Virus record (IMG/VR): IMGVR_UViG_2563366960_000002 | Reading direction: 5' to 3' (one strand) | DNA length: 64,000 nt | Source: a virus | Taxonomy: Duplodnaviria; Heunggongvirae; Uroviricota; Caudoviricetes | Shown: in pieces, positions 1-64,000 of the stretch | How positions within the stretch are numbered: the stretch's first letter is position 1 | Layout: every line of letters starts with the position of its first letter | Program-made: the position numbers and the translations under genes | Notes under the pieces: model-generated | The model's database searches: none | What the model saw: only the letters and a program-made list of their open reading frames with translations | Told to the model about the DNA's origin: nothing

Positions 1-21732: not shown

Positions 21733-22521
21733 ATGCTGGAAAAAGACTACCAGTTATCCGCATATAAAAAATTGTCCGCCGCCGGTGGGATGAAAACACC
21801 TGGTGCCATAACATCGGCACGAAACAGTGCTAACACAGCAAAACTGCTTGCAGAAGAATTGACCGGATTAATTCTGGATACAATTGTCTATCCCGACACT
21901 ATTACCAGCTATGTTTCAACGATCAGAACAACCGCAACTGGTTTAACGAATATTGGAGGGCTGGCAACTCAGCACGCGGACCTGTTGGCTGGTTATGCTG
22001 ATCTGTCAATGCTCCTTCAACTCGATATTGGTTGGGATGTTTACTGTCGTGCTAATGAGCGAGAAGTTTCAGAACTGCCGATCTCTATTGCCATTGGTGA
22101 CGCGACTACAACGAAATCGCTTGAGGACTCTGTAAATGCGCTTAATACGTCGAGTTTAGTCGCTGCTATGGGGGACATTAACCAGACCCTTAACACAGGC
22201 TCAGGAAGCTCGTCAGGCTCTGATTCAGGTGGCGGCGCAGTCACTCCCCCACCAGCACTGACAGAACAACAAGTTGAAGCACTGAAGGAAGCAACTGAAC
22301 AATTTGGTGCTTTTTTCGACCAGACAACAGTACCGGTAGCAGCATTGCAACAGCAGTATGAACGAGCGAAGGAAAGCGCCAGCGTAGCCATAACTGCTTA
22401 TAACCATGCTATCGGTACCGCGCTTGCGGAAGCATCAGCAAATAAGGCCAGCACAGCCAGCGCAGTCGCCGCTTTGGTTCCTGATTCTGTTCTTGATGAA
22501 TTAAACAAAGCGGCACAGTAA
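21733..22521 (+). CDS. hypothetical protein with Ser/Gly-rich linker
   Basis: Internal ATG at 21733 has AGGAGA RBS (track ORF begins 21676); about 263 aa. Confidence 0.45.
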   Translation: MLEKDYQLSAYKKLSAAGGMKTPGAITSARNSANTAKLLAEELTGLILDTIVYPDTITSYVSTIRTTATGLTNIGGLATQHADLLAGYADLSMLLQLDIGWDVYCRANEREVSELPISIAIGDATTTKSLEDSVNALNTSSLVAAMGDINQTLNTGSGSSSGSDSGGGAVTPPPALTEQQVEALKEATEQFGAFFDQTTVPVAALQQQYERAKESASVAITAYNHAIGTALAEASANKASTASAVAALVPDSVLDELNKAAQ

Positions 22522-22560
22522 CAAAGGACTTCATTGATAATTTTTCTTCAGGAGGAAGAC

Positions 22561-22983
22561 ATGTCATTCTTTTCTACGTTAAAAACAGCTTTGTCTTTGA
22601 AGGAGAAACTTGCTGCTACTGGTGTTCTTGTTCTGATTTGCGCACTTGTTGGTGCCGGGTTTGCATGGGAACGTCATCAGCTAAAGCAAGCCTTGGATAA
22701 AATTGGCAGTCTTGATCAGGCTGTTAAGGAACGTGATAAGTCAATAATGGATCTTAACCAGACCATTGAGACGATGAACAAAGCAGATCAACATTTTCAC
22801 AGCCAGGAAGTGAAAAATGAATCAGAACAAGCCAAGTATGCTGACAGGCAAATGGAACGAAAAGCAGAAGTTCAGAAACAACTGGTTGCGGCGGGTAATG
22901 TTCGCCAGCGCATTCCTGCTGACACTCAGCGGTTGCTCCGGGAGTCGATCAGCGAATTTAACGCCGACGCCGACAAAGGTTAA
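22561..22983 (+). CDS. Rz-like i-spanin candidate
   Basis: ATG at 22561 with GGAGGAAG RBS; N-terminal TM segment ATGVLVLICALVGAGFAW followed by a coiled-coil region. Confidence 0.5.
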   Translation: MSFFSTLKTALSLKEKLAATGVLVLICALVGAGFAWERHQLKQALDKIGSLDQAVKERDKSIMDLNQTIETMNKADQHFHSQEVKNESEQAKYADRQMERKAEVQKQLVAAGNVRQRIPADTQRLLRESISEFNADADKG

Positions 22984-23149
22984 CCACCCTGCCCCCAAAA
23001 GTGCGTTTATGTGCAGGATGCCAGAGTTTAGCAGTGAATATTTTGATGATCTGCCAGCGTATATCCTCGATACAGAAACGATGCTGATGGGAATTAACAG
23101 GAAGAATCGCAACGTCAATGATTACAACCGTGCTATCAGCGGTAACTAA
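22898..23149 (+). CDS. Rz1-like o-spanin lipoprotein candidate, overlapping the Rz-like gene in another frame
   Basis: Internal start MFASAFLLTLSGCSG gives a lipobox signal peptide followed by a Pro-rich segment. Confidence 0.4.
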   Translation: MFASAFLLTLSGCSGSRSANLTPTPTKVNHPAPKSAFMCRMPEFSSEYFDDLPAYILDTETMLMGINRKNRNVNDYNRAISGN

Positions 23150-23160
23150 AAGGAAAAACT

Positions 23161-23520
23161 ATGTCCGATATGGAAATTGAAAAAGAGATTCTGGCCAAAG
23201 GCAAAACAGCACCACGCCTGACTCCTGATCACATCGAGAGTGTGATTGCCGAAGAGCATTATTTCACAGCTTTTGACGGCATTCGCGCTGCGCATGAAGG
23301 CGTTCGTGAGGTGCTGTCTGTTCATCCCTCTACGCGTAGCCTGACCATCTGTGTCTTGGTGCTGTGCAATGGATTCATTGTTACCGGGGAAAGCGCCTGT
23401 GCCAGCCCTAAAAATTTCGACGCGGAGATTGGCCGTAAGGTGGCCCGTAAGAACGCCATTGAGAAAATCTGGCCGCTGGAAGGTTATCTGCTGAAGCAAA
23501 AGCTCAGCGAGCAGATTTAA
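23161..23520 (+). CDS. hypothetical phage protein
   Basis: 119-aa ORF with AAAGGAAAAA RBS-like leader. Confidence 0.4.
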   Translation: MSDMEIEKEILAKGKTAPRLTPDHIESVIAEEHYFTAFDGIRAAHEGVREVLSVHPSTRSLTICVLVLCNGFIVTGESACASPKNFDAEIGRKVARKNAIEKIWPLEGYLLKQKLSEQI

Positions 23521-23590
23521 TCAACTGTAGAAATCGTAATATCAACACTCATGACTTTACTTTGGCAGGAAGCCACTAAGGACAAACAAC

Positions 23591-23992
23591 ATGTTTGCGG
23601 TTAAACAAGAAATAAACAACGCTACTTCTTTGTTCGAAATTGAGAGTATTACCGTTGGATATCCTGGGTCAGATCAATTTAAACAGGCGTTCGAGATTGC
23701 TGAAGAACTGGGTATCAAAACGCCTGATGCGATTGAATATATCCCTGTTGCGTACGAAGATGAGGAGATGACAAAGGCAATCGGGGAAGAGCAAACTTTG
23801 AGTACAGAGCGTAAGGATGTACAGCGGGATGACTGTATCGCCGTGATTTGCTCTGGGGTTGCTTCTGAAATGTTCCCCGACCTCCCTGCCATAGGAGGTG
23901 TTGGTTATCAATTCCTCTACAAAGGTGATACGTTACGCATCTATACAAGTAGTTTGTTGATCGAAGAAGTAGGTACGGAAAACGACAACTAA
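23591..23992 (+). CDS. hypothetical acidic protein
   Basis: 133-aa ORF upstream of oriR. Confidence 0.4.
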   Translation: MFAVKQEINNATSLFEIESITVGYPGSDQFKQAFEIAEELGIKTPDAIEYIPVAYEDEEMTKAIGEEQTLSTERKDVQRDDCIAVICSGVASEMFPDLPAIGGVGYQFLYKGDTLRIYTSSLLIEEVGTENDN

Positions 23993-24039
23993 TTCGCTTC
24001 AACTCTTCACAGAAATCGGTCCTCAGTGGCCGGTTTTTC

Positions 24040-24305
24040 ACTTATCCACATTATCCACTGGGTAGATCCAATAATTAGGTCCATACAGATCCCAATTAGA
24101 TCCATATAGATCCCTGATCGTTGCAGGCCGCGCCACGTCTGGCTTAGAAGTGTATCGCGATGTGTGCTGGAGGGAAAACGATGTGTGCTGGCGGGATAAA
24201 AATGTGTGCTGACGGGTTGCTAATGTGTGCTGGCGGGATATAGGATGTGTGCTGACGGGAAAGCCTGGGTAGTTATCACCACTTATAAAAACTATCCACA
24301 CAATT
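24040..24305. other. plasmid replication origin oriR with incC iterons
   Basis: Tandem DnaA boxes TTATCCACA and TTATCCACT; five GATC sites within about 60 bp; five 19-bp iterons of type GATGTGTGCTGGAGGGAAA spaced about 21 bp. Confidence 0.8.
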
Positions 24306-24318
24306 CGGAAAAAGTAAT

Positions 24319-25179
24319 ATGAATCAATCATTTATCTCCGATATTCTTTACGCAGACATTGAAAGTAAGGCAAAAGAACTAACAGTTAATTCAAACAACA
24401 CTGTGCAGCCTGTAGCGTTGATGCGCTTGGGGGTATTCGTGCCGAAGCCATCAAAGAGCAAAGGAGAAAGTAAAGAGATTGATGCCACCAAAGCGTTTTC
24501 CCAGCTGGAGATAGCTAAAGCCGAGGGTTACGATGATATTAAAATCACCGGTCCTCGACTCGATATGGATACTGATTTCAAAACGTGGATCGGTGTCATC
24601 TACGCGTTCAGCAAATACGGCTTGTCCTCAAACACCATCCAGTTATCGTTTCAGGAATTCGCTAAAGCCTGTGGTTTCCCCTCAAAACGTCTGGATGCGA
24701 AACTGCGTTTAACCATTCATGAATCACTTGGACGCTTGCGTAACAAGGGTATCGCTTTTAAGCGCGGAAAAGATGCTAAAGGCGGCTATCAGACTGGTCT
24801 GCTTAAGGTCGGGCGTTTTGATGCTGACCTTGATCTGATAGAGCTGGAGGCTGATTCGAAGCTGTGGGAGCTGTTCCAGCTTGATTATCGCGTTCTGTTG
24901 CAACACCACGCCTTGCGTGCCCTTCCGAAGAAAGAAGCTGCACAAGCCATTTACACTTTCATCGAAAGCCTTCCGCAGAATCCGTTGCCGCTATCTTTCG
25001 CCCGAATCCGTGAGCGCCTGGCTTTGCAGTCAGCTGTTGGCGAGCAAAACCGTATCATTAAGAAAGCGATAGAACAGCTTAAAACAATCGGCTATCTCGA
25101 CTGTTCAATTGAGAAGAAAGGCCGGGAAAGTTTTGTAATCGTCCATTCTCGCAATCCAAAGCTGAAACTCCCAGAATAA
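24319..25179 (+). CDS. repA: plasmid replication initiator RepA (P1 RepA-like)
   Basis: 286 aa, flanked by iteron arrays on both sides. Confidence 0.85.
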   Translation: MNQSFISDILYADIESKAKELTVNSNNTVQPVALMRLGVFVPKPSKSKGESKEIDATKAFSQLEIAKAEGYDDIKITGPRLDMDTDFKTWIGVIYAFSKYGLSSNTIQLSFQEFAKACGFPSKRLDAKLRLTIHESLGRLRNKGIAFKRGKDAKGGYQTGLLKVGRFDADLDLIELEADSKLWELFQLDYRVLLQHHALRALPKKEAAQAIYTFIESLPQNPLPLSFARIRERLALQSAVGEQNRIIKKAIEQLKTIGYLDCSIEKKGRESFVIVHSRNPKLKLPE

Positions 25180-25480
25180 GTGTGTGCTGGAGGGAAGCTG
25201 CATTAAAAAAATGTGTGCTGCCGGGAAGGCTTGTCCAATTTCCTGTTTTTGATGTGCGCTGGAGGGGGACGCCCCGCAGTTTGCCCAGACTTTCCCTCCA
25301 GCACACATCTGTCCATCCGTTTTTCCCTCCAGTGCACATGTAATTCTCTGCCTTTCCCTCCAGCACACATATTTGATACCAGCGCTCCCTCCACAGCACA
25401 TAATTCAATGCGACTTCCCTCTATCGCACATTCTGGTCCTGCATCATCCCTCCAGCACACATCTAATAGCCTCATCGCCA
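25180..25480. repeat. incA copy-control iteron array
   Basis: Nine copies of the TGTGCTGGAGGGAA-type iteron in both orientations downstream of repA. Confidence 0.8.
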
Positions 25481-25572
25481 TTTCTTTACGTGCAATAATT
25501 GACGCACGAATCAAAAAAAGTTGCACGTAGCAGAATCAAACGTACAATTCACTCATACGAAATGATAAGGAG

Positions 25573-26784
25573 ATGATGATGAAACGCGATTACGGCGGTG
25601 TCGGCACCATAGCTCTTCGTGCAAGCGCATTACTTAAGGCCATGAGTCAGGATATTGAAGATCAGCGCAAAGAGTTCAATCAGACCGAGTATTATCAGAC
25701 GTTCACTCGTAACGCTGTGGCAAAGTTGCCGAAGCTGAGCCGCCGCATTGTTGAGCAGGCCATCAAAGAGATGGAAGATGATGGGTACCAGTTCAACAAG
25801 AAACAGGTCGGTAACGTTGAACAGTACGCGCTGACCATCCAGAACGTCATTGATATCTATGCCCACCGTAAGATCCCCAAATATCGCGACATTCACAAAT
25901 CGCCTTACGTTATTTTTGTCGTAAACCTGAAGGGTGGCGTATCCAAAACGGTTTCCACAGTCACGTTGGCGCACGCTCTGCGTGTGCATCAGGATTTACT
26001 GCGTCACGATCTGCGCATTCTGGTAATTGACCTTGACCCTCAGGCATCCAGCACAATGTTCCTCGACCATACTCACAGTATTGGTTCCATCCTGGAAACC
26101 GCCGCGCAGGCGATGCTGAACGACCTGGACGCGGAGACGCTACGCAAAGAGGTGATTCGTCCGACCATCGTTCCTGGCGTAGACGTGATTCCAGCCTCTA
26201 TCGACGATGGCTTTGTTGCCAGCCAATGGAAAGAGCTGGTTGAAGAGCATCTTCCCGGACAAAATCAGTACGAAATCCTTCGACGCAATATCATTGATCG
26301 TGTTGCGGATGATTATGACTTTATCTTTATTGATACCGGTCCACACCTGGATCCGTTCCTGCTCAACGGTCTGGCGGCCAGCGATTTGCTGCTTACCCCT
26401 ACCCCACCAGCCCAGGTTGACTTCCACTCAACACTGAAATATCTCACCCGTCTGCCAGAAATGCTGGAGCAACTGGAGGAGGAAGGCGTAGAACCGCGTT
26501 TGAGCGCCAGCATTGGTTTTATGTCGAAGATGACCGGCAAGCGCGATCACGAGACATCACACAGCCTTGCGCGTGAGGTTTACGCCAGCAACATTCTGGA
26601 CTCTTCTCTGCCTCGTCTGGATGGCTTTGAGCGATGCGGCGAGTCTTTCGACACCGTAATCAGTGCCAACCCGCAATCGTATCCAGGCAGTGCAGAGGCG
26701 CTGAAGAAGGCACGAACCGAGGCCGAGCGTTTCACTAAGGCTGTGTTTGATCGAATTGAGTTTGTTAGGGGTGAGGCGGCATGA
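25573..26784 (+). CDS. parA: ParA partition ATPase
   Basis: 403 aa; deviant Walker A NLKGGVSKT; long N-terminal DNA-binding extension typical of type Ia ParA. Confidence 0.85.
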   Translation: MMMKRDYGGVGTIALRASALLKAMSQDIEDQRKEFNQTEYYQTFTRNAVAKLPKLSRRIVEQAIKEMEDDGYQFNKKQVGNVEQYALTIQNVIDIYAHRKIPKYRDIHKSPYVIFVVNLKGGVSKTVSTVTLAHALRVHQDLLRHDLRILVIDLDPQASSTMFLDHTHSIGSILETAAQAMLNDLDAETLRKEVIRPTIVPGVDVIPASIDDGFVASQWKELVEEHLPGQNQYEILRRNIIDRVADDYDFIFIDTGPHLDPFLLNGLAASDLLLTPTPPAQVDFHSTLKYLTRLPEMLEQLEEEGVEPRLSASIGFMSKMTGKRDHETSHSLAREVYASNILDSSLPRLDGFERCGESFDTVISANPQSYPGSAEALKKARTEAERFTKAVFDRIEFVRGEAA

Positions 26785-27746
26785 AAAAAATAGTTTCCCG
26801 TGGACGAGTGCTGGGCAAGAATAGCTCCGAGTTTGCTCGCATGCTTGAAGGCAGTGAAGGCACCAAAACCTTTACCCTAAAATCTGGCCGCCAGGCTAAA
26901 TTTTTGCTTACCGTTGTGCTGAGTGGTGAGATTGAGTCGCGCACGTTCGTTGACCCGGCAGTTAACGGCCGCGATCAGTCTCTGCTCACCCCTGAGTCGG
27001 TAAGCGATATTTCCCGCACCATTAAATTGCAACAGTTCTTCCCGGCTATCGGTCGTATGGTTGGGGAGCGCATTGAGGTATTGGACGGATCACGTCGCCG
27101 CGCTGCGTGTATCTTCAATGAAACGAAATTTGAGATTCTGGTGACGAAAGATGAGATCAGCCTGGCGGATGCACGCCAGCTGGCCATTGATATCCAGACA
27201 GCCCGCGAACACACCCTGCGCGAACTGGGTAAACGCTTCGAGGTTATGTATGGTAAGAGCATGACCAAAGAAGAGATCGCCCGCGCTGAGAACATTTCAA
27301 AGGCTAAAGTTACGCGCGCGTTCCAGGCGGCAGCGGTGCCGGATGAGATGATTGCTGTCTTCCCTGTTGCCAGCGATCTCGCCCTGCCAGATTACCAGTT
27401 ACTGCTCCAGATCTCCGAGGATGCCAACGCTAAAAGCGTGCCTATTGAAGAGCTGGTTGATACAGTGCGCGAACGAATTGCAGAGACTGAGGGCGCGAAA
27501 GAGGATAAAGCGAAGATACTGGCTATCTTCAAAGCGGAAAGCAAAAGCCTGAAGCCCGCGCCGGTTAAATCTGTGGTGGTTGAGAAGCTGCGAGACTTCT
27601 CTGACCGTCGCCAATATGCCCGAAAGAAGTCCGATCCGAAAAAACGGGTTGTCGCCTACGAGTTCTCCAGACTCCCGTCTGAAGTGCAAACTGAAATTGA
27701 CGAAGCAATAAAAAAAATCATTGGGAAAATGTCTGCTGGGGAATAA
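26781..27746 (+). CDS. parB: ParB centromere-binding protein
   Basis: 321 aa translationally coupled to parA; ParB-box-like ILDGSRRR. Confidence 0.75.
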   Translation: MKKIVSRGRVLGKNSSEFARMLEGSEGTKTFTLKSGRQAKFLLTVVLSGEIESRTFVDPAVNGRDQSLLTPESVSDISRTIKLQQFFPAIGRMVGERIEVLDGSRRRAACIFNETKFEILVTKDEISLADARQLAIDIQTAREHTLRELGKRFEVMYGKSMTKEEIARAENISKAKVTRAFQAAAVPDEMIAVFPVASDLALPDYQLLLQISEDANAKSVPIEELVDTVRERIAETEGAKEDKAKILAIFKAESKSLKPAPVKSVVVEKLRDFSDRRQYARKKSDPKKRVVAYEFSRLPSEVQTEIDEAIKKIIGKMSAGE

Positions 27747-27799
27747 TCCCGCTGGTGGGAGGCGGCTTTAGCCCCCTCCCCTGTCTAAAATGTCCCGCG

Positions 27800-27900
27800 C
27801 CTATTTCATGTATAAATATGTGATATATATAGATATTCATGAAAAATTTCAGACTGAAATTCCCACGGTTTCACGCCTGTTTTACTTGCCCCCCTCCCCC
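27800..27900. other. parS-like centromere region
   Basis: AT-rich tract with heptamer/hexamer-like repeats (GAAATTCCCACGGTTTCAC) immediately downstream of parB. Confidence 0.35.
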
Positions 27901-27942
27901 GCACAAAAAATTTAAAAAATTACTTTTAGCGAGAAAGTCAAC

Positions 27943-27961
27943 AAGTGACTTTCAATAAAAT
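27943..27961 (+). promoter_or_regulatory. P1-type late promoter upstream of the major head gene
   Basis: Palindromic 9-mer AAGTGACTT, 4 nt, then TAAAAT. Confidence 0.55.
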
Positions 27962-28012
27962 CTCTTCCGAAAAGGGATTCACACAAGTGCCTTGTGTTTA
28001 AGGAAGAGTAAA

Positions 28013-29719
28013 TTGAGTAACTTACGCGAATACCAGAATCGTATTGCAGATATCGCAAAACGCTCTAAAGCTGTGCTTGGCTGGGCAAGCACTGCGCAGT
28101 TCGGTACTGATAACCAATTCATTAAAGATGATGCCGCGCGTGCCGCATCTATCCTTGAAGCTGCACGTAAAGACCCGGTTTTTGCGGGTATCTCTGATAA
28201 TGCCACCGCTCAAATCGCTACAGCGTGGGCAAGTGCACTGGCTGACTACGCCGCAGCACATAAATCTATGCCGCGTCCGGAAATTCTGGCCTCCTGCCAC
28301 CAGACGCTGGAAAACTGCCTGATTGAGTCCACCCGCAATAGCATGGATGCCACTAATAAAGCGATGTTGGAATCCGTCGCAGCAGAGATGATGAGCGTTT
28401 CTGACGGTGTTATGCGTCTGCCTTTATTCCTCGCGATGATCCTGCCTGTTCAGTTGGGGGCAGCTACCGCTGATGCGTGTACCTTCATTCCGGTTACGCG
28501 TGACCAGTCCGACATCTATGAAGTCTTTAACGTGGCAGGTTCCTCTTTTGGTTCTTATGCTGCTGGTGATGTTCTGGACATGCAATCCGTCGGTGTGTAC
28601 AGCCAGTTACGTCGCCGCTATGTGCTGGTAGCAAGCTCCGATGGCACCAGCAAAACCGCAACCTTCAAGATGGAAGACTTCGAAGGCCAGAATGTACCAA
28701 TCCGAAAAGGTCGTACTAACATCTACGTTAACCGTATTAAGTCTGTTGTTGATAACGGTTCCGGCAGCCTACTTCACTCGTTTACTAATGCTGCTGGTGA
28801 GCAAATCACTGTTACCTGCTCTCTGAACTACAACATTGGTCAGATTGCCCTGTCGTTCTCCAAAGCGCCGGATAAAGGCACTGAGATCGCAATTGAGACG
28901 GAAATCAATATTGAAGCCGCTCCTGAGCTGATCCCGCTGATCAACCACGAAATGAAGAAATACACCCTGTTCCCAAGTCAGTTCGTTATCGCGGCTGAGC
29001 ACACGGTACAGGCGGCGTATGAAGCACAGCGTGAATTTGGTCTGGACCTGGGTTCCCTACAGTTCCGCACCCTGAAGGAATACCTGTCTCATGAACAGGA
29101 TATGCTGCGTCTTCGCATCATGATCTGGCGCACTCTTGCGACCGACACCTTTGACATCGCTCTGCCGGTTAACCAGTCCTTTGATGTATGGGCAACCATC
29201 ATTCGTGGCAAATTCCAGACTGTATATCGCGACATTATTGAGCGCGTTAAATCTTCTGGTGCGATGGGGATGTTTGCTGGTGCTGATGCAGCATCTTTCT
29301 TCAAACAGTTGCCGAAGGATTTCTTCCAGCCAGCCGAAGACTATATCCAGACTCCGTATGTTCACTACATCGGTACCCTGTTCGGTAACGTGAAAGTGTA
29401 CGAAGTACCTGCTGGTATTTGTAAGAACTTAACGACAGAGAACATTCAGTTCAGCTCGATGGATGTGCTGTGCTACGTCCGTGATGAAAATCCGGGTAAA
29501 GCAGGCTTCGTGACTGGTGATGCTGTACCGGCCATCCCGTTCCAGCATCCGACCACTCCGGCGCTGGTCAACCGTACCACGCTGTGGGGTTCGGCTATCA
29601 ACGATATGCACCCACGCAACGGCGCTGATTACTTCACTCGTGTAACGCTGACAATGGCCAAAAAAGGCGGGCTTAACTTCATAAGCGGCGACACGATTGA
29701 TGCCGGTGACTCTGAGTAA
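28013..29719 (+). CDS. major head protein (P1 gp23-like)
   Basis: About 568 aa; the track ORF starts at a TTG at 27992, but the TTG at 28013 has an AAGGAAGAG RBS at correct spacing; size matches a 62-kDa head precursor. Confidence 0.65.
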   Translation: MSNLREYQNRIADIAKRSKAVLGWASTAQFGTDNQFIKDDAARAASILEAARKDPVFAGISDNATAQIATAWASALADYAAAHKSMPRPEILASCHQTLENCLIESTRNSMDATNKAMLESVAAEMMSVSDGVMRLPLFLAMILPVQLGAATADACTFIPVTRDQSDIYEVFNVAGSSFGSYAAGDVLDMQSVGVYSQLRRRYVLVASSDGTSKTATFKMEDFEGQNVPIRKGRTNIYVNRIKSVVDNGSGSLLHSFTNAAGEQITVTCSLNYNIGQIALSFSKAPDKGTEIAIETEINIEAAPELIPLINHEMKKYTLFPSQFVIAAEHTVQAAYEAQREFGLDLGSLQFRTLKEYLSHEQDMLRLRIMIWRTLATDTFDIALPVNQSFDVWATIIRGKFQTVYRDIIERVKSSGAMGMFAGADAASFFKQLPKDFFQPAEDYIQTPYVHYIGTLFGNVKVYEVPAGICKNLTTENIQFSSMDVLCYVRDENPGKAGFVTGDAVPAIPFQHPTTPALVNRTTLWGSAINDMHPRNGADYFTRVTLTMAKKGGLNFISGDTIDAGDSE

Positions 29720-29779
29720 TCAGGGGAAGTTCTCCGTTTAACATAGCGCCCCCGTGCGGGGCGCATAACAGGGAAAGTT

Positions 29780-31369
29780 ATGTCTCAATATTCAATTCAA
29801 CAGTCATTAGGTAATGCATCCGGCGTCGCGGTTAGCCCGATCAATGCCGATGCGACGTTATCTACCGGTGTTGCATTAAATAGCAGCTTGTGGGCTGGTA
29901 TTGGCGTATTTGCGCGTGGCAAGCCGTTTACTGTTCTTGCGGTTACTGAGTCCAATTACGAAGATGTTCTCGGCGAACCGCTGAAGCCGTCTTCCGGCTC
30001 ACAGTTCGAACCAATTCGCCATGTATACGAAGCTATTCAGCAAACGTCTGGTTACGTTGTTCGCGCTGTTCCGGATGATGCGAAGTTCCCGATTATTATG
30101 TTCGATGAATCAGGCGAACCGGCTTACAGTGCGTTGCCATACGGTTCTGAAATTGAACTTGATAGTGGCGAAGCCTTTGCTATCTACGTTGATGATGGTG
30201 ATCCGTGTATTTCACCTACCCGTGAGTTAACCATCGAAACGGCAACAGCGGACAGCGCGGGTAATGAACGCTTCCTCTTAAAACTGACCCAGACGACTTC
30301 GCTCGGCGTGGTAACGACCCTGGAGACACACACTGTGTCTTTGGCGGAAGAAGCGAAAGATGACATGGGCCGCTTGTGTTATCTGCCTACGGCTCTGGAA
30401 GCCCGTTCTAAATATTTGCGCGCGGTTGTTAATGAAGAGCTGATTTCGACAGCGAAAGTAACAAACAAAAAATCGTTGGCGTTCACTGGCGGTACCAACG
30501 GCGATCAGTCGAAAATCTCAACCGCTACGTACCTGCGTGCGGTGAAAGTTCTGAACAATGCGCCGTACATGTACACCGCTGTTCTTGGCCTGGGCTGCTA
30601 TGACAATGCGGCTATCACCGCATTAGGTAAAATCTGTGCAGATCGCCTGATTGATGGCTTCTTTGATGTCAAACCGACATTAACGTACGCAGAAGCACTA
30701 CCAGCTGTTGAGGATACCGGTTTACTTGGTACCGATTATGTAAGCTGTTCTGTCTATCACTACCCGTTCTCCTGCAAAGACAAATGGACCCAATCCCGTG
30801 TGGTCTTTGGTCTGTCTGGCGTGGCGTATGCGGCGAAAGCTCGTGGCGTCAAGAAAAACTCTGATGTCGGCGGTTGGCATTACTCACCGGCTGGTGAAGA
30901 ACGTGCCGTCATTGCTCGTGCGTCAATTCAACCGCTGTATCCGGAAGATACCCCGGACGAAGAAGCAATGGTCAAGGGCCGTCTCAATAAAGTATCTGTT
31001 GGCACCTCTGGCCAGATGATCATCGACGATGCTTTAACTTGCTGCACGCAGGATAACTATCTGCACTTCCAGCACGTCCCATCCCTGATGAATGCAATCA
31101 GCCGTTTCTTTGTCCAGTTAGCCCGACAGATGAAGCATAGCCCGGACGGTATTACTGCGGCTGGCCTGACTAAAGGGATGACCAAACTTTTAGATCGCTT
31201 TGTCGCCTCCGGCGCTCTGGTGGCTCCTCGTGATCCTGATGCTGACGGTACAGAACCGTATGTGCTGAAAGTTACGCAGGCGGAATTCGATAAATGGGAA
31301 GTAGTCTGGGCCTGCTGCCCGACTGGCGTAGCCCGTCGTATCCAGGGCGTACCGCTGCTTATTAAGTAA
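29780..31369 (+). CDS. tail sheath protein (putative)
   Basis: 529-aa ORF directly after the head gene in the late operon; size and position fit a contractile-tail sheath. Confidence 0.45.
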   Translation: MSQYSIQQSLGNASGVAVSPINADATLSTGVALNSSLWAGIGVFARGKPFTVLAVTESNYEDVLGEPLKPSSGSQFEPIRHVYEAIQQTSGYVVRAVPDDAKFPIIMFDESGEPAYSALPYGSEIELDSGEAFAIYVDDGDPCISPTRELTIETATADSAGNERFLLKLTQTTSLGVVTTLETHTVSLAEEAKDDMGRLCYLPTALEARSKYLRAVVNEELISTAKVTNKKSLAFTGGTNGDQSKISTATYLRAVKVLNNAPYMYTAVLGLGCYDNAAITALGKICADRLIDGFFDVKPTLTYAEALPAVEDTGLLGTDYVSCSVYHYPFSCKDKWTQSRVVFGLSGVAYAAKARGVKKNSDVGGWHYSPAGEERAVIARASIQPLYPEDTPDEEAMVKGRLNKVSVGTSGQMIIDDALTCCTQDNYLHFQHVPSLMNAISRFFVQLARQMKHSPDGITAAGLTKGMTKLLDRFVASGALVAPRDPDADGTEPYVLKVTQAEFDKWEVVWACCPTGVARRIQGVPLLIK

Positions 31370-31378
31370 GGGAATACA

Positions 31379-32194
31379 ATGAGCAAAAACTTTTTTCAAT
31401 CCGGGGCATTTTTGGGGAATGGACTGTCTCGTTTCGCTTTGAACTCTGATCCTGTGCAGCTGATGGAGTCTGCCCGAGCAAGCGCCGAACCGCCAACAGA
31501 TCCGGTTATTAATAATAATCCGGAACCGGCGGCACAGACTAACGATAACGTTCCATCTGCCCAGGCTCCTGAGCAAATCCTGGAAGGGAAAGACGGTAAA
31601 GAATGGACCGTCGAACAGGCGCACCAGATGATTCTGGAAGCTGCAAATCGAAGTGCTATGCAGAATGCGTTGAGTGATGCGGCCGACGCCGTTTTCGCCT
31701 GGGCTGATAGCGGTGATCTGACTTTCGACTCCCTTGATGGTTTCGTTCAGGCTATCGCTGGTATCTCTGATGACGACGACTCCGAAGTTACAGAAGAACA
31801 GGACGATGCCTATAACGAAGCATGGGCAAATGTTGCTGACTTCCTCGCAGCATGCGGTGTAGATGATGACCTGATCGAAGCACTGGCTGACGATGAAGAC
31901 GACGACGCTGCTGCTGATGTTGGTGCCTCTATCGCTGGTTTAGATAGCGACGACCGCGACGAACTGGAAGCGGCGTTTGTTGTTGCTGGCACTTCTGATG
32001 AAATGCTGACTGAAGCATTTAAGAAGGTTGTTCGTAACGGTGAGATCAAACTCATCCGTAAACGCCTGCGTAAAAAACGTCTGACTGCGGCTCAAAAATC
32101 GGCGCTGAAAAAAGCGCGTCGAAAAGCCCAGACCGGCGCGGCAAAACTTGCCCGCAAAAAGTCAATGAAACTGCGCCGTAAGCGCCTTGGCTAA
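31379..32194 (+). CDS. acidic virion-associated protein with basic C-terminal tail
   Basis: 271 aa; Asp/Glu-rich core and KRLRKKRLTAAQKSALKKARRKAQ C-terminus. Confidence 0.4.
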   Translation: MSKNFFQSGAFLGNGLSRFALNSDPVQLMESARASAEPPTDPVINNNPEPAAQTNDNVPSAQAPEQILEGKDGKEWTVEQAHQMILEAANRSAMQNALSDAADAVFAWADSGDLTFDSLDGFVQAIAGISDDDDSEVTEEQDDAYNEAWANVADFLAACGVDDDLIEALADDEDDDAAADVGASIAGLDSDDRDELEAAFVVAGTSDEMLTEAFKKVVRNGEIKLIRKRLRKKRLTAAQKSALKKARRKAQTGAAKLARKKSMKLRRKRLG

Positions 32195-32229
32195 AGGAGG
32201 AGGCCGGAGAACTCCGGCCTTTAACTTGA

Positions 32230-32811
32230 ATGGCTCCTATAGCTTATGGGGTTTACAGCCAGGCTGACGGTGTATCGCCATATCTGAAAGTTACTTTAAC
32301 GAACTCTCAGTACCAGGTTACCGGATATATCAGCCAGGGAGCGGCAATGAACATGGCCCAGAATTGGGAAGCGCCGTTTACCGGTATGTCCATGGGATCT
32401 GTTTCTGGTGCTCTGGGTGGTTTTGTGCAAGTAGGTACTGAAACAACGTCGGTTGCCCGTTGGAATAGCTTAATGGTTTGGGAAGGGGGGACTCCGCCGA
32501 CGTTCACGCTGCCTGTAACTTTCATTGCTTTGAACAATCCATTCATTGAAGTTTCAGGCGCTATCGCCGCGTTGACAGCCATGATTAGCCCGGAACTAAA
32601 AGCGGCCAATGTTGGTGGTCGAATCCCGGAGCGCGTGACGCTAAACATTGGTCGCCGGATCAACATCACCGATGTCGCCATCCAGGACTTAAGTTTTGAT
32701 CTCGATGCGCCAAGGGACAGTAATGGATATTTCCTGAAAAACACCGTCAACCTCCAGTTGACCGGTTCTTCGATATATAACAGCTCCGATATTGTTCGGG
32801 CGTTCCAGTAA
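32230..32811 (+). CDS. virion structural protein (tail tube candidate)
   Basis: 193-aa ORF with RBS, following the sheath-like gene. Confidence 0.35.
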   Translation: MAPIAYGVYSQADGVSPYLKVTLTNSQYQVTGYISQGAAMNMAQNWEAPFTGMSMGSVSGALGGFVQVGTETTSVARWNSLMVWEGGTPPTFTLPVTFIALNNPFIEVSGAIAALTAMISPELKAANVGGRIPERVTLNIGRRINITDVAIQDLSFDLDAPRDSNGYFLKNTVNLQLTGSSIYNSSDIVRAFQ

Positions 32812-32822
32812 AAGGATTTTAT

Positions 32823-33332
32823 ATGGGGCACAATAACACTAAGGGAAACCGTAAATTTATTAAGGGCCGCTATACTGCCAACGCGGCCAAAGGCGAACGA
32901 CTGGTATCTTCTGAATTCCAGCTCACTTTTGCAGGCCATGAAGATATCAGCGTACTGGTTCGCACGTCGCAAATCCCTGAAATGACCCGCGAGGATGTGG
33001 AGGACTATGGTCCGAATGGTGTGAAGTTCAACCAGCACGGTCCAATTCGAAACTCTGGGGAAATCCAGGTCCAGTGCGTGGAGACTATCGAAGGCGATAT
33101 TCTTCAGTTCATTAAAGATCGCATTGCGGCGAAGGACTATGTTGATATCACGATGGCTGCTACCCCTGAATCCAAATCTTCCGGGGTTAACGCTGTGACA
33201 AAAGCTGCTACAACAATTGAAATGTTGGACTGCAAAATCTACAGTGATGCAATCGACTTTAGTACCGAAGATGTGACTGCTGCTGTGCGTCCGTCACTTC
33301 GTATTGTCTACAACTGGATTGAGTGGGATTAA
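32823..33332 (+). CDS. virion structural protein
   Basis: 169-aa ORF, last gene before a strong terminator. Confidence 0.35.
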   Translation: MGHNNTKGNRKFIKGRYTANAAKGERLVSSEFQLTFAGHEDISVLVRTSQIPEMTREDVEDYGPNGVKFNQHGPIRNSGEIQVQCVETIEGDILQFIKDRIAAKDYVDITMAATPESKSSGVNAVTKAATTIEMLDCKIYSDAIDFSTEDVTAAVRPSLRIVYNWIEWD

Positions 33333-33360
33333 GAGTCATCACTTGTATTTTAAAGCTCCT

Positions 33361-33388
33361 ACGGGAGCTTTTTTTTATAACTATTTTA
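33361..33388 (+). terminator. rho-independent terminator
   Basis: AAAGCTCCTACGGGAGCTTT hairpin followed by an 8-T run. Confidence 0.65.
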
Positions 33389-33503
33389 TATAAAAATGCA
33401 TTGATAACATTGTCTGGAGTTTTATGTTAGATTATTAATGTTCTAATAAACTACAATTATTGAGGTAGAGGTTTGTGCCTGTCTGTTAAAGGGGGACTCT
33501 AAA

Positions 33504-34100
33504 ATGGCTGTGATTCCAATGTCGTACTCCCCGGGTACTGTCGCTCGTCGATTTTCGATCCTGGACGGAGTTACCATCCAGGGTGTGCTTTACCAGGTTA
33601 TATGGGATTCCAAAACCCCATTTGCAGCTGTAATAGAGGCTGCGCCTTCTGTTATCGATGGTGATATGCGGCATAAGGTTGTCGCTACTCTTGAACTTCA
33701 ACGTCGCCCGCAGCTTGAAGGTGTACTGGTAAGGAGGTTCTGGGAGGATAGTGATGTTGCCCAAATTGAAGGTATCGTGGTTGATGGAACCGTCCGTGAT
33801 GTCGGTTTAGCTACTTTTGTTTACGAAACCGTAGCCTCAAAAGCTGGTGTTGTTTTGCTTAGTGATAATGAGCAATACGAAGGTGGAAAAGCTCTTTGGC
33901 AACACATCGCCCGTCGCTCTTCCGAGCTAAAAGTGTTTATCCTCGACACCGATGCCGCTCAGTATTACCCGTTTGACGGCGAACGTGTTTGCTATGACGG
34001 GGTAAGTATTCCTGAATCTGAGATATGGAGTGAACACCCAGATCGAAGTAAGCATGGGGTTGTTCTTGTCGCTGAATCCATAACTGGAAAGGCGGCATAG
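33504..34100 (+). CDS. hypothetical protein (possible GNAT-like fold)
   Basis: 198-aa ORF with GGGGGA RBS downstream of an AT-rich promoter-like region. Confidence 0.35.
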   Translation: MAVIPMSYSPGTVARRFSILDGVTIQGVLYQVIWDSKTPFAAVIEAAPSVIDGDMRHKVVATLELQRRPQLEGVLVRRFWEDSDVAQIEGIVVDGTVRDVGLATFVYETVASKAGVVLLSDNEQYEGGKALWQHIARRSSELKVFILDTDAAQYYPFDGERVCYDGVSIPESEIWSEHPDRSKHGVVLVAESITGKAA

Positions 34101-34388
34101 CAGTAAAATTCCTTGCTCCTTAAAAGGGGAGAGGGTTAATCTAGATATGCTAAGCATGGATATGGCCTCAGATTAATGTTAAGCGTCTTGCAGGACGCGT
34201 AATGTTATCTGGGGCTTTCTTCTGTTATTTGTTTGAGTGCTAGGTAGCAAAGAGAGCTAGCATTCATCAGGCAAATCTATCAATAAATAGCGTTAGTTTT
34301 TGTTGTGTGTATGTTTCTTTATTGTTATTGTGTTGTTTGTTTTTTGGACAACGCAATTCCTATAATCTATAGAATAAAGGAAGTATAT

Positions 34389-34676
34389 ATGGCTGATGTA
34401 CGCATTACTTGCATTACCCTCTCCGGCTCGCAATCAATCCATGAGCATATTACTCATGTGGGAAGTCCTCAATTTAATACTAGCAATGGGAAATGGACTG
34501 TTGAGCAGGTAATTAATGCTATTGATAATAATCTCCATACATTCTATGTAACAGATAATGCAGGTAATCGTGTAGAAGTTGGGGTTGTTAATCCTGGTAA
34601 TGGTGGAAGGCAGTTTATTAGAACGTATGCAGACAATCGATGGAATAATAATTTACTATCGCTACCAGTCTGTTAA
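34389..34676 (+). CDS. DUF3892-like small protein
   Basis: ATG at 34389 with AAGGAAG RBS; HEHITHV and C-terminal NNLLSLPVC resemble DUF3892 as I recall it. Confidence 0.4.
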   Translation: MADVRITCITLSGSQSIHEHITHVGSPQFNTSNGKWTVEQVINAIDNNLHTFYVTDNAGNRVEVGVVNPGNGGRQFIRTYADNRWNNNLLSLPVC

Positions 34677-34687
34677 TGTAATTTTAT

Positions 34688-34722
34688 AAAAAAGGCTGCA
34701 ACCTCTGTTGCAGCCTTTTTTT
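34688..34722. terminator. bidirectional rho-independent terminator
   Basis: AAAAAGGCTGCAACCTCTGTTGCAGCCTTTTTTT between convergent genes. Confidence 0.65.
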
Positions 34723-34746
34723 AGCTATTATGACTGAGATAAGCCA

Positions 34747-35802
34747 CTATAAACTCTGAACAAGACGTTCGATTGCTGCACCATATCTTTCTAATGGTTC
34801 ATTATTGATTTGTGGCTCAGTGTCATGGATCTGATATCTGCCTGGTTTTATATCAAATAGAGGTCTTCCTAGATGGGAAGATACTATAGCTACGGAATGG
34901 TTATCTGGCACAGTAAACGTTTTTAAATTTCCGCCTTGGAACGCTGTTGGTTTATTCGTCCGCAGATTTTCAGCTCTATCCCTGATTTCGTCGAACATTG
35001 CCGAAAACGCTTTACTTGCTCGTTTGTCATACTCTGTCGAACGATTAAAAACTAGAGAATGAATGACAGGAACCGCTAGACCAAACTGTTGACACCGATC
35101 GTAAAAGTTAACAGAACGATAATCGTTTTGTACTCCAACGCCATAAACCAACTGGCTTAGGTTATCCACTGCTCGAGCCGAAGAACCATCACTTGAGCAA
35201 GGTATTATAATTGCATTTGCTGCTATCAGTGATAGTTCGGTATAGGCAGAGAAACTGGGGTTGCAATCAATAAAGCAAATGGTTTCTTCGATACCTTGTT
35301 GTTGTGCACATGCAACAAGCAAATCTCGTAGCCACAGGTGGATGCTTTTCCATGAGTCAACTGGTAAGTTTACGCTGCTTAACTGATTGATTACTTGCGC
35401 CTGAACTTCCAGGCTTGGGTCGCCTGCAATCAAAAATACATTGTCAGGGACATGCCCGTTAATTTCAGAGACATGAATTAAGAAACTTGTTTCTGAACCG
35501 GTAAGCATGTGGGGGCTGCGAGTTCTTCTGTCAAAGTACCCACCGACAGTTTTTCGTTGTTGAATTAAGCTCGCGAGGTTAGCAGCACCAGTACCGTTAC
35601 CACCGAGCAATATTTCAGATAAGTTAGCCTGCGGACACATATCTGCAAAAATAATACGCTTTTCTGGATTTTGCCTTGCGTATTCACAGGCCATAGCGAA
35701 AGATAAGTAGGTCTTTCCTACGCCACCTTTATTATTCCAAATAGCATACGATTTCATGGTATCCCCGGCGTTATCTGCTGTTTGTGTGCCAGCATAAGTC
35801 AT
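34747..35802 (-). CDS. orphan ParA/MinD-family ATPase with about 100-aa C-terminal extension
   Basis: Deviant Walker A NNKGGVGKT; probable start at MKSYAIW (GGGGA RBS); no adjacent ParB; downstream of repL. Confidence 0.55.
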   Translation of the reverse strand: MTYAGTQTADNAGDTMKSYAIWNNKGGVGKTYLSFAMACEYARQNPEKRIIFADMCPQANLSEILLGGNGTGAANLASLIQQRKTVGGYFDRRTRSPHMLTGSETSFLIHVSEINGHVPDNVFLIAGDPSLEVQAQVINQLSSVNLPVDSWKSIHLWLRDLLVACAQQQGIEETICFIDCNPSFSAYTELSLIAANAIIIPCSSDGSSARAVDNLSQLVYGVGVQNDYRSVNFYDRCQQFGLAVPVIHSLVFNRSTEYDKRASKAFSAMFDEIRDRAENLRTNKPTAFQGGNLKTFTVPDNHSVAIVSSHLGRPLFDIKPGRYQIHDTEPQINNEPLERYGAAIERLVQSL

Positions 35803-36049
35803 TATGCATCTCCATTACTATCCATGAATTGAGTCAAAAAATATGTAAAAGTAGCAATGTATCACTCTTTTACTCATTATAAACGTTACAAGTTGTGATG
35901 GTTAGCTGTGTTTTTATCAGTACAAGTTTTGATCTGGCTTTGGGTTTTTATATATGGATATGTCTCAAAGATGCCCTGCAAAAGCGATCGCTAACTGTAA
36001 AAAATCAGATTGCATCTCCGACCTCAAACTGAAAACGCCAGGTGACTCC

Positions 36050-36062
36050 AGATTAGAGCAAT
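36050..36062 (-). promoter_or_regulatory. C1-operator-like element (conserved ATTGCTCTAAT core only)
   Basis: Reverse complement ATTGCTCTAATCT at the repL stop, upstream of the ParA-like gene. Confidence 0.3.
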
Positions 36063-36065
36063 CTA

Positions 36066-36911
36066 TCACCCTCTGAATCCTGCCGGTATACCCCATTGTT
36101 CGTTATCTTTATTTTTGGCTAAAACCGCATTAAGAGCTTTGTTTACCGTCATGCAATGCGGCAGATTATCGAAGTTTGATATCCCGCAAATATCAGGAGA
36201 ACGCTTGTTCTTCAGGTAAGCATATTTCCGCGCTGCCGCCTCTACTTTCTGCTTGAACTCATGTTTTTGAGCGCGTTTTTTGGATAACCGCAGATTGTCA
36301 GCCTTTGCTTTTGCCTCAGCGATCCATGAAGTCAATTTTTTGAGTCTGGTCGTTCCGGCACCGCCGGAAACTGATCTTTTTGTTTTTTTAACTTGTGACT
36401 TCTTATTCTTTATTGCCACGTCATCCTGACAGGGGGAGGGGGTATCATTTTGACATGGGGGTGTGGATAAAAAATCAAATAAAGCCAATGTATTAGCGAG
36501 AACAGCTTTAACCTTGGTTGCGGCTGAAGAGATCTTTAATTTGCTTTCAATCAGCGCGTTTTTAGCGTGTTGTGCGAAGGCCAAAAAGGATGGTGTAAAC
36601 CGGTACAGGTTAGCGCGGCGTTCACGGTGATCGCCGATAACAATCTCTACAGACAGGATTCCTTTGTTTACAGCTTCACGGAATGCACGAACGACGGTTG
36701 ATTGACTATAACCAGTTTCTGCCGCGATCAGGCGGTGAGGCTTGTGAATGAAGTATTCACTGGTTGTTGCCGCGAGATTTGCACATTGCGACAGGATATG
36801 CCCGGCGCTACGGGATAGACCGGAGTGTGTTACAAAGCAGGCCAATTCATAGCCAGAAAAAGTAAAATCGCTCATCGTTATACAGCTCAGGAAAGTGACT
36901 TTAGCCAGCAT
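36066..36911 (-). CDS. repL: lytic replication initiator (P1 RepL-like)
   Basis: 281 aa; position downstream of kilA under an Op53-like operator; size matches P1 RepL. Confidence 0.75.
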   Translation of the reverse strand: MLAKVTFLSCITMSDFTFSGYELACFVTHSGLSRSAGHILSQCANLAATTSEYFIHKPHRLIAAETGYSQSTVVRAFREAVNKGILSVEIVIGDHRERRANLYRFTPSFLAFAQHAKNALIESKLKISSAATKVKAVLANTLALFDFLSTPPCQNDTPSPCQDDVAIKNKKSQVKKTKRSVSGGAGTTRLKKLTSWIAEAKAKADNLRLSKKRAQKHEFKQKVEAAARKYAYLKNKRSPDICGISNFDNLPHCMTVNKALNAVLAKNKDNEQWGIPAGFRG

Positions 36912-36940
36912 TACAATGCTGGTGGTTCTTACTACGTCTG

Positions 36941-37741
36941 TTAGCGCGTTGCCGCGACAGGTACCAGCACACCAGCATCAAGCAATCGCTTCATCAGCCA
37001 CTGCTGACCTTTGCCGGTTATACGAGTCGTGAAAGAAATCCTGCTTCCATTGCTTGTATCGATCACGGTTTCTTTAAGGGTGAAATACCCACGGGATATG
37101 TATTCTTGTTTGGGGACGTTCCTGCGTTCACCGGTTGCGATCAGAATTCCGTTATCACGCAACCAGGTGAAGAGATAGTTTTGGCCCAGGCCGAGCACTT
37201 TGGCATAGTTGCCGATTAGAACCCCGCTGGCGGTAGCAACGCGTTCGGCGAATTCGACTTTAGGTGCATCCATCAGCATTTTTTGCTCCAGCCGTTGCTT
37301 TTGCTCTGCCAGGTCGGCAGCCAAACGGAGAGCTTCTGGGAGGCTCTTCGGAATAGCAGGTTGTAATCTTCCAGCTCGATAGTCGATAAATGTCTGGTTT
37401 ACCTTCAGCCGAAACGCGGGAGAAATCCAACCAGCGTACTCCACTGCGAGCAATTCATGGGCAAAAGTGCCGCCGCCACGGCCTTCGAACGAAACTATGC
37501 AATTCTGCATAGTTTCTTTTTCAAGCTCTTCGATGAGCTGTTTTGCTGACAGCGTTCTTAGCCATTGAGCTGGCGCTTTATGGGCACCGAGTCCGCTCGC
37601 TCTGTGTAGAGCATTAAGGTTGTAACGGCCAGCGCGGTCGGTCGTAATTTCAACACCACAAATAACGGGCAGAGTGGTTGAAGGATCGACATTTTGATGA
37701 AGGTTTGATATATTCATATCCGCATTGAATGTTTGTTGCAT
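36941..37741 (-). CDS. kilA: KilA-like protein (KilA-N plus KilA-C/ANT domains)
   Basis: 266 aa; C-terminal 110 residues homologous to the C-terminus of the upstream Ant-like protein. Confidence 0.6.
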   Translation of the reverse strand: MQQTFNADMNISNLHQNVDPSTTLPVICGVEITTDRAGRYNLNALHRASGLGAHKAPAQWLRTLSAKQLIEELEKETMQNCIVSFEGRGGGTFAHELLAVEYAGWISPAFRLKVNQTFIDYRAGRLQPAIPKSLPEALRLAADLAEQKQRLEQKMLMDAPKVEFAERVATASGVLIGNYAKVLGLGQNYLFTWLRDNGILIATGERRNVPKQEYISRGYFTLKETVIDTSNGSRISFTTRITGKGQQWLMKRLLDAGVLVPVAATR

Positions 37742-37810
37742 TTTTTCTCCAAATTTGCATCAACCTTCAATCACCAGCTCGAAATGGTGATTCTTTGCAC
37801 TTAGAAAACG

Positions 37811-37827
37811 AAATTTATTAGAGCAAA
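37811..37827 (-). promoter_or_regulatory. C1 operator (Op53-like) controlling kilA-repL
   Basis: Reverse complement TTGCTCTAATAAATTT, 16 of 16 aligned positions. Confidence 0.6.
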
Positions 37828-37904
37828 TTTTTCTGACTCGATCCAGATCGGGTTGGACGATCTGCTCAGAAACCTGCCAGTTTGCTGGCAGGTTTTTTCT
37901 TTTG

Positions 37905-38942
37905 TTAACCTATTGCTACTGGTTTTAACAAACCAGCATCAAGTAGCTTGCGAGTTAACCACTGCTGGCCTTTACCCGTTAATTGGGGCGTCAGCCGTAT
38001 CTGGTAGCCATTTTCATCATCCAGCACCACTTCTTTCACCGTGAAATACCCGGCGTTAATGTACTGCTGGCGCGGTACGTTTTTGCGCGCACCAAAAGCC
38101 ATGAGAATGCCGTTCTGGCGCAACCATGAGAAAAGGGCGTTTTGCTTAAGTCCAACGACCTTTGCAAAGTTCCCGATCAGGATTCCATTAGCCGCTGATA
38201 CCCGGTCGGCAAAATCGACTTTAGGGGTTGCGGCCACCAGCTGTTGTTCCAACTGCATTTTCTGTTCTGCCAACTCGGCAGCCAGGCGTAGAGCTTCTGG
38301 TAATGTTTGGGGGATCGATGGGGCAGGGGAGTTTGCCTGCTGCAATTCTTCCAGTTTGTCGATCAGCGAACGGCGGACCGCTTTTGACTCGCGCGCGGCG
38401 ACTCGCAGGGCTTGTTTGAAAGTCATGGTTATGACAAGCATTGATGTTTTGTTCATTTTTTCCACTACACTTTTTGTGTAGTGCTCACCATCAAGCTCAT
38501 CGAGTATTTTTTCGATGAATTTGTTGTTCCGAACCTCTGGTTCCCCACATAACTTACGCGCTTCATTGACCATCTTTAACAGTGTCAGGCTGTCGATTGT
38601 GTCTCCGGTGTTGGAGATAACATTCACTGCTGGTGATGGCGTAGCTGAAGCAACAGGTGCTGGTTTTTCAACATTCAAATTATTACCGGTCATTCTGCGC
38701 GCCTCCTTTCTCATTTCTGCTGCCACTGTTGCGTAACGTAGACGTCCTTGTTCAATCAAATAATCCCTGATCTCGGCTATCAGTAGCCTGTTGATCACAG
38801 CCTTATCTGTTCGGGTATAAAAACGTCTGGTTATCATGAAATAGTTGGCAATTGCGCCGGGGATCTCCCGTGTCGGCATACAGGTTGTATGCAAAGCGAT
38901 CGCTTCGGCTATTTCATTACGGGTGACGAGAGGTGTTTTCAT
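37905..38942 (-). CDS. ant1: antirepressor Ant (Ant1 form; in-frame internal start would give Ant2)
   Basis: 345 aa with C-terminal KilA-C/ANT domain; immediately downstream of the icd-like ORF. Confidence 0.6.
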   Translation of the reverse strand: MKTPLVTRNEIAEAIALHTTCMPTREIPGAIANYFMITRRFYTRTDKAVINRLLIAEIRDYLIEQGRLRYATVAAEMRKEARRMTGNNLNVEKPAPVASATPSPAVNVISNTGDTIDSLTLLKMVNEARKLCGEPEVRNNKFIEKILDELDGEHYTKSVVEKMNKTSMLVITMTFKQALRVAARESKAVRRSLIDKLEELQQANSPAPSIPQTLPEALRLAAELAEQKMQLEQQLVAATPKVDFADRVSAANGILIGNFAKVVGLKQNALFSWLRQNGILMAFGARKNVPRQQYINAGYFTVKEVVLDDENGYQIRLTPQLTGKGQQWLTRKLLDAGLLKPVAIG

Positions 38943-39160
38943 AAACCCCCCTGAACGTCGGCAGAGAAGGGGAGGCTCCAGTAACTAAGTGAATTGCGCG
39001 AGTCAGTTGAAAAACGGGCAGTAAAAATGCAGGGGCCATCAGGCAATTGAGAGCGTGCTTCGTCTTCTGTTGCTGCGATAACGAAGTGATAGTGACGTTT
39101 TTGGCAGGAGTAAAAGCGCCAGATAAATTCAGGATGAGTTTGGGTAGGGGTAGTAGCCAC
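38939..39160 (-). CDS. icd: Icd-like cell-division inhibitor
   Basis: 73-aa ORF (the size I recall for P1 Icd), GTG start with AGGAGG RBS, overlapping the ant start. Confidence 0.5.
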   Translation of the reverse strand: MATTPTQTHPEFIWRFYSCQKRHYHFVIAATEDEARSQLPDGPCIFTARFSTDSRNSLSYWSLPFSADVQGGL

Positions 39161-39342
39161 AATGGCAGCCTCCTTTTGCTAATTTAAGGAGCTACCGCGT
39201 GAGGTTCCAATCTCAATGGCGGTAGCACTGACTGGGTTGGAACTACCGGCGCAAAAGGGAACCGGCCTGCCTTTCGGCAGCCCAGCCAGCACTACCATTG
39301 ATCTCGGAGCTATGTGCTACGTATGGCTGTGCGATGGCATGA

Positions 39343-39420
39343 CACAAAAAAGACGCTTTTGGCGTCTGTGTCGCCTTTTGCATTATCCGGGGTTCCAATC
39401 CCGGCATCCGTTTTACTAAG
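39343..39420 (-). ncRNA. candidate c4-type antisense regulatory RNA with intrinsic terminator
   Basis: On the - strand: hairpin GCCGGGATTGGAACCCCGG, then GACGCCAAAAGCGTC followed by TTTTTT, between the Op51-like operator and icd; boundaries not resolved. Confidence 0.3.
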
Positions 39421-39493
39421 ATGCCTGTTTAGGATAAACCGAAAATGCATTAGCACGCAAGAAAGTTAATGTAGCATATGAAGCTAAAAAAAC

Positions 39494-39510
39494 AAAATAA
39501 TTAGAGCAAT
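39494..39510 (-). promoter_or_regulatory. C1 operator (Op51-like) at the immI promoter
   Basis: Reverse complement ATTGCTCTAATTATTTT. Confidence 0.55.
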
Positions 39511-39656
39511 TTGCAACCGTGCGAATTATTTCTCAGGTAACTAAAATACATAACTTTAATTGATATAGATCAAAGATTTTGACCATTGCATGGTGAAACT
39601 TTGTGCTACAAAATGTTATTTTAAGGCGTTTTATCTGTGACAGGAGATAGTTAATC

Positions 39657-40007
39657 ATGTCATCTGAACATGTTCGTAAAGGTGTAACAAATGCGAAATT
39701 CAATGAAGAGCAATCTAATATTCTCTTTATTGAAATAGGAATTCTGTCAATACTGATAGGTTTAATATCTAAATCATGGTGGGCTTTTGGCGGTTCTTTT
39801 CTTGGACTGATTTTTAGTTTAAGAATAAAATTTCTGGCAATTCCATTGATGATTGTTTTTAGCTTAGTATGGGGAGCTATTGGCTATAGTATTGGTACTT
39901 TGTTTGAATCAACAGCAGCAAGTATTGTTTTGGGGGTAATTGCTTTCCTGAGTGGCTTGGGGACTCATTTTGCTGCCGTGCAATGGGCAAATGATATTGC
40001 AGAATAA
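39657..40007 (+). CDS. small four-helix membrane protein (cargo cassette gene 1)
   Basis: 116 aa; AGGAG RBS; four hydrophobic segments; AT-rich codon usage. Confidence 0.5.
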   Translation: MSSEHVRKGVTNAKFNEEQSNILFIEIGILSILIGLISKSWWAFGGSFLGLIFSLRIKFLAIPLMIVFSLVWGAIGYSIGTLFESTAASIVLGVIAFLSGLGTHFAAVQWANDIAE

Positions 40008-40029
40008 TTACAGATAAGAAGCGAAAATA

Positions 40030-40506
40030 ATGAATATGAGATTGTTTTTATTGTTTGTATCGTTAATTTCAGCAGGAGCATTTGCAAAAATTGATCCTCT
40101 ACAATGGAATGTGATTGAAGAGAGAGGGGGGAGAGAATATACAATCCATAATCATAATGGTGATAAGATAAGTTTTTTATGTGATATGGGATTCATGTAT
40201 GGTTCACCAGATAGTGCAGGTAGTTTAGGCTTGTTGCTAAGTTCGTCGAATAATAAAAAGGAGTATAATGCTGACAAGAATAAAATAGTATTAACTATAG
40301 ATGGTGAGCAATACCCTTTTAGCAATCTTGGGTCAATGGTTGGAGATTCTTGGTGGTATGCCTTTTGGCAAGATGCAGCAGATTCAAGTGCTAATATGAT
40401 TGATGCTTATGTTGATGATGAAAAAATTGCTACATTCCCTCTTTCTGGGCTAAGTAAGTTGTATCAACAAGCCAAAATGGATGGATGCATTAAACGAGGA
40501 AAATGA
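40030..40506 (+). CDS. secreted/periplasmic protein (cargo cassette gene 2)
   Basis: 158 aa; signal peptide MNMRLFLLFVSLISAGAFA; hydrophilic mature part with two Cys. Confidence 0.5.
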   Translation: MNMRLFLLFVSLISAGAFAKIDPLQWNVIEERGGREYTIHNHNGDKISFLCDMGFMYGSPDSAGSLGLLLSSSNNKKEYNADKNKIVLTIDGEQYPFSNLGSMVGDSWWYAFWQDAADSSANMIDAYVDDEKIATFPLSGLSKLYQQAKMDGCIKRGK

Positions 40507-40547
40507 TCTTTCTGTGTTAAAGATTAACGCAATCAATAAAACATTGG

Positions 40548-41615
40548 TTGCGTAATATTCTATTATATAAATGGAATAATATGACAAAAATTACTAATTC
40601 TAATGAGTTGGAGTTACTGTACAAACAGTCAGTAATCATTCCATCATACAAAGATCACGTAGCGATCTTGCAAAAACAATTAGGAATAGAAAAACATTCT
40701 TTTCAAAATATGACAAGATTGAATAGACAAGCTGTAATTAGTAACGCTCTTCGAAAACAATTGGCTAGTATGCCGAACTTGGCTGGAATAGGCAGCAAGT
40801 ATCGTGAACATATCGCGATTTTACAGAAACAGACACAGGCTCTTTTCCCTCATAACGCAAATAGATATATTCAAATGCTAAGGAAACAGGCAGAAATAGC
40901 TATGCCATTACGAAACCAGCTTGAGATGCTTAATAAGCAAGCTGGTTTAAATAACATGCAAGCGATACTTAAAGAATTACAACAAAGTGCAAGTTATAAA
41001 ATAGATGTAAGCCAAGACATAAAGAAAGTACTAGATCATTATGCTAGAACAAGAAATGCTTCATTACATCAAATAATAGAGCAGGGGCTTTCATCTATTG
41101 CGCAGGCTTATGCTGAAGGTGCTACTGAAACATCACACACCAAAAGTGATGTCCAAAACAAAGGATTAAATAAATCTAATTCAACGTTTGTTGATTCATT
41201 TAAAGAGCTTCCTTATCCGCTGCAATGGTTACTAATGGTTATATTTTCTCAAGTTGTGTTTGGTGCCTTTATTGATTACGGAAAGGAGAAAACCTTATTG
41301 GGAATACACGAGGCAGAATCATACCTTATATCTCTGTTTGAGGATAAACCAATATCAAAACAACAATTAATTAAAGAAAACAAAAAAATTAGTTGGGAAG
41401 ATCTCAATGGTTTTCGTTTTATAACTGGTGAGAACGTAAGATTACACGTCAGTCCTTCTGTAAATAGTGAAGTGATTGAATGCATTGCCAAAAACACAAT
41501 CGTTGCTATTTTAGATAAAAAAGATCGACAATGGCTTTTCGTGCAGGTTAAATCAGGGGACGAGTTTATTACTGGATGGATTACACGAACATATACAAAG
41601 CCTCTTAAGGCTTGA
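40548..41615 (+). CDS. single-pass membrane protein with KQ-rich helical repeats and C-terminal SH3b-like domain (cargo cassette gene 3)
   Basis: 355 aa; repeats HVAILQKQ/HIAILQKQ/IQMLRKQ/LEMLNKQ; TM segment WLLMVIFSQVVFGAFIDYG; C-terminus VRLHVSPSVNSEVI...GWITRTY. Confidence 0.5.
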   Translation: MRNILLYKWNNMTKITNSNELELLYKQSVIIPSYKDHVAILQKQLGIEKHSFQNMTRLNRQAVISNALRKQLASMPNLAGIGSKYREHIAILQKQTQALFPHNANRYIQMLRKQAEIAMPLRNQLEMLNKQAGLNNMQAILKELQQSASYKIDVSQDIKKVLDHYARTRNASLHQIIEQGLSSIAQAYAEGATETSHTKSDVQNKGLNKSNSTFVDSFKELPYPLQWLLMVIFSQVVFGAFIDYGKEKTLLGIHEAESYLISLFEDKPISKQQLIKENKKISWEDLNGFRFITGENVRLHVSPSVNSEVIECIAKNTIVAILDKKDRQWLFVQVKSGDEFITGWITRTYTKPLKA

Positions 41616-41714
41616 ATTTTATCTCCGTACCTTGGGGCTGGGTGTTGATGATGCTACTTGAAGCACTTGAGTTGTTTTAACGTAGTATCTGAAATGTGTA
41701 GACTGACCGGTAAC

Positions 41715-41733
41715 AAATGACAACTCGTAGAAT
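41715..41733 (+). promoter_or_regulatory. P1-type late promoter upstream of the sit operon
   Basis: AAATGACAA box, 4 nt, then TAGAAT. Confidence 0.45.
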
Positions 41734-41740
41734 CGGTTAA

Positions 41741-42331
<591 letters not shown>

Positions 42332-42341
42332 GGGAGCTGAT

Positions 42342-42953
42342 ATGGGGCTTAATGTTGCTTCAGTAAAGTCTTATGTATCTTCGGCATTAACGACGACATT
42401 ATTTGGCTCCGGCGTTGGTGAGCGGGAAGTTGGTAAGCTGACGTCAATCATCATGAACAAAATGTTGTTCGCGCAAGGATGGCAGTTCTCTGTCGAAGTT
42501 GATGGACTGGAGGGGGCAGACTTCTTTGCCAAAGATATTACCTACCACGATTACAGCATCGAATATGAAACGATTAAAATCGGCGGAGGGAATATCCTTC
42601 AACCAACGGAGCGTTCGCCTGGGCAGATAACAATGATGGTCAGGGATACCGTTGATGGCCTCGTTTTGGACTGGTTTAAGACGGCAAAAAGTCGGGTGAT
42701 CAATCCGGACGGTACCGGGAATATACCGTCTAAATATTTGCTCAATGTGCGTATTTATCGGTTGCTGTCTTCCGGCTTAACCAAACTGGAAAATGAGATG
42801 ACGGTATTCCCGGTCACTACCGGCGATGTCACCTATGCGCGAGATCAGGTTACTGAATTTAAGTCATTCCCAATGACCTTCGCATTGCACAGCACGTTTA
42901 ACCAATCCTCAAGTTCTTTGGCTTCCCTTCTGGGCTTTAGCTTTTCTCTTTGA
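42342..42953 (+). CDS. virion protein (tail tube candidate)
   Basis: 203-aa ORF with GAGGGAG RBS. Confidence 0.4.
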   Translation: MGLNVASVKSYVSSALTTTLFGSGVGEREVGKLTSIIMNKMLFAQGWQFSVEVDGLEGADFFAKDITYHDYSIEYETIKIGGGNILQPTERSPGQITMMVRDTVDGLVLDWFKTAKSRVINPDGTGNIPSKYLLNVRIYRLLSSGLTKLENEMTVFPVTTGDVTYARDQVTEFKSFPMTFALHSTFNQSSSSLASLLGFSFSL

Positions 42954-42967
42954 ATTAAGGAGCAAGG

Positions 42968-43849
42968 ATGCTTTTACCTCTTTTCCCGCTACCATCGCGG
43001 CCAACTGAATTGATCCAGTTCCGTCAGCCAAATATTGCTGATGCGATGCGTTTCAACTCGATAACACCGGAGGAACAAGAACAACAGACAACGGCGTATT
43101 TAAAAGCCTTGCTGGCTGAACCCGCGAAACATGATCCCCTGACATGGACGGCGCAGGACCGGATTACCGCGTTATGGTGGATATTTACCGGCTCCCGTGA
43201 AACACCGGTCGAGACATTCACCTACACCTGTAAACATTGCGGTAAAGAGCACTATTACGATTGCGATATGAATGCTCTGGCTGAAGATATCCAGGTCCTG
43301 GAAGTGGAACCTTTCATTGACGATATTGAGGTGTCTGTAGAGGGAGTACCTTATCAATGGCGTATCGTGCCGCTTGATGGCTGGGCAATGGAAATGCTGG
43401 AGATGCGCCGTGCAGCATTGCCACCTGAAGACGACGCGGAATTCAAAGAAGCGATCGTTGATTTGCGTTTTTGGGAATTCGCTTATCAGTGTGAGCTTTA
43501 TAACGATGTTAGCGGTACTCGTGAAGATCAGGCTGAGCGTCGTTATGAAACGATTAAACGGATGGCCATTGATACTGAATTTATGAAGCTGGCGGCACAC
43601 ATCCGACTGGCTCATGAAAAGCTCGAACATGGTTTACCGTGCTACATCGATAAAGGTGAAATGCGTCTTCGTCTCCCGCCGCATAAATGCCCAAATCAGG
43701 ATAAAAAGGAGTCCACAGAGGGTGCGTATACCCGTCTGTGGGTGCCCTTTCGGGCTACCGACTTCATTCCACAGGTGGGGATTGAAAAGCTATCAGACCT
43801 TAGTGTCCAACCTGGTTTTGTATGGGGGTATACCGATTCAGGACGCTGA
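42968..43849 (+). CDS. late morphogenetic protein
   Basis: 293-aa ORF with AAGGAG RBS. Confidence 0.4.
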   Translation: MLLPLFPLPSRPTELIQFRQPNIADAMRFNSITPEEQEQQTTAYLKALLAEPAKHDPLTWTAQDRITALWWIFTGSRETPVETFTYTCKHCGKEHYYDCDMNALAEDIQVLEVEPFIDDIEVSVEGVPYQWRIVPLDGWAMEMLEMRRAALPPEDDAEFKEAIVDLRFWEFAYQCELYNDVSGTREDQAERRYETIKRMAIDTEFMKLAAHIRLAHEKLEHGLPCYIDKGEMRLRLPPHKCPNQDKKESTEGAYTRLWVPFRATDFIPQVGIEKLSDLSVQPGFVWGYTDSGR

Positions 43850-43930
43850 AAGGCTTACTGAATCCTATGCGTTTTTCCTGTTGGAGAAACTGGAAGAAAA
43901 ACTTAAACCGAAACGGTAGGCGATAAGATC

Positions 43931-46900
43931 ATGGAAAGAAAAAACGCCAACATTGACGATGTTATAAGGACAGTTGAAACCGCCAGCGCAAAAGAGCTGG
44001 AAGAGCTTGCAGGTATCCGGGAAGCTGTTGAAGATTTGAAAGGGGGACGCGTTGCTACTGTTGATCCTGTCTCTCGCAGCGTGTCGGCATTAAATCGCAC
44101 AATCGACAATTCCCGGCCTGACTTTGTGGCCAAAGCGCCATCAGTAGACCCTATTGTTGACGCAATGAAACGGCTTAATTTAGGGGACGTTTCTCGTGTA
44201 GTTCAGGAAGATGTTGCTCAACAGGAACTGCGGGCCAAATCAACTACACCAAAGGGTAAAAAACGACACAGGAAGGCTATACCAGAGGATGTAAAGGCAC
44301 AACGGACCGAAGCAGCCGAACACGCTCGCGAAATGTTCGGTCAAAAAGGCGGTGCGCAAAAAAGCCAAAACAAACGCGATGCGCGTGGTCGTTTTATTGG
44401 CAAGTCAGGGAGTAAGGCCGCAGCGGAAGAAGCCCGTGCTGAACGAGCAGAAAAGGCCAGGCGCAAAGAGGATGATGAGCGTCTAAATGCTGAATCAGGT
44501 TTATTAAAAAAACTGTCAAAAGTAGCTGAAGGCATAGGTAACCCTTCAGAGACTCGTGCCGTCGATGCGTTAGGTTATGCCGTTGCTGGTCCATTGTGGG
44601 CAGCAGGGAAGGAGCTTGGCGGGATATCAAAAGAAGTTGGCGGATCGCTTAATGGTGCCAGAAAGTCTATTGCCGATGTGATTCGTGGCAATGACGATAA
44701 CAGCCGTAGAAAAGGTTTTTTTAGGCGTAAATCGCAAAGTAGTGCCGATGTCGTTCAGGTTAACACCCAAAAACGGACGGTTCAGGAACTTCAGGATCAG
44801 ACCAGCGAAATTAAAGAGGGCAATGACAAGATTCTCCGCGCCCTTGATCAGATAGCCAAAAACACCGGGAAAAAGAAGGGCGGCTTGCTGTCCAAACTAT
44901 TTAGCCTGTTAGGGAAGGGGGCCGGTGGCGTCGCGTCGTTGTTAATGGGGCGTGGCATGCTGAAAAAAGCTGGAGCACTCGCTTTTGGCGCTCTGGGGGC
45001 AAAGAAACTTGTAGGAATGCTACGCGGTGGTGGCAAGAAGACTCTCACCCATGAAGGCGGAGATTTGGCTGCCCGGGCAGCAGGTAAACTTGGATTAAAG
45101 GCAGTTGGTAAAGGGGCGTTACGCGCAATTCCCCTAGTCGGCACAGTGGCTGGAGGTATTTATGATGCGGTAACCGGTTGGAATGATACAGAAGCGCAAC
45201 GTCGAGCGTTTGGGCTTAAATCAGGACAAGATCCATCATTCCAGCAAAAAGCCGCTTATACGTTAGCCAATGTTCTTGATATGGGGGGACTGGTATCTGG
45301 TATTAGCAGCGCCATTGGTGAGGTTCTCAAATCACTTGGATTTGAGGATATCGGCAATATGTTGCAATCATTTTCGACGGAAAGTATTGCCCAGGCCATT
45401 GATAGTGGGATTACCAACTTAGAAACATATATTTCTAACCTTGGCGACACCATTTCTACCAAGTTCGAAGATTACACAGCAAAGATTGGTGATGCTGTTT
45501 CAGAATGGTTTAGCGATACATCCAATAAGCTGATTGAAAAGCTGGATGCCATAAAAAACTTCTTTACTGTCGATAACCTGAAACAGGTTTTCAGTGATGT
45601 AATTGATAGTGCAATTGATTTCATTAAGAACCCAGGGAAACACATTAAAGAGGCGGCTGGTAATATTTGGGATGGGGTTAAAAATTTACCCGGTAAAGCA
45701 TTAGATGCAGCGGTTGATGCCGTTAAAAATACCCCTGCGGAAATGATTGTATCAAAAATACCCAATCCGATCGGCGAGGCTAATGCGAAAGAAATCACTC
45801 CAGAGTTAAAAGCTCCGGTTAATAGCCACCAGGAGACATCTGATTCTAAAACTGAATCCGATGCCAAACAGACTAATATTGTTACCCGCGTGATAAATGC
45901 GGCACTGGACACGGCGAAAGATAGCAATAAAACAGTTAAAGAAACTGCTAATCAGATTATCAATGCAAATGCCGTAGAAACGGGAAATAGCGCGTTGCAG
46001 AAAATTGATAGAGCTATTGGTCAAAATAGCTCGTCATCATCGTCGCTTAATACCACTGGTACCAGGAATGACATTCAGAAAGCTGCGGATACCTACAACA
46101 ATGGCAACTTGGATGTAAAAGTCGAAGGTCTTGGCGCTGAAGGTAAGGCAAATCTCGATAAGTTGGCTCCGTATTTTGCTGACCTAGAGAATAAATATGG
46201 CCTTCCTGAAGGTACTCTTTACTCGATTGCTGCAACTGAATCAGGAGGGAATCCTAACGCAAAGTCTCCGCTGACAAGATCACCAGATGGAAAGTTAAGT
46301 GGTGGCGCACTCGGGATGTTCCAGTTCACGAGTATTGCTCGTAAAGAGACAGGGATATCGGAACAGGATGCATTTGATCCCGTGAAATCGGCAGAAGCTG
46401 CGGCTCTTCTCATGAGCAAGTATCTGAAGCAAGCCAATGGAGACTTAAACGAGGCCATCACTGCATATAACGCTGGGTTTGGCACTATCAATAAGTGGAA
46501 AAAAGGCATAGGTGACTTATCGAAAGAAAACCGTGAGTACGCGATCAAGGTCAATACTCATCGTGCTCGCTATTTAGGTGGTGAAATCTATACACCTGGA
46601 GCAGAAGCACAGGGTGGGGCGCAATATGGAGTGAGGGGACCACTGCCTGATAACGCTGTTATCGATCAGTCTACTGGTCTGGCGTTTACCCCTGGTGATA
46701 GTCCGTTTGAGAAAGGCGGTCTGGTAGACAAAATCGGTAATGCTGTTGGCGTTAACGATCTGGTCAACAAATTCATGCATGGTCGGGGGATGCGTCGAGA
46801 AGTTGTTCAGGGAACGCTCGAAGAACGTGCACGAGGAAAGGGGACCGCAACGGCTGCTGGCAATGTGTATGTTGATACACCTATGCCAGTTGAAGAGGCA

Positions 46901-47353
46901 CGTCCGGTGGCCAACAACTCAAGTTACTTTGACCAGCTCGGCGCACAAATGGGGATTGATGGACTGTATGACAAACTCATTAATGCCCGGGGAATGCGCT
47001 CAAATAATTCTCCTCAACCAGCCTCCACGTCCCAGGTGACGACTGCCGCCAACGATTTGCAGCAACCAACCGGTCGTATGCAGATAGACGGGCAGGTTAT
47101 TAGTGACCTTGGCGGTTCCGGTGCCAAGCCGACAATGCAGTTGGCTGATAATACCGTTTCACTTGATGGTGAAACGAAGCGGCTGTTTGCGCAGATGACC
47201 TCATTGCTCGCCAGGATTGAAGAGCACACCAAAGACTCGGCGAAAGGCCAGGGAACTGTCGTAAAGGTCAGCACGCCTCAGCCGGGCGTTATGCGCACGG
47301 TACCACTGTCAATTGATGATCCGTTGATGAATGACTACGCGAGAGTTGATTGA
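43931..47353 (+). CDS. sit: tape-measure-like injection protein with embedded lytic transglycosylase (SLT) domain (P1 Sit-like)
   Basis: 1140 aa; Gly/Lys/Ala-rich low-complexity N-terminal half; SLT-like segment GMFQFTSIARKETGI...AYNAGFGTINKW. Confidence 0.8.
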   Translation: MERKNANIDDVIRTVETASAKELEELAGIREAVEDLKGGRVATVDPVSRSVSALNRTIDNSRPDFVAKAPSVDPIVDAMKRLNLGDVSRVVQEDVAQQELRAKSTTPKGKKRHRKAIPEDVKAQRTEAAEHAREMFGQKGGAQKSQNKRDARGRFIGKSGSKAAAEEARAERAEKARRKEDDERLNAESGLLKKLSKVAEGIGNPSETRAVDALGYAVAGPLWAAGKELGGISKEVGGSLNGARKSIADVIRGNDDNSRRKGFFRRKSQSSADVVQVNTQKRTVQELQDQTSEIKEGNDKILRALDQIAKNTGKKKGGLLSKLFSLLGKGAGGVASLLMGRGMLKKAGALAFGALGAKKLVGMLRGGGKKTLTHEGGDLAARAAGKLGLKAVGKGALRAIPLVGTVAGGIYDAVTGWNDTEAQRRAFGLKSGQDPSFQQKAAYTLANVLDMGGLVSGISSAIGEVLKSLGFEDIGNMLQSFSTESIAQAIDSGITNLETYISNLGDTISTKFEDYTAKIGDAVSEWFSDTSNKLIEKLDAIKNFFTVDNLKQVFSDVIDSAIDFIKNPGKHIKEAAGNIWDGVKNLPGKALDAAVDAVKNTPAEMIVSKIPNPIGEANAKEITPELKAPVNSHQETSDSKTESDAKQTNIVTRVINAALDTAKDSNKTVKETANQIINANAVETGNSALQKIDRAIGQNSSSSSSLNTTGTRNDIQKAADTYNNGNLDVKVEGLGAEGKANLDKLAPYFADLENKYGLPEGTLYSIAATESGGNPNAKSPLTRSPDGKLSGGALGMFQFTSIARKETGISEQDAFDPVKSAEAAALLMSKYLKQANGDLNEAITAYNAGFGTINKWKKGIGDLSKENREYAIKVNTHRARYLGGEIYTPGAEAQGGAQYGVRGPLPDNAVIDQSTGLAFTPGDSPFEKGGLVDKIGNAVGVNDLVNKFMHGRGMRREVVQGTLEERARGKGTATAAGNVYVDTPMPVEEARPVANNSSYFDQLGAQMGIDGLYDKLINARGMRSNNSPQPASTSQVTTAANDLQQPTGRMQIDGQVISDLGGSGAKPTMQLADNTVSLDGETKRLFAQMTSLLARIEEHTKDSAKGQGTVVKVSTPQPGVMRTVPLSIDDPLMNDYARVD

Positions 47354-47709
47354 TGGCCAACAATAACGAAATTGATCCTTTGCTGACGCTGGAGTTATCC
47401 GGCGTAAAAACGTATGAGTCCCAGGAGGAGGCCTGGGGCGCTCGTTTATATGAGTGGCTAAACACTTATCAGGGTGAGGTATACGGAGATCCGTCATGGG
47501 GCAATGTTTTACCGCAGTTTAAACACGAACCGACCAACTTGTCGCATGTTCAAATTGCGGTTGAGGCAATGCTGTTGCAAAAACTGACGGTAGATTTACC
47601 TGACATACCGATTTCTGGCTTGTCAGTAGCCGAGGGAGATGCTTTTGATAAGTTGAAAATATCCATTCGTATCAGGGATATAACTATCACACAGGACGTG
47701 GTGCTATGA
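47350..47709 (+). CDS. baseplate wedge protein, GpW/gp25 family
   Basis: 119 aa; 4-nt overlap with sit; size and pattern typical of gp25-like proteins. Confidence 0.55.
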   Translation: MMANNNEIDPLLTLELSGVKTYESQEEAWGARLYEWLNTYQGEVYGDPSWGNVLPQFKHEPTNLSHVQIAVEAMLLQKLTVDLPDIPISGLSVAEGDAFDKLKISIRIRDITITQDVVL

Positions 47710-49139
47710 GTAAAACAACACCGACTAAAGACAGTATTCGTGCAGAGTTTGAAGAGCTTGTCGAGAAAGACTCATTCTGGTCGAAGTTTGTCGGCTCTCA
47801 ATTTGTCTCGATGCTGACATTGTTTATTACCCAGATTGTCTACAGGTGCTTTCAGTATGCCGATGCGGCGCTGGCTGAAGGCTTTATATCGACCGCGACG
47901 CGGCGTTCCTCTATCCTGGCAGCGGCAGAAACGAATAGTTACGTTGGTACCAAGCCAACACCGTCATCGGGGATGATTGAGATCACCGCCACAAGTGAAG
48001 ATGCCCCAGCGGTAATCCCCAAAAACATGCCTTTAATATCTGACGACCAGTACCCTTACATGACTATGGATGTATGCAGGTTGGTTGACGGCACCGGTAC
48101 GGTAGAAGTGGCGCAGTTGGAAATCCAGGAGGTGACATATACCGTTACGGCAGCTAAAGAATTTCTGGAAGTCGTGTTATCAAAGGCTCTTACTGCTGTC
48201 TGCTATAAGCTGGAAGTATTCGTGACGACCGATGGTAAGACCACGCAGTGGTCTTCCAGCACTATGTTCCGGTTAGCCGGTAGTAAAAGCCAGGTCTACG
48301 TTGAGTTTTATAAACCATCCGAGCAGTTGGGGGTTCGATTCGGTGATGGGCTAATTGGGCAAATACCGCCAGAAGGCTCGACCATTACGCTTAAGGTATG
48401 GTGCACCAACGGCGATATAACCCTGGTTGCTGGCCAAAACCTGACGCCTGTCGATTCTGCGGCTAATTTAGCTAATTTGATTTCAGTTAAGACAACGACA
48501 CCTATAACCGCAGGTACCGATGCCGAAACAACGGAGATCACACGTAACCGTGCACAATATTACCTTGCCTATGATGATCAGGTCGTATGGGGCGGGGACT
48601 ATACGTATTTTCTGGTGCGTAACATCCCGGGACTGTCCTGGGTAAAGGCATGGGGCGAAGGCCAGCAAGAGAAATTAGATGGTGCTTATAATGTTCGGAA
48701 TATCAATAAGATATTTATTTCAGGGTGGCATCCAAATAAAAGCCAGTCAGAGCTTGAAGAAATGATCCTGGCTGCCTTTAAGAAGGTGCCGAATGAGTTG
48801 AACAAGAAATTCTCGTATAAAGAGGTCAGAAAACTACCCTTTAAGATCACCATCACCGGGCGGATATCGGCAAGCCTGACCATTGAGAACGTGACCGATG
48901 AGCTGAAGTCGGCACTGGAAACAAAATTTGGGCGCGACTCAACTTTCTTTGATCCGAACCGCGTCGGAAAGTACATCCTGATTAAGAAAAAAGACGTTTG
49001 GGCGTTTATCGAAACGCTGGGTTATTTCCGCGACTTTTATCTGGAATTTGTCGAGTGGAATGAGTCCAACGGCTTTTACGATTTCGTTTATCTGGATACA
49101 GAAAGCTCCACCTTTAATATTTCGTATGAGGAGGAGTGA
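47706..49139 (+). CDS. baseplate J-like protein
   Basis: 477 aa, coupled between the gp25-like and next baseplate gene (canonical W-J-I order). Confidence 0.5.
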   Translation: MSKTTPTKDSIRAEFEELVEKDSFWSKFVGSQFVSMLTLFITQIVYRCFQYADAALAEGFISTATRRSSILAAAETNSYVGTKPTPSSGMIEITATSEDAPAVIPKNMPLISDDQYPYMTMDVCRLVDGTGTVEVAQLEIQEVTYTVTAAKEFLEVVLSKALTAVCYKLEVFVTTDGKTTQWSSSTMFRLAGSKSQVYVEFYKPSEQLGVRFGDGLIGQIPPEGSTITLKVWCTNGDITLVAGQNLTPVDSAANLANLISVKTTTPITAGTDAETTEITRNRAQYYLAYDDQVVWGGDYTYFLVRNIPGLSWVKAWGEGQQEKLDGAYNVRNINKIFISGWHPNKSQSELEEMILAAFKKVPNELNKKFSYKEVRKLPFKITITGRISASLTIENVTDELKSALETKFGRDSTFFDPNRVGKYILIKKKDVWAFIETLGYFRDFYLEFVEWNESNGFYDFVYLDTESSTFNISYEEE

Positions 49140-49975
49140 TGCAGCGTTCCTGGTTTAATAACCGGCTTACATCAGCTAAGCAAAAGTCATTGCTCTATAA
49201 ATCATTGGCTGATTTGGTTCAGTCAATGATGGACACCTTTGTTGACCCATGGTTGGAGCGAATTACCAACCGGAAGTCTATTTTCTCCATGAGCAAGGAG
49301 GATCTGGAGACCAGGACAAATGAACTTGGCCAGTTCTTTACTATCAGAACCTCGAACTCATCTTCCGTTCCGATGTTGTTACAACAGCGGCTTGATGAGA
49401 TCCACTTTAAGGGAACTGAACGCCCTATAAACCAGACAATTTACCGCGAATTTAACGGTATTTCTGTTTTATGGGATCCGATATATGCACCGGTGGACCT
49501 TGAGCGTCATCCCTATGGCACGGTTCTAATACCAGAAAGCACACTGGAGACTACCGGCGGCACATTCGGCGAGATGTTTCTGACTTCCAGAGGGATGATC
49601 AGTATTCCCATAAACGACCTGGCCCGGACAATGGGGATTACTGGCACGATAGATCAGTCCGCAATTACAGAAGAAATTCTCAGAAAGTTTAATCAGTTCG
49701 TAAAGCCTCTACTGCCACTGCATATAGTGTTTGATGGGCTTACGCTCTATTTGTCGGTTGTTGTAAATGAACAGGCCGACATGATCACTTTGAACGAGAT
49801 TTCTGATACCGAAAAAGCGTACTGCTGGTTTGAAACTTCGGATACAACTTCGCTTACTGGAGTTACGTCGATTAGCGCTCCGATCACTGCAACGCCGGGA
49901 GGCACTATTGTGAAAGCAACGCCTACGTTTGATCGCACCCGCGCAGATGATTTGCTGCTGGATAGCGATGCCTGA
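49136..49975 (+). CDS. baseplate/tail-fibre attachment protein (gpI-like position)
   Basis: 279-aa coupled ORF preceding the tail-fibre genes. Confidence 0.45.
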   Translation: MMQRSWFNNRLTSAKQKSLLYKSLADLVQSMMDTFVDPWLERITNRKSIFSMSKEDLETRTNELGQFFTIRTSNSSSVPMLLQQRLDEIHFKGTERPINQTIYREFNGISVLWDPIYAPVDLERHPYGTVLIPESTLETTGGTFGEMFLTSRGMISIPINDLARTMGITGTIDQSAITEEILRKFNQFVKPLLPLHIVFDGLTLYLSVVVNEQADMITLNEISDTEKAYCWFETSDTTSLTGVTSISAPITATPGGTIVKATPTFDRTRADDLLLDSDA

Positions 49976-49980
49976 CAATC

Positions 49981-50005
49981 ACCCCGTCCGTAGGGCGGGG
50001 TGACA
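49981..50005 (+). terminator. GC-rich hairpin (attenuator-like) before the tail-fibre late promoter
   Basis: TCACCCCG-(9 nt loop)-CGGGGTGA; no T-run, so termination efficiency is uncertain. Confidence 0.3.
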
Positions 50006-50023
50006 AGTTACTTCTCTTACAAT
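50005..50023 (+). promoter_or_regulatory. P1-type late promoter upstream of the R and S genes
   Basis: Palindromic AAGTTACTT, 4 nt, then TACAAT. Confidence 0.5.
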
Positions 50024-50053
50024 GAGGCTTCACAACATTGATTAGGGAAAATC

Positions 50054-50488
50054 ATGTCTGACGTCTCAACAAACCTCTATAAGAGTCAGTTGTTGGACTA
50101 TTACTATCAGCGGCGCGCTGAATCGTCCATTAACAAAGGCTCTCGATTTTTAATCAGCAAGGCCGTTTTCGGTACCAGTTCGCTGGTTACCAAGAAAGGA
50201 GATGGCACTTATGAGATTGGAGAACTGCCAAAGGCTTTCGATCTGGCAGAACTGACCAGTCAATTTTGCACCATCAACCTCGTGCCAACCTACTCAGGTG
50301 GGATAATTACTGTCCGAATGGACCTTGATCAAAGCCAGTTGCAGGAAGGGAAAAACTACCCATTCAACACTCTGGTTGTTCTGGATAACGAGAACAAGCC
50401 AATCGCCATTATTTGTGTCCAGGAAGACTCGCTGTATGTGGGCAAAACATATACCGCAGTTATGGCCATAAACACGACTACAGCATAA
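50054..50488 (+). CDS. tail-fibre-associated protein (P1 R position)
   Basis: 144-aa ORF immediately upstream of the S gene. Confidence 0.45.
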   Translation: MSDVSTNLYKSQLLDYYYQRRAESSINKGSRFLISKAVFGTSSLVTKKGDGTYEIGELPKAFDLAELTSQFCTINLVPTYSGGIITVRMDLDQSQLQEGKNYPFNTLVVLDNENKPIAIICVQEDSLYVGKTYTAVMAINTTTA

Positions 50489-50499
50489 GGATATGCTTG

Positions 50500-53424
50500 A
50501 TGAATGACGTTACAGTTGTCACATCGGTTACTTACCCATCACCCGAGTCGTTGGCTCTGGTGGCTGATGTGCAATACCACGAACCATATCTGTCAGCCGC
50601 GCTAAACCGAAAATTCAGGGGGATTGTTGACCCGGGATTTTATGCCGGTTTCTTACCTAAGCCTGGCGGTGGGATGAACCTGTTAATCACCTCAGTGGAT
50701 GGTGATAAAACCGCAGGCGCGGCGTCGGTGGATATTGGTGAATTCTACCAGGTAACTATTCAGCAACGTAAGGATATTTCTCTTGCACTTAGTGCAGGCA
50801 AGAAATATGCAATTGTGCTGAAGGGAAGATACCTCCTTGGAGAAGATACCTATCAGGTGAATACCGCGTCACATATTCATGCGGCTGAATTTGTTGCCAG
50901 AACCTATACCGATTCATATCAGTTAGGAGATGGGGAGCTGCTTGTTTGTACGGTGAATATCCCTGCTGGTGTATCTGCCATTACCCAGGAGATGATTGAT
51001 ACATCCGAGCGTATCAACCGCACGATCGGCATTGATATTTCAGACTCTGTAACCAGTAGCAGAAGTGATGTTGCTGCAAGTTCGCTGGCAGTTAAAAAAG
51101 CTTACGATCTGGCGAAAAGTAAGTATACGGCGCAGGATGCAAGCACAACGCAAAAGGGATTAGTTCAGCTCAGTAGCGAAACTAACAGCGACAGCGAAAC
51201 AATGGCGGCTACCCCTAAAGCCGTTAAGTCTGTAAAAGATCTTGCTGATACCAAAGCGCCAATAGAAAGCCCGAGTCTGACAGGAACGCCAACCGCGCCG
51301 ACGGCAGCGCAAGGTACAAATAGCACGCAGATCGCAAATACAGCCTTTGTTAAGGCAGCTATAACGGCACTTATCAACGGTGCACCTGGCACACTGGATA
51401 CACTTAAAGAAATAGCTGCTGCGATCAATAACGACCCGAATTTCAGCACAACTATCAACAATGCTCTGGCCCTTAAAGCGCCTTTAGCAAGTCCTGCATT
51501 AACGGGAATACCTACTGCGCCTACCGCTGCACAGGGTACGAATAACACGCAGATTGCTACGACCGCTTATGTAAGAGCTGCCATATCCGCACTGGTTGGT
51601 TCATCACCAGAAGCTCTTGATACCCTGAATGAGCTTGCCGCAGCACTTGGCAATGACCCGAACTTTGCGACAACAATGACAAATGCGCTGGCAGGCAAAC
51701 AGCCTCTGGATGCAACTTTAACCGCTCTCGCGGCCCTTGCGACTGGTGCAAACAAACTGCCTTATTTTACTGGTAAGGATACGGTAGCTCAGACTGATTT
51801 AACGTCAGTCGGTCGCGATATTCTGGCTAAAACAAGCACACTGGCCGTTATCCAATACCTTGGTTTAAGAGAACTCGGTACCAGCGGTGAAAAGATCCCC
51901 CTGTTGAGCACGGCTAACACATGGAGTGCGCGCCAGACTTTCAACGGCGGGATCACCGGAGCGCTGACAGGGAACGCCGATACCGCAACGAAATTGAAAA
52001 CAGCCAGAAACATTAATGGCGTCAGGTTCGATGGTTCTGGTGACATTAATATCAATACTATGGTATCGCGTGGTCGCGTAACGGCTCTGGGGGCGAATGC
52101 ACAGGGGACATCCGGGATTCAGCTGTATGAGGCATACAACAATGGCTACCCTTCCCCCTATGGCAATGTGCTTCACCTTAAAGGTGCCACCGCTGCTGGC
52201 GAAGGTGAGTTATTCATTGGCTGGAGTGGCACGAGTGGTGACCATGCGCCCGTACATATCCGTTCGCGGCGGGATACTGATTCTGCTAACTGGTCTGAAT
52301 GGGCGCAGGTCTATACGTCAAAAGATTCCGTTCCCGGCGTTAATGCCAAAGGGAATCAGGACACCTCTGGTAATGCGGCTACAGCGACTAAATTGCAGAC
52401 AGCATGTACTATTAACGGTGTCTCGTTTGATGGTTCTAAAAACATTGAGTTAACGGCGGAAGATTTAAATCTTGAGCAAACCGTAGAATTAGCCGTAGGA
52501 GCATTACAGAAAAACCAGAACGGCGCGGATATTCCAGGAAAAGATACCTTCACCAAAAATATTGGGGCCTGCCGCGCATATAGCGCATGGCTGGATATTG
52601 GTGGCGATAGTCAGGTCTGGACAACCGCGCAATTTATTTCGTGGCTGGAGAGTCAGGGAGCATTTAACCATCCTTACTGGATGTGCAAAGGCTCATGGGC
52701 TTATGCAAATAATAAGGTCATTACAGATACAGGTTGCGGAAATATTTGTCTTGCAGGTGCTGTGGTGGAAGTTATTGGCACTCGCGGCGCAATGACCATA
52801 CGCGTTACCACGCCGAGCACGTCCAGCGGTGGAGGAATTACTAACGCTCAATTCACTTATATTAATCATGGTGATGCTTACGCTCCTGGCTGGCGACGAG
52901 ACTACAACACGAAAAATCAACAACCTGCATTTGCTTTAGGGCAAACAGGAAGCACTGTCGGAAATGATAAAGCTGTTGGCTGGAACTGGAATAGCGGGGT
53001 CTATAACGCAATCATTGGTGGCGCATCGACATTAATCCTCCACTTCAATATGAATACGGGGAGCTGCCCTGCTGTACAGTTCCGCGTGAATTACAGGAAC
53101 GGTGGTATTTTTTATCGTTCAGCGCGTGATGGTTACGGATTCGAAGCTGACTGGTCAGAATTTTACACCACAACACGCAAGCCATCAGCAGGAGATGTTG
53201 GTGCATATACGCAGGCAGAATGTAACTCAAGGTTTATTACAGGTATTCGCCTTGGCGGTCTGTCATCTGTTCAGACATGGAATGGTCCCGGCTGGTCTGA
53301 CAGGTCAGGTTATGTCGTTACGGGTTCAGTTAACGGAAACCGTGATGAATTAATTGATACAACTCAGGCAAGGCCAATTCAGTATTGCATTAATGGAACG
53401 TGGTATAACGCGGGGAGTATTTAA
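50500..53424 (+). CDS. S: tail fibre protein S (constant part joined to the currently expressed variable part)
   Basis: ATG at 50500 with AAGGA RBS (track ORF begins 50413); the gene crosses the left cix site and left inverted repeat; C-terminal half differs from the silent Sv' copy. Confidence 0.8.
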   Translation: MNDVTVVTSVTYPSPESLALVADVQYHEPYLSAALNRKFRGIVDPGFYAGFLPKPGGGMNLLITSVDGDKTAGAASVDIGEFYQVTIQQRKDISLALSAGKKYAIVLKGRYLLGEDTYQVNTASHIHAAEFVARTYTDSYQLGDGELLVCTVNIPAGVSAITQEMIDTSERINRTIGIDISDSVTSSRSDVAASSLAVKKAYDLAKSKYTAQDASTTQKGLVQLSSETNSDSETMAATPKAVKSVKDLADTKAPIESPSLTGTPTAPTAAQGTNSTQIANTAFVKAAITALINGAPGTLDTLKEIAAAINNDPNFSTTINNALALKAPLASPALTGIPTAPTAAQGTNNTQIATTAYVRAAISALVGSSPEALDTLNELAAALGNDPNFATTMTNALAGKQPLDATLTALAALATGANKLPYFTGKDTVAQTDLTSVGRDILAKTSTLAVIQYLGLRELGTSGEKIPLLSTANTWSARQTFNGGITGALTGNADTATKLKTARNINGVRFDGSGDININTMVSRGRVTALGANAQGTSGIQLYEAYNNGYPSPYGNVLHLKGATAAGEGELFIGWSGTSGDHAPVHIRSRRDTDSANWSEWAQVYTSKDSVPGVNAKGNQDTSGNAATATKLQTACTINGVSFDGSKNIELTAEDLNLEQTVELAVGALQKNQNGADIPGKDTFTKNIGACRAYSAWLDIGGDSQVWTTAQFISWLESQGAFNHPYWMCKGSWAYANNKVITDTGCGNICLAGAVVEVIGTRGAMTIRVTTPSTSSGGGITNAQFTYINHGDAYAPGWRRDYNTKNQQPAFALGQTGSTVGNDKAVGWNWNSGVYNAIIGGASTLILHFNMNTGSCPAVQFRVNYRNGGIFYRSARDGYGFEADWSEFYTTTRKPSAGDVGAYTQAECNSRFITGIRLGGLSSVQTWNGPGWSDRSGYVVTGSVNGNRDELIDTTQARPIQYCINGTWYNAGSI
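51848..51873. other. cix-type Cin recombination site (left)
   Basis: TTATCCAATACC-TT-GGTTTAAGAGAA, hix/gix-like dyad at the outer edge of the left inverted repeat. Confidence 0.5.
51858..52472. repeat. left arm of the inverted repeat flanking the invertible tail-fibre segment
   Basis: About 615 bp that is the exact mirror of 55551-56165 (coordinate sum 108023); explains the identical mirrored ORFs in the track. Confidence 0.85.
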
Positions 53425-53426
53425 TT

Positions 53427-53960
53427 ATGATGCACTTAAAAAATATTACTGCTGGCAACCCTAAAACAAAAGAGCAATACCAGCTAACGAAACAATTTAA
53501 CATCAAATGGCTTTATACAGAGGATGGGAAAAACTGGTATGAGGAACAAAAGAACTTTCAGCCTGATACGTTGAAAATGGTCTATGACCACAACAACGTT
53601 ATTATTTGTATTGAAAAGGATGTTTCAGCAATTAATCCAGAAGGCGCAAGCGTCGTTGAGGTTCCTGATATTACAGCAAATCGCCGGGCTGATATTTCGG
53701 GTAAATGGATGTTCAAAGATGGCGTAGTGATAAAGCGAACTTATACCGAGGAGGAACAGAGGCAGCAGGCAGAGAATGAAAAGCAAAGCCTGTTGCAACT
53801 TGTCAGGGATAAAACCCAGCTATGGGACTCACAGCTACGGCTGGGCATCATTTCCGACGAGAATAAGCAGAAATTAACCGAGTGGATGCTCTTTGCGCAG
53901 AAAGTCGAATCTACAGACACCTCCAGCCTGCCAGTAACGTTTCCCGAACAACCAGAATGA
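53427..53960 (+). CDS. U: tail fibre assembly protein U
   Basis: 177 aa, Tfa-family N-terminus MMHLKNITAGNPKT; paralog of the inverted U' copy. Confidence 0.75.
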   Translation: MMHLKNITAGNPKTKEQYQLTKQFNIKWLYTEDGKNWYEEQKNFQPDTLKMVYDHNNVIICIEKDVSAINPEGASVVEVPDITANRRADISGKWMFKDGVVIKRTYTEEEQRQQAENEKQSLLQLVRDKTQLWDSQLRLGIISDENKQKLTEWMLFAQKVESTDTSSLPVTFPEQPE

Positions 53961-53988
53961 GAGAAGGCCCGCTATCGGGCCTTAATTT

Positions 53989-54516
53989 TTATTCAGGCTT
54001 TTGTGGCCATTCAGGATTTGCCGTATCCACACGGCTGACCAGAACGCTGTAGCGTTCCCATGACTCCAGTCGTGCGCGTTCCTCATCCGTCGCCATGTTC
54101 AGCCTGACAGCGCGTTCCAGTGGCTGGATAACTGATTCAGCTTCGGAAAGTAATGCGGCCTTTTGTGATTTGGCCTGTTGTTGCTGTTCGTCTGCCGTAT
54201 AAATCCGCTTAACTACAGCCCCGTCCTTAAACATCCACTTACCGGAATCATCAGCACGACGATTAGCTGTAATATCAGGAACCTCAACGACGCTATAACC
54301 TTCAGGGTTAAGCGTGGAGGCATCTTTGGTGATGGCGACAATAATATTATTTGCATCGTAAACAATCTTTATTGTGTCTGGCTGAAAGTTTTTCACTTCC
54401 TCATACCAGTTTTTTCCGTCCTCAGAGTAAAGCCAGATAACTCCGTGTTTCTTTGTTAACTCATACTGTTCCAGTGTTTTAGCGTTACCCGCTTTTATGT
54501 TCTTTAAGTGCATCAT
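53989..54516 (-). CDS. alternative tail fibre assembly protein U'
   Basis: 175-aa paralog of U on the opposite strand inside the invertible segment. Confidence 0.75.
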
Positions 54517-54517
54517 A

Positions 54518-56119
54518 TTAAACGCTCGCTACATTATACCAGGTGCCATTTATATACTTTTGAACGGGTCTGTAATAAACGCCCGCTATATTATCGGCAG
54601 AGTTGGACCCTGTATCCTGAACATTAATACCAGACAATACATGACCTGACGGGCACTGGAAATTCCATGTTTGCCAGTTGTTCACTCCATAATATTGCTG
54701 TGAACCAAGTCGAACATCTTTCACATATCTGGAATCAAAATTGCCATAGTTTCCGGGAATAACTTGCGCACCGCAAAGCCAGTTTCCGTTATTATCCATG
54801 TACGCCTGACCATCGGTGCCATTGGCTGTCCTTGAATTATTAATCATGTAAAAACCAAACTGGTAGTTACCAAGTCCACCGACAAAAAATTTGCGTTCTG
54901 CATGGTCTTGTCTTAACAAAGCCTGCGCAGAACTTGTTGATACTGCGTTTCTACCAAAAATGACATTCTGGTTTCGCATATCAATCCATGAGGTTGAGCC
55001 ACTATTAATAGCAAACCTGTTTGCATACACCCAGGCGTTAGTTGTTATATCTCCTGTAACATCCAGACCATGCCCCATAGTTATGCGGCCAGTTCTGAGA
55101 TTAAGCGTAAAGGGACGTAGTGGCCCTATATCACCATTTTCCCCCTCATTCTCTCGTGTAGGGATGATATGCAGGCATTCTTCAGAACGGCGAAAAATGG
55201 CACCAAAAGATGAATTAAATATCCTCAGTGCATTGACTGTCGATATTTTTACTTCACTGCTGAAAAGGGCTTTAACAAGAACAGACAAAGCATCCCATTT
55301 AAGATTCATCAGGTCTTTTGTTGTGGTGCTCTGGCGGCTTCTCCATTTGAAATATTCATTTCCGTTGTCGCCTGTTTCAAACCACATGTATGAATCAGTA
55401 TCGCTGTCGGCATCATTTTTAAATCCAATCTTTGCCCAGTCAGTATTTCGAATCCAGGCAAGGATTGAGTCATTTTCAAAAGTAAGCCCGCCGGACAAGA
55501 TATCGCCTGAACGCTGAACGGCATTATTTGCTTTATTAATGAATTCCTGTAGATTTAAATCTTCCGCCGTTAACTCAATGTTTTTAGAACCATCAAACGA
55601 GACACCGTTAATAGTACATGCTGTCTGCAATTTAGTCGCTGTAGCCGCATTACCAGAGGTGTCCTGATTCCCTTTGGCATTAACGCCGGGAACGGAATCT
55701 TTTGACGTATAGACCTGCGCCCATTCAGACCAGTTAGCAGAATCAGTATCCCGCCGCGAACGGATATGTACGGGCGCATGGTCACCACTCGTGCCACTCC
55801 AGCCAATGAATAACTCACCTTCGCCAGCAGCGGTGGCACCTTTAAGGTGAAGCACATTGCCATAGGGGGAAGGGTAGCCATTGTTGTATGCCTCATACAG
55901 CTGAATCCCGGATGTCCCCTGTGCATTCGCCCCCAGAGCCGTTACGCGACCACGCGATACCATAGTATTGATATTAATGTCACCAGAACCATCGAACCTG
56001 ACGCCATTAATGTTTCTGGCTGTTTTCAATTTCGTTGCGGTATCGGCGTTCCCTGTCAGCGCTCCGGTGATCCCGCCGTTGAAAGTCTGGCGCGCACTCC
56101 ATGTGTTAGCCGTGCTCAA
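54518..56119 (-). CDS. alternative tail fibre variable segment Sv' (promoterless in this orientation)
   Basis: N-terminal 180 residues identical to an internal stretch of S (inside the inverted repeat), then a different C-terminal domain. Confidence 0.75.
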
Positions 56120-56165
56120 CAGGGGGATCTTTTCACCGCTGGTACCGAGTTCTCTTAAACCAAGG
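55551..56165. repeat. right arm of the inverted repeat flanking the invertible segment
   Basis: Mirror of 51858-52472. Confidence 0.85.
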
Positions 56166-56175
56166 TTTAGGATTG
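56150..56175. other. cix-type Cin recombination site (right)
   Basis: TTCTCTTAAACC-AA-GGTTTAGGATTG, abutting the cin stop codon. Confidence 0.5.
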
Positions 56176-56727
56176 AAATGATGACGCAGGAAACTTTTTA
56201 TAAAGCGTGGAAACAGCAACATCATAGATGATTGCAACCTGCTTACGGGGGATGCCATTCTCCAGCAATCGACGCATTTGCTGCCATGTTTCTTCTTGGT
56301 ATTTAGGCCGACGGCCTCCTATTCGACCTTCTGCGCGAGCTGCATCAAGTCCAGCGCGTGTACGTTCAACGATAAGCTCGCGTTCCATTTCAGCCAGCGC
56401 CCCCATTACGTGAAAGAAAAAACGCCCCATTGGTGTACTGGTGTCGATAGAGTCAGTGAGACTCCGGAAATTAATTCCTCTGTCACGCAGCTCTTCCACC
56501 AGCACAACCAAGTGACGCATGCTGCGCCCAAGACGATCTAACTTCCATACGACCAGGGTGTCACCTCTGGAAAGCATACGCAAAACCTTTTTTAGCCCAG
56601 GGCGTTCAGTCTTTTTGCCGCTCGCCTTATCCTCAAAAATTAGCTCACATCCTGCGCTTTCAAGGGCATTTCGTTGCAAAGCAGTGTTTTGTTCATTTGT
56701 TGATACGCGTACATAGCCGATCAGCAT
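56167..56727 (-). CDS. cin: Cin site-specific DNA invertase (serine recombinase, Hin/Gin/Cin family)
   Basis: 186 aa; N-terminal GYVRVSTNEQ with catalytic Ser; C-terminal helix-turn-helix; adjacent to a cix site. Confidence 0.9.
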   Translation of the reverse strand: MLIGYVRVSTNEQNTALQRNALESAGCELIFEDKASGKKTERPGLKKVLRMLSRGDTLVVWKLDRLGRSMRHLVVLVEELRDRGINFRSLTDSIDTSTPMGRFFFHVMGALAEMERELIVERTRAGLDAARAEGRIGGRRPKYQEETWQQMRRLLENGIPRKQVAIIYDVAVSTLYKKFPASSFQS

Positions 56728-56848
56728 GATTTTTACTCTAATGCGTTGTTCTTATGAGTCTGCGAATTTTAAAGAACAAAGCGTTATGCACAGAAATAAC
56801 AATCTGAATAGGTTCCTGCTTGATTTTTGTTAGATCCGGGAGGAGCTT

Positions 56849-57133
56849 ATGCAGATTTTGATTTTTTTAATGTCCATTATTAGTGGAACCTATTTATTTC
56901 TTACTGGAGTTAGGCGTGGAGCTTATAAGCCATGTTTTTTACATTGGCTTGAAGCATGGCTGCTTGCCATAAAAGGTGGTTTTGTTGGTTTTTGTCTTGC
57001 AGAAGTTCAGTGGGGAAACTCATTTTTGAATGTGGTTGCTTTTTTGATATGTAGTTGGAATAGCCATTTTGTATTAAGAATAACCAAAATATGGGTTTTT
57101 CACTTGATTTACGAATGTATTGGCAAATTATGA
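56849..57133 (+). CDS. small hydrophobic protein encoded in an AT-rich insert
   Basis: 94 aa; strong RBS GGGAGGAG; two to three hydrophobic helices; composition clearly more AT-rich than flanking backbone. Confidence 0.4.
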   Translation: MQILIFLMSIISGTYLFLTGVRRGAYKPCFLHWLEAWLLAIKGGFVGFCLAEVQWGNSFLNVVAFLICSWNSHFVLRITKIWVFHLIYECIGKL

Positions 57134-57146
57134 ACAACCAGATGAG

Positions 57147-57165
57147 AAGTTACTTTGCATACCAT
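57147..57165 (+). promoter_or_regulatory. P1-type late promoter of the lyd-dar operon
   Basis: Palindromic AAGTTACTT, 4 nt, then TACCAT. Confidence 0.5.
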
Positions 57166-57193
57166 TACCTCCTGACAACGTAGGAGGGAACTT

Positions 57194-57523
57194 GTGCTTG
57201 ACACACAGGAATTAGCTCCAGTTGCTATTGCGCTCCTGCTTTCAGTAATTGGTGGGATAGGCACGTTCCTGATGGATGTCCGAGACGGTCGCCAGTCTGG
57301 CAATTTGTTGGGATTGGTTACGGAGATCTTTGTTGCAGTGACAGCTGGCGCGGTGGCGTACCTATTGGGGCAACACGAGGGCTGGGAGTTATCAATTACG
57401 TACTTAATGGTAACGATAGCCAGCAATAACGGTCATGAGGTGATTTCAGGGATGAAACGAGTGAATATCGATAGCATTCTGAATGTTCTTACAAGTTTGG
57501 TGAAAAAGGGAGGCGGGAAATGA
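57194..57523 (+). CDS. lydA: holin (P1 LydA-like)
   Basis: 109-aa membrane protein with hydrophobic helices and a charged C-terminus. Confidence 0.6.
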   Translation: MLDTQELAPVAIALLLSVIGGIGTFLMDVRDGRQSGNLLGLVTEIFVAVTAGAVAYLLGQHEGWELSITYLMVTIASNNGHEVISGMKRVNIDSILNVLTSLVKKGGGK

Positions 57524-57963
57524 TTGGCTGGGGTGTATGCGTTCTTGCGTTAGCCTTAGCCGATCGCTATTTGCTAAAACGCAAGGACATCACGCATTTA
57601 GAACTTGGTGATGTGGAAATTAAACCGGGTTTCATCCGGGTGCCGTTCAAATACCGGTCTAAATTCCCGTTTTTGCGCGGCGCAACGGTCAGATATTGGA
57701 TCCGCGATGTTCAGAAGCCGACGACAGTGATTGAAGGCGAACAACGTTGTCTGACGTCAGCTGAACAGGGCGAAAACAGTGAATGGTTGTACATACCCAC
57801 TGAATATATGGGTAAAGGAGAGCGACTGTGGCATTTCAACGTCATGGTTACGCATGGCGACTCGTTCATTAACCCGTTGTATCGGATTTTCCCTGTTACT
57901 CAGCAAATCCGCAGAAGTTACGTAATAAATCTCGCACAGGATGTGTCAGATGACGAAAAATAA
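57520..57963 (+). CDS. lydB: holin antagonist (P1 LydB-like)
   Basis: 147 aa, translationally coupled to the holin-like gene. Confidence 0.5.
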   Translation: MIGWGVCVLALALADRYLLKRKDITHLELGDVEIKPGFIRVPFKYRSKFPFLRGATVRYWIRDVQKPTTVIEGEQRCLTSAEQGENSEWLYIPTEYMGKGERLWHFNVMVTHGDSFINPLYRIFPVTQQIRRSYVINLAQDVSDDEK

Positions 57964-58552
57964 GTATGCAACGGTCGATTTTGACCAGGTTAATGAAAAG
58001 GGGCTGAAATCCCTTATCGCGGCGATCAATAAAACCGGTGTTACGGTAATTGAGGTTGACTCCAGCAACCGCGCAACAACGAAAGATGGCGTTAAAGTTA
58101 AAACCGCAAAGCTGGTTCTTAACGACGGACAAATTCTTGCCATACAGGTAAACGATACTGGCGATATATCGTCTGTGAAACTGAATGGAAAAGCTATTCC
58201 TAACGCTCAGTCGCCGGATATCAAGACGCTTGGTACCGTCATGGGACAGGCGGCCCGCAAAAACTCCGCAAAATTCCAGAAATCACTGATCGCCAAAGCG
58301 AAGCGTGTTGCCAATCCGGTAGACAAGAAACCGGCAGTTAAATCCAACTTTCAGCGCCTGCAAGAAGCAAAACAGCGGAATGCTCAGGTGGTTGCCGCTT
58401 ATAAGTCCGCGCAGAATTCGGTGTCTTTCAATCAACAGCAGATCACTGATTTGCGGGCGAAGCTGGATAAGGAGACGGGCCGACTCAATAACGAAAAGGC
58501 ACGGAATGGCGAACTCAAACGTCGTCTTAAGCAACTGAAAGCAGGAAATTAA
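57941..58552 (+). CDS. hdf: Hdf-like head-morphogenesis/antirestriction accessory protein
   Basis: 203-aa ORF immediately upstream of the darA-like gene; alternative start at MTKNKYA. Confidence 0.5.
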   Translation: MCQMTKNKYATVDFDQVNEKGLKSLIAAINKTGVTVIEVDSSNRATTKDGVKVKTAKLVLNDGQILAIQVNDTGDISSVKLNGKAIPNAQSPDIKTLGTVMGQAARKNSAKFQKSLIAKAKRVANPVDKKPAVKSNFQRLQEAKQRNAQVVAAYKSAQNSVSFNQQQITDLRAKLDKETGRLNNEKARNGELKRRLKQLKAGN

Positions 58553-58553
58553 C

Positions 58554-60473
58554 ATGGAACAGTTAAATATCAATAAAGGGGTGACGATCAAGCCTGGGCT
58601 TGACGTGCTTCCCCCGCCAGTGACTGATGATGAATATCGCGCATTAATGGCCGGTGAGGACCGCTATCTGATGACGGAATCCAACACCCTGGAGGAAATC
58701 GAGGCTACGTTCTTCTATGACACGCCGATCCACTGGTGTGCTACGGATTTACTGGAGGCGATTAGTTCTACTCGTTTGCAGTTACACCGGACCATGCAGG
58801 CATTTGTCCGGGCATTGAACCAGAAGCTGAATGGTACCGGAATCTCTGCGGGGAGTGATAAAACGGGGGAGGTGGCCCAGAGCGGCGCGCGCGCGATCGG
58901 CGGTGCTGAAATTGGCCGGGCACGTAACGTTAACGGGCTGCCGGTCCTGCCAGCCATTATTCCGCTCAGTGATGGTCAGACTATCAGCATTCTGTTTCAT
59001 AGCCCGACAGCGGAAAACCGGATCACCAATAGCGATACGCTGGTTGCTTTCCAGTTCTTACTGAATAAAAAAGACGTTACTCACACCGTTGCTCCGATGA
59101 GTGGACGTGATATGACGCTGGCGCAGGTCACCATGAAACTTGCCAACCTTGCAGAGAAAAACTCGGCAAAATTCCAGCGTGCGCAGAAGAAGAAAAAAGC
59201 CCTGGTTGATGAAATAACCCAACTACAGGCTGACAGTGACCAGAAAGAGGATGCCATGAGCGACCTCGCGGATCAGGTGGCAGCGGTAGAAGGGCAGAAG
59301 GTAGATCTGGAGCAGAAAATTAACGCTGTTGCATCGGAAGCGGATTCTCTTTATGAAGAGAATGAGCGTTTGCAGACGGAGATTGATCAGCTCAATCGCA
59401 CAGGTGGGCGCGATACCATTGATCCAGCGGGGATGACTGGTGGGCACTCGCGCGCGCTGACGGATCGCCTTGCCAGTATCAAAAATCGTATGCATATGAA
59501 CGGGGAAGTGACGCTCAGTAATGGAGCATCAATGAAGCAATTCATTGAGGACGGCGAAGGGTATATCCAGTTAACCGATTCGGATGGCAGCGTGTACATG
59601 ATCAAGGCTAAATCCATACAGGGTGTGGACATGGCAGATGCGATCGGCAAGCTGTTTAAAGCCTATAAAGCGGGTAATGTATCGGAATATCTGGTCCAAC
59701 CAGAAGAACATAAACCGGAAAACGTCGAACCTGAACCAGCGGAGGATACCGGTAGCTCTTCGCCTGAACCAGAAGTCTCTGTAGGTGCATATCGATATGC
59801 CTTGCAAATGCGTCCGGCGGCCCCTGGCGCAATACCTGAAGGTAACAAAGCAATTCTGCCGCGCCCTGATGAAGGTGACCCGTATTATGAATATGCACGC
59901 TACGGCATTGCTACTTACGATACCCCGCTTTCTGATCAGCAAATGAGTGAGTACGACCTGAAGTTATTGCCTCGCGAGGATTCTTTCGACTTCCTGGCGA
60001 AGACACTTACTAATGGTCCGTTTGGCAAATATGCACAAAAAGCTCTGGATCTGGCCACCAGCTCACCAGACGAGTTCCGCGTAATGCTGAAAACTCAGTT
60101 TCAAAAAACTTTCCCCAATATTGCGTTTCCGGGGGGCGCTGGCACCGAGAAAATGGTGCAGAGCATGATCAATGCATTGCAGGCCGAAGTCGGTGAGATT
60201 ACTCAGCCAGAACCTGCCCCGGCACAGCCTGATGAAACGGTTAGCGAAGCAGATGCAGAGGCTAATAAAGCCATTGAATATCTCGATAACGTGATGGATA
60301 TGCAAAGCACTGACATGGCGGAGATCCGTAACGCCCGGGGTAATGTCCGGGAAGCGATTGCAGCCCTTCAGGCTGCCGGGCGTTTTGAGGAAAACGAAGA
60401 GCTGGTTAATGGCGCTGCTCGCCACCTGGCTGATCTGCTGGTAGCAATCCAGAAAGCGGGGGTAGCGGCATGA
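58554..60473 (+). CDS. darA: DarA-like internal head antirestriction protein
   Basis: 639 aa; size and operon context (hdf-darA-ddrA-ddrB) match the P1 Dar system. Confidence 0.65.
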   Translation: MEQLNINKGVTIKPGLDVLPPPVTDDEYRALMAGEDRYLMTESNTLEEIEATFFYDTPIHWCATDLLEAISSTRLQLHRTMQAFVRALNQKLNGTGISAGSDKTGEVAQSGARAIGGAEIGRARNVNGLPVLPAIIPLSDGQTISILFHSPTAENRITNSDTLVAFQFLLNKKDVTHTVAPMSGRDMTLAQVTMKLANLAEKNSAKFQRAQKKKKALVDEITQLQADSDQKEDAMSDLADQVAAVEGQKVDLEQKINAVASEADSLYEENERLQTEIDQLNRTGGRDTIDPAGMTGGHSRALTDRLASIKNRMHMNGEVTLSNGASMKQFIEDGEGYIQLTDSDGSVYMIKAKSIQGVDMADAIGKLFKAYKAGNVSEYLVQPEEHKPENVEPEPAEDTGSSSPEPEVSVGAYRYALQMRPAAPGAIPEGNKAILPRPDEGDPYYEYARYGIATYDTPLSDQQMSEYDLKLLPREDSFDFLAKTLTNGPFGKYAQKALDLATSSPDEFRVMLKTQFQKTFPNIAFPGGAGTEKMVQSMINALQAEVGEITQPEPAPAQPDETVSEADAEANKAIEYLDNVMDMQSTDMAEIRNARGNVREAIAALQAAGRFEENEELVNGAARHLADLLVAIQKAGVAA

Positions 60474-60835
60474 CACTATCAGCTATTGAGTTAATGGATC
60501 TCAGCGATAAGTTGGATGCTCTGATGTCCAAAGCGGCTACCGCGAGTGGCATGGAGTTGCTGGATATCAGCGATGAAATTGACCAGATCATGCAACAGAT
60601 GGGGTACGGTGTGTCCGGCGGCAGTAGTGGCGAGGAAAAACAACCTTCGGTACATGATGGTGTGCCAAAACTGGTTGCTGATTTCCTGGCTGATAAATTC
60701 GTCGATCAGAGCACCGATGCATTTATCGGTACCTTGCAGGATTTGAGTCAATATGTTGGCACATACATCGACCTGGACCAGGTTAAACAGCACACGGCGG
60801 CATGGATAGCCGCCAACATTAAAGAGGCAGCATAA
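60470..60835 (+). CDS. ddrA: DdrA-like protein
   Basis: 121-aa acidic protein with 4-nt overlap to the darA stop. Confidence 0.5.
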   Translation: MTLSAIELMDLSDKLDALMSKAATASGMELLDISDEIDQIMQQMGYGVSGGSSGEEKQPSVHDGVPKLVADFLADKFVDQSTDAFIGTLQDLSQYVGTYIDLDQVKQHTAAWIAANIKEAA

Positions 60836-60847
60836 GGCGTAACAGGG

Positions 60848-63835
60848 ATGAGCTTAAGCGATCAGGTGGTAATGGCCACCAGCATAGAAACGCTGATCGA
60901 GCTGCTAAAGAACCTGCCCGATTATGGGCGGGTTTCGTATGTGGTGACAGCGAAGGGAGACGAGGTAAAAACAGCGTTTGATATCGTCGATGCCTCAGCT
61001 CTTTTGGTATCCAATACTCTGGATGGGAAAATTAATCCTGACTATCCCCAGGAACTTCAGCCGCGCGACCGGACCCGCGCATCCAGCCTTCTTCAGGTTA
61101 ACCAGATATCCAAAGATTTGCGGCCTGCTCAGCTTACTGATTCCGGTTTATCCAGCCATGGCGCGCCGATAATTGGTGAGGATAATGCCGTTGAGTCAGG
61201 TAATGGACGGACCATGGGGATCATCAAAGCCTATCAGGACGGCAATGCGGATCGGTATCGTGAGTACCTGATTGATCATGCGACCGAATTCGGCATACGA
61301 CCTGAAAAGGTTGAATCAATGACGGCTCCGGTACTGGTGCGCCGCCGGTTAACTAAGGTTGACCGCGTTCAGTTTGCCAAGGACTCAAATATTTCTGATC
61401 TTCAGGAAATGGCAGCCAGTGAAAAGGCTTTTGTTGATGCCGACAGCATAACACCGGCGATGATGGCGCTTTTTAACCCGTCAGAAAGCGGAGATCTGCT
61501 TAGCCGCAGTAATGACGCGTTTATTCGCGGATTTATGACGCAAGTTGGTGCCACACAGGCGGCTGGCCTTGTAACTGAAGATGGGCGACCAACACGGCAA
61601 CTTGTTGACCGTATACAAAACGCGATCTTTGCCAAGGCATATAAGGATGCGCGCCTGGTAAGGATGGTTGCAGAAGAACCTGATCCGGATATGCGTAATG
61701 TTCTGACGGCGCTTAATGCGGCAGCCAATGATTTTGTCCAGATGCAGGCTTTATCAGGAGAAGCGCACAAGCAGGCTGTGACAACTATTGTTGATGGCAT
61801 TGAGACAGCGGATAGCCTCGATAAAAAGGCGCTGGCGGCATTGAAAGATGCGGTAGACCTGGTAAGGCAATCGAAGGAGTCAGGCCAGCATATTACCGAT
61901 GTTATTGCTCAGGGGGATATGTTCAGCGAAACGGCCCCGGAAGTGAAAGCACTCGCGTTGTTCATCGTCGCGAATAACCGTAGCGCGAAGCGTATGGCCA
62001 CCGCCTTTAAGTTGATGGCGCAACGTATCAATGATGAGTTACAGCACCAGGGCCAGGCGCTCGGGGATATGTTTGGCGGCGGCGATGTGTCGTTACAGGA
62101 TATCCTTCGCCAAGTATCTCAGGAACTGGAAAACGAAGGTATGCAAGGGATATCTGGCGGTCTTTTCGAGTCAGCTTCTGGCGGTAGTTACAACGGTGTT
62201 GCTCCATATACCAGCTTGCTATTACATCGGGCATCCGGCATCAAAGACATTATTCATCTGATCAGGCTGCTTTCCCGTACAGATCCCCAGGATGAACAGC
62301 TTGTTCAAGTGCTTGCGCATTTTGTTCGAATGCCTGTTGCCGACGTGAAAAAATGGTGCCGATTATTCGGTATCAGCAATTCGTTACTTCGCGGATTGTT
62401 AAATCACGCATCCTCCCTTGGGCGCGACGGCTTTGATGAGATAGCGCAGGCGATAAAAAACGGAGATATGCCACCAGCTATTGACTGGTTTTCCATTCGC
62501 CCAACCAGGGTGAAAGCATTCCTTAGCGCGGCGCATTCGGTATCACCATTGGCAGAAATGGTTCAGAGGTTGTCGCTCATATTCACAGACCATACCGCGT
62601 TGGGTGATCTGACTCTGGACGAGATGAAAGAAGCCTCCATTCAGTGGGCCGATCAACAAAATGAGGTTAACTCTGACTTCTTGCCAGCATTCAGGAAGGC
62701 CGTTAGTAAAGCGGATGATGCCCGTGGAATTCTGAAGGCATTTAAGGCATTGCAAAGTCGGGTTAATAAACATGTCGGTGATATCGATGGGGTAACGGCG
62801 GAAGGCAGGGATATCCTTAAAGAGCACGGCATAACGCCAGAGTTTATTGATGAGATCAGGACGGATATGCAGCGTGAGGTCGTATCGTCCCTGCAAATCG
62901 TAGCCAGAGCGTTGGCGGATGCTAATCCGAAGAGTGCGGCCATTGTTAACCGGGTTATTGGTGATATTGAAGCATCGGAGGGCATGGGGGCGCTGAAACT
63001 CTTCCTTTCGCGAGCGTTTAATCCTAACGGCAATATTCTCCCTGGCATTATTGGTGAGGCTAAAAAGTATGTCAGTGAAGAAGAACTTGAGCAGCTTGAC
63101 CAACTACTTAAGCGATTCTCATATAACCCGCAGACACGCTGGCAAATGAATCAGCGAAGTATGGGTTCGGTCCACGAGAAAGTGTTATCTGCCATGAACA
63201 GTGCGATCGCAAACTCATCCGTATCTGAAGAAAAAGCTCTTGAGTGGGCCGACTCTTTTATCACGGAAGAAGTGGAAGAAGCCCGCGCTGGACAGAATGG
63301 TGGGATAGACCTGCGCAAGGAACTTGCTGATATTTATCGCCTGACCGGTGGGAAAATATCGACCTTATCAAAGGTGGTTCACCACCAGGGAAGGGCATAT
63401 GCAAATCTTAATGGTGTTGTTGCTGTCAATTTGAACGATGAAAATGCAAGTGCACTGTGGCACGAGCTGGGTCATCATCTTGAGTACAGTAACCCTGGTT
63501 TGTTAGAGAAAGCCCGGTCATTCCTGAAGGCCAATGTTGAAGGGGATAAGCCATCTTTCGTCAATATCGGTGGGCGTGGCAAGCCTGAATGGTGCTTCAG
63601 ATCTCGATTGAGTAATATTTATATGGCGAAGGTATACCCGCCAGCCTCAGTAAGTAACACCGGGAAAATTCGGCAGAAATCACCGACTATTTCCAAAACG
63701 TCAGCAACGGAAGTATTCTCTATGGCTCTTCAGTTGTATCATGACAAAGAGGCCGCTGCCGCATCACTGATGAATGGTGACGGATTGCTGGAACTGTTAT
63801 TAGGTGTGGCAAAGGAGCTAAATAATGCAGATTAA
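60848..63835 (+). CDS. ddrB: DdrB-like large antirestriction/head protein
   Basis: 995-aa ORF following ddrA; size consistent with the 108-kDa P1 DdrB. Confidence 0.55.
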   Translation: MSLSDQVVMATSIETLIELLKNLPDYGRVSYVVTAKGDEVKTAFDIVDASALLVSNTLDGKINPDYPQELQPRDRTRASSLLQVNQISKDLRPAQLTDSGLSSHGAPIIGEDNAVESGNGRTMGIIKAYQDGNADRYREYLIDHATEFGIRPEKVESMTAPVLVRRRLTKVDRVQFAKDSNISDLQEMAASEKAFVDADSITPAMMALFNPSESGDLLSRSNDAFIRGFMTQVGATQAAGLVTEDGRPTRQLVDRIQNAIFAKAYKDARLVRMVAEEPDPDMRNVLTALNAAANDFVQMQALSGEAHKQAVTTIVDGIETADSLDKKALAALKDAVDLVRQSKESGQHITDVIAQGDMFSETAPEVKALALFIVANNRSAKRMATAFKLMAQRINDELQHQGQALGDMFGGGDVSLQDILRQVSQELENEGMQGISGGLFESASGGSYNGVAPYTSLLLHRASGIKDIIHLIRLLSRTDPQDEQLVQVLAHFVRMPVADVKKWCRLFGISNSLLRGLLNHASSLGRDGFDEIAQAIKNGDMPPAIDWFSIRPTRVKAFLSAAHSVSPLAEMVQRLSLIFTDHTALGDLTLDEMKEASIQWADQQNEVNSDFLPAFRKAVSKADDARGILKAFKALQSRVNKHVGDIDGVTAEGRDILKEHGITPEFIDEIRTDMQREVVSSLQIVARALADANPKSAAIVNRVIGDIEASEGMGALKLFLSRAFNPNGNILPGIIGEAKKYVSEEELEQLDQLLKRFSYNPQTRWQMNQRSMGSVHEKVLSAMNSAIANSSVSEEKALEWADSFITEEVEEARAGQNGGIDLRKELADIYRLTGGKISTLSKVVHHQGRAYANLNGVVAVNLNDENASALWHELGHHLEYSNPGLLEKARSFLKANVEGDKPSFVNIGGRGKPEWCFRSRLSNIYMAKVYPPASVSNTGKIRQKSPTISKTSATEVFSMALQLYHDKEAAAASLMNGDGLLELLLGVAKELNNAD

Positions 63836-64000
63836 AATCGCAGCGCCATTAGGCGGAGATGCCATTATCGAATTTGATGATAATGAAGAAGTTTCCGGGC
63901 GTTTAAGCATTATCTCCGGTGACATTACCGAGGACATGATCGCTGAAGCCATAGCTGGGGCAAATCCCAATAGCTATATGGGATTCGTTAACACCCTTGA
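63825..64000 (+). CDS. 5' part of a further coupled gene (truncated by window end)
   Basis: ATG with AAGGAG RBS overlapping the ddrB stop; reading frame open to the window edge. Confidence 0.4.
   Translation, partial: MQIKIAAPLGGDAIIEFDDNEEVSGRLSIISGDITEDMIAEAIAGANPNSYMGFVNTL

Follow-up and report, generated by a model that had tools for sequence, protein, structure and literature searches.

Between the last virion gene, bplB, and the lytic replication gene repL, the 64,000-nt window analyzed here, which is from a P1-like (IncY) phage-plasmid, carries a mosaic accessory-gene ("moron") island at a swap site of P1-like phage-plasmids. The island fills the bplB-repL interval from 33.4 to 35.8 kb and is made up of a 198-aa protein with a PmgF-like N-terminus (ORF198), a hok/sok scar, a 95-aa DUF3892 protein, a bidirectional terminator, and a 351-aa ParA/Soj-fold ATPase. 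Most of our attention goes to the ATPase. Taking island and ATPase together, we tentatively prefer to see the latter as a mobile single-gene module, of a clade named here DxCPQ for its switch I motif, that has a protective role in lysogenic conversion and is not a partition motor. For the ATPase itself, a prophage-expressed protective factor is more likely than a plasmid-partition protein, and we hold with moderate to low confidence that it is a lysogeny-expressed exclusion or defense ATPase working independently of a partner.

The boundaries of the island are drawn by backbone genes. On the left is bplB (32823..33332, plus strand), recognized by megablast to P1 bplB and from the P1 annotation, and followed by an intrinsic terminator on the plus strand at 33352..33379 (hairpin 33352-33371 and T-run). 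With an 8-bp GC-rich stem, a T8 run, a folding energy of -14.6 kcal/mol, and z of -6.06, it bears out the view of an earlier, sequence-only reading of this DNA that a strong terminator closes the virion operon. On the right is repL (36066..36911, minus strand), encoding a lytic replication initiator 97% identical to P1 RepL. The same reading had called the block AT-rich, and the GC fraction is indeed 0.36-0.44 over 34.0-36.2 kb, down from about 0.50 among the virion genes; the low GC of the 33.4-35.8 kb block points to a foreign origin. In the literature the interval is listed as a hot spot of variation, region of difference RD-3 (PMC6906374). P1 has pmgF and rlfB-rlfA there, P1 MH422554 has mokW/hok, and RCS47 has ORF198 and a transposase, so that the interval is documented as an exchange site at which ParA-like cargo is found alongside addiction loci and transposases.

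Compared with the pmgF-rlfB-rlfA segment of P1, the island shares the chromosomal slot, the flanking genes, the C1 operator Orlf/Op55, a left gene that is PmgF-like at its N-terminus, and a convergent right gene directed away from repL. It differs in that ORF198 has twice the length of PmgF, that the cargo is a DUF3892 gene, a ParA-like gene, and a hok scar, and that homologs of RlfA (DUF3800) and RlfB are absent from the window by tblastn at E up to 1e-3. Had the proteins been nearly identical to P1 backbone proteins of established role, this would have spoken against the sequence-only reading; the comparison gave no such case. An Rfam scan of the block gave sub-threshold matches only (terminators and the sok scar). 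The parts would have been gained separately: a PmgF-like 198-aa allele, the hok/sok scar, the DUF3892 gene, and the ParA-like ATPase gene.

The 2 rightward genes are as the sequence-only reading described them, each with its own ribosome binding site of Shine-Dalgarno type, with ORF198 at 33504..34100 and the stand-alone DUF3892 gene at 34389..34676, both on the plus strand. The assignment of the 95-aa protein to DUF3892 stands as well: it has both the HEHITHV and NNLLSLP motifs and matches Pfam PF13031 over profile positions 1-71 of 71 with E = 1.7e-15 and 57.7 bits versus a cut-off of 22.3; it also falls in phrog_8224 (E = 1e-37). In the phage collection searched, tblastn gave no match for it, and its homologs elsewhere are lone cargo genes or lie upstream of an FRG-domain gene. 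Between the convergent DUF3892 and ATPase genes, and common to both, is the bidirectional intrinsic terminator that had been proposed (34688..34722, both strands), a perfect 9-bp stem between A6 and T7 with z of -5.3 on the plus strand and -6.1 on the minus strand.

ORF198, the DUF3892 gene, and the ATPase gene are not one unit, because ORF198 is found in about 680 plasmids and the DUF3892-ATPase pair in 42, and because no DUF3892 gene is found beside 80 other loci of the ATPase family. It might be supposed that the DUF3892 protein and the ATPase make a 2-gene sensor-effector system, the former sensing nucleic acid or the ribosome, a role already suggested for this domain. The genes do adjoin, they always co-occur in the 42 plasmids that carry them, and a prediction of Burroughs and Aravind, as cited in 2 preprints (bioRxiv 10.1101/2022.04.27.489752 and 10.1101/2025.01.14.632903), places isolated DUF3892 domains in conflict systems. 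The window's protein resembles those in being a full-length PF13031 domain borne, like its homologs, on a mobile element, and is unlike them in having no CapH/CapP regulators, Min-Wnt fusion, or FRG partner. However, the segment is 98.6-99.7% identical across the 42 plasmids, so the co-occurrence reflects descent; the genes face each other across a terminator; the prophage homologs of the ATPase also have no DUF3892 gene nearby; and the DUF3892 homologs have other partners or none. We regard a joint system as highly improbable and treat the 2 genes as independent cargo.

The ATPase gene is at 34747..35802 on the minus strand and encodes 351 aa, or 336 aa if translation begins at the second ATG at 35757, which is possibly the true start, as the family core begins there and residues 1-13 are modeled with pLDDT below 50. 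The sequence-only reading was right to see a convergent ParA/MinD-type ATPase: the protein has the deviant Walker A motif NNKGGVGKT with its signature lysine (in the alignment K25 and K30 are the counterparts of K11 and K16 in Soj), it matches AAA_31/CbiA, and in 3 dimensions it has the ParA/Soj fold, placing it in the ParA/MinD (deviant Walker A, SIMIBI) superfamily. The same reading gave it a C-terminal extension of roughly 100 aa, but the ParA fold extends over the entire protein, and so there is no separate domain. The best structural matches are 8RAY, McdA, ParA2, and pNOB8 ParA, which are relatives of the DNA-binding class. An identity as MinD was considered and rejected, as the C-terminus belongs to the globular fold (helix 334-350, pLDDT about 90) that does not align with the MinD tail, and neither minC nor minE is nearby. 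In the P1 record, ppfA is given not as ParA-like but as a gene of "possible periplasmic function".

What sets the clade apart is in switch I. Residues K25 (signature Lys), K30 (Walker A), D54, D179 (Walker B), and an Arg equivalent to Soj R189 are kept, but switch I reads D54-M-C56-P-Q, with C56 aligned to the water-activating Asp (D40) of Soj/MinD. The protein thus departs from the catalytic-Asp pattern DxD(P/I)(Q/G). The change is a property of the family, with Cys at this position in 119 of 120 close homologs and in 81 of the 85 representatives of 50% clusters whose motif is readable. Asp is present in the nearest solved relative, 3PG5, according to the tool alignment. That entry is DIP2308 of Corynebacterium diphtheriae, uncharacterized, and by sequence it ranks first among solved structures (E = 1.8e-8); at 361 aa it is also a long ParA-like protein, but it keeps the catalytic Asp (VDCDPQ) and is only about 20% identical to the window's ATPase. 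Against Soj and other type Ib ParA proteins and McdA (8RAY, 6NOO/6NOP, 2BEK), the ATPase differs in the Cys for Soj D40, in about 85 inserted residues, in having no partner gene (ParB or McdB) or centromere, and in being a mobile single-gene unit.

Structural biologists use an Asp-to-Ala change at this switch I position to trap ATP dimers. The same Asp is mutated, by their PDB titles, in structures of McdA (D38A) and HpSoj (D41A). The retained residues would suffice for ATP binding, for a nucleotide-sandwich dimer, and for DNA binding, and we infer that the natural Cys could slow hydrolysis in a similar way, so that the protein would act as an ATP-dependent dimer on DNA with no activator of the ParB or MinE type. 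Alternatively, the Cys might bring other chemistry or redox control instead of slow hydrolysis. Four Cys residues of the protein are invariant.

To see what company this ATPase keeps, we turn to its homologs. The family has roughly 4,500 homolog loci. The clade is strongly conserved, with identities of 55-70% between members from different bacterial phyla and from some archaea, and is always a stand-alone gene without ParB. No neighbor is conserved in 76 loci, small genes included, and clustering all ORFs of 80 genome loci, with Pfam and PADLOC run on the immediate neighbors, gave no partner. The neighbors in those 80 loci are transposases, scattered restriction-modification (R-M) genes, and MADS-like or housekeeping genes, the commonest being IS1595 or IS1 transposases. 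A homolog is carried as passenger gene by an IS1595 unit (2,272 bp, inverted repeats of 23 bp) that is found in 3 copies; another is the lone cargo in an ICE of E. coli LF82; in 4 loci a homolog adjoins type I and type III R-M genes; and others are at chromosomal single-gene insertion sites. About 8% of immediate neighbors match a defense model and many loci lie between housekeeping genes, and hence guilt by association for defense is weak. PADLOC-DB 2.0 HMMs, the catalog check that had been proposed, match none of the island's 3 proteins at E up to 0.1, and the literature on ParA-like defense or exclusion genes turned up no characterized member of the family. Apparent domain fusions in longer members were rejected: in 5 close members they are upstream ORF artifacts, and 10 distant representatives have no extra Pfam domain.

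Homologs also occur in lambdoid prophages. One lies directly 3' of the repressor gene, with both genes on one strand, in each of 4 cases: a Serratia prophage (85% identity), phi297 (70%), where a parA without parB was remarked on (PMC3564109), Klebsiella phage ST11-VIM1phi8.2 (35%), and a metagenomic prophage, L104 (71%). In 2 of these 4 no terminator-like site was found before the gene, and a strong terminator comes after it; in the Klebsiella phage, a terminator-like hairpin lies between cI and the homolog. Because the lambdoid homologs follow cI on the same strand, 2 of them with no terminator-like site found in between, expression in the lysogen, and not in lytic growth, is what the comparison points to. 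In the window, a perfect TATAAT hexamer (35876..35881, minus strand), read from the sequence, stands 74 nt before the first ATG as a candidate promoter of the gene's own, with a weak -35; a consensus scan missed it, and it is weak evidence. Upstream are 2 imperfect direct repeats of about 31 bp, 34 bp apart (35887..35951, both strands), which are possibly regulatory and possibly due to chance; they are not conserved upstream of the homologs and therefore cannot be called an operator.

The rival readings have to be weighed against this background, beginning with partition. A second maintenance or positioning ATPase, giving backup or specialized partition by way of the nucleoid and a host or element adaptor, would suit the ParA/Soj fold and its DNA-binding-class structural relatives, the conserved equivalent of Soj R189, and the annotation of PHROG 164 as "ParA-like partition protein". 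Yet the ATPase gene is flanked by the terminator and DUF3892 gene on one side and the repL stop on the other, with no parB or adaptor in its operon. The sequence-only reading had doubted a partition role and noted the missing ParB, and this holds up: no ParB-like gene adjoins, the protein has no N-terminal HTH, and there is no tandem centromere-like array near it, the two-copy 31-bp repeat being the one repeat there. Against NCBIfam NF041546 ParA_partition it scores 39.8 bits versus a cut-off of 180, matching with its N-terminal 45 or so residues only. The plasmid already encodes ParA (25588-26772) and ParB (26850-27728); of the complete parAB-parS module that had been claimed, parA and parB are present, but P1 parS was not found by blastn-short. 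A lost catalytic Asp is also hard to reconcile with the ATP-hydrolysis cycle of gradient-based positioning. Since the closest relatives sit in integrated prophages, the interior of an ICE, IS elements, and chromosomal single-gene insertions, a plasmid-partition protein is very unlikely, and the variant of a second positioning ATPase is in our estimate quite improbable.

The position of the gene might suggest another role, that of a functional replacement for rlfA/rlfB: C1 (Op53/Op55) would control its transcription along with that of kilA-repL, and the ATPase would organize or position lytic replication or packaging. The ATPase gene does share the position and orientation of rlfA/rlfB downstream of repL and Orlf, with no convincing terminator between repL and the gene. 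The C1 operator itself (36046..36062, minus strand) is the homolog of P1 Orlf/Op55, which P1 annotation puts 3 nt from repL. Its core, ATTGCTCTAAT at 36052-36062 on the minus strand, is one of 7 exact cores in the window versus 0.04 expected by chance; the sequence-only reading had seen it correctly but had it overlapping the repL stop, whereas it lies 3 nt after that stop (36066-36068). This operator is backbone and not cargo, its core being invariant in 4 P1-like genomes, and about 245 bp separate it from the downstream ATPase gene, which has a candidate -10 of its own. The ATPase has no sequence relationship to RlfA or RlfB, and because the interval carries unrelated cargo (a hok locus, a transposase) in other P1-like genomes, position does not imply a replication role. 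The lambdoid homologs, moreover, are on the cI side of the immunity region, outside the replication operon, and others are in IS elements and chromosomal single-gene sites. With its gene downstream of repL and a C1 operator, the ATPase may be expressed in the lytic phase, but the proposed co-expression with lytic replication is not supported, and we think the replacement role unlikely. Also of low probability is an anti-defense or host-manipulation factor in the service of the mobile element, for instance one that protects the element's DNA against nucleases or SMC/Wadjet-type systems of the host, or one that acts on DnaA or on cell division in the manner of Soj, MinD, and MipZ. Regulation of host machines by ParA-family proteins is established for Soj-DnaA, MinD-MinC, and MipZ-FtsZ, and carriage by every class of mobile element would fit such a role; spread over bacteria and archaea speaks against a lineage-specific host target, and genes located in the cI operon are typically of advantage to the lysogen.

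For the protective role that we prefer, the nearest analogies are the immunity-region morons lambda rexAB and Gifsy-1 STM14_3218-3220, which resemble the close ATPase homologs in lying immediately 3' of the repressor gene on the same strand. STM14_3218 of Gifsy-1 is an orphan parA-like gene beside the repressor, and mitomycin C does not induce it. On induction, this gene and 2 neighbors are needed for the RtcR-activating signal, thought to be a cleaved tRNA, and it dampens phage production, lowering yield 2- to 4-fold (PMC9879122). The likeness is in orphan status and position; the Gifsy-1 protein is shorter at 279 aa and acts with 2 extra genes. Lambda RexA and RexB have no sequence relationship to the ATPase, and the window's ATPase gene is not adjacent to c1. 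As a mechanism, the ATPase would be transcribed in the prophage or plasmid state, with a promoter of its own in the window and as a gene following cI in the lambdoid prophages, and would provide lysogenic conversion, most probably superinfection exclusion or defense against incoming phages and mobile DNA. A bolder and more doubtful generalization is that the DxCPQ ATPases make up a new and widespread family, bacterial and archaeal, in which one gene provides immunity or superinfection exclusion. In this view a partition-type ATPase has lost its catalytic Asp and its partner, an ATP-locked DNA-binding dimer blocks incoming phage or plasmid DNA, and the family has been spread by prophages (with the gene behind cI), phage-plasmids, ICEs, and IS1595 transposons.

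The accepted picture of ParA/MinD ATPases is that of 2-component positioning machines, in which the ATPase is joined by an activator that triggers hydrolysis. A large, strongly conserved mobile single-gene clade with neither an activator gene nor the catalytic Asp would be a different use of the ParA fold. If it is lysogen-protective, the ATPase is one more candidate for the list of prophage-encoded defenses, very compact and easy to test, and it would account for the lone "parA" genes commonly put aside as remnants of plasmids.

At the left end of the island, ORF198 combines a PmgF-like N-terminal domain with a conserved C-terminal domain of about 130 aa. Similarity to the 98-aa PmgF of P1 is confined to residues 3-66 (45% identity over 64 aa, E = 2e-12), and the C-terminal domain is unrelated to PmgF. 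The protein belongs to phrog_7522 (E = 3.6e-139), and its roughly 680 plasmids are PLSDB entries, to which are added phages RCS47 and SJ46. Its Pfam match to GNAT is sub-threshold. A Foldseek search of the PDB with the AF2 model (pLDDT 74) gave nothing significant, and because its GNAT-like matches are no better than E = 0.15 (TM about 0.35-0.4), the model leaves an acetyltransferase-like C-terminal domain as a weak suggestion. One source labels a relative that is 87% identical as an N-acetyltransferase.

Immediately downstream, at about 34110..34225 on the minus strand, is the hok/sok-type scar, a feature missing from the description in the sequence-only reading. It keeps a hokW/mokW-like 5' leader, from which the mok/hok reading frames are deleted; no Hok-like ORF was found at the scar, and the Rfam sok match there is 24 bits versus a gathering score of 59. 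The scar is 87-95% identical to the region beside or under annotated mok/hok genes in P1 variants and lambdoid phages. In P1 MH422554, mokW is intact at the same site, and the alignment with that genome has the mok/hok ORF part deleted from the window.

The window is a P1-like phage-plasmid. The block at 33.4-35.8 kb fills the interval between bplB and repL, with 22 (sheath), 21, pmgG, and bplB before it on the plus strand and repL, kilA, and ant after it on the minus strand. RepL is 97% and RepA 100% identical to the P1 proteins, and on entering the block the GC content falls from about 0.50 to 0.36-0.44. About 40 PLSDB plasmids from E. coli, E. fergusonii, E. albertii, and Salmonella match the entire block (33300-35900) at 98-99% identity, and the single one inspected in detail types as IncY; its genes are annotated on the plasmids as hypothetical, DUF3892 domain-containing protein, and ParA family protein. 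By database comparison, the entire block is absent from every deposited phage genome, and the match of RCS47, SJ46, and vB_EcoM-673R5 is limited to its first 0.9 kb. The bplB-repL region has been described as one of five variation hot spots in P1-like plasmids (Venturini et al., PMC6906374). Dozens of database records already contain the locus, and the variable site is published, so the block per se is ordinary.

The occupants of the interval are pmgF and then convergent rlfB-rlfA in P1, a mokW/hok locus alone in P1 MH422554, the 198-aa gene with a transposase (annotated orfB) in RCS47, and in the window the 198-aa gene, a hok scar, a DUF3892 gene, and the ParA-like ATPase gene. The backbone junction is nested: sequence shared with the window starts at about 35975 for MH422554, at about 36030 for RCS47, and only at the operator for P1. 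Near-identity to the P1 genes that follow repL, a possibility raised in the sequence-only reading, is not what we find, there being no homologue of RlfA or RlfB within the window. We conclude with high confidence that the block was acquired horizontally, as cargo at a known swap site, and that its genes are mutually independent.

Both rightward genes described from the sequence, ORF198 (33504-34100) of 198 aa and the DUF3892 gene (34389-34676) of 95 aa, have Shine-Dalgarno (SD) sequences, and the motifs quoted for the smaller protein are present. ORF198 residues 3-66 align to P1 PmgF with 45% identity (E = 2e-12). The remaining 130 or so residues are conserved across enterobacterial homologues and score over threshold to no Pfam family (GNAT reaches 14 of the 20.7 bits required); structural matches of the AF2 model (pLDDT 74) are GNAT-like and non-significant, and an 87%-identical relative carries the label N-acetyltransferase in one data source. 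ORF198 is found on about 680 plasmids and the rarer DUF3892/ATPase cargo on 42; the gene behaves like an alternative pmgF-slot allele, not like part of that cargo. Beyond it is a scar of a hokW/mokW-type toxin-antitoxin locus (34110-34225, minus strand), of which 34130-34223 aligns at 87-95% identity with sequence that, in lambdoid phages and P1 variants, lies beside or under the mok/hok genes where these are annotated. Alignment to P1 MH422554, which has an intact mokW/hok copy at the same site, places the mRNA leader as retained and the toxin reading frames as deleted; no Hok-like ORF is left in the scar, which reaches 24 of the 59 bits required by the Rfam sok model. The scar is a relic of a previous occupant of the site.

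The terminator proposed to close the virion operon after bplB is a hairpin followed by T8 at 33352-33379, and the bidirectional one between the convergent genes is a perfect hairpin at 34688-34722; compared with shuffled sequence, both are much more stable folds (z of -5.3 to -6.1). The C1-operator-like core ATTGCTCTAAT has 7 copies in the window versus 0.04 expected. The copy at 36052-36062 had been thought to overlap the repL stop; it is there, but abuts it, 3 nt beyond. That copy is the counterpart of P1 Orlf, an annotated operator formerly called Op55. Since P1 carries the annotation, the 3-nt spacing from the repL stop is shared, and the core is identical throughout four P1-like sequences, Orlf/Op55 belongs to the backbone. 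The putative C1 site spans 36046-36062 on the minus strand and reads ATTGCTCTAATCTGGAG; in the distal half the window differs from P1 (ATTGCTCTAATTATAAC) and agrees with RCS47 and P1 MH422554. As for the complete parAB-parS module that had been claimed, parA and parB are at 25588-27728, their products sharing 58% and 43% identity with those of P1, and P1 parS was not recovered in the window. At 24319-27728, the P1-identical RepA adjoins a diverged ParA and ParB, and the partition module has been exchanged relative to P1.

The ATPase (351 aa, 34747-35802, minus strand) is convergent with the DUF3892 gene and has the Walker A sequence NNKGGVGKT, both as first read. The C-terminal extension of roughly 100 aa attributed to it is not borne out. 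Pfam and NCBIfam models cover only the first 60-90 or so residues, which accounts for the apparent extension, and the AF2 model (20 homologues; pLDDT 86.6, pTM 0.87) is one ParA/Soj domain over the whole length. In alignments with Soj and MinD, K25 is the signature Lys, K30 the Walker A Lys, and D179 the Walker B Asp, D54 and R254 correspond to Soj D38 and R189, and C56 occupies the position of Soj/MinD D40. The tool alignment to 3PG5 has the same Cys-for-Asp change, DMCPQ opposite DCDPQ. Cys is found at this position in 119 of 120 close homologues and in 81 of the 85 representatives with a readable motif drawn from a word-index-free HMM search, the other four having Ser (2) or Asp (2). Loss of this Asp in Soj D40A and MinD D40A keeps ATP binding and dimerization and blocks hydrolysis, and the same Asp is mutated in the PDB entries for McdA D38A and HpSoj D41A. 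By analogy, the natural Cys may act on hydrolysis as loss of the Asp does. Two candidate start codons, 35802 and 35757, each have an SD-like sequence; the conserved family core starts at the second, 35757 (MKSYAIWNNKGG), and disorder is predicted for the first 13 residues. Upstream of the gene, 2 imperfect direct repeats of about 31 bp, 34 bp apart (35887-35951), show no conservation upstream of the homologues.

With an E-value limit of 1e-5, the protein search returned 4,521 clusters. The best 120 have 55-90% identity, and their sources include Proteobacteria, Desulfovibrio, Acidobacteriota, Planctomycetota, Chloroflexota, Cyanobacteria, and Patescibacteria; a genome scan added the archaea Hodarchaeota, Methanoperedenaceae, and Micrarchaeota. 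High conservation with such patchy spread indicates that the gene has often moved horizontally. When all ORFs within 6 kb were clustered for 80 loci, no recurrent partner gene family emerged. Transposases are the commonest neighbors, of the IS1595 family at ten loci (cluster 1; Pfam confirms seven among the immediate neighbors scanned) and of IS1 type at seven (cluster 2; Pfam confirms four). Others include housekeeping genes, R-M genes of types I and III, MADS-like genes, a caspase, and a SocA antitoxin. In Bdellovibrionales and Spirochaetia MAGs (L036, L031, L065, L066), the gene adjoins type I HsdR or sits next to type III mod/res genes or between them. The Vicinamibacterales MAG OZ250139.1 has 3 identical 2,272-bp IS1595-family units (L075, L076, and L077, 5883-8154) with 23-bp terminal inverted repeats, containing an ATPase-family gene, the transposase, and nothing else; the ATPase frame looks split in these copies, by frameshift or assembly error. 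A 40%-identical member on the E. coli LF82 chromosome (L092, 8097-9158) is a lone opposite-strand insert among ICE T4SS genes. This ICE also encodes an anti-phage dCTP deaminase.

The closest relatives directly follow a phage repressor gene and lie on its strand, as in a Serratia prophage (85% identity), metagenomic prophage L104 (71%), and Pseudomonas phage phi297 (70%), and so does the more distant homologue of Klebsiella phage ST11-VIM1phi8.2 (35%). This is the classical position for accessory genes expressed in the lysogen, such as lambda rexAB. In the Serratia prophage and phi297, no terminator-like site was found between cI and the ATPase homologue and there are strong terminators downstream of it; in the Klebsiella phage, a terminator-like hairpin separates the two. 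That phi297 has parA without parB was remarked by Krylov et al. (PMC3564109), who speculated on unstable lysogeny. A stand-alone, highly mobile clade of ParA-fold ATPases with Cys at the catalytic Asp, recurrent behind prophage repressors, is not described in the literature searched.

We conclude with high confidence that the ATPase is not a partition protein of the plasmid, as had been proposed. The absence of an activator gene fits the absence of the catalytic Asp, because a non-cycling protein needs no ParB/MinE-type partner. Tentatively, and at somewhat less than an even chance, we read it as an exclusion or defense factor, which would be expressed in the prophage state, would bind DNA as an ATP-dependent dimer that hydrolyzes slowly without a partner, and would serve the lysogen or the element. 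Counting against this are zero PADLOC matches, the modest association with known defense genes, the housekeeping genes that flank many insertion sites, and the location of the window gene downstream of repL and a C1 operator. That location would be shared by a factor with a role linked to replication, which we think unlikely, the closest relatives being found behind repressors. A second positioning system, for which the ParA/Soj fold is there and a partner family is not, is more doubtful still. A functional pair with the DUF3892 gene, its convergent neighbor here, is very improbable, as no DUF3892 gene is near the ATPase family in any of the 80 other loci or in the prophage loci, so we take the two as unlinked.

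An anti-defense or host-manipulation factor is an unlikely reading too. A precedent for an orphan ParA at a repressor comes from Salmonella Gifsy-1 (strain 14028s), where such a ParA-like gene adjoins the repressor gfoR and 2 hypothetical genes, is not induced by mitomycin C, is needed on prophage induction for the signal, thought to be cleaved tRNA, that activates RtcR and turns on the RNA-repair operon, and reduces phage titers 2-4 fold (PMC9879122). The Gifsy-1 protein has 279 aa.

The 95-aa DUF3892 protein is a complete PF13031 domain, and its homologues of 55-73% identity are stand-alone proteins of about 95 aa in Enterobacterales and beyond. In the literature, the domain is predicted to function in conflict systems, where it might sense nucleic acids or ribosomes; no experimental work on it was found in the literature searched. 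On E. coli contigs L095-L098 (about 6001-6288), a 73%-identical gene stands alone on the opposite strand within a prophage- or satellite-like region, with a truncated lambda-type capsid E gene and then tail genes to one side and, to the other, a satellite-like block of D5 primase, SSB, a second capsid E, head-decoration protein, and AlpA, perhaps a capsid-forming satellite that has inserted into a prophage. In an island on Salmonella contigs L099-L101 (6001-7357), a homologue and the FRG-domain gene directly behind it share a strand; a 1,020-aa DEAD/ResIII helicase and TrbL are nearby, and the pair is possibly a two-gene conflict module.

Follow-up and report, generated by a model that had tools for sequence, protein, structure and literature searches.

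The slot that holds simABC in bacteriophage P1 lies between the C1 operator and C4 RNA on its left and the LPsit late promoter and pmgC on its right. In the DNA analyzed here, a stretch of 64,000 nucleotides from a Caudoviricetes record (IMGVR_UViG_2563366960_000002; hereafter, the window), the same slot is filled by an AT-rich cassette of three genes, g1, g2 and g3, and the question raised by the locus is what these genes encode and what they may do at this place. Eight hypervariable regions of low GC have been published for P1-like phage-plasmids, the simABC region among them (PMC9603915). The cassette of the window is compositionally foreign to the backbone. GC content was 0.33-0.36 over positions 39400-41600 and 0.44-0.54 on either side (400-nt windows), with the AT-rich block itself (GC 0.33-0.36) extending over 39540-41700 in a backbone of about 0.48, and GC3 was 0.24-0.28 in the three genes vs. 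0.42-0.52 in ant, kilA, pmgC, tub, pmgB and sit.

Matches to the C1 operator were far more frequent in the window than expected (9 found vs. 0.26 expected), and the one that is the counterpart of P1 Oc4/Op51 forms the left edge of the slot (Table 1). The stretch between this operator and g1 is common to p1493-4-type plasmids; no sigma-70 promoter was returned there (39511-39656) by a promoter scan, and manual reading gave weak candidates only. On the right, homology to the P1 backbone restarts at about 41712 and continues at 97.8% identity, and pmgC starts at 41765, preceded by LPsit, the assignment of the latter being P1 annotation transferred from L001 (5004-5022). Two hairpins were recorded. 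The one between g2 and g3, possibly an attenuator or terminator, lies close to a joint between two recombining blocks described below; the one across the g3 stop codon would form a terminator-like end of the cassette, 5' of the late promoter.

Table 1. Position of the cassette genes, their parts and their flanks in the window (residues refer to the g3 protein).
Feature	Position (nt)	Residues	Strand	Basis or detail
C4 RNA	39215-39302		-	Rfam
C1 repressor operator, counterpart of P1 Oc4/Op51 (ATTGCTCTAATTATTTT)	39494-39510		-	2 mismatches to consensus; aligns with P1 Oc4
g1 upstream region	39511-39656		+	AGGAG Shine-Dalgarno at 39642-39646
g1, 116 aa	39657-40007		+	ORF
g2, 158 aa	40030-40506		+	ORF
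Hairpin, 11-bp stem, in the 74-nt g2-g3 gap	40527-40553		+	Terminator-like scan
g3, 344 aa	40581-41615		+	ORF; ATG start; alternative TTG at 40548 gives 355 aa
g3 N-domain, helical, Q-rich, with repeats		1-210	+	Family alignment A3, repeat statistics
g3 sole transmembrane segment	41217-41282	213-234	+	Kyte-Doolittle maximum 1.81 over 19 residues
g3 SH3b domain (Pfam SH3_3)	41433-41594	285-338	+	Pfam E=8.6e-6
Short GC hairpin across the g3 stop codon, then T-rich run	41598-41613		+	Terminator-like scan and sequence
Right slot edge and LPsit	41712-41764		+	-22 box 41715-41723, -10 TAGAAT 41728-41733, alignment to P1

The protein encoded by g1 showed four hydrophobic segments by hydropathy, and would be an inner-membrane protein of N-in/C-in topology with both termini in the cytoplasm; for the N-terminus this placement is supported by a homologue that carries an N-terminal zinc-ribbon fusion. 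In the family alignment (A4) the N-terminus (VRKGxTNAKFNEEQS) and the C-terminus were both conserved. The protein matched PHROG 15014 (phrog_15014), a family of unknown function, while no Pfam family was found at E<=1, models of colicin and microcin immunity proteins included, and the family profile had no sequence relative in the PDB. Neither colicin immunity protein nor holin was retained as an identity for g1, since Pfam and PHROG gave no family support. Outside P1-like elements, homologues came from Vibrio, from a Gram-positive phage-plasmid and, in a non-phage setting, from among metabolic genes; on account of the last two, neither a periplasm nor YfjT can be a requirement of g1.

As for g2, its N-terminus (MNMRLFLLFVSLISAGAFA|K), read directly and with no predictor, has a signal of the signal-peptidase-I type without a lipobox Cys, and the product is predicted to be a secreted periplasmic protein, cleaved at AFA|K to a mature domain some 135 aa long. 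It belongs to the YfjT/YkfB family, Pfam PF27224 (an assignment precomputed for P0048, which is 96% identical, as well as for slot homologues), aligns with K-12 YfjT at 29% identity (BLASTP, E=6e-12), and is named 'YfjT/YkfB family phage-associated protein' by PGAP. In the family alignment (A7), C51 and W109 were invariant and W26 and C153 nearly so, and a hydrophobic leader was present in 15 of the 15 full-length members, P0073 being truncated at its N-terminus; the Cys51/Cys153 pair may be joined by a disulphide bond. Of the two K-12 members, YfjT (CP4-57) and YkfB (CP4-6), YfjT shares this signature with g2: the signal peptide precedes a mature part of that length, a Trp and both Cys belong to the (near-)invariant positions, and the second Trp (g2 W26) is likewise common to K-12 YfjT. 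In K-12, yfjT is also preceded by genes for small envelope proteins, ypjK and yfjS, although the other neighbours differ and the setting is an integrative cryptic island rather than a phage-plasmid. An exhaustive search with g2 yielded 23 clusters. Long multi-domain matches (META, SpaA, SH3 repeats, Bcl-2-like) consisted of many short matched stretches and were set aside as spurious or of low complexity, and neither homology of g2 to the DUF4431 partner of g1 nor the assignment of a reverse-strand 123-aa ORF of L009 to YfjT was accepted, the latter alignment being confined to the signal peptide. The AF2 model of g2 reached a pLDDT of 64.8, and the family profile found no match in the PDB. A literature search on YfjT, YkfB and DUF4760 returned no functional data, and membership of g2 in the family thus says nothing on mechanism.

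The third gene encodes a bitopic protein. Its start at ATG 40581 is favoured over TTG 40548 because PGAP uses that ATG in 96%-identical plasmids (e.g. L002). The N-domain contains five copies of an h-x-K-Q motif (0.11 expected), a number reached in 0 of 500 shuffles. At the C-terminus, the SH3_3 model (PF08239) scored 26.3 bits (E=8.6e-6), just below the gathering score of 27, and was matched at E<=1e-3 by 31 of the 31 aligned members of the family (best 2.3e-9); precomputed Pfam annotation gives SH3_3 for most homologues, and the domain is near-invariant in alignment A3. The SH3b domain is inferred to be periplasmic and the N-domain cytoplasmic. The charges flanking the membrane helix fit no single orientation decisively. 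An AF2 model built from the 31-sequence alignment placed a helix at residues 212-244, although the mean pLDDT was 46 and helices were predicted with poor confidence, and Foldseek of this low-confidence model against the PDB retrieved nothing at E<=0.001; the model being unusable, the SH3 assignment was made from HMMs. A profile match to a helical HP0242 chimera in the PDB (E=9e-4) was rejected as a bias of repeats and composition, and the TIGR04211 model SH3_and_anchor (YgiM-type) scored 9.2 bits (E=0.82; cut-off 65), with the opposite domain order. The SPOR proteins DamX and FtsN, as well as MotB and ExeA/GspA, have a cytoplasmic N-domain, one transmembrane helix, a linker and a periplasmic C-terminal wall-binding domain. 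The putative likeness of g3 to them is in architecture only, with no sequence relationship, given that its binding domain is of the SH3b type and not SPOR, OmpA-like or PG_binding_1, and that its N-domain is a hypervariable repeat. More distant homologues of g3 were lone, oppositely oriented genes adjoining immunity-type (icd/KilA-N) regions, a moron-like arrangement.

These results bear out most of the anatomy given in the original prediction, which had placed three genes in an AT-rich block between an Op51-like operator and the late promoter of sit, at the position of P1 sim. The ORF list, the GC windows, the C1-operator scan, the alignment to P1 and the Oc4/Op51-LPsit position in the P1 annotation all agreed with it, as did hydropathy, sequence and the shuffle test with the four helices proposed for g1, the signal peptide of g2 and the single membrane pass and KQ repeats of g3; the SH3b-like C-terminus proposed for g3 matched SH3_3 just short of the gathering score. 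The length of g3 had been put at 355 aa and is more likely 344 aa.

All three genes are real and under purifying selection, with dN/dS values of 0.06-0.21 against close and distant homologues (0.06-0.11 for g1) and ORFs intact in dozens of plasmids. Divergence was uneven. Between E. coli and Salmonella, identity was 72% for g1 and 27-29% for g2, while the SH3b domain of g3 retained 74% amino-acid identity to the Salmonella homologue at saturated synonymous sites (pS 0.84). That g2 and the N-domain of g3 diverge rapidly, against a strongly conserved SH3 domain, may be a sign of weak constraint and not of an arms race. In PADLOC-DB 2.0, no model matched the three proteins at E<=1, nor the alternative slot proteins at E<=0.1. 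Full-length matches in PHROGs v4 were to phrog_15014, phrog_3429 and phrog_7086, all of them families of unknown function, and no function-annotated family, exclusion or lysis included, was found beyond chance-level matches (the weak annotated ones being the SH3 part to an amidase, PHROG 1794, E=0.003, and an Arc-like repressor, E=0.007). No resemblance to any solved structure was detected by profile-vs-PDB searches or Foldseek.

P1 simABC shares with the cassette its slot and orientation, low GC content and the form of a small operon of secreted and membrane proteins, SimC being the active periplasmic protein and annotated as superimmunity in the P1 record. Unlike simABC, the cassette encodes two putative integral membrane proteins and an SH3b domain, and its proteins resemble none of SimA, SimB and SimC in sequence. 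BLASTP against SimC gave E=7.2 for g2 and E=0.58 for g3; against SimB, g1 produced no alignment and g2 one of E=0.14 within the signal peptide only; and tblastn of SimB and SimC against the window returned nothing at E<0.1. A SimA-domain gene is absent from the window. In full-length SimA proteins, a motif of ~25 aa matches residues about 947-979 of Sit (pairwise E=5e-7; about 1e-5 against the six-frame window), a link between the slot and the injection machinery; in L014-type elements it reads MRHQxVQGTLEERARG. By comparison with these full-length proteins, P1 SimA is a truncated remnant. A Salmonella protein of 222 aa considered as a SimC homologue was rejected, being SimA-like instead.

Among 5,426 complete E. 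coli genomes, 37 contained the cassette, as did 27 PLSDB plasmids, at ~96% identity; the P1-like plasmids in PLSDB, about 500, correspond to 509 matches. In the window, block A (39540-40494) has its matches in one set of plasmids and block B (40794-41700) in another, and the cassette is one permutation of four recombining envelope families, namely the SimA-domain protein, g1, YfjT and the SH3-TM protein. The permutations recorded in the slot were g1-YfjT-SH3 (the window), SimA-YfjT-SH3, g1-YfjT-DUF4760, SimA-g1-YfjT and SimA-YfjT, the commonest variant having the secreted SimA-domain protein in the place of g1; the slot varies greatly in its content, which is missing or replaced in many P1-like elements, and each part of the cassette was also found alone elsewhere. 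Adjacent pairs recurred in P1-like elements and, in part, beyond these (SimA-g1, SimA-YfjT, g1-YfjT and YfjT-SH3), g1 with its own g2 allele being one linked unit and YfjT with SH3-TM a second recurrent pair; these changing pairs argue for a related function of the four families. A signal peptide or TM helices were found in every slot protein of all variants (SimA-long, SimB, SimC, g1, YfjT, SH3-TM). A close parallel in slot and three-gene layout is the SimA-long/YfjT/SH3-TM triad of other E. coli P1-like elements (e.g. L014, L016, L042-L049), in which the second gene is YfjT and the third belongs to the same SH3-TM family, with 95% nucleotide identity in the SH3 part. Its first gene, however, encodes a secreted SimA-domain protein with the Sit-like motif where the window has the 4-TM g1, its YfjT allele is only 29% identical to g2, and its SH3 protein has 357-394 aa and is encoded by a gene overlapping YfjT (by 14 nt in L014), whereas g3 of the window, shortened by about 50 codons at its N-terminus, is set apart from g2 by the gap with the hairpin.

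Several earlier expectations can be read against this comparison. The cassette is distinct from simABC as proposed, defence HMMs gave no PADLOC match, and the survey of P1-like phage-plasmids found the cassette recurring in several permutations. The view that none of the proteins belongs to a characterised family holds for g1 and g3, while g2 falls in a named, functionally uncharacterised one; and that of a horizontally acquired module agrees with the foreign composition but not with a single new unit, the cassette being one permutation of a shuffled set.

Based on location, topology and association, the best-supported function of the cassette, which we put forward tentatively, is superinfection exclusion at the periplasm and inner membrane. 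Three envelope proteins would be expressed from a transcription unit of their own, apart from the late operon, and would act in the lysogen at the interface between periplasm and inner membrane, where the SH3b domain would probably bind peptidoglycan or another conserved periplasmic target; the DNA of an incoming P1-like or other phage, together with the ejected Sit-type tape-measure/transglycosylase, would be kept from the cytoplasm. Sim reportedly brings about exclusion after adsorption, and this known role of P1 Sim would here be performed by unrelated proteins. A place outside late expression is suggested by the position upstream of LPsit and the terminator-like hairpin at the cassette end, and by the dispensability of simABC for P1 lytic growth (PMC10695390). 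Against exclusion stand the negative sigma-70 promoter scan 5' of g1, which leaves expression in the lysogen a presumption, the want of any PADLOC, function-annotated PHROG or solved-structure match, the absence from the window of the SimA-domain gene, which is the sole direct hint of a link to injection, the occurrence of g1 homologues in a Gram-positive phage-plasmid and among metabolic genes, and the presence of YfjT homologues in cryptic K-12 islands without known phage phenotype. Phage-encoded blockers of DNA entry at the inner membrane or periplasm, such as T4 Imm/Sp, P22 SieA and HK97 gp15, are accessory genes near immunity functions; the cassette differs from them in being multi-part and shuffled, and it matched no exclusion PHROG. 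A bolder proposal, which we regard as unlikely, is that SimA-domain, g1, YfjT/YkfB and g3 are interchangeable parts of one undescribed exclusion system, widespread in P1-like elements and targeting the crossing of peptidoglycan and inner membrane by Sit, in which SimA-long would mimic a segment of Sit in the periplasm, g3 would take up, or sense, the site at the peptidoglycan and g1/YfjT would form a block on the membrane side.

The same anatomy would also suit genes of lysogenic conversion (morons) that benefit the host envelope without excluding phages, e.g. against pore-forming bacteriocins or toxins, under envelope stress or in colonisation, with g1 resembling a small polytopic immunity protein. 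Immunity proteins to pore-forming colicins are of g1-like size and topology, the Pseudocitrobacter slot (L033) holds a Gly-rich colicin-like 382-aa ORF with an adjoining, oppositely oriented 178-aa 4-TM ORF, a pair reminiscent of bacteriocin and immunity cargo, g1 occurs in Vibrio, a Gram-positive phage-plasmid and a non-phage setting, and YfjT paralogues lie in cryptic islands beside a small membrane protein and a lipoprotein (ypjK-yfjS-yfjT). What renders this somewhat unlikely is that g1 lacks a Pfam match to colicin immunity or any other family even at E<=1, that no toxin gene lies beside it in the window, and that the tight tie to the sim slot, to SimA-domain proteins and to P1-like backbones fits a phage-directed role better. 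A lytic-cycle role, with the products as accessory lysis or injection factors co-expressed with pmgC-tub-pmgB-sit and the SH3b protein tethering or timing peptidoglycan degradation, seems quite unlikely, P1 reportedly having a complete lysis set elsewhere. It is true that the cassette lies directly upstream of the sit late operon in the same orientation, that YfjT genes abut pmgC immediately upstream in the bona fide phages Ro157c2YLVW and JK004, that the SH3 part weakly matches the lysis amidase family (PHROG 1794), and that stand-alone SH3 proteins of T1-like coliphages have been proposed as lysis-module accessories (PMC13164509). Yet the cassette precedes LPsit and ends in a terminator-like hairpin, its slot is highly variable and often emptied or refilled, simABC is dispensable lytically, and g3 homologues elsewhere adjoin immunity regions and not lysis or tail genes.

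An abortive-infection system sensing envelope damage was considered as well, in which the SH3b domain would report peptidoglycan damage by a phage transglycosylase to the cytoplasmic domain and g1 would be a membrane-permeabilising effector. The inferred architecture of g3 (periplasmic peptidoglycan-binding domain, TM, long helical cytoplasmic domain), its conserved-sensor/variable-tail pattern and the Vibrio homologue of g1 beside an AAA_15/AAA_21 ATPase typical of defence islands are consistent with it, and such a system would resemble ZorAB of Zorya; it is nevertheless very unlikely, given that no recognisable nuclease, protease, NADase or pore-family effector domain and no PADLOC match was found, that g3 occurs as a singleton in other elements and that its N-domain is a low-confidence repeat without a known signalling fold. 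Finally, AT-rich, foreign-looking DNA with no detected promoter, at a slot where P1 itself has a truncated SimA remnant, might be a passenger without current function that is kept by linkage to the immunity region. Three ORFs intact in dozens of plasmids at dN/dS of 0.06-0.21, and an SH3 domain conserved in spite of saturated synonymous sites, make this reading highly improbable.

Clinical and animal E. coli and Salmonella commonly harbour P1-like phage-plasmids, which mobilise resistance genes and serve as workhorses of transduction; if the cassette acts in superinfection exclusion, the content of the sim slot would decide which related phages enter a lysogen, with consequences for competition between elements and for their spread. 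Were it not to do so, the cassette would be an ordinary, fairly common accessory block. The analysis shows that the sim slot contains a combinatorial set of four uncharacterised envelope families and is not the site of a one-off insertion, one of these families being YfjT/YkfB, from the E. coli y-ome, and that the classical P1 simA is a truncated relic, the intact form of which has a copy of the Sit motif. If the four families do form one exclusion system, they would provide a new protein repertoire for exclusion after adsorption and a handle on the crossing of the envelope by the tape-measure/transglycosylase, a first function would be assigned to K-12 yfjT and ykfB, and P1 simA would be explained as a decayed remnant.

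The AT-rich block at window positions 39540-41700 contained, as the original prediction had held, three ORFs in the same orientation on the + strand, with a GC content of 0.33-0.36 vs. 0.44-0.54 on the flanks and a GC3 of 0.24-0.28 in g1, g2 and g3 (encoding a four-helix membrane protein, a secreted YfjT/YkfB protein and a bitopic SH3b protein, respectively) vs. 0.42-0.52 in adjoining backbone genes. Its placement at the position of the P1 sim genes was also correct, since simA, simB and simC fill the interval between the Oc4/Op51 operator and the late promoter LPsit in P1, and the block was flanked by a C1 operator on the left and by LPsit and pmgC on the right. Identity to P1 resumed at 41712 (97.8%), in sequence carrying LPsit followed by pmgC-tub-pmgB-sit. 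The simABC region is one of eight low-GC hypervariable regions in P1-like phage-plasmids (PMC9603915), and lytic growth of P1 does not need the sim genes (PMC10695390).

The immI region of the window was too divergent from P1 and P7 for a megablast match. An isrK-like match (Hfq-binding sRNA family) was located directly upstream of the C4 RNA, within the c4-icd-ant operon leader. The 39-aa 'ash family protein' CDS annotated by PGAP next to icd in two related plasmids (equivalent to window ~39180-39300) corresponds in position to the C4 match and is likely an over-annotation of the C4 RNA gene. Nine C1-operator-like 17-mers (0-3 mismatches; 0.26 expected by chance) were detected in the window (at 1378, 3469, 3518, 7142, 17809, 17820, 21342, 37811 and 39494), two of them overlapping as a divergent pair (17809-17836), a distribution that fits a complete P1-type C1 regulon.

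Features of the window and of the compared loci
Feature	Location	Strand	Basis or description
kilA, ant1/2, icd (- strand)	left of cassette		ORFs
C4 antisense RNA	39215-39302		Rfam match
isrK-like element	39346-39424	-	Rfam isrK, 58.5 bits, above gathering score
C1 operator	39494-39510 (left of cassette)		operator-like 17-mer
g1	39657-40007	+	ORF, 116 aa
g2	40030-40506	+	ORF, 158 aa
g3	TTG 40548 (355 aa) or ATG 40581 (344 aa) to 41615	+	ORF
sit region matched by SimA motif	46736-46867
P1 simA	L001:3560-3718
Long SimA forms	L014:2901-3419; L007:3234-3902; L019:2802-3449
'ash family protein' CDS	L002:3779-3898; L021:2523-2642		PGAP
DUF4760 gene (p1493-4)	L021:3902-4795	-	297 aa, Pfam E=8e-14
g1 homologue, Anoxybacillus	L022:3995-4345		44% identity
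g1 homologue, metagenomic phage	L035:3857-4348		N-terminal zinc ribbon
ORF at slot, IMGVR_UViG_2887663082_000001	L033:5060-6208	+	382 aa
ORF following it	L033:6234-6770	-	178 aa, 4-TM

Comparison with a Salmonella homologue (L007) and with the close alleles in L002 and L021 gave dN/dS values of 0.06-0.21, so the three ORFs are genuine genes. A Shine-Dalgarno sequence (AGGAG) precedes g1. The ORF predicted for g3 held, although a length of 344 aa, from the ATG, is more likely than 355 aa: no ribosome-binding site was found upstream of the TTG, and PGAP chose the ATG in the 96%-identical plasmids. A hairpin lies within the resulting 74-nt gap between g2 and g3, and a terminator-like hairpin forms the 3' end of the cassette, which is outside the late operon.

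The g1 product has four hydrophobic segments and sharply conserved ends (N-terminus VRKGxTNAKFNEEQS). It matched no Pfam, NCBIfam or PADLOC model, and its sole PHROG match was PHROG 15014, of unknown function. Its N-terminus should be cytoplasmic, because the homologue from a metagenomic phage, located among several zinc-ribbon membrane proteins, bears a zinc ribbon there; with four helices, the C-terminus should then be cytoplasmic too. No characterised family had been recognised among the three proteins in the original prediction; g2, with a signal-peptidase-I type leader (AFA/K cleavage) and two conserved cysteines, could be assigned to the named YfjT/YkfB family, based on PF27224 precomputed for its 96%-identical twin, BLASTP against K-12 YfjT (29% identity, E=6e-12) and the PGAP family name. 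This family is itself uncharacterised and small, with 1.8 billion proteins yielding 23 clusters at 50% identity. Between E. coli and Salmonella pairs, identity was 72% for g1 and only 27-29% for g2.

In the N-terminal domain of g3, which is helical and Q-rich, an h-x-K-Q motif recurs five times (0.11 expected). One transmembrane helix (aa 213-234) comes next, and the C-terminus is formed by an SH3_3 domain (E=8.6e-6, slightly below gathering score; matched by 31/31 family members). As 210 residues without a signal sequence precede the helix, the N-terminal domain is predicted to be cytoplasmic and the SH3b domain therefore periplasmic, an orientation that stays inferred because the charges flanking the helix are balanced. 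The N-terminal domain varies in length and repeat type (family proteins of 344-481 aa), while the SH3 domain is almost invariant among Escherichia, Salmonella, Citrobacter and Yersinia despite saturated synonymous sites (pS 0.84-0.87), and is thus under strong selection for a conserved target.

Slot typing, in which reference proteins were compared with the icd to pmgC interval of all collected loci, yielded SimA-SimB-SimC in P1, SimA-YfjT-SH3 in many E. coli elements, g1-YfjT-SH3 in the window type, g1-YfjT-DUF4760 (the last on the opposite strand) in the p1493-4 type, SimA-g1-YfjT in Salmonella, SimA-YfjT in phages Ro157c2YLVW and JK004 (Cronobacter), and SimA-g1-YfjT with a reversed YfjT gene plus a colicin-like pair in Pseudocitrobacter. 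The cassette is thus one permutation of a shuffled gene set, in agreement with megablast, by which 39540-40494 (g1 and g2) and 40794-41700 (3' part of g3) matched different plasmid sets. A 14-nt overlap joins the YfjT and SH3 genes of the SimA-YfjT-SH3 type, whose SH3 protein is ~50 residues longer. The oppositely oriented DUF4760 gene, also found in L025 and L030-L032, replaces the SH3 gene in about half of the elements with g1 and g2; its product had no PADLOC match, and no literature on it was found. In the Pseudocitrobacter-type element, the 382-aa ORF (Gly-rich N-terminus, hydrophobic C-terminal hairpin) looks like a pore-forming colicin and the 178-aa ORF like its immunity gene, so the slot could carry bacteriocin-type cargo too.

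Each family was also found without the others. Homologues of g3 stand by themselves, in opposite orientation, in another type of phage-plasmid (~95 kb), and adjoin umuDC in Yersinia. The g1 gene was located behind a gene for a DUF4431-SimA-domain protein in a non-P1 contig and behind one for an AAA ATPase in Vibrio, and stands alone in phage-plasmid pBstUI51 of the Gram-positive thermophile Anoxybacillus caldiproteolyticus, adjoining a recombinase, with AbiEi and terminase genes nearby.

The window lacks a SimA-domain gene. P1 SimA (52 aa) is what a truncation has left of the N-terminus of a longer secreted protein (172-222 aa), which other P1-like elements carry intact at this slot. The long forms terminate in a ~25-aa motif (MRHQxVQGTLEERARGxG) that matched Sit residues ~947-979 (pairwise E=5e-7; E ~1e-5 against the six-frame window). 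The SimA domain also occurs as a fusion, placed after DUF4431, in proteins encoded ahead of g1. The motif may act in the periplasm as a mimic of the injection protein Sit, and is the only sequence-level hint tying slot proteins to the ejected tape-measure/transglycosylase.

The whole cassette was present at ~96% identity in 27 PLSDB plasmids and in 37 of 5,426 complete E. coli genomes, where plasmids of 90-100 kb carried it in essentially all cases, while among 50,697 phage records neither megablast of the cassette nor tblastn of g3 gave a match. PLSDB plasmid counts were 141 for SimC, 267 for the SimA family, 64 for the g3 family and 53 for the g1 family. Copies in all collections were only 95-96.4% identical to the window, with the adjacent pmgC start 97.8% identical to P1, so the window carries its own, distinct allele lineage of the cassette.

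The original interpretation as an exclusion or envelope defence module was partly supported, as the slot is the same and all products are envelope-directed. Tentatively, the best fit is a lysogen-expressed envelope module, whose proteins would stop superinfecting phage at the envelope after adsorption; in favour are the slot of a known exclusion locus, the exclusively envelope-directed products, the recurrent association of the gene families, purifying selection, and the location outside the late operon with a terminator-like hairpin. The selection data also oppose a functionless passenger. Among the less likely readings, the colicin-like pair found at the slot in one element would suit a moron that serves the envelope in ways not connected with phage, such as protection against bacteriocins, and the stand-alone SH3 proteins proposed for T1-like lysis modules (PMC13164509) would suit an auxiliary function in lysis or injection by the phage itself; a further alternative is a peptidoglycan-damage sensor for abortive infection.

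As cargo of a known hotspot, the cassette represents an uncharacterised variant that is fairly common and had already been sequenced. It is of value for the modular picture of four families, the new reading of simA and the motif resembling Sit; together, these make an exclusion mechanism directly testable.

Follow-up and report, generated by a model that had tools for sequence, protein, structure and literature searches.

A predicted Cin/cix invertible C-segment in the tail-fibre gene of a P1/P7-type phage-plasmid genome

The tail-fibre region of the window, by which we mean the whole stretch of 64,000 nucleotides that was analysed, begins on the plus strand with a late promoter, LPs (50005–50023), identified by alignment to the LPs annotated in P1 and P7. 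Its -22 box (50005–50013) and -10 box (50018–50023) are identical to those of both phages, with one difference in the spacer, and it drives R, S and U from a position outside the invertible segment. R (50054–50488, plus strand), a tail-fibre structure or assembly gene, is the open reading frame upstream of S and is collinear with gpR of P7 and P1. As now assembled, S is a single open reading frame of 974 aa (50500–53424, plus strand), with an ATG at 50500 and a match to Pfam Phage_fiber_2 at 2.6e-29. It consists of a constant part, Sc (50500–51860), a part encoded by an inverted repeat (51861–52479) and a variable tip, Sv (52480–53424); the preliminary description was therefore correct in joining Sc to the variable part that ends at 53424. 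The expressed Sv tip shares 97.8% identity with Mu S', 96.8% with P7 gpS and 87% with P1 Sv', and it matches PDB 8ju3, a solved Mu fibre structure, at 3e-214.

Downstream of S lies U (53427–53960, plus strand; 177 aa), the tail-fibre assembly chaperone gene of the present orientation, with a Pfam Caudo_TAP match at 4e-36 and 98% identity to Mu U' and 96% to P1 U'. Convergent with it is U' (53989–54516, minus strand; 175 aa), the silent alternative chaperone gene, which matches Caudo_TAP at 5e-37 and is 91–92% identical to P1 U, Mu U and P7 U' (91% for Mu U). Between the two, a consensus scan and inspection of the sequence located a G+C-rich hairpin followed by a T-run (53964–53983, plus strand), which we regard as a putative terminator. 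The silent alternative fibre C-terminus, Sv' (54518–56162, minus strand), comprises a unique tip (54518–55543) and a repeat-encoded remainder, and lacks its own start codon in its frame context. It had been described as promoterless, in agreement with a consensus scan in which no sigma-70-like promoter was positioned to drive it from its upstream end. The silent tip shares 87% identity with P7 Sv', but only 65% with Mu S and 63% with the P1 S tip (P1 Sv); it matches PDB 5yvq (Mu S) at 1.6e-134.

A repeat search detected two inverted arms of 630 nt, the left at 51850–52479 and the right at 55544–56173, which are 99% complementary with a spacing of 3064 nt. Base-by-base comparison showed that they contain a perfect core of 616 nt (51857–52472 and 55551–56166), so that the repeat previously given as 615 bp (51858–52472 and 55551–56165) is present but was one base short. 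At the outer edges of the arms lie two 26-bp sites in inverted orientation, each with the core AA in its own orientation. The cixL-type site (56150–56175, plus strand) reads TTCTCTTAAACC-AA-GGTTTAGGATTG, with its central dinucleotide at 56162–56163, and overlaps the final codons of cin. The cixR-type site (51848–51873, minus strand) reads, as the reverse complement, TTCTCTTAAACC-AA-GGTATTGGATAA, with its central dinucleotide at 51860–51861. The site quoted in the preliminary description, TTCTCTTAAACCAAGGTTTAGGATTG, was found at 56150–56175, and its partner at 51848–51873 has the reverse complement TTCTCTTAAACCAAGGTATTGGATAA. The position assigned to these sites was accurate, and the interval proposed for the element, 51848–56175, coincides exactly with their outer edges; calling them merely hix-like fell short, because both 26-mers are identical at 26 of 26 positions to the cixL and cixR annotated in P1 and P7. 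Shuffled sequence gave an expectation of 0 chance matches to the full site, and no third full cix site occurs in the 64-kb window, where a scan with a relaxed core pattern returned only the two real sites at one mismatch or fewer to the cix pattern. A third cix-like or pseudo-cix site, of the kind that would allow multiple inversion as in Min of p15B, was considered and rejected, since the relaxed core pattern matched 36 times against 33 expected by chance.

Measured between the central dinucleotides of both cix sites, the invertible C-segment spans 51861–56162 (4302 bp). It is located within the tail-fibre gene S and carries U, the hairpin, U' and, on the opposite strand, the silent Sv'. Inversion of this segment in silico retained both cix sites and joined Sv' as the 3' part to an in-frame S' of 1001 aa, which ends exactly at the Sv' stop at 54518. 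The promoter and the constant 5' part are outside the segment, and the two opposed 3' parts, each with its chaperone gene, are in frame in both states. The open reading frames found bear out the layout originally proposed, in which the repeat within S brackets U, U' and Sv' and cin is placed directly outside.

The cin gene (56167–56727, minus strand) encodes a serine DNA invertase of 186 aa, with Pfam Resolvase (3.8e-51) and HTH_7 (2.4e-18) domains and a match to PDB 3uj3 (Gin) at 2e-89; the residue Ser9 is present in MLIGYVRVSTNEQ. Its product is identical to P1 Cin at 184 of 186 positions, the two exceptions being T40 (A40 in P1) and N157 (K157 in P1), and differs from P7 Cin at a single residue (K39 here, Q39 in P7). 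Within the 5' part of cin, the interval 56638–56709 (minus strand) matches the annotated P1 enhancer at 69 of 72 positions, and its part 56642–56709 matches the putative enhancer annotated in P7 at 68 of 68; by this conservation it is assigned as the probable sis recombinational enhancer with its presumed Fis-binding sites. Upstream of cin the sequence is the one found in P7, down to the C1 operator annotated as Op(lydC), and it bears no relation to the P1cin/P2cin promoter region of P1. A simple consensus scan found no sigma-70 consensus promoter for cin. The predicted C1-repressor operator, annotated as Op(lydC) in P7, lies at 56732–56748, 5–21 nt upstream of the cin start codon, and agrees at 11 of 17 positions with what we take to be the C1 consensus.

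In each 25-kb third of the window, 79–91% of the sequence matches P1, P7 or P1-like phages at approximately 97–98% identity, and the matched P1/P7 genes include repA/parAB, repL, kilA, ant, sit, bplA, darA and lydABC. Judged by this similarity, the window is a P1/P7-type phage-plasmid genome (Punavirus). No identical record was found in the phage, PLSDB and E. coli complete-genome collections, in which the best matches reached 96–98%, and the GTDB representative genomes yielded no exact match to a 48-mer of the silent tip or to the cixL 26-mer. Two stretches that diverge from P7 returned no defence matches with PADLOC.

The closest comparison is with P7 (AF503408), in which the whole locus is collinear at 93–98% identity and in the same orientation, with the same cix 26-mers, the same cin upstream region and an identical enhancer. 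The Sv' arm of P7 has no equivalent of positions 55673–56018 of the window, and consequently its C-segment measures 3998 bp and its repeat arms are unequal. In addition, U is intact here but divided into Ua and Ub in P7. P1 (AF234173, NC_005856) presents the same order of LPs-R-Sc, cixR, a 0.6-kb repeat, Sv, U, U', Sv', a second 0.6-kb repeat, cixL and cin, with identical cix sites, approximately 96% identity in Sc and the repeat, and an annotated C-segment of 4256 bp. In the deposited P1 C(+) sequence, however, the unique part is inverted relative to the window, so that Sv-U of the window corresponds to Sv'-U' of P1.

The unique 3-kb core of the window shows about 91–93% DNA identity to the G-segments of Mu, SfMu and D108, whereas neither the Sc constant part nor the genome backbone is related to Mu. 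Of the 26 positions of cixL, 7 are different in the Mu gix sites (TTCCTGTAAACCGAGGTTTTGGATAA). The inverted repeats of Mu are short, unlike the 0.6-kb arms. Cin, like Gin, Hin and Pin, belongs to the Din family of serine DNA invertases. It shares its family with Hin/hix (flagellar phase variation in Salmonella), Pin/pix (e14) and Min/mix (p15B), which are serine invertases of about 190 aa that recombine imperfect 26-bp dyads around a 2-bp core. Hin inverts a promoter rather than gene ends, and Min of p15B serves six crossover sites and many cassettes, compared with only two sites here.

By homology, the element is in a C(-)/G(-)-like state. Because the expressed Sv/U pair is of the Mu S'/U' and P1 Sv'/U' type, the segment is flipped with respect to the P1 reference, although it is collinear with the P7 record; the tip left silent here is the one resembling Mu S and P1 S. 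Both orientations occur among relatives. Junctions in PLSDB were in the as-is orientation in 70 cases and inverted in 22, and IMG/VR loci with an exact cixL comprised 6 as-is and 12 inverted. Two E. fergusonii plasmids, NZ_AP028829 and NZ_AP028849 (each 122,823 bp), carry the same cix sites as the window and, once the segment of one has been turned around in silico at the cix cores, show 0 differences over 14,213 nt; inversion of the C-segment is the sole difference between these siblings across 14.2 kb. Polymorphisms in the repeat arms place their crossover no more precisely than within 449 nt, cix core included, and for this reason the action of Cin is inseparable in this pair from RecA recombination in the identical arms.

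Taken together, we consider the region to be a Cin/cix invertible C-segment of a P1/P7-type phage-plasmid, with a probability of roughly 0.93. The preliminary description, which named the classic P1/Mu-type switch, is supported: all structural elements of the P1 Cin/cix system, including the sis enhancer in cin, are present and intact and match the curated annotation of P1 (AF234173) and P7 (AF503408). In the proposed mechanism, LPs and Sc lie outside the segment, which holds the two opposed S 3' ends, Sv-U and Sv'-U'. Cin would bind both inverted 26-bp cix sites, be activated by the Fis-bound sis enhancer within cin, cut at the central AA/TT dinucleotide and then rotate the segment, with the result that either Sc-Sv with U or Sc-Sv' with U' would be transcribed. 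As only one of the two pairs of S and chaperone would be transcribed, progeny virions are proposed to carry one of two receptor-binding tips and to differ in host range. For Cin catalysis, the dependence on Fis and the enhancer, and the effect on host range, this reading draws on established work on P1 and Mu (Iida et al. 1982 and 1984; Lobocka et al. 2004), in the form in which it is cited in PMC6906374, PMC10999674 and PMC13172314, the latter two also reporting the P1 host-range data. That this particular element would flip, and would depend on Cin to do so, we infer from homology.

One alternative is that the switch is complete but frozen, with Cin (T40/N157) or its expression defective, so that the segment would be fixed in its Mu S'-type state and the silent cassette would be a relic. 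The window is one sequence and shows one orientation only; of the two Cin substitutions relative to P1, T40 is not shared by the sibling plasmids shown to flip, which carry A40; the cin upstream region differs from that of P1 and gave no consensus promoter in the scan; and P1-like plasmids with a degenerate cin or C-segment do exist (PMC6906374). Set against this are a full-length Cin with the catalytic serine and both domains far above threshold, the conserved cix sites and enhancer, intact Sv' and U' reading frames, and arms perfectly homogenised over 616 nt. Moreover, the upstream region that departs from P1 is the one found in P7, whose record annotates an invertible C-segment. We consider a frozen switch very unlikely; the element is intact and probably switch-competent.

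Less probable still is that inversion proceeds mainly by RecA-dependent exchange between the 616-bp identical arms, with Cin and cix dispensable. The arms are long enough for RecA, and the 449-nt crossover interval of the sibling plasmids fits an exchange anywhere in the outer repeat. This model nevertheless leaves the conserved 26-bp sites exactly at the repeat edges without an explanation, and genetic mapping in P1 traced C-segment inversion to cin and to crossover at the cix sites (Iida et al. 1982, EMBO J, as cited in PMC6906374), the same gene, sites and enhancer being conserved here. There is a negligible likelihood that misassembly, through a fold-back or a duplicated repeat, created the inverted repeat. 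One IMG/VR contig does fold back in this way, with cin-cixL at each end, and demonstrates that assemblers do mishandle this locus; the unique flanks here, however, differ between the two sides (Sc versus cin) and the same architecture is present in finished P1, P7 and RCS47 and in many complete plasmids.

The Cin/cix switch itself is already known and well described, and the window contains an ordinary example of it; our analysis adds little beyond correctly recognising a programmed DNA inversion that is among the oldest known. In practice it serves annotation and host-range prediction for this P1-like phage-plasmid, and the locus also illustrates how such elements come to be broken or folded back here during assembly. 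The cin upstream region raises a further, rather improbable idea. Since a predicted C1 operator lies upstream of cin and the P1-type cin promoters are absent, C1 could, in the P7-type version, repress Cin synthesis and fibre switching in the lysogen and release them on induction; if true, such control would tie diversification of the host range to the choice of the lytic path. A more modest but likewise improbable idea is that the silent tip, at only 63–65% identity to P1 S and Mu S, could bind a receptor recognised by neither. As sequenced, the element would make fibres of the Mu S'/P1 S' type, which the P1 literature ties to O-antigen-bearing hosts such as Shigella flexneri and E. coli O3 and not to K-12-type LPS core (PMC10999674, PMC13172314).

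The tail-fibre locus of the window carries a Cin-invertible C-segment, and its reading in the preliminary description as a P1/Mu-type Cin switch is supported, as all the features that define the Cin/cix system at the sequence level were present. The switch is a system already known, and its 0.6-kb repeats, enhancer and host-range role have been described since the 1980s (PMC6906374; PMC10999674; PMC13172314). Mapping of the parts with the curated P7 (AF503408) and P1 (AF234173) annotations and local BLAST gave a one-to-one correspondence. The late promoter LPs (50005-50023), whose -22 and -10 boxes are identical to those of P1, is followed by R (50054-50488), collinear with gpR, and by the tail-fibre gene S, a single 974-aa ORF running from the ATG at 50500 to 53424. 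The chaperone gene U lies at 53427-53960 (Caudo_TAP, 4e-36), and a hairpin with a T-run (53964-53983) stands between it and the convergent U' (53989-54516, minus strand; Caudo_TAP, 5e-37). The minus strand also holds the alternative tip Sv' (54518-56162), in frame after inversion, and the invertase gene cin (56167-56727).

Between 50000 and 58000, a repeat search identified a single dominant inverted repeat with 630-nt arms (51850-52479 and 55544-56173), 99% complementary and separated by 3064 nt. Base-by-base comparison placed its perfect core, of 616 nt, at 51857-52472 and 55551-56166, one base longer than the 615-bp repeat (51858-52472 and 55551-56165) first reported, which is otherwise real; every mismatch falls either in the outer half of a terminal 26-bp site or past the inner edge. 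The interval originally proposed, 51848-56175, coincides exactly with the outer limits of these two sites. The cixL-type site quoted at that time, TTCTCTTAAACCAAGGTTTAGGATTG, is found at 56150-56175, and its partner at 51848-51873 reads TTCTCTTAAACCAAGGTATTGGATAA on the other strand. Both 26-mers occupy the annotated cixL and cixR positions, respectively, in P1 and P7, with 26/26 identity to each phage, and are also present in two plasmid relatives. The full 26-bp site would not be expected to arise by chance (0 of 100 shuffles), and a relaxed core pattern applied to the whole 64-kb window returned only these two sites at one mismatch or fewer, with no third cix site. On the plus strand the core dinucleotide is TT at one site and AA at the other, so the sites lie in inverted orientation, the geometry for inversion rather than deletion. 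Within each repeat arm, a 78-nt sequence recurs as a direct repeat at 51970-52047 and 52369-52446, mirrored at 55577-55654 and 55976-56053; its copies are 71% identical and 399 nt apart. The arms are full length in the window, whereas P7 has a deletion in its Sv' arm and lacks an equivalent of 55673-56018; since this stretch falls between the two direct-repeat copies, recombination between them may have caused the loss.

Cin contains Resolvase and HTH_7 domains, is identical to P1 Cin at 184 of 186 residues with Ser9 kept in MLIGYVRVSTNEQ, and matches Gin crystal structures at 2e-89. The enhancer equivalent, at 56638-56709 within the 5' part of cin, is identical to the annotated P1 enhancer at 69 of 72 positions, and the stretch annotated in P7 is fully conserved (68/68); as in P1, the last cin codons overlap the outer half of cixL. 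In-silico inversion of 51861-56162, bounded by the two central dinucleotides, restored both cix sites, because their inner half-sites are identical, and the constant part Sc then ran in frame into Sv', yielding a 1001-aa S' that stops at window position 54518, a single base away from where U' begins. A simple consensus scan detected no sigma-70-like promoter positioned inside the segment to drive Sv', consistent with its earlier description as promoterless. This particular copy, sequenced in one orientation and encoding the T40/N157 Cin allele, is a candidate switch.

The tip labels assigned earlier need care: the locus is collinear with the P7 record, but its unique part is inverted relative to deposited P1, and in local BLAST window 51850-54880 corresponds to the reverse strand of P1 locus 7727-4722. 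In protein comparisons, the expressed tip (52480-53421) shares 97.8% identity with the C-terminal part of Mu S', 96.8% with P7 gpS and 87% with P1 Sv', and matches PDB 8ju3 (Mu S/S') at 3e-214; its chaperone U shares 98% identity with Mu U' and 96% with P1 U'. The silent tip, which matches PDB 5yvq at 1.6e-134, is 87% identical to P7 Sv' but no more than 65% identical to Mu S and 63% to P1 S, and the silent chaperone U' shares 91-92% identity with both P1 U and Mu U. Since the expressed pair is of the Mu S'/U' and P1 Sv'/U' type, the element is caught in a C(-)/G(-)-type state by P1/Mu nomenclature. In P1, the ligands of S are LPS outer-core sugars and those of S' are O-antigens (PMC13172314), and adsorption to Shigella flexneri 2a and 5a and E. 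coli O3 is described for phage whose C-segment is turned the other way (PMC10999674); by analogy, we infer that these receptor and host assignments would carry over to the window.

Judged by sequence similarity, the window belongs to a P1/P7-type phage-plasmid. In megablast against phage records, 49900-57200 matched RCS47 and P7 best (93% coverage, 95% identity), then P1, D6 and others, and its inner 3 kb also matched the G-segments of Mu, SfMu, D108 and P88 at 91-94%. The remaining two thirds of the window gave matches to P1 or P7 at about 97-98% identity, with matched genes including repA/parAB, repL, kilA, ant, sit, bplA/B, lydABC and darA; searches of phage records, PLSDB and complete E. 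coli genomes returned no identical record. The locus departs from its nearest relatives in minor ways that leave the kind of system unchanged: U is intact, in contrast to the Ua/Ub of P7, the leader of cin is of the P7 and not the P1 type, and the expressed tip is near-identical to Mu S'.

Outside the locus, ARAGORN identified five tRNA genes at 14951-17150 on the minus strand (Met-CAT, Ser-TGA, Thr-TGT, Tyr-GTA and Arg-TCT), a set that looks different from that of P1, which is described as having three tRNA genes of other specificities. Two stretches gave no megablast match to P7. The first (33375-36051, 2.7 kb), in place of upf52.1/rapB/rapA, encodes an ORF without a Pfam match (33504-34100), a DUF3892 ORF (34305-34676) and, on the minus strand, a ParA/MinD-like AAA_31 ATPase (34747-35802), and yielded no PADLOC match to defence systems. 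The second (39131-41709, 2.6 kb) contains two ORFs without a Pfam match (39657-40007 and 40030-40506) and an ORF of 355 aa (40548-41615) that weakly matches SH3_3; it occupies the ImmI-proximal position (upf50.5/upf50.0 in P7, sim in P1), known as a hot-spot of variation in P1-like plasmids (RD-3; PMC6906374).

The sole lead to anything new, and a speculative one, lies in the cin leader. The region upstream of cin (56728-56860) is P7-like and unrelated to the P1 region with the P1cin/P2cin promoters. It includes a predicted C1 operator, annotated in P7 as Op(lydC), at 56732-56748 (tttactctaatgcgttg), which agrees at about 11 of 17 positions with the C1 consensus. Given that this operator maps 5-21 nt before the ATG of cin, C1 might also affect cin expression.

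Natural inversion was found among relatives. PLSDB was queried with two junctions, the sequenced one and its in-silico inverted form, which at a coverage of at least 80% returned 70 and 22 records, respectively. Among 47 IMG/VR loci with an exact cixL, 18 were informative (6 window-like, 12 flipped). Numerous other IMG/VR loci end near cixL, and one metagenomic contig (IMGVR_UViG_3300012281_000016, 1-5293) has cin-cixL at both ends around one C-segment; its ends are reverse-complement identical over 520 nt, and it is a fold-back misassembly at an invertible locus. Both orientations occur in a Japanese E. fergusonii plasmid series, with a 4:4 division among eight related IncY/IncQ1 P1-like plasmids (NZ_AP028829, NZ_AP028849 and six siblings). 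The two named plasmids, both of 122,823 bp, share the same cix 26-mers and encode a Cin one residue apart from that of the window (A40 versus T40). Comparison of the deposited sequences gave 2266 differing positions, all of them between 7156 and 10545 of the locus; with one inverted in silico, there are 0 differences over 14,213 nt. Inversion is thus shown in these siblings, but repeat-arm polymorphisms narrow the crossover no further than to 449 nt around and including the cix core, and on this evidence Cin and RecA are inseparable as its source. The Japanese series constitutes a ready-made natural data set on switching.

Follow-up and report, generated by a model that had tools for sequence, protein, structure and literature searches.

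Among the lysis proteins of phage P1, LydA has been assigned the role of main holin, LydD that of pinholin and LydC that of an accessory canonical holin (Bednarek et al. 2022, PMC9025707). Cloned P1 lydC was found, like lydA, to be lethal or growth-arresting, and a frameshift in lydC delayed lysis in both E. coli and E. cloacae (PMC9025707). A P1 lydA lydD double mutant formed no plaques, LydC alone being insufficient for lysis, and when lyz of P1 was replaced by lambda R, lysis of E. coli came slightly earlier without lydC, an effect that the authors took as a sign of a possible role in timing (PMC9025707). Knock-down of P1 lydC by CRISPRi resulted in an EOP of 1.1, the gene being non-essential (PMC10695390). 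Eight hypervariable regions have been described for P1-like phage-plasmids, of which the stretch lydC-cin-Sv'-U'-U-S is variable region 3 (PMC9603915). No experiments on the P7 allele of lydC were found in the literature searched.

The small hydrophobic gene located between cin and the late dar promoter in the stretch of viral DNA analysed here (64 kb, referred to as the window) is lydC, which is already annotated in P1 and P7, and the allele carried is the strongly diverged, rare P7 version. Comparison of positions 56600-57300 with phage records using megablast gave full-length matches of 99.6-99.7% identity to P7 and RCS47 (701 bp), in the records of which the ORF is labelled lydC or LydC, "lysis determinant C; putative holin". 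The protein encoded by the window was identical to P7 LydC at 93 of 94 residues, with N61 here and D61 in P7, and the N61 form was also present in three E. coli records. The P1 record has at the same slot a lydC of 93 aa with the label "holin by homology; 30 pct identical to LydA", so the premise of the preliminary description that P1 lacks a gene at this position has to be withdrawn. P7 and RCS47 cover 88% of the window between positions 39001 and 64000 at approximately 97% identity, and the window as a whole is a mosaic P1/P7-like phage-plasmid. We consider it probable that the product of this P7-type lydC is a small protein of the inner membrane belonging to the LydA/LydC family (PHROG 1527; PF16083, "holin superfamily III", in Pfam), with accessory holin as its most likely function. 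That the P7 allele would act in the same manner as P1 LydC, to which it is 25-30% identical, is inferred from homology and conserved position.

The features of the locus are collected in Table 1. The same preliminary description, made from the letters of the sequence, had placed a 94-aa ORF between cin and a late promoter, within an AT-rich interval and behind one of the strongest Shine-Dalgarno matches of the window, and all of these points were confirmed. The GC content of positions 56728-57140 was 0.346 compared to a window mean of 0.475 (SD 0.043, 413-bp windows), with equally low values found for just 1.8% of 413-bp windows, nearly all of them in one other block at 39.4-41.2 kb; that of the lydC ORF alone was 0.337. 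The Shine-Dalgarno sequence GGGAGGAG has 5 nt between the end of its GGAGG core and the ATG, and this 8-mer was found to occur a single time in the 64-kb window when both strands are counted, with five occurrences of GGAGGAG on the plus strand. The -22 box of LPdar is one of four exact plus-strand copies of AAGTTACTT in the window, this one being that of the P7 and P1 annotation, and the whole stretch of the promoter is 100% conserved in the alignment of the window with P7 and P1. A 75-aa ORF with a TTG start was also observed antisense to lydC (56910-57137, minus strand); it is without supporting evidence and probably just reflects the AT-richness of the region.

Table 1. Features of the cin-lydB locus, with positions given in the 64-kb window.
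Feature	Position	Strand	Description and basis
cin, DNA invertase gene (left conserved flank)	56167..56727; start codon 56725-56727	-	186-aa ORF; annotated cin in P7 and P1
AT-rich, diverged cassette between cin and LPdar, P7 type (holds lydC and the region upstream of cin)	56728..57141		Alignment against P7, RCS47 and P1
Op(lydC), predicted C1 operator, TTTACTCTAATGCGTTG	56732..56748	+	Position transferred from P7 annotation; weakly supported
TAAAAT, matching the -10 hexamer of the predicted P1cin promoter of P1	56766..56771	-	Identical in window, P7 and P1
Shine-Dalgarno sequence of lydC, GGGAGGAG	56838-56845	+	Read directly
lydC (P7 allele)	56849..57133, stop codon counted	+	94-aa ORF, ATG start; LydA-family holin-like membrane protein
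LPdar late promoter	57147..57165; -22 box AAGTTACTT 57147-57155, -10 TACCAT 57160-57165	+	P7 and P1 annotation
lydA, main holin (right conserved flank)	57194..57523	+	109-aa ORF, identical to P7 LydA
lydB, LydA antagonist (context)	57520..57963	+	147-aa ORF; annotated lydB in P7 and P1

The boundaries of the cassette were determined with a three-way DNA alignment of the window, P7 and P1. Identity between the window and P1 was 93.8% over the left flank of 128 bp of cin (56600-56727), up to the cin start codon, and 99.4% over the right flank from the LPdar box onward, compared to 47.6% for the cassette DNA enclosed by them. Divergence from P1 was found to begin directly past the cin start codon and to stop just short of GAGAAGTTACTT. 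The two cassettes have lengths of 414 bp here and 424 bp in P1 and GC contents of 0.348 and 0.387 respectively, with values of 0.46-0.50 for the flanks, and the LydC proteins that they encode share 25-30% identity. With the same cin start on the left, the same LPdar -22 box on the right and a comparable length of cassette, the gene is positionally orthologous to P1 lydC. As P1 possesses a homologous, strongly diverged cassette of similar length, the cassette is, relative to P1, an allelic replacement with sharp boundaries and not the insert for which it had been taken; solely relative to D6, where cin abuts lydA, is there an extra gene.

Within the otherwise diverged cassettes of P1 and P7, a conserved island with the sequence CTGCGAATTTTAA... 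was identified at positions 56760-56781. The -10 hexamer of P1cin is annotated in P1 at 1667-1672 of the P1 locus extract (alignment columns 167-172), and the overlap of the island with this predicted cin element suggests that the expression signals of cin are under constraint.

Regarding distribution, the P7-type cassette was found in 20 plasmid records, all of them full-length and at least 97.6% identical, and in 28 of 5,426 complete E. coli genomes (29 E. coli records, again all full-length). The P1-type cassette together with its blastn-detectable relatives was found in 378 plasmid records, with identity to the P1 type of at least 95% (n = 172), 90-95% (n = 50) or 60-80% (n = 154). Representatives of the other lydC classes shared 63-90% identity with P1 LydC and 24-28% with the P7 type. 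The lydC slot is multi-allelic, being occupied by no fewer than four allele classes, of which the P7 type is the rare outlier. Comparison of the cin-lydA interval of P1 and its relatives, which had been proposed as a check on the ORF, showed it to be full-length wherever the cassette is present, while the gene was absent from D6 (cin being followed directly by lydA) and from Ro157c2YLVW (cin also being missing), making lydC an optional gene of the lineage.

Two further findings on lydC cassettes drew attention. The cassette of the window, at 100% identity and inclusive of N61, was observed twice in E. coli strain 06-00048, on the chromosome (NZ_CP015229.1, 1910053-1910466) and on a 136-kb plasmid record of the same strain (NZ_CP012497.1, 16662-17075); this could mean either that a P1-like prophage has integrated or that the two assemblies differ. 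On pCREC20_3 (NZ_CP107058.1, extracted locus 1-374), a gene for an IS2-family transposase adjoins the lydC cassette in the usual place of cin, a junction that suggests an IS insertion or a deletion.

The rarity of the P7-type allele and the optional nature of the gene raise the question of whether it is a decaying, functionally irrelevant relic left in a recombination hot spot. Such a reading would accommodate the very low GC content of the ORF, the lack of a detectable promoter upstream of it, its non-essential status in P1 (PMC10695390) and its being missing from D6 and Ro157c2YLVW. It would also accommodate the coding changes found within the lineage (N61D, I81V, C29Y, L16F and R23C), all of which are non-synonymous, being too few to distinguish from neutrality. 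The dN/dS ratio in the P7 lineage is not meaningful, just two coding differences being present at the DNA level. Against this, the cassette is full-length in 20/20 plasmids and 29/29 E. coli records having the P7 type, the ORF thus being intact in every record found, and the sole indel seen, the loss of FVG in P0002, keeps the reading frame. When variation was compared between the main P7-type lineage and the sublineage of CP037905 and CP051361, the 285-bp ORF was found to have one difference and the 121 bp of upstream non-coding DNA 7-8 differences, the ORF being significantly less variable (1/285 vs 7/121, Fisher p = 0.001). The near-consensus Shine-Dalgarno sequence is also retained, with the variant GGGAGGAA of CP037905/CP051361 keeping the GGAGG core, and the signature residues of the family (see below) are kept despite an identity of 25-30%. 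We accordingly regard decay as very unlikely.

Membership of the holin family is supported by profile comparisons. The protein of the window matched PHROG 1527 ("holin") with an E value of 2e-35, residues 1-92 aligning with profile positions 7-98 of 106, and full-length matches to the same PHROG were obtained for P1 LydC (5.5e-39) and LydA (4e-49). BLASTP with P1 LydC gave 30% identity over 73 aa (E 5e-11), while the alignment of the P7-type profile with a profile of P1-type LydC alleles and LydA using hhalign gave a probability of 97.3% (E 2e-11, 75 columns). Among ten sequences comprising all LydC alleles and LydA, six residues were invariant (G13, L18, A40, I67, S69 and N71) and a further eight nearly so (S9, G20, Y26, G44, G47, A51, E52 and L60), and the family signature of two N-terminal helices and an I-x-S-x-N motif was present in the window protein. 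These PHROG 1527 and hhalign results support its homology to the LydA/LydC holins, as judged from sequence.

Other searches were less sensitive to this allele. No match was obtained in a Pfam scan even at E <= 1, including PF16083, and no NCBIfam model was matched at the same cut-off. The gathering threshold of PF16083 is 28.4 bits, which is narrowly passed by P1 LydC (30.4) and LydA (30.1), with the window LydC falling below it; as this model is barely sensitive even for its founding members, the failure weakens the Pfam label and not the homology. Pairwise BLASTP between the window LydC and LydA gave no match, their identity being approximately 19-24%. That neither Pfam nor NCBIfam models recognise the P7 allele explains the labels in RefSeq, where LydC of the P7 type is always a "hypothetical protein" and P1-type alleles are a "phage holin family protein". 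Furthermore, a word-indexed search of 5.8 billion proteins returned three clusters only, all at least 94% identical, and an exhaustive phmmer search of 1.84 billion representatives returned only its own cluster and one protein of 894 aa. The latter had no aligned stretch and was taken as a compositional artefact. A deeper family could not be built from the P7 type alone with this phmmer search, and at the level of single sequences the protein is nearly an orphan. Pfam, NCBIfam and the RefSeq PGAP annotation all miss the P7 allele, for which LydC/LydA-family holin-like protein would be a safe annotation.

The membrane character of the protein is consistent with this assignment. Its GRAVY is 0.95, and Kyte-Doolittle maxima over 19 residues were found at residues 3-21 (2.09), 33-51 (1.42), 58-76 (1.46) and 74-92 (1.25). 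The two to three transmembrane helices of the preliminary description are a fair account of what are two clear and two weaker hydrophobic segments. At 94 aa, and with hydrophobic segments by Kyte-Doolittle hydropathy, the protein lies within the bounds of a small holin (<150 aa, at least one TM segment). The segments at 3-21 and 33-51 are common to LydA and P1 LydC, while the additional C-terminal maxima at 58-76 and 74-92 are lacking in both. The last 18 residues, RITKIWVFHLIYECIGKL, are hydrophobic with four charged residues and a net charge of +2, in contrast to the clearly hydrophilic tails of LydA and P1 LydC. A low-confidence AF2 model built from a 4-sequence alignment placed helices at 2-22, 30-53, 57-70 and 75-92; with a mean pLDDT of 58.9, it was too poor for a fold search.

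This C-terminus may count against the accessory-holin assignment, the last third of the protein being hydrophobic instead of forming the hydrophilic charged tail typical of holins; a second point is that the functional data were obtained with the P1 allele, which is 25-30% identical. The negative Pfam, NCBIfam and LydA BLASTP results, the exclusively non-synonymous coding changes and the lack of the gene in D6 and Ro157c2YLVW also speak against it, as do the missing promoter and late box and the weak C1 operator described below. Instead of forming holes, the protein may be a modulator of lysis timing, antiholin-like or a partner of the holin, that would insert in the membrane, form hetero-oligomers with LydA or LydD and so tune or delay their triggering. 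The extra C-terminal hydrophobic segments in the absence of a strongly charged tail would suit such a role, as would the paralogy of LydC to LydA, which fits with hetero-oligomerisation. The slight acceleration of lysis upon loss of lydC in the P1 lambda R-for-lyz background and the insufficiency of LydC for lysis in the P1 lydA lydD double mutant point in the same direction (PMC9025707). However, cloned P1 lydC is lethal by itself and its loss delays lysis of otherwise wild-type P1 (PMC9025707), and a dedicated antagonist, LydB, is already encoded downstream. A modulator of this type is for these reasons a possible but rather unlikely alternative.

It may also be, and we hold this tentatively at best, that the P7-type LydC is more than a diverged counterpart of P1 LydC and has a lysis function of its own, with three to four membrane segments in place of two and no charged tail, and that its cassette is under diversifying selection. 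If this were true, a different topology or role would be expected, for example that of a timing modulator directed at LydA or of a host-specific holin, and the sharp-edged, multi-allelic cassette would be host-adapted in the manner of tail-fibre and immunity modules.

The accessory holin remains the reading that we favour, and the surroundings of the gene conform to what is known of holin genes, with lydA located 60 bp past the lydC stop codon and followed by lydB. The gene directly precedes the late dar operon, in which lydA comes first and the antagonist lydB next. In the mechanism proposed, LydC would build up in the cytoplasmic membrane as lytic growth proceeds and oligomerise there, and these oligomers would help to permeabilise or depolarise it. 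In concert with LydA, LydB and the pinholin LydD, LydC would thereby determine when the cell wall is destroyed by the SAR endolysin Lyz. LydC would be dispensable for plaque formation, serving to sharpen the timing of lysis, possibly in a host-dependent manner.

The signals that would control transcription of lydC were also analysed. The P7 record assigns the gene a C1 operator, Op(lydC), with an early promoter assumed. On comparison with the C1 consensus ATTGCTCTAATAAATTT, this site was found to have mismatches at 6 of 17 positions, a match that 130 sites in the window equal. A C1-operator PWM, built from nine clear operators of the window, gave it a score of 6.6 as against 21-27 for those nine operators. 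In the CP037905/CP051361 sublineage its core reads CTCCTAT instead of CTCTAAT. Neither a standard scan nor one relaxed to >= 7/12 revealed a sigma-70-like promoter on the plus strand ahead of lydC. The near-consensus operator overlapping a sigma-70 promoter that is characteristic of a C1-repressed early operon thus appears to be lacking at lydC, and the assumption of a C1 operator and early promoter in the P7 record is not supported by the sequence statistics.

Nine matches to the C1 operator with at most 3 mismatches were observed in the window (at 1378, 3469, 3518, 7142, 17809, 17820, 21342, 37811 and 39494), where 0.26 would be expected by chance, and include an overlapping divergent pair at 17809-17836. 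In contrast to the weak Op(lydC), these are the real immunity-controlled sites of the window.

Transcription from the late tail-fibre operon was considered as a further source of lydC mRNA. A terminator-like hairpin, composed of an 8-bp stem with 6 GC pairs followed by a T-run, was identified at 53964-53983 on the plus strand, inside the invertible C segment. In this orientation it probably ends late tail-fibre transcription before cin and lydC, and with so strong a hairpin in between, read-through of the operon into lydC was judged unlikely. No late-promoter box was found between the tail-fibre operon and LPdar. Between lydC and LPdar/lydA no terminator was present, and any lydC transcript would likely continue into lydA-lydB. 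A search of positions 56500-57400 against Rfam revealed no known RNA element, with one sub-threshold chance match to PK-PYVV (20.5 bits against a gathering score of 65).

The location of the ORF outside the late operon, and the doubtful C1 operator, on account of which repression in the lysogen is not assured, bear on another possible function. The preliminary description had suggested a superinfection-exclusion factor, an abortive-infection toxin or a holin-like modulator, the last of which comes close to what is known of P1 lydC. According to the first two suggestions, the prophage would use a promoter independent of C1 to express the ORF in the lysogen as a protective factor, acting by superinfection exclusion or as an abortive-infection toxin. 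A small hydrophobic protein in an AT-rich, hypervariable and horizontally exchanged cassette (PMC9603915) would be in keeping with this. However, no promoter was found for such expression, and a search of PADLOC-DB, which covers described systems only, returned 0 families at E <= 1, leaving exclusion and abortive infection without support. The homology to holins is also clear, lydA and lydB are adjacent, and the P1 orthologue is toxic when expressed and has its mutant phenotype in lysis (PMC9025707). A role in defence is, in our estimation, the least probable of the functions considered.

The other block of low GC content, positions 39400-41650, was also noted. Its GC content of 0.31-0.34 is the lowest of any block in the window, and it has three ORFs on the plus strand (39657-40007, 40030-40506 and 40548-41615) whose only matches are to PHROG families of unknown function (15014, 3429 and 7086). 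A PmgC-like gene (41765-42331) follows shortly downstream of these ORFs, and a good C1 operator (39494-39510, 2 mismatches) lies ahead of them. The position of the block resembles that of the sim region on the P1 map. The sim region is another of the hypervariable regions of P1-like phage-plasmids (PMC9603915).

With lydC having figured for two decades in the annotation of both P7 and P1, and its P1 orthologue already characterised, the gene itself holds little value as a discovery. What remains of interest is the extreme divergence of the P7 allele between near-identical flanks, its invisibility to standard HMM annotation and the weak basis for its control by C1. P7-type lydC also offers a convenient natural allele swap with which the tuning of lysis timing by an accessory holin could be tested across hosts.

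Among known systems, the closest to the gene of the window is lydC of P7 (AF503408, AAQ07503.1) and that of RCS47 ("putative lysis determinant LydC"), this being the same gene with the same position, upstream region, Shine-Dalgarno sequence and LPdar. Its difference from P7 LydC is confined to the single substitution at residue 61, aspartate being found in P7 and in most other carriers. P1 LydC (AAQ14002.1) shares with it the slot, the PHROG family, the two N-terminal hydrophobic segments, the signature residues, an AT-rich cassette and a near-equal length (93 vs 94 aa). P1 LydC differs in passing PF16083 and in possessing a hydrophilic C-terminus, whereas the window LydC fails PF16083 and has a hydrophobic one. 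LydA, the main holin of P1 and P7 (Pfam PF16083, Phage_holin_3_3), is a paralogue encoded downstream and belongs to the same PHROG, but is a protein of 109 aa that is extended at the N-terminus and has a KKGGGK tail, and is expressed from LPdar, upstream of which lydC is situated. The lydC alleles of other P1-like phage-plasmids, such as pSJ_98 and p50579417_1, fall relative to P1 into classes of approximately 91% and 77-79% DNA identity, and occupy the same hypervariable slot between conserved flanks. Unlike the P7 type, these alleles are recognised as a "phage holin family protein".
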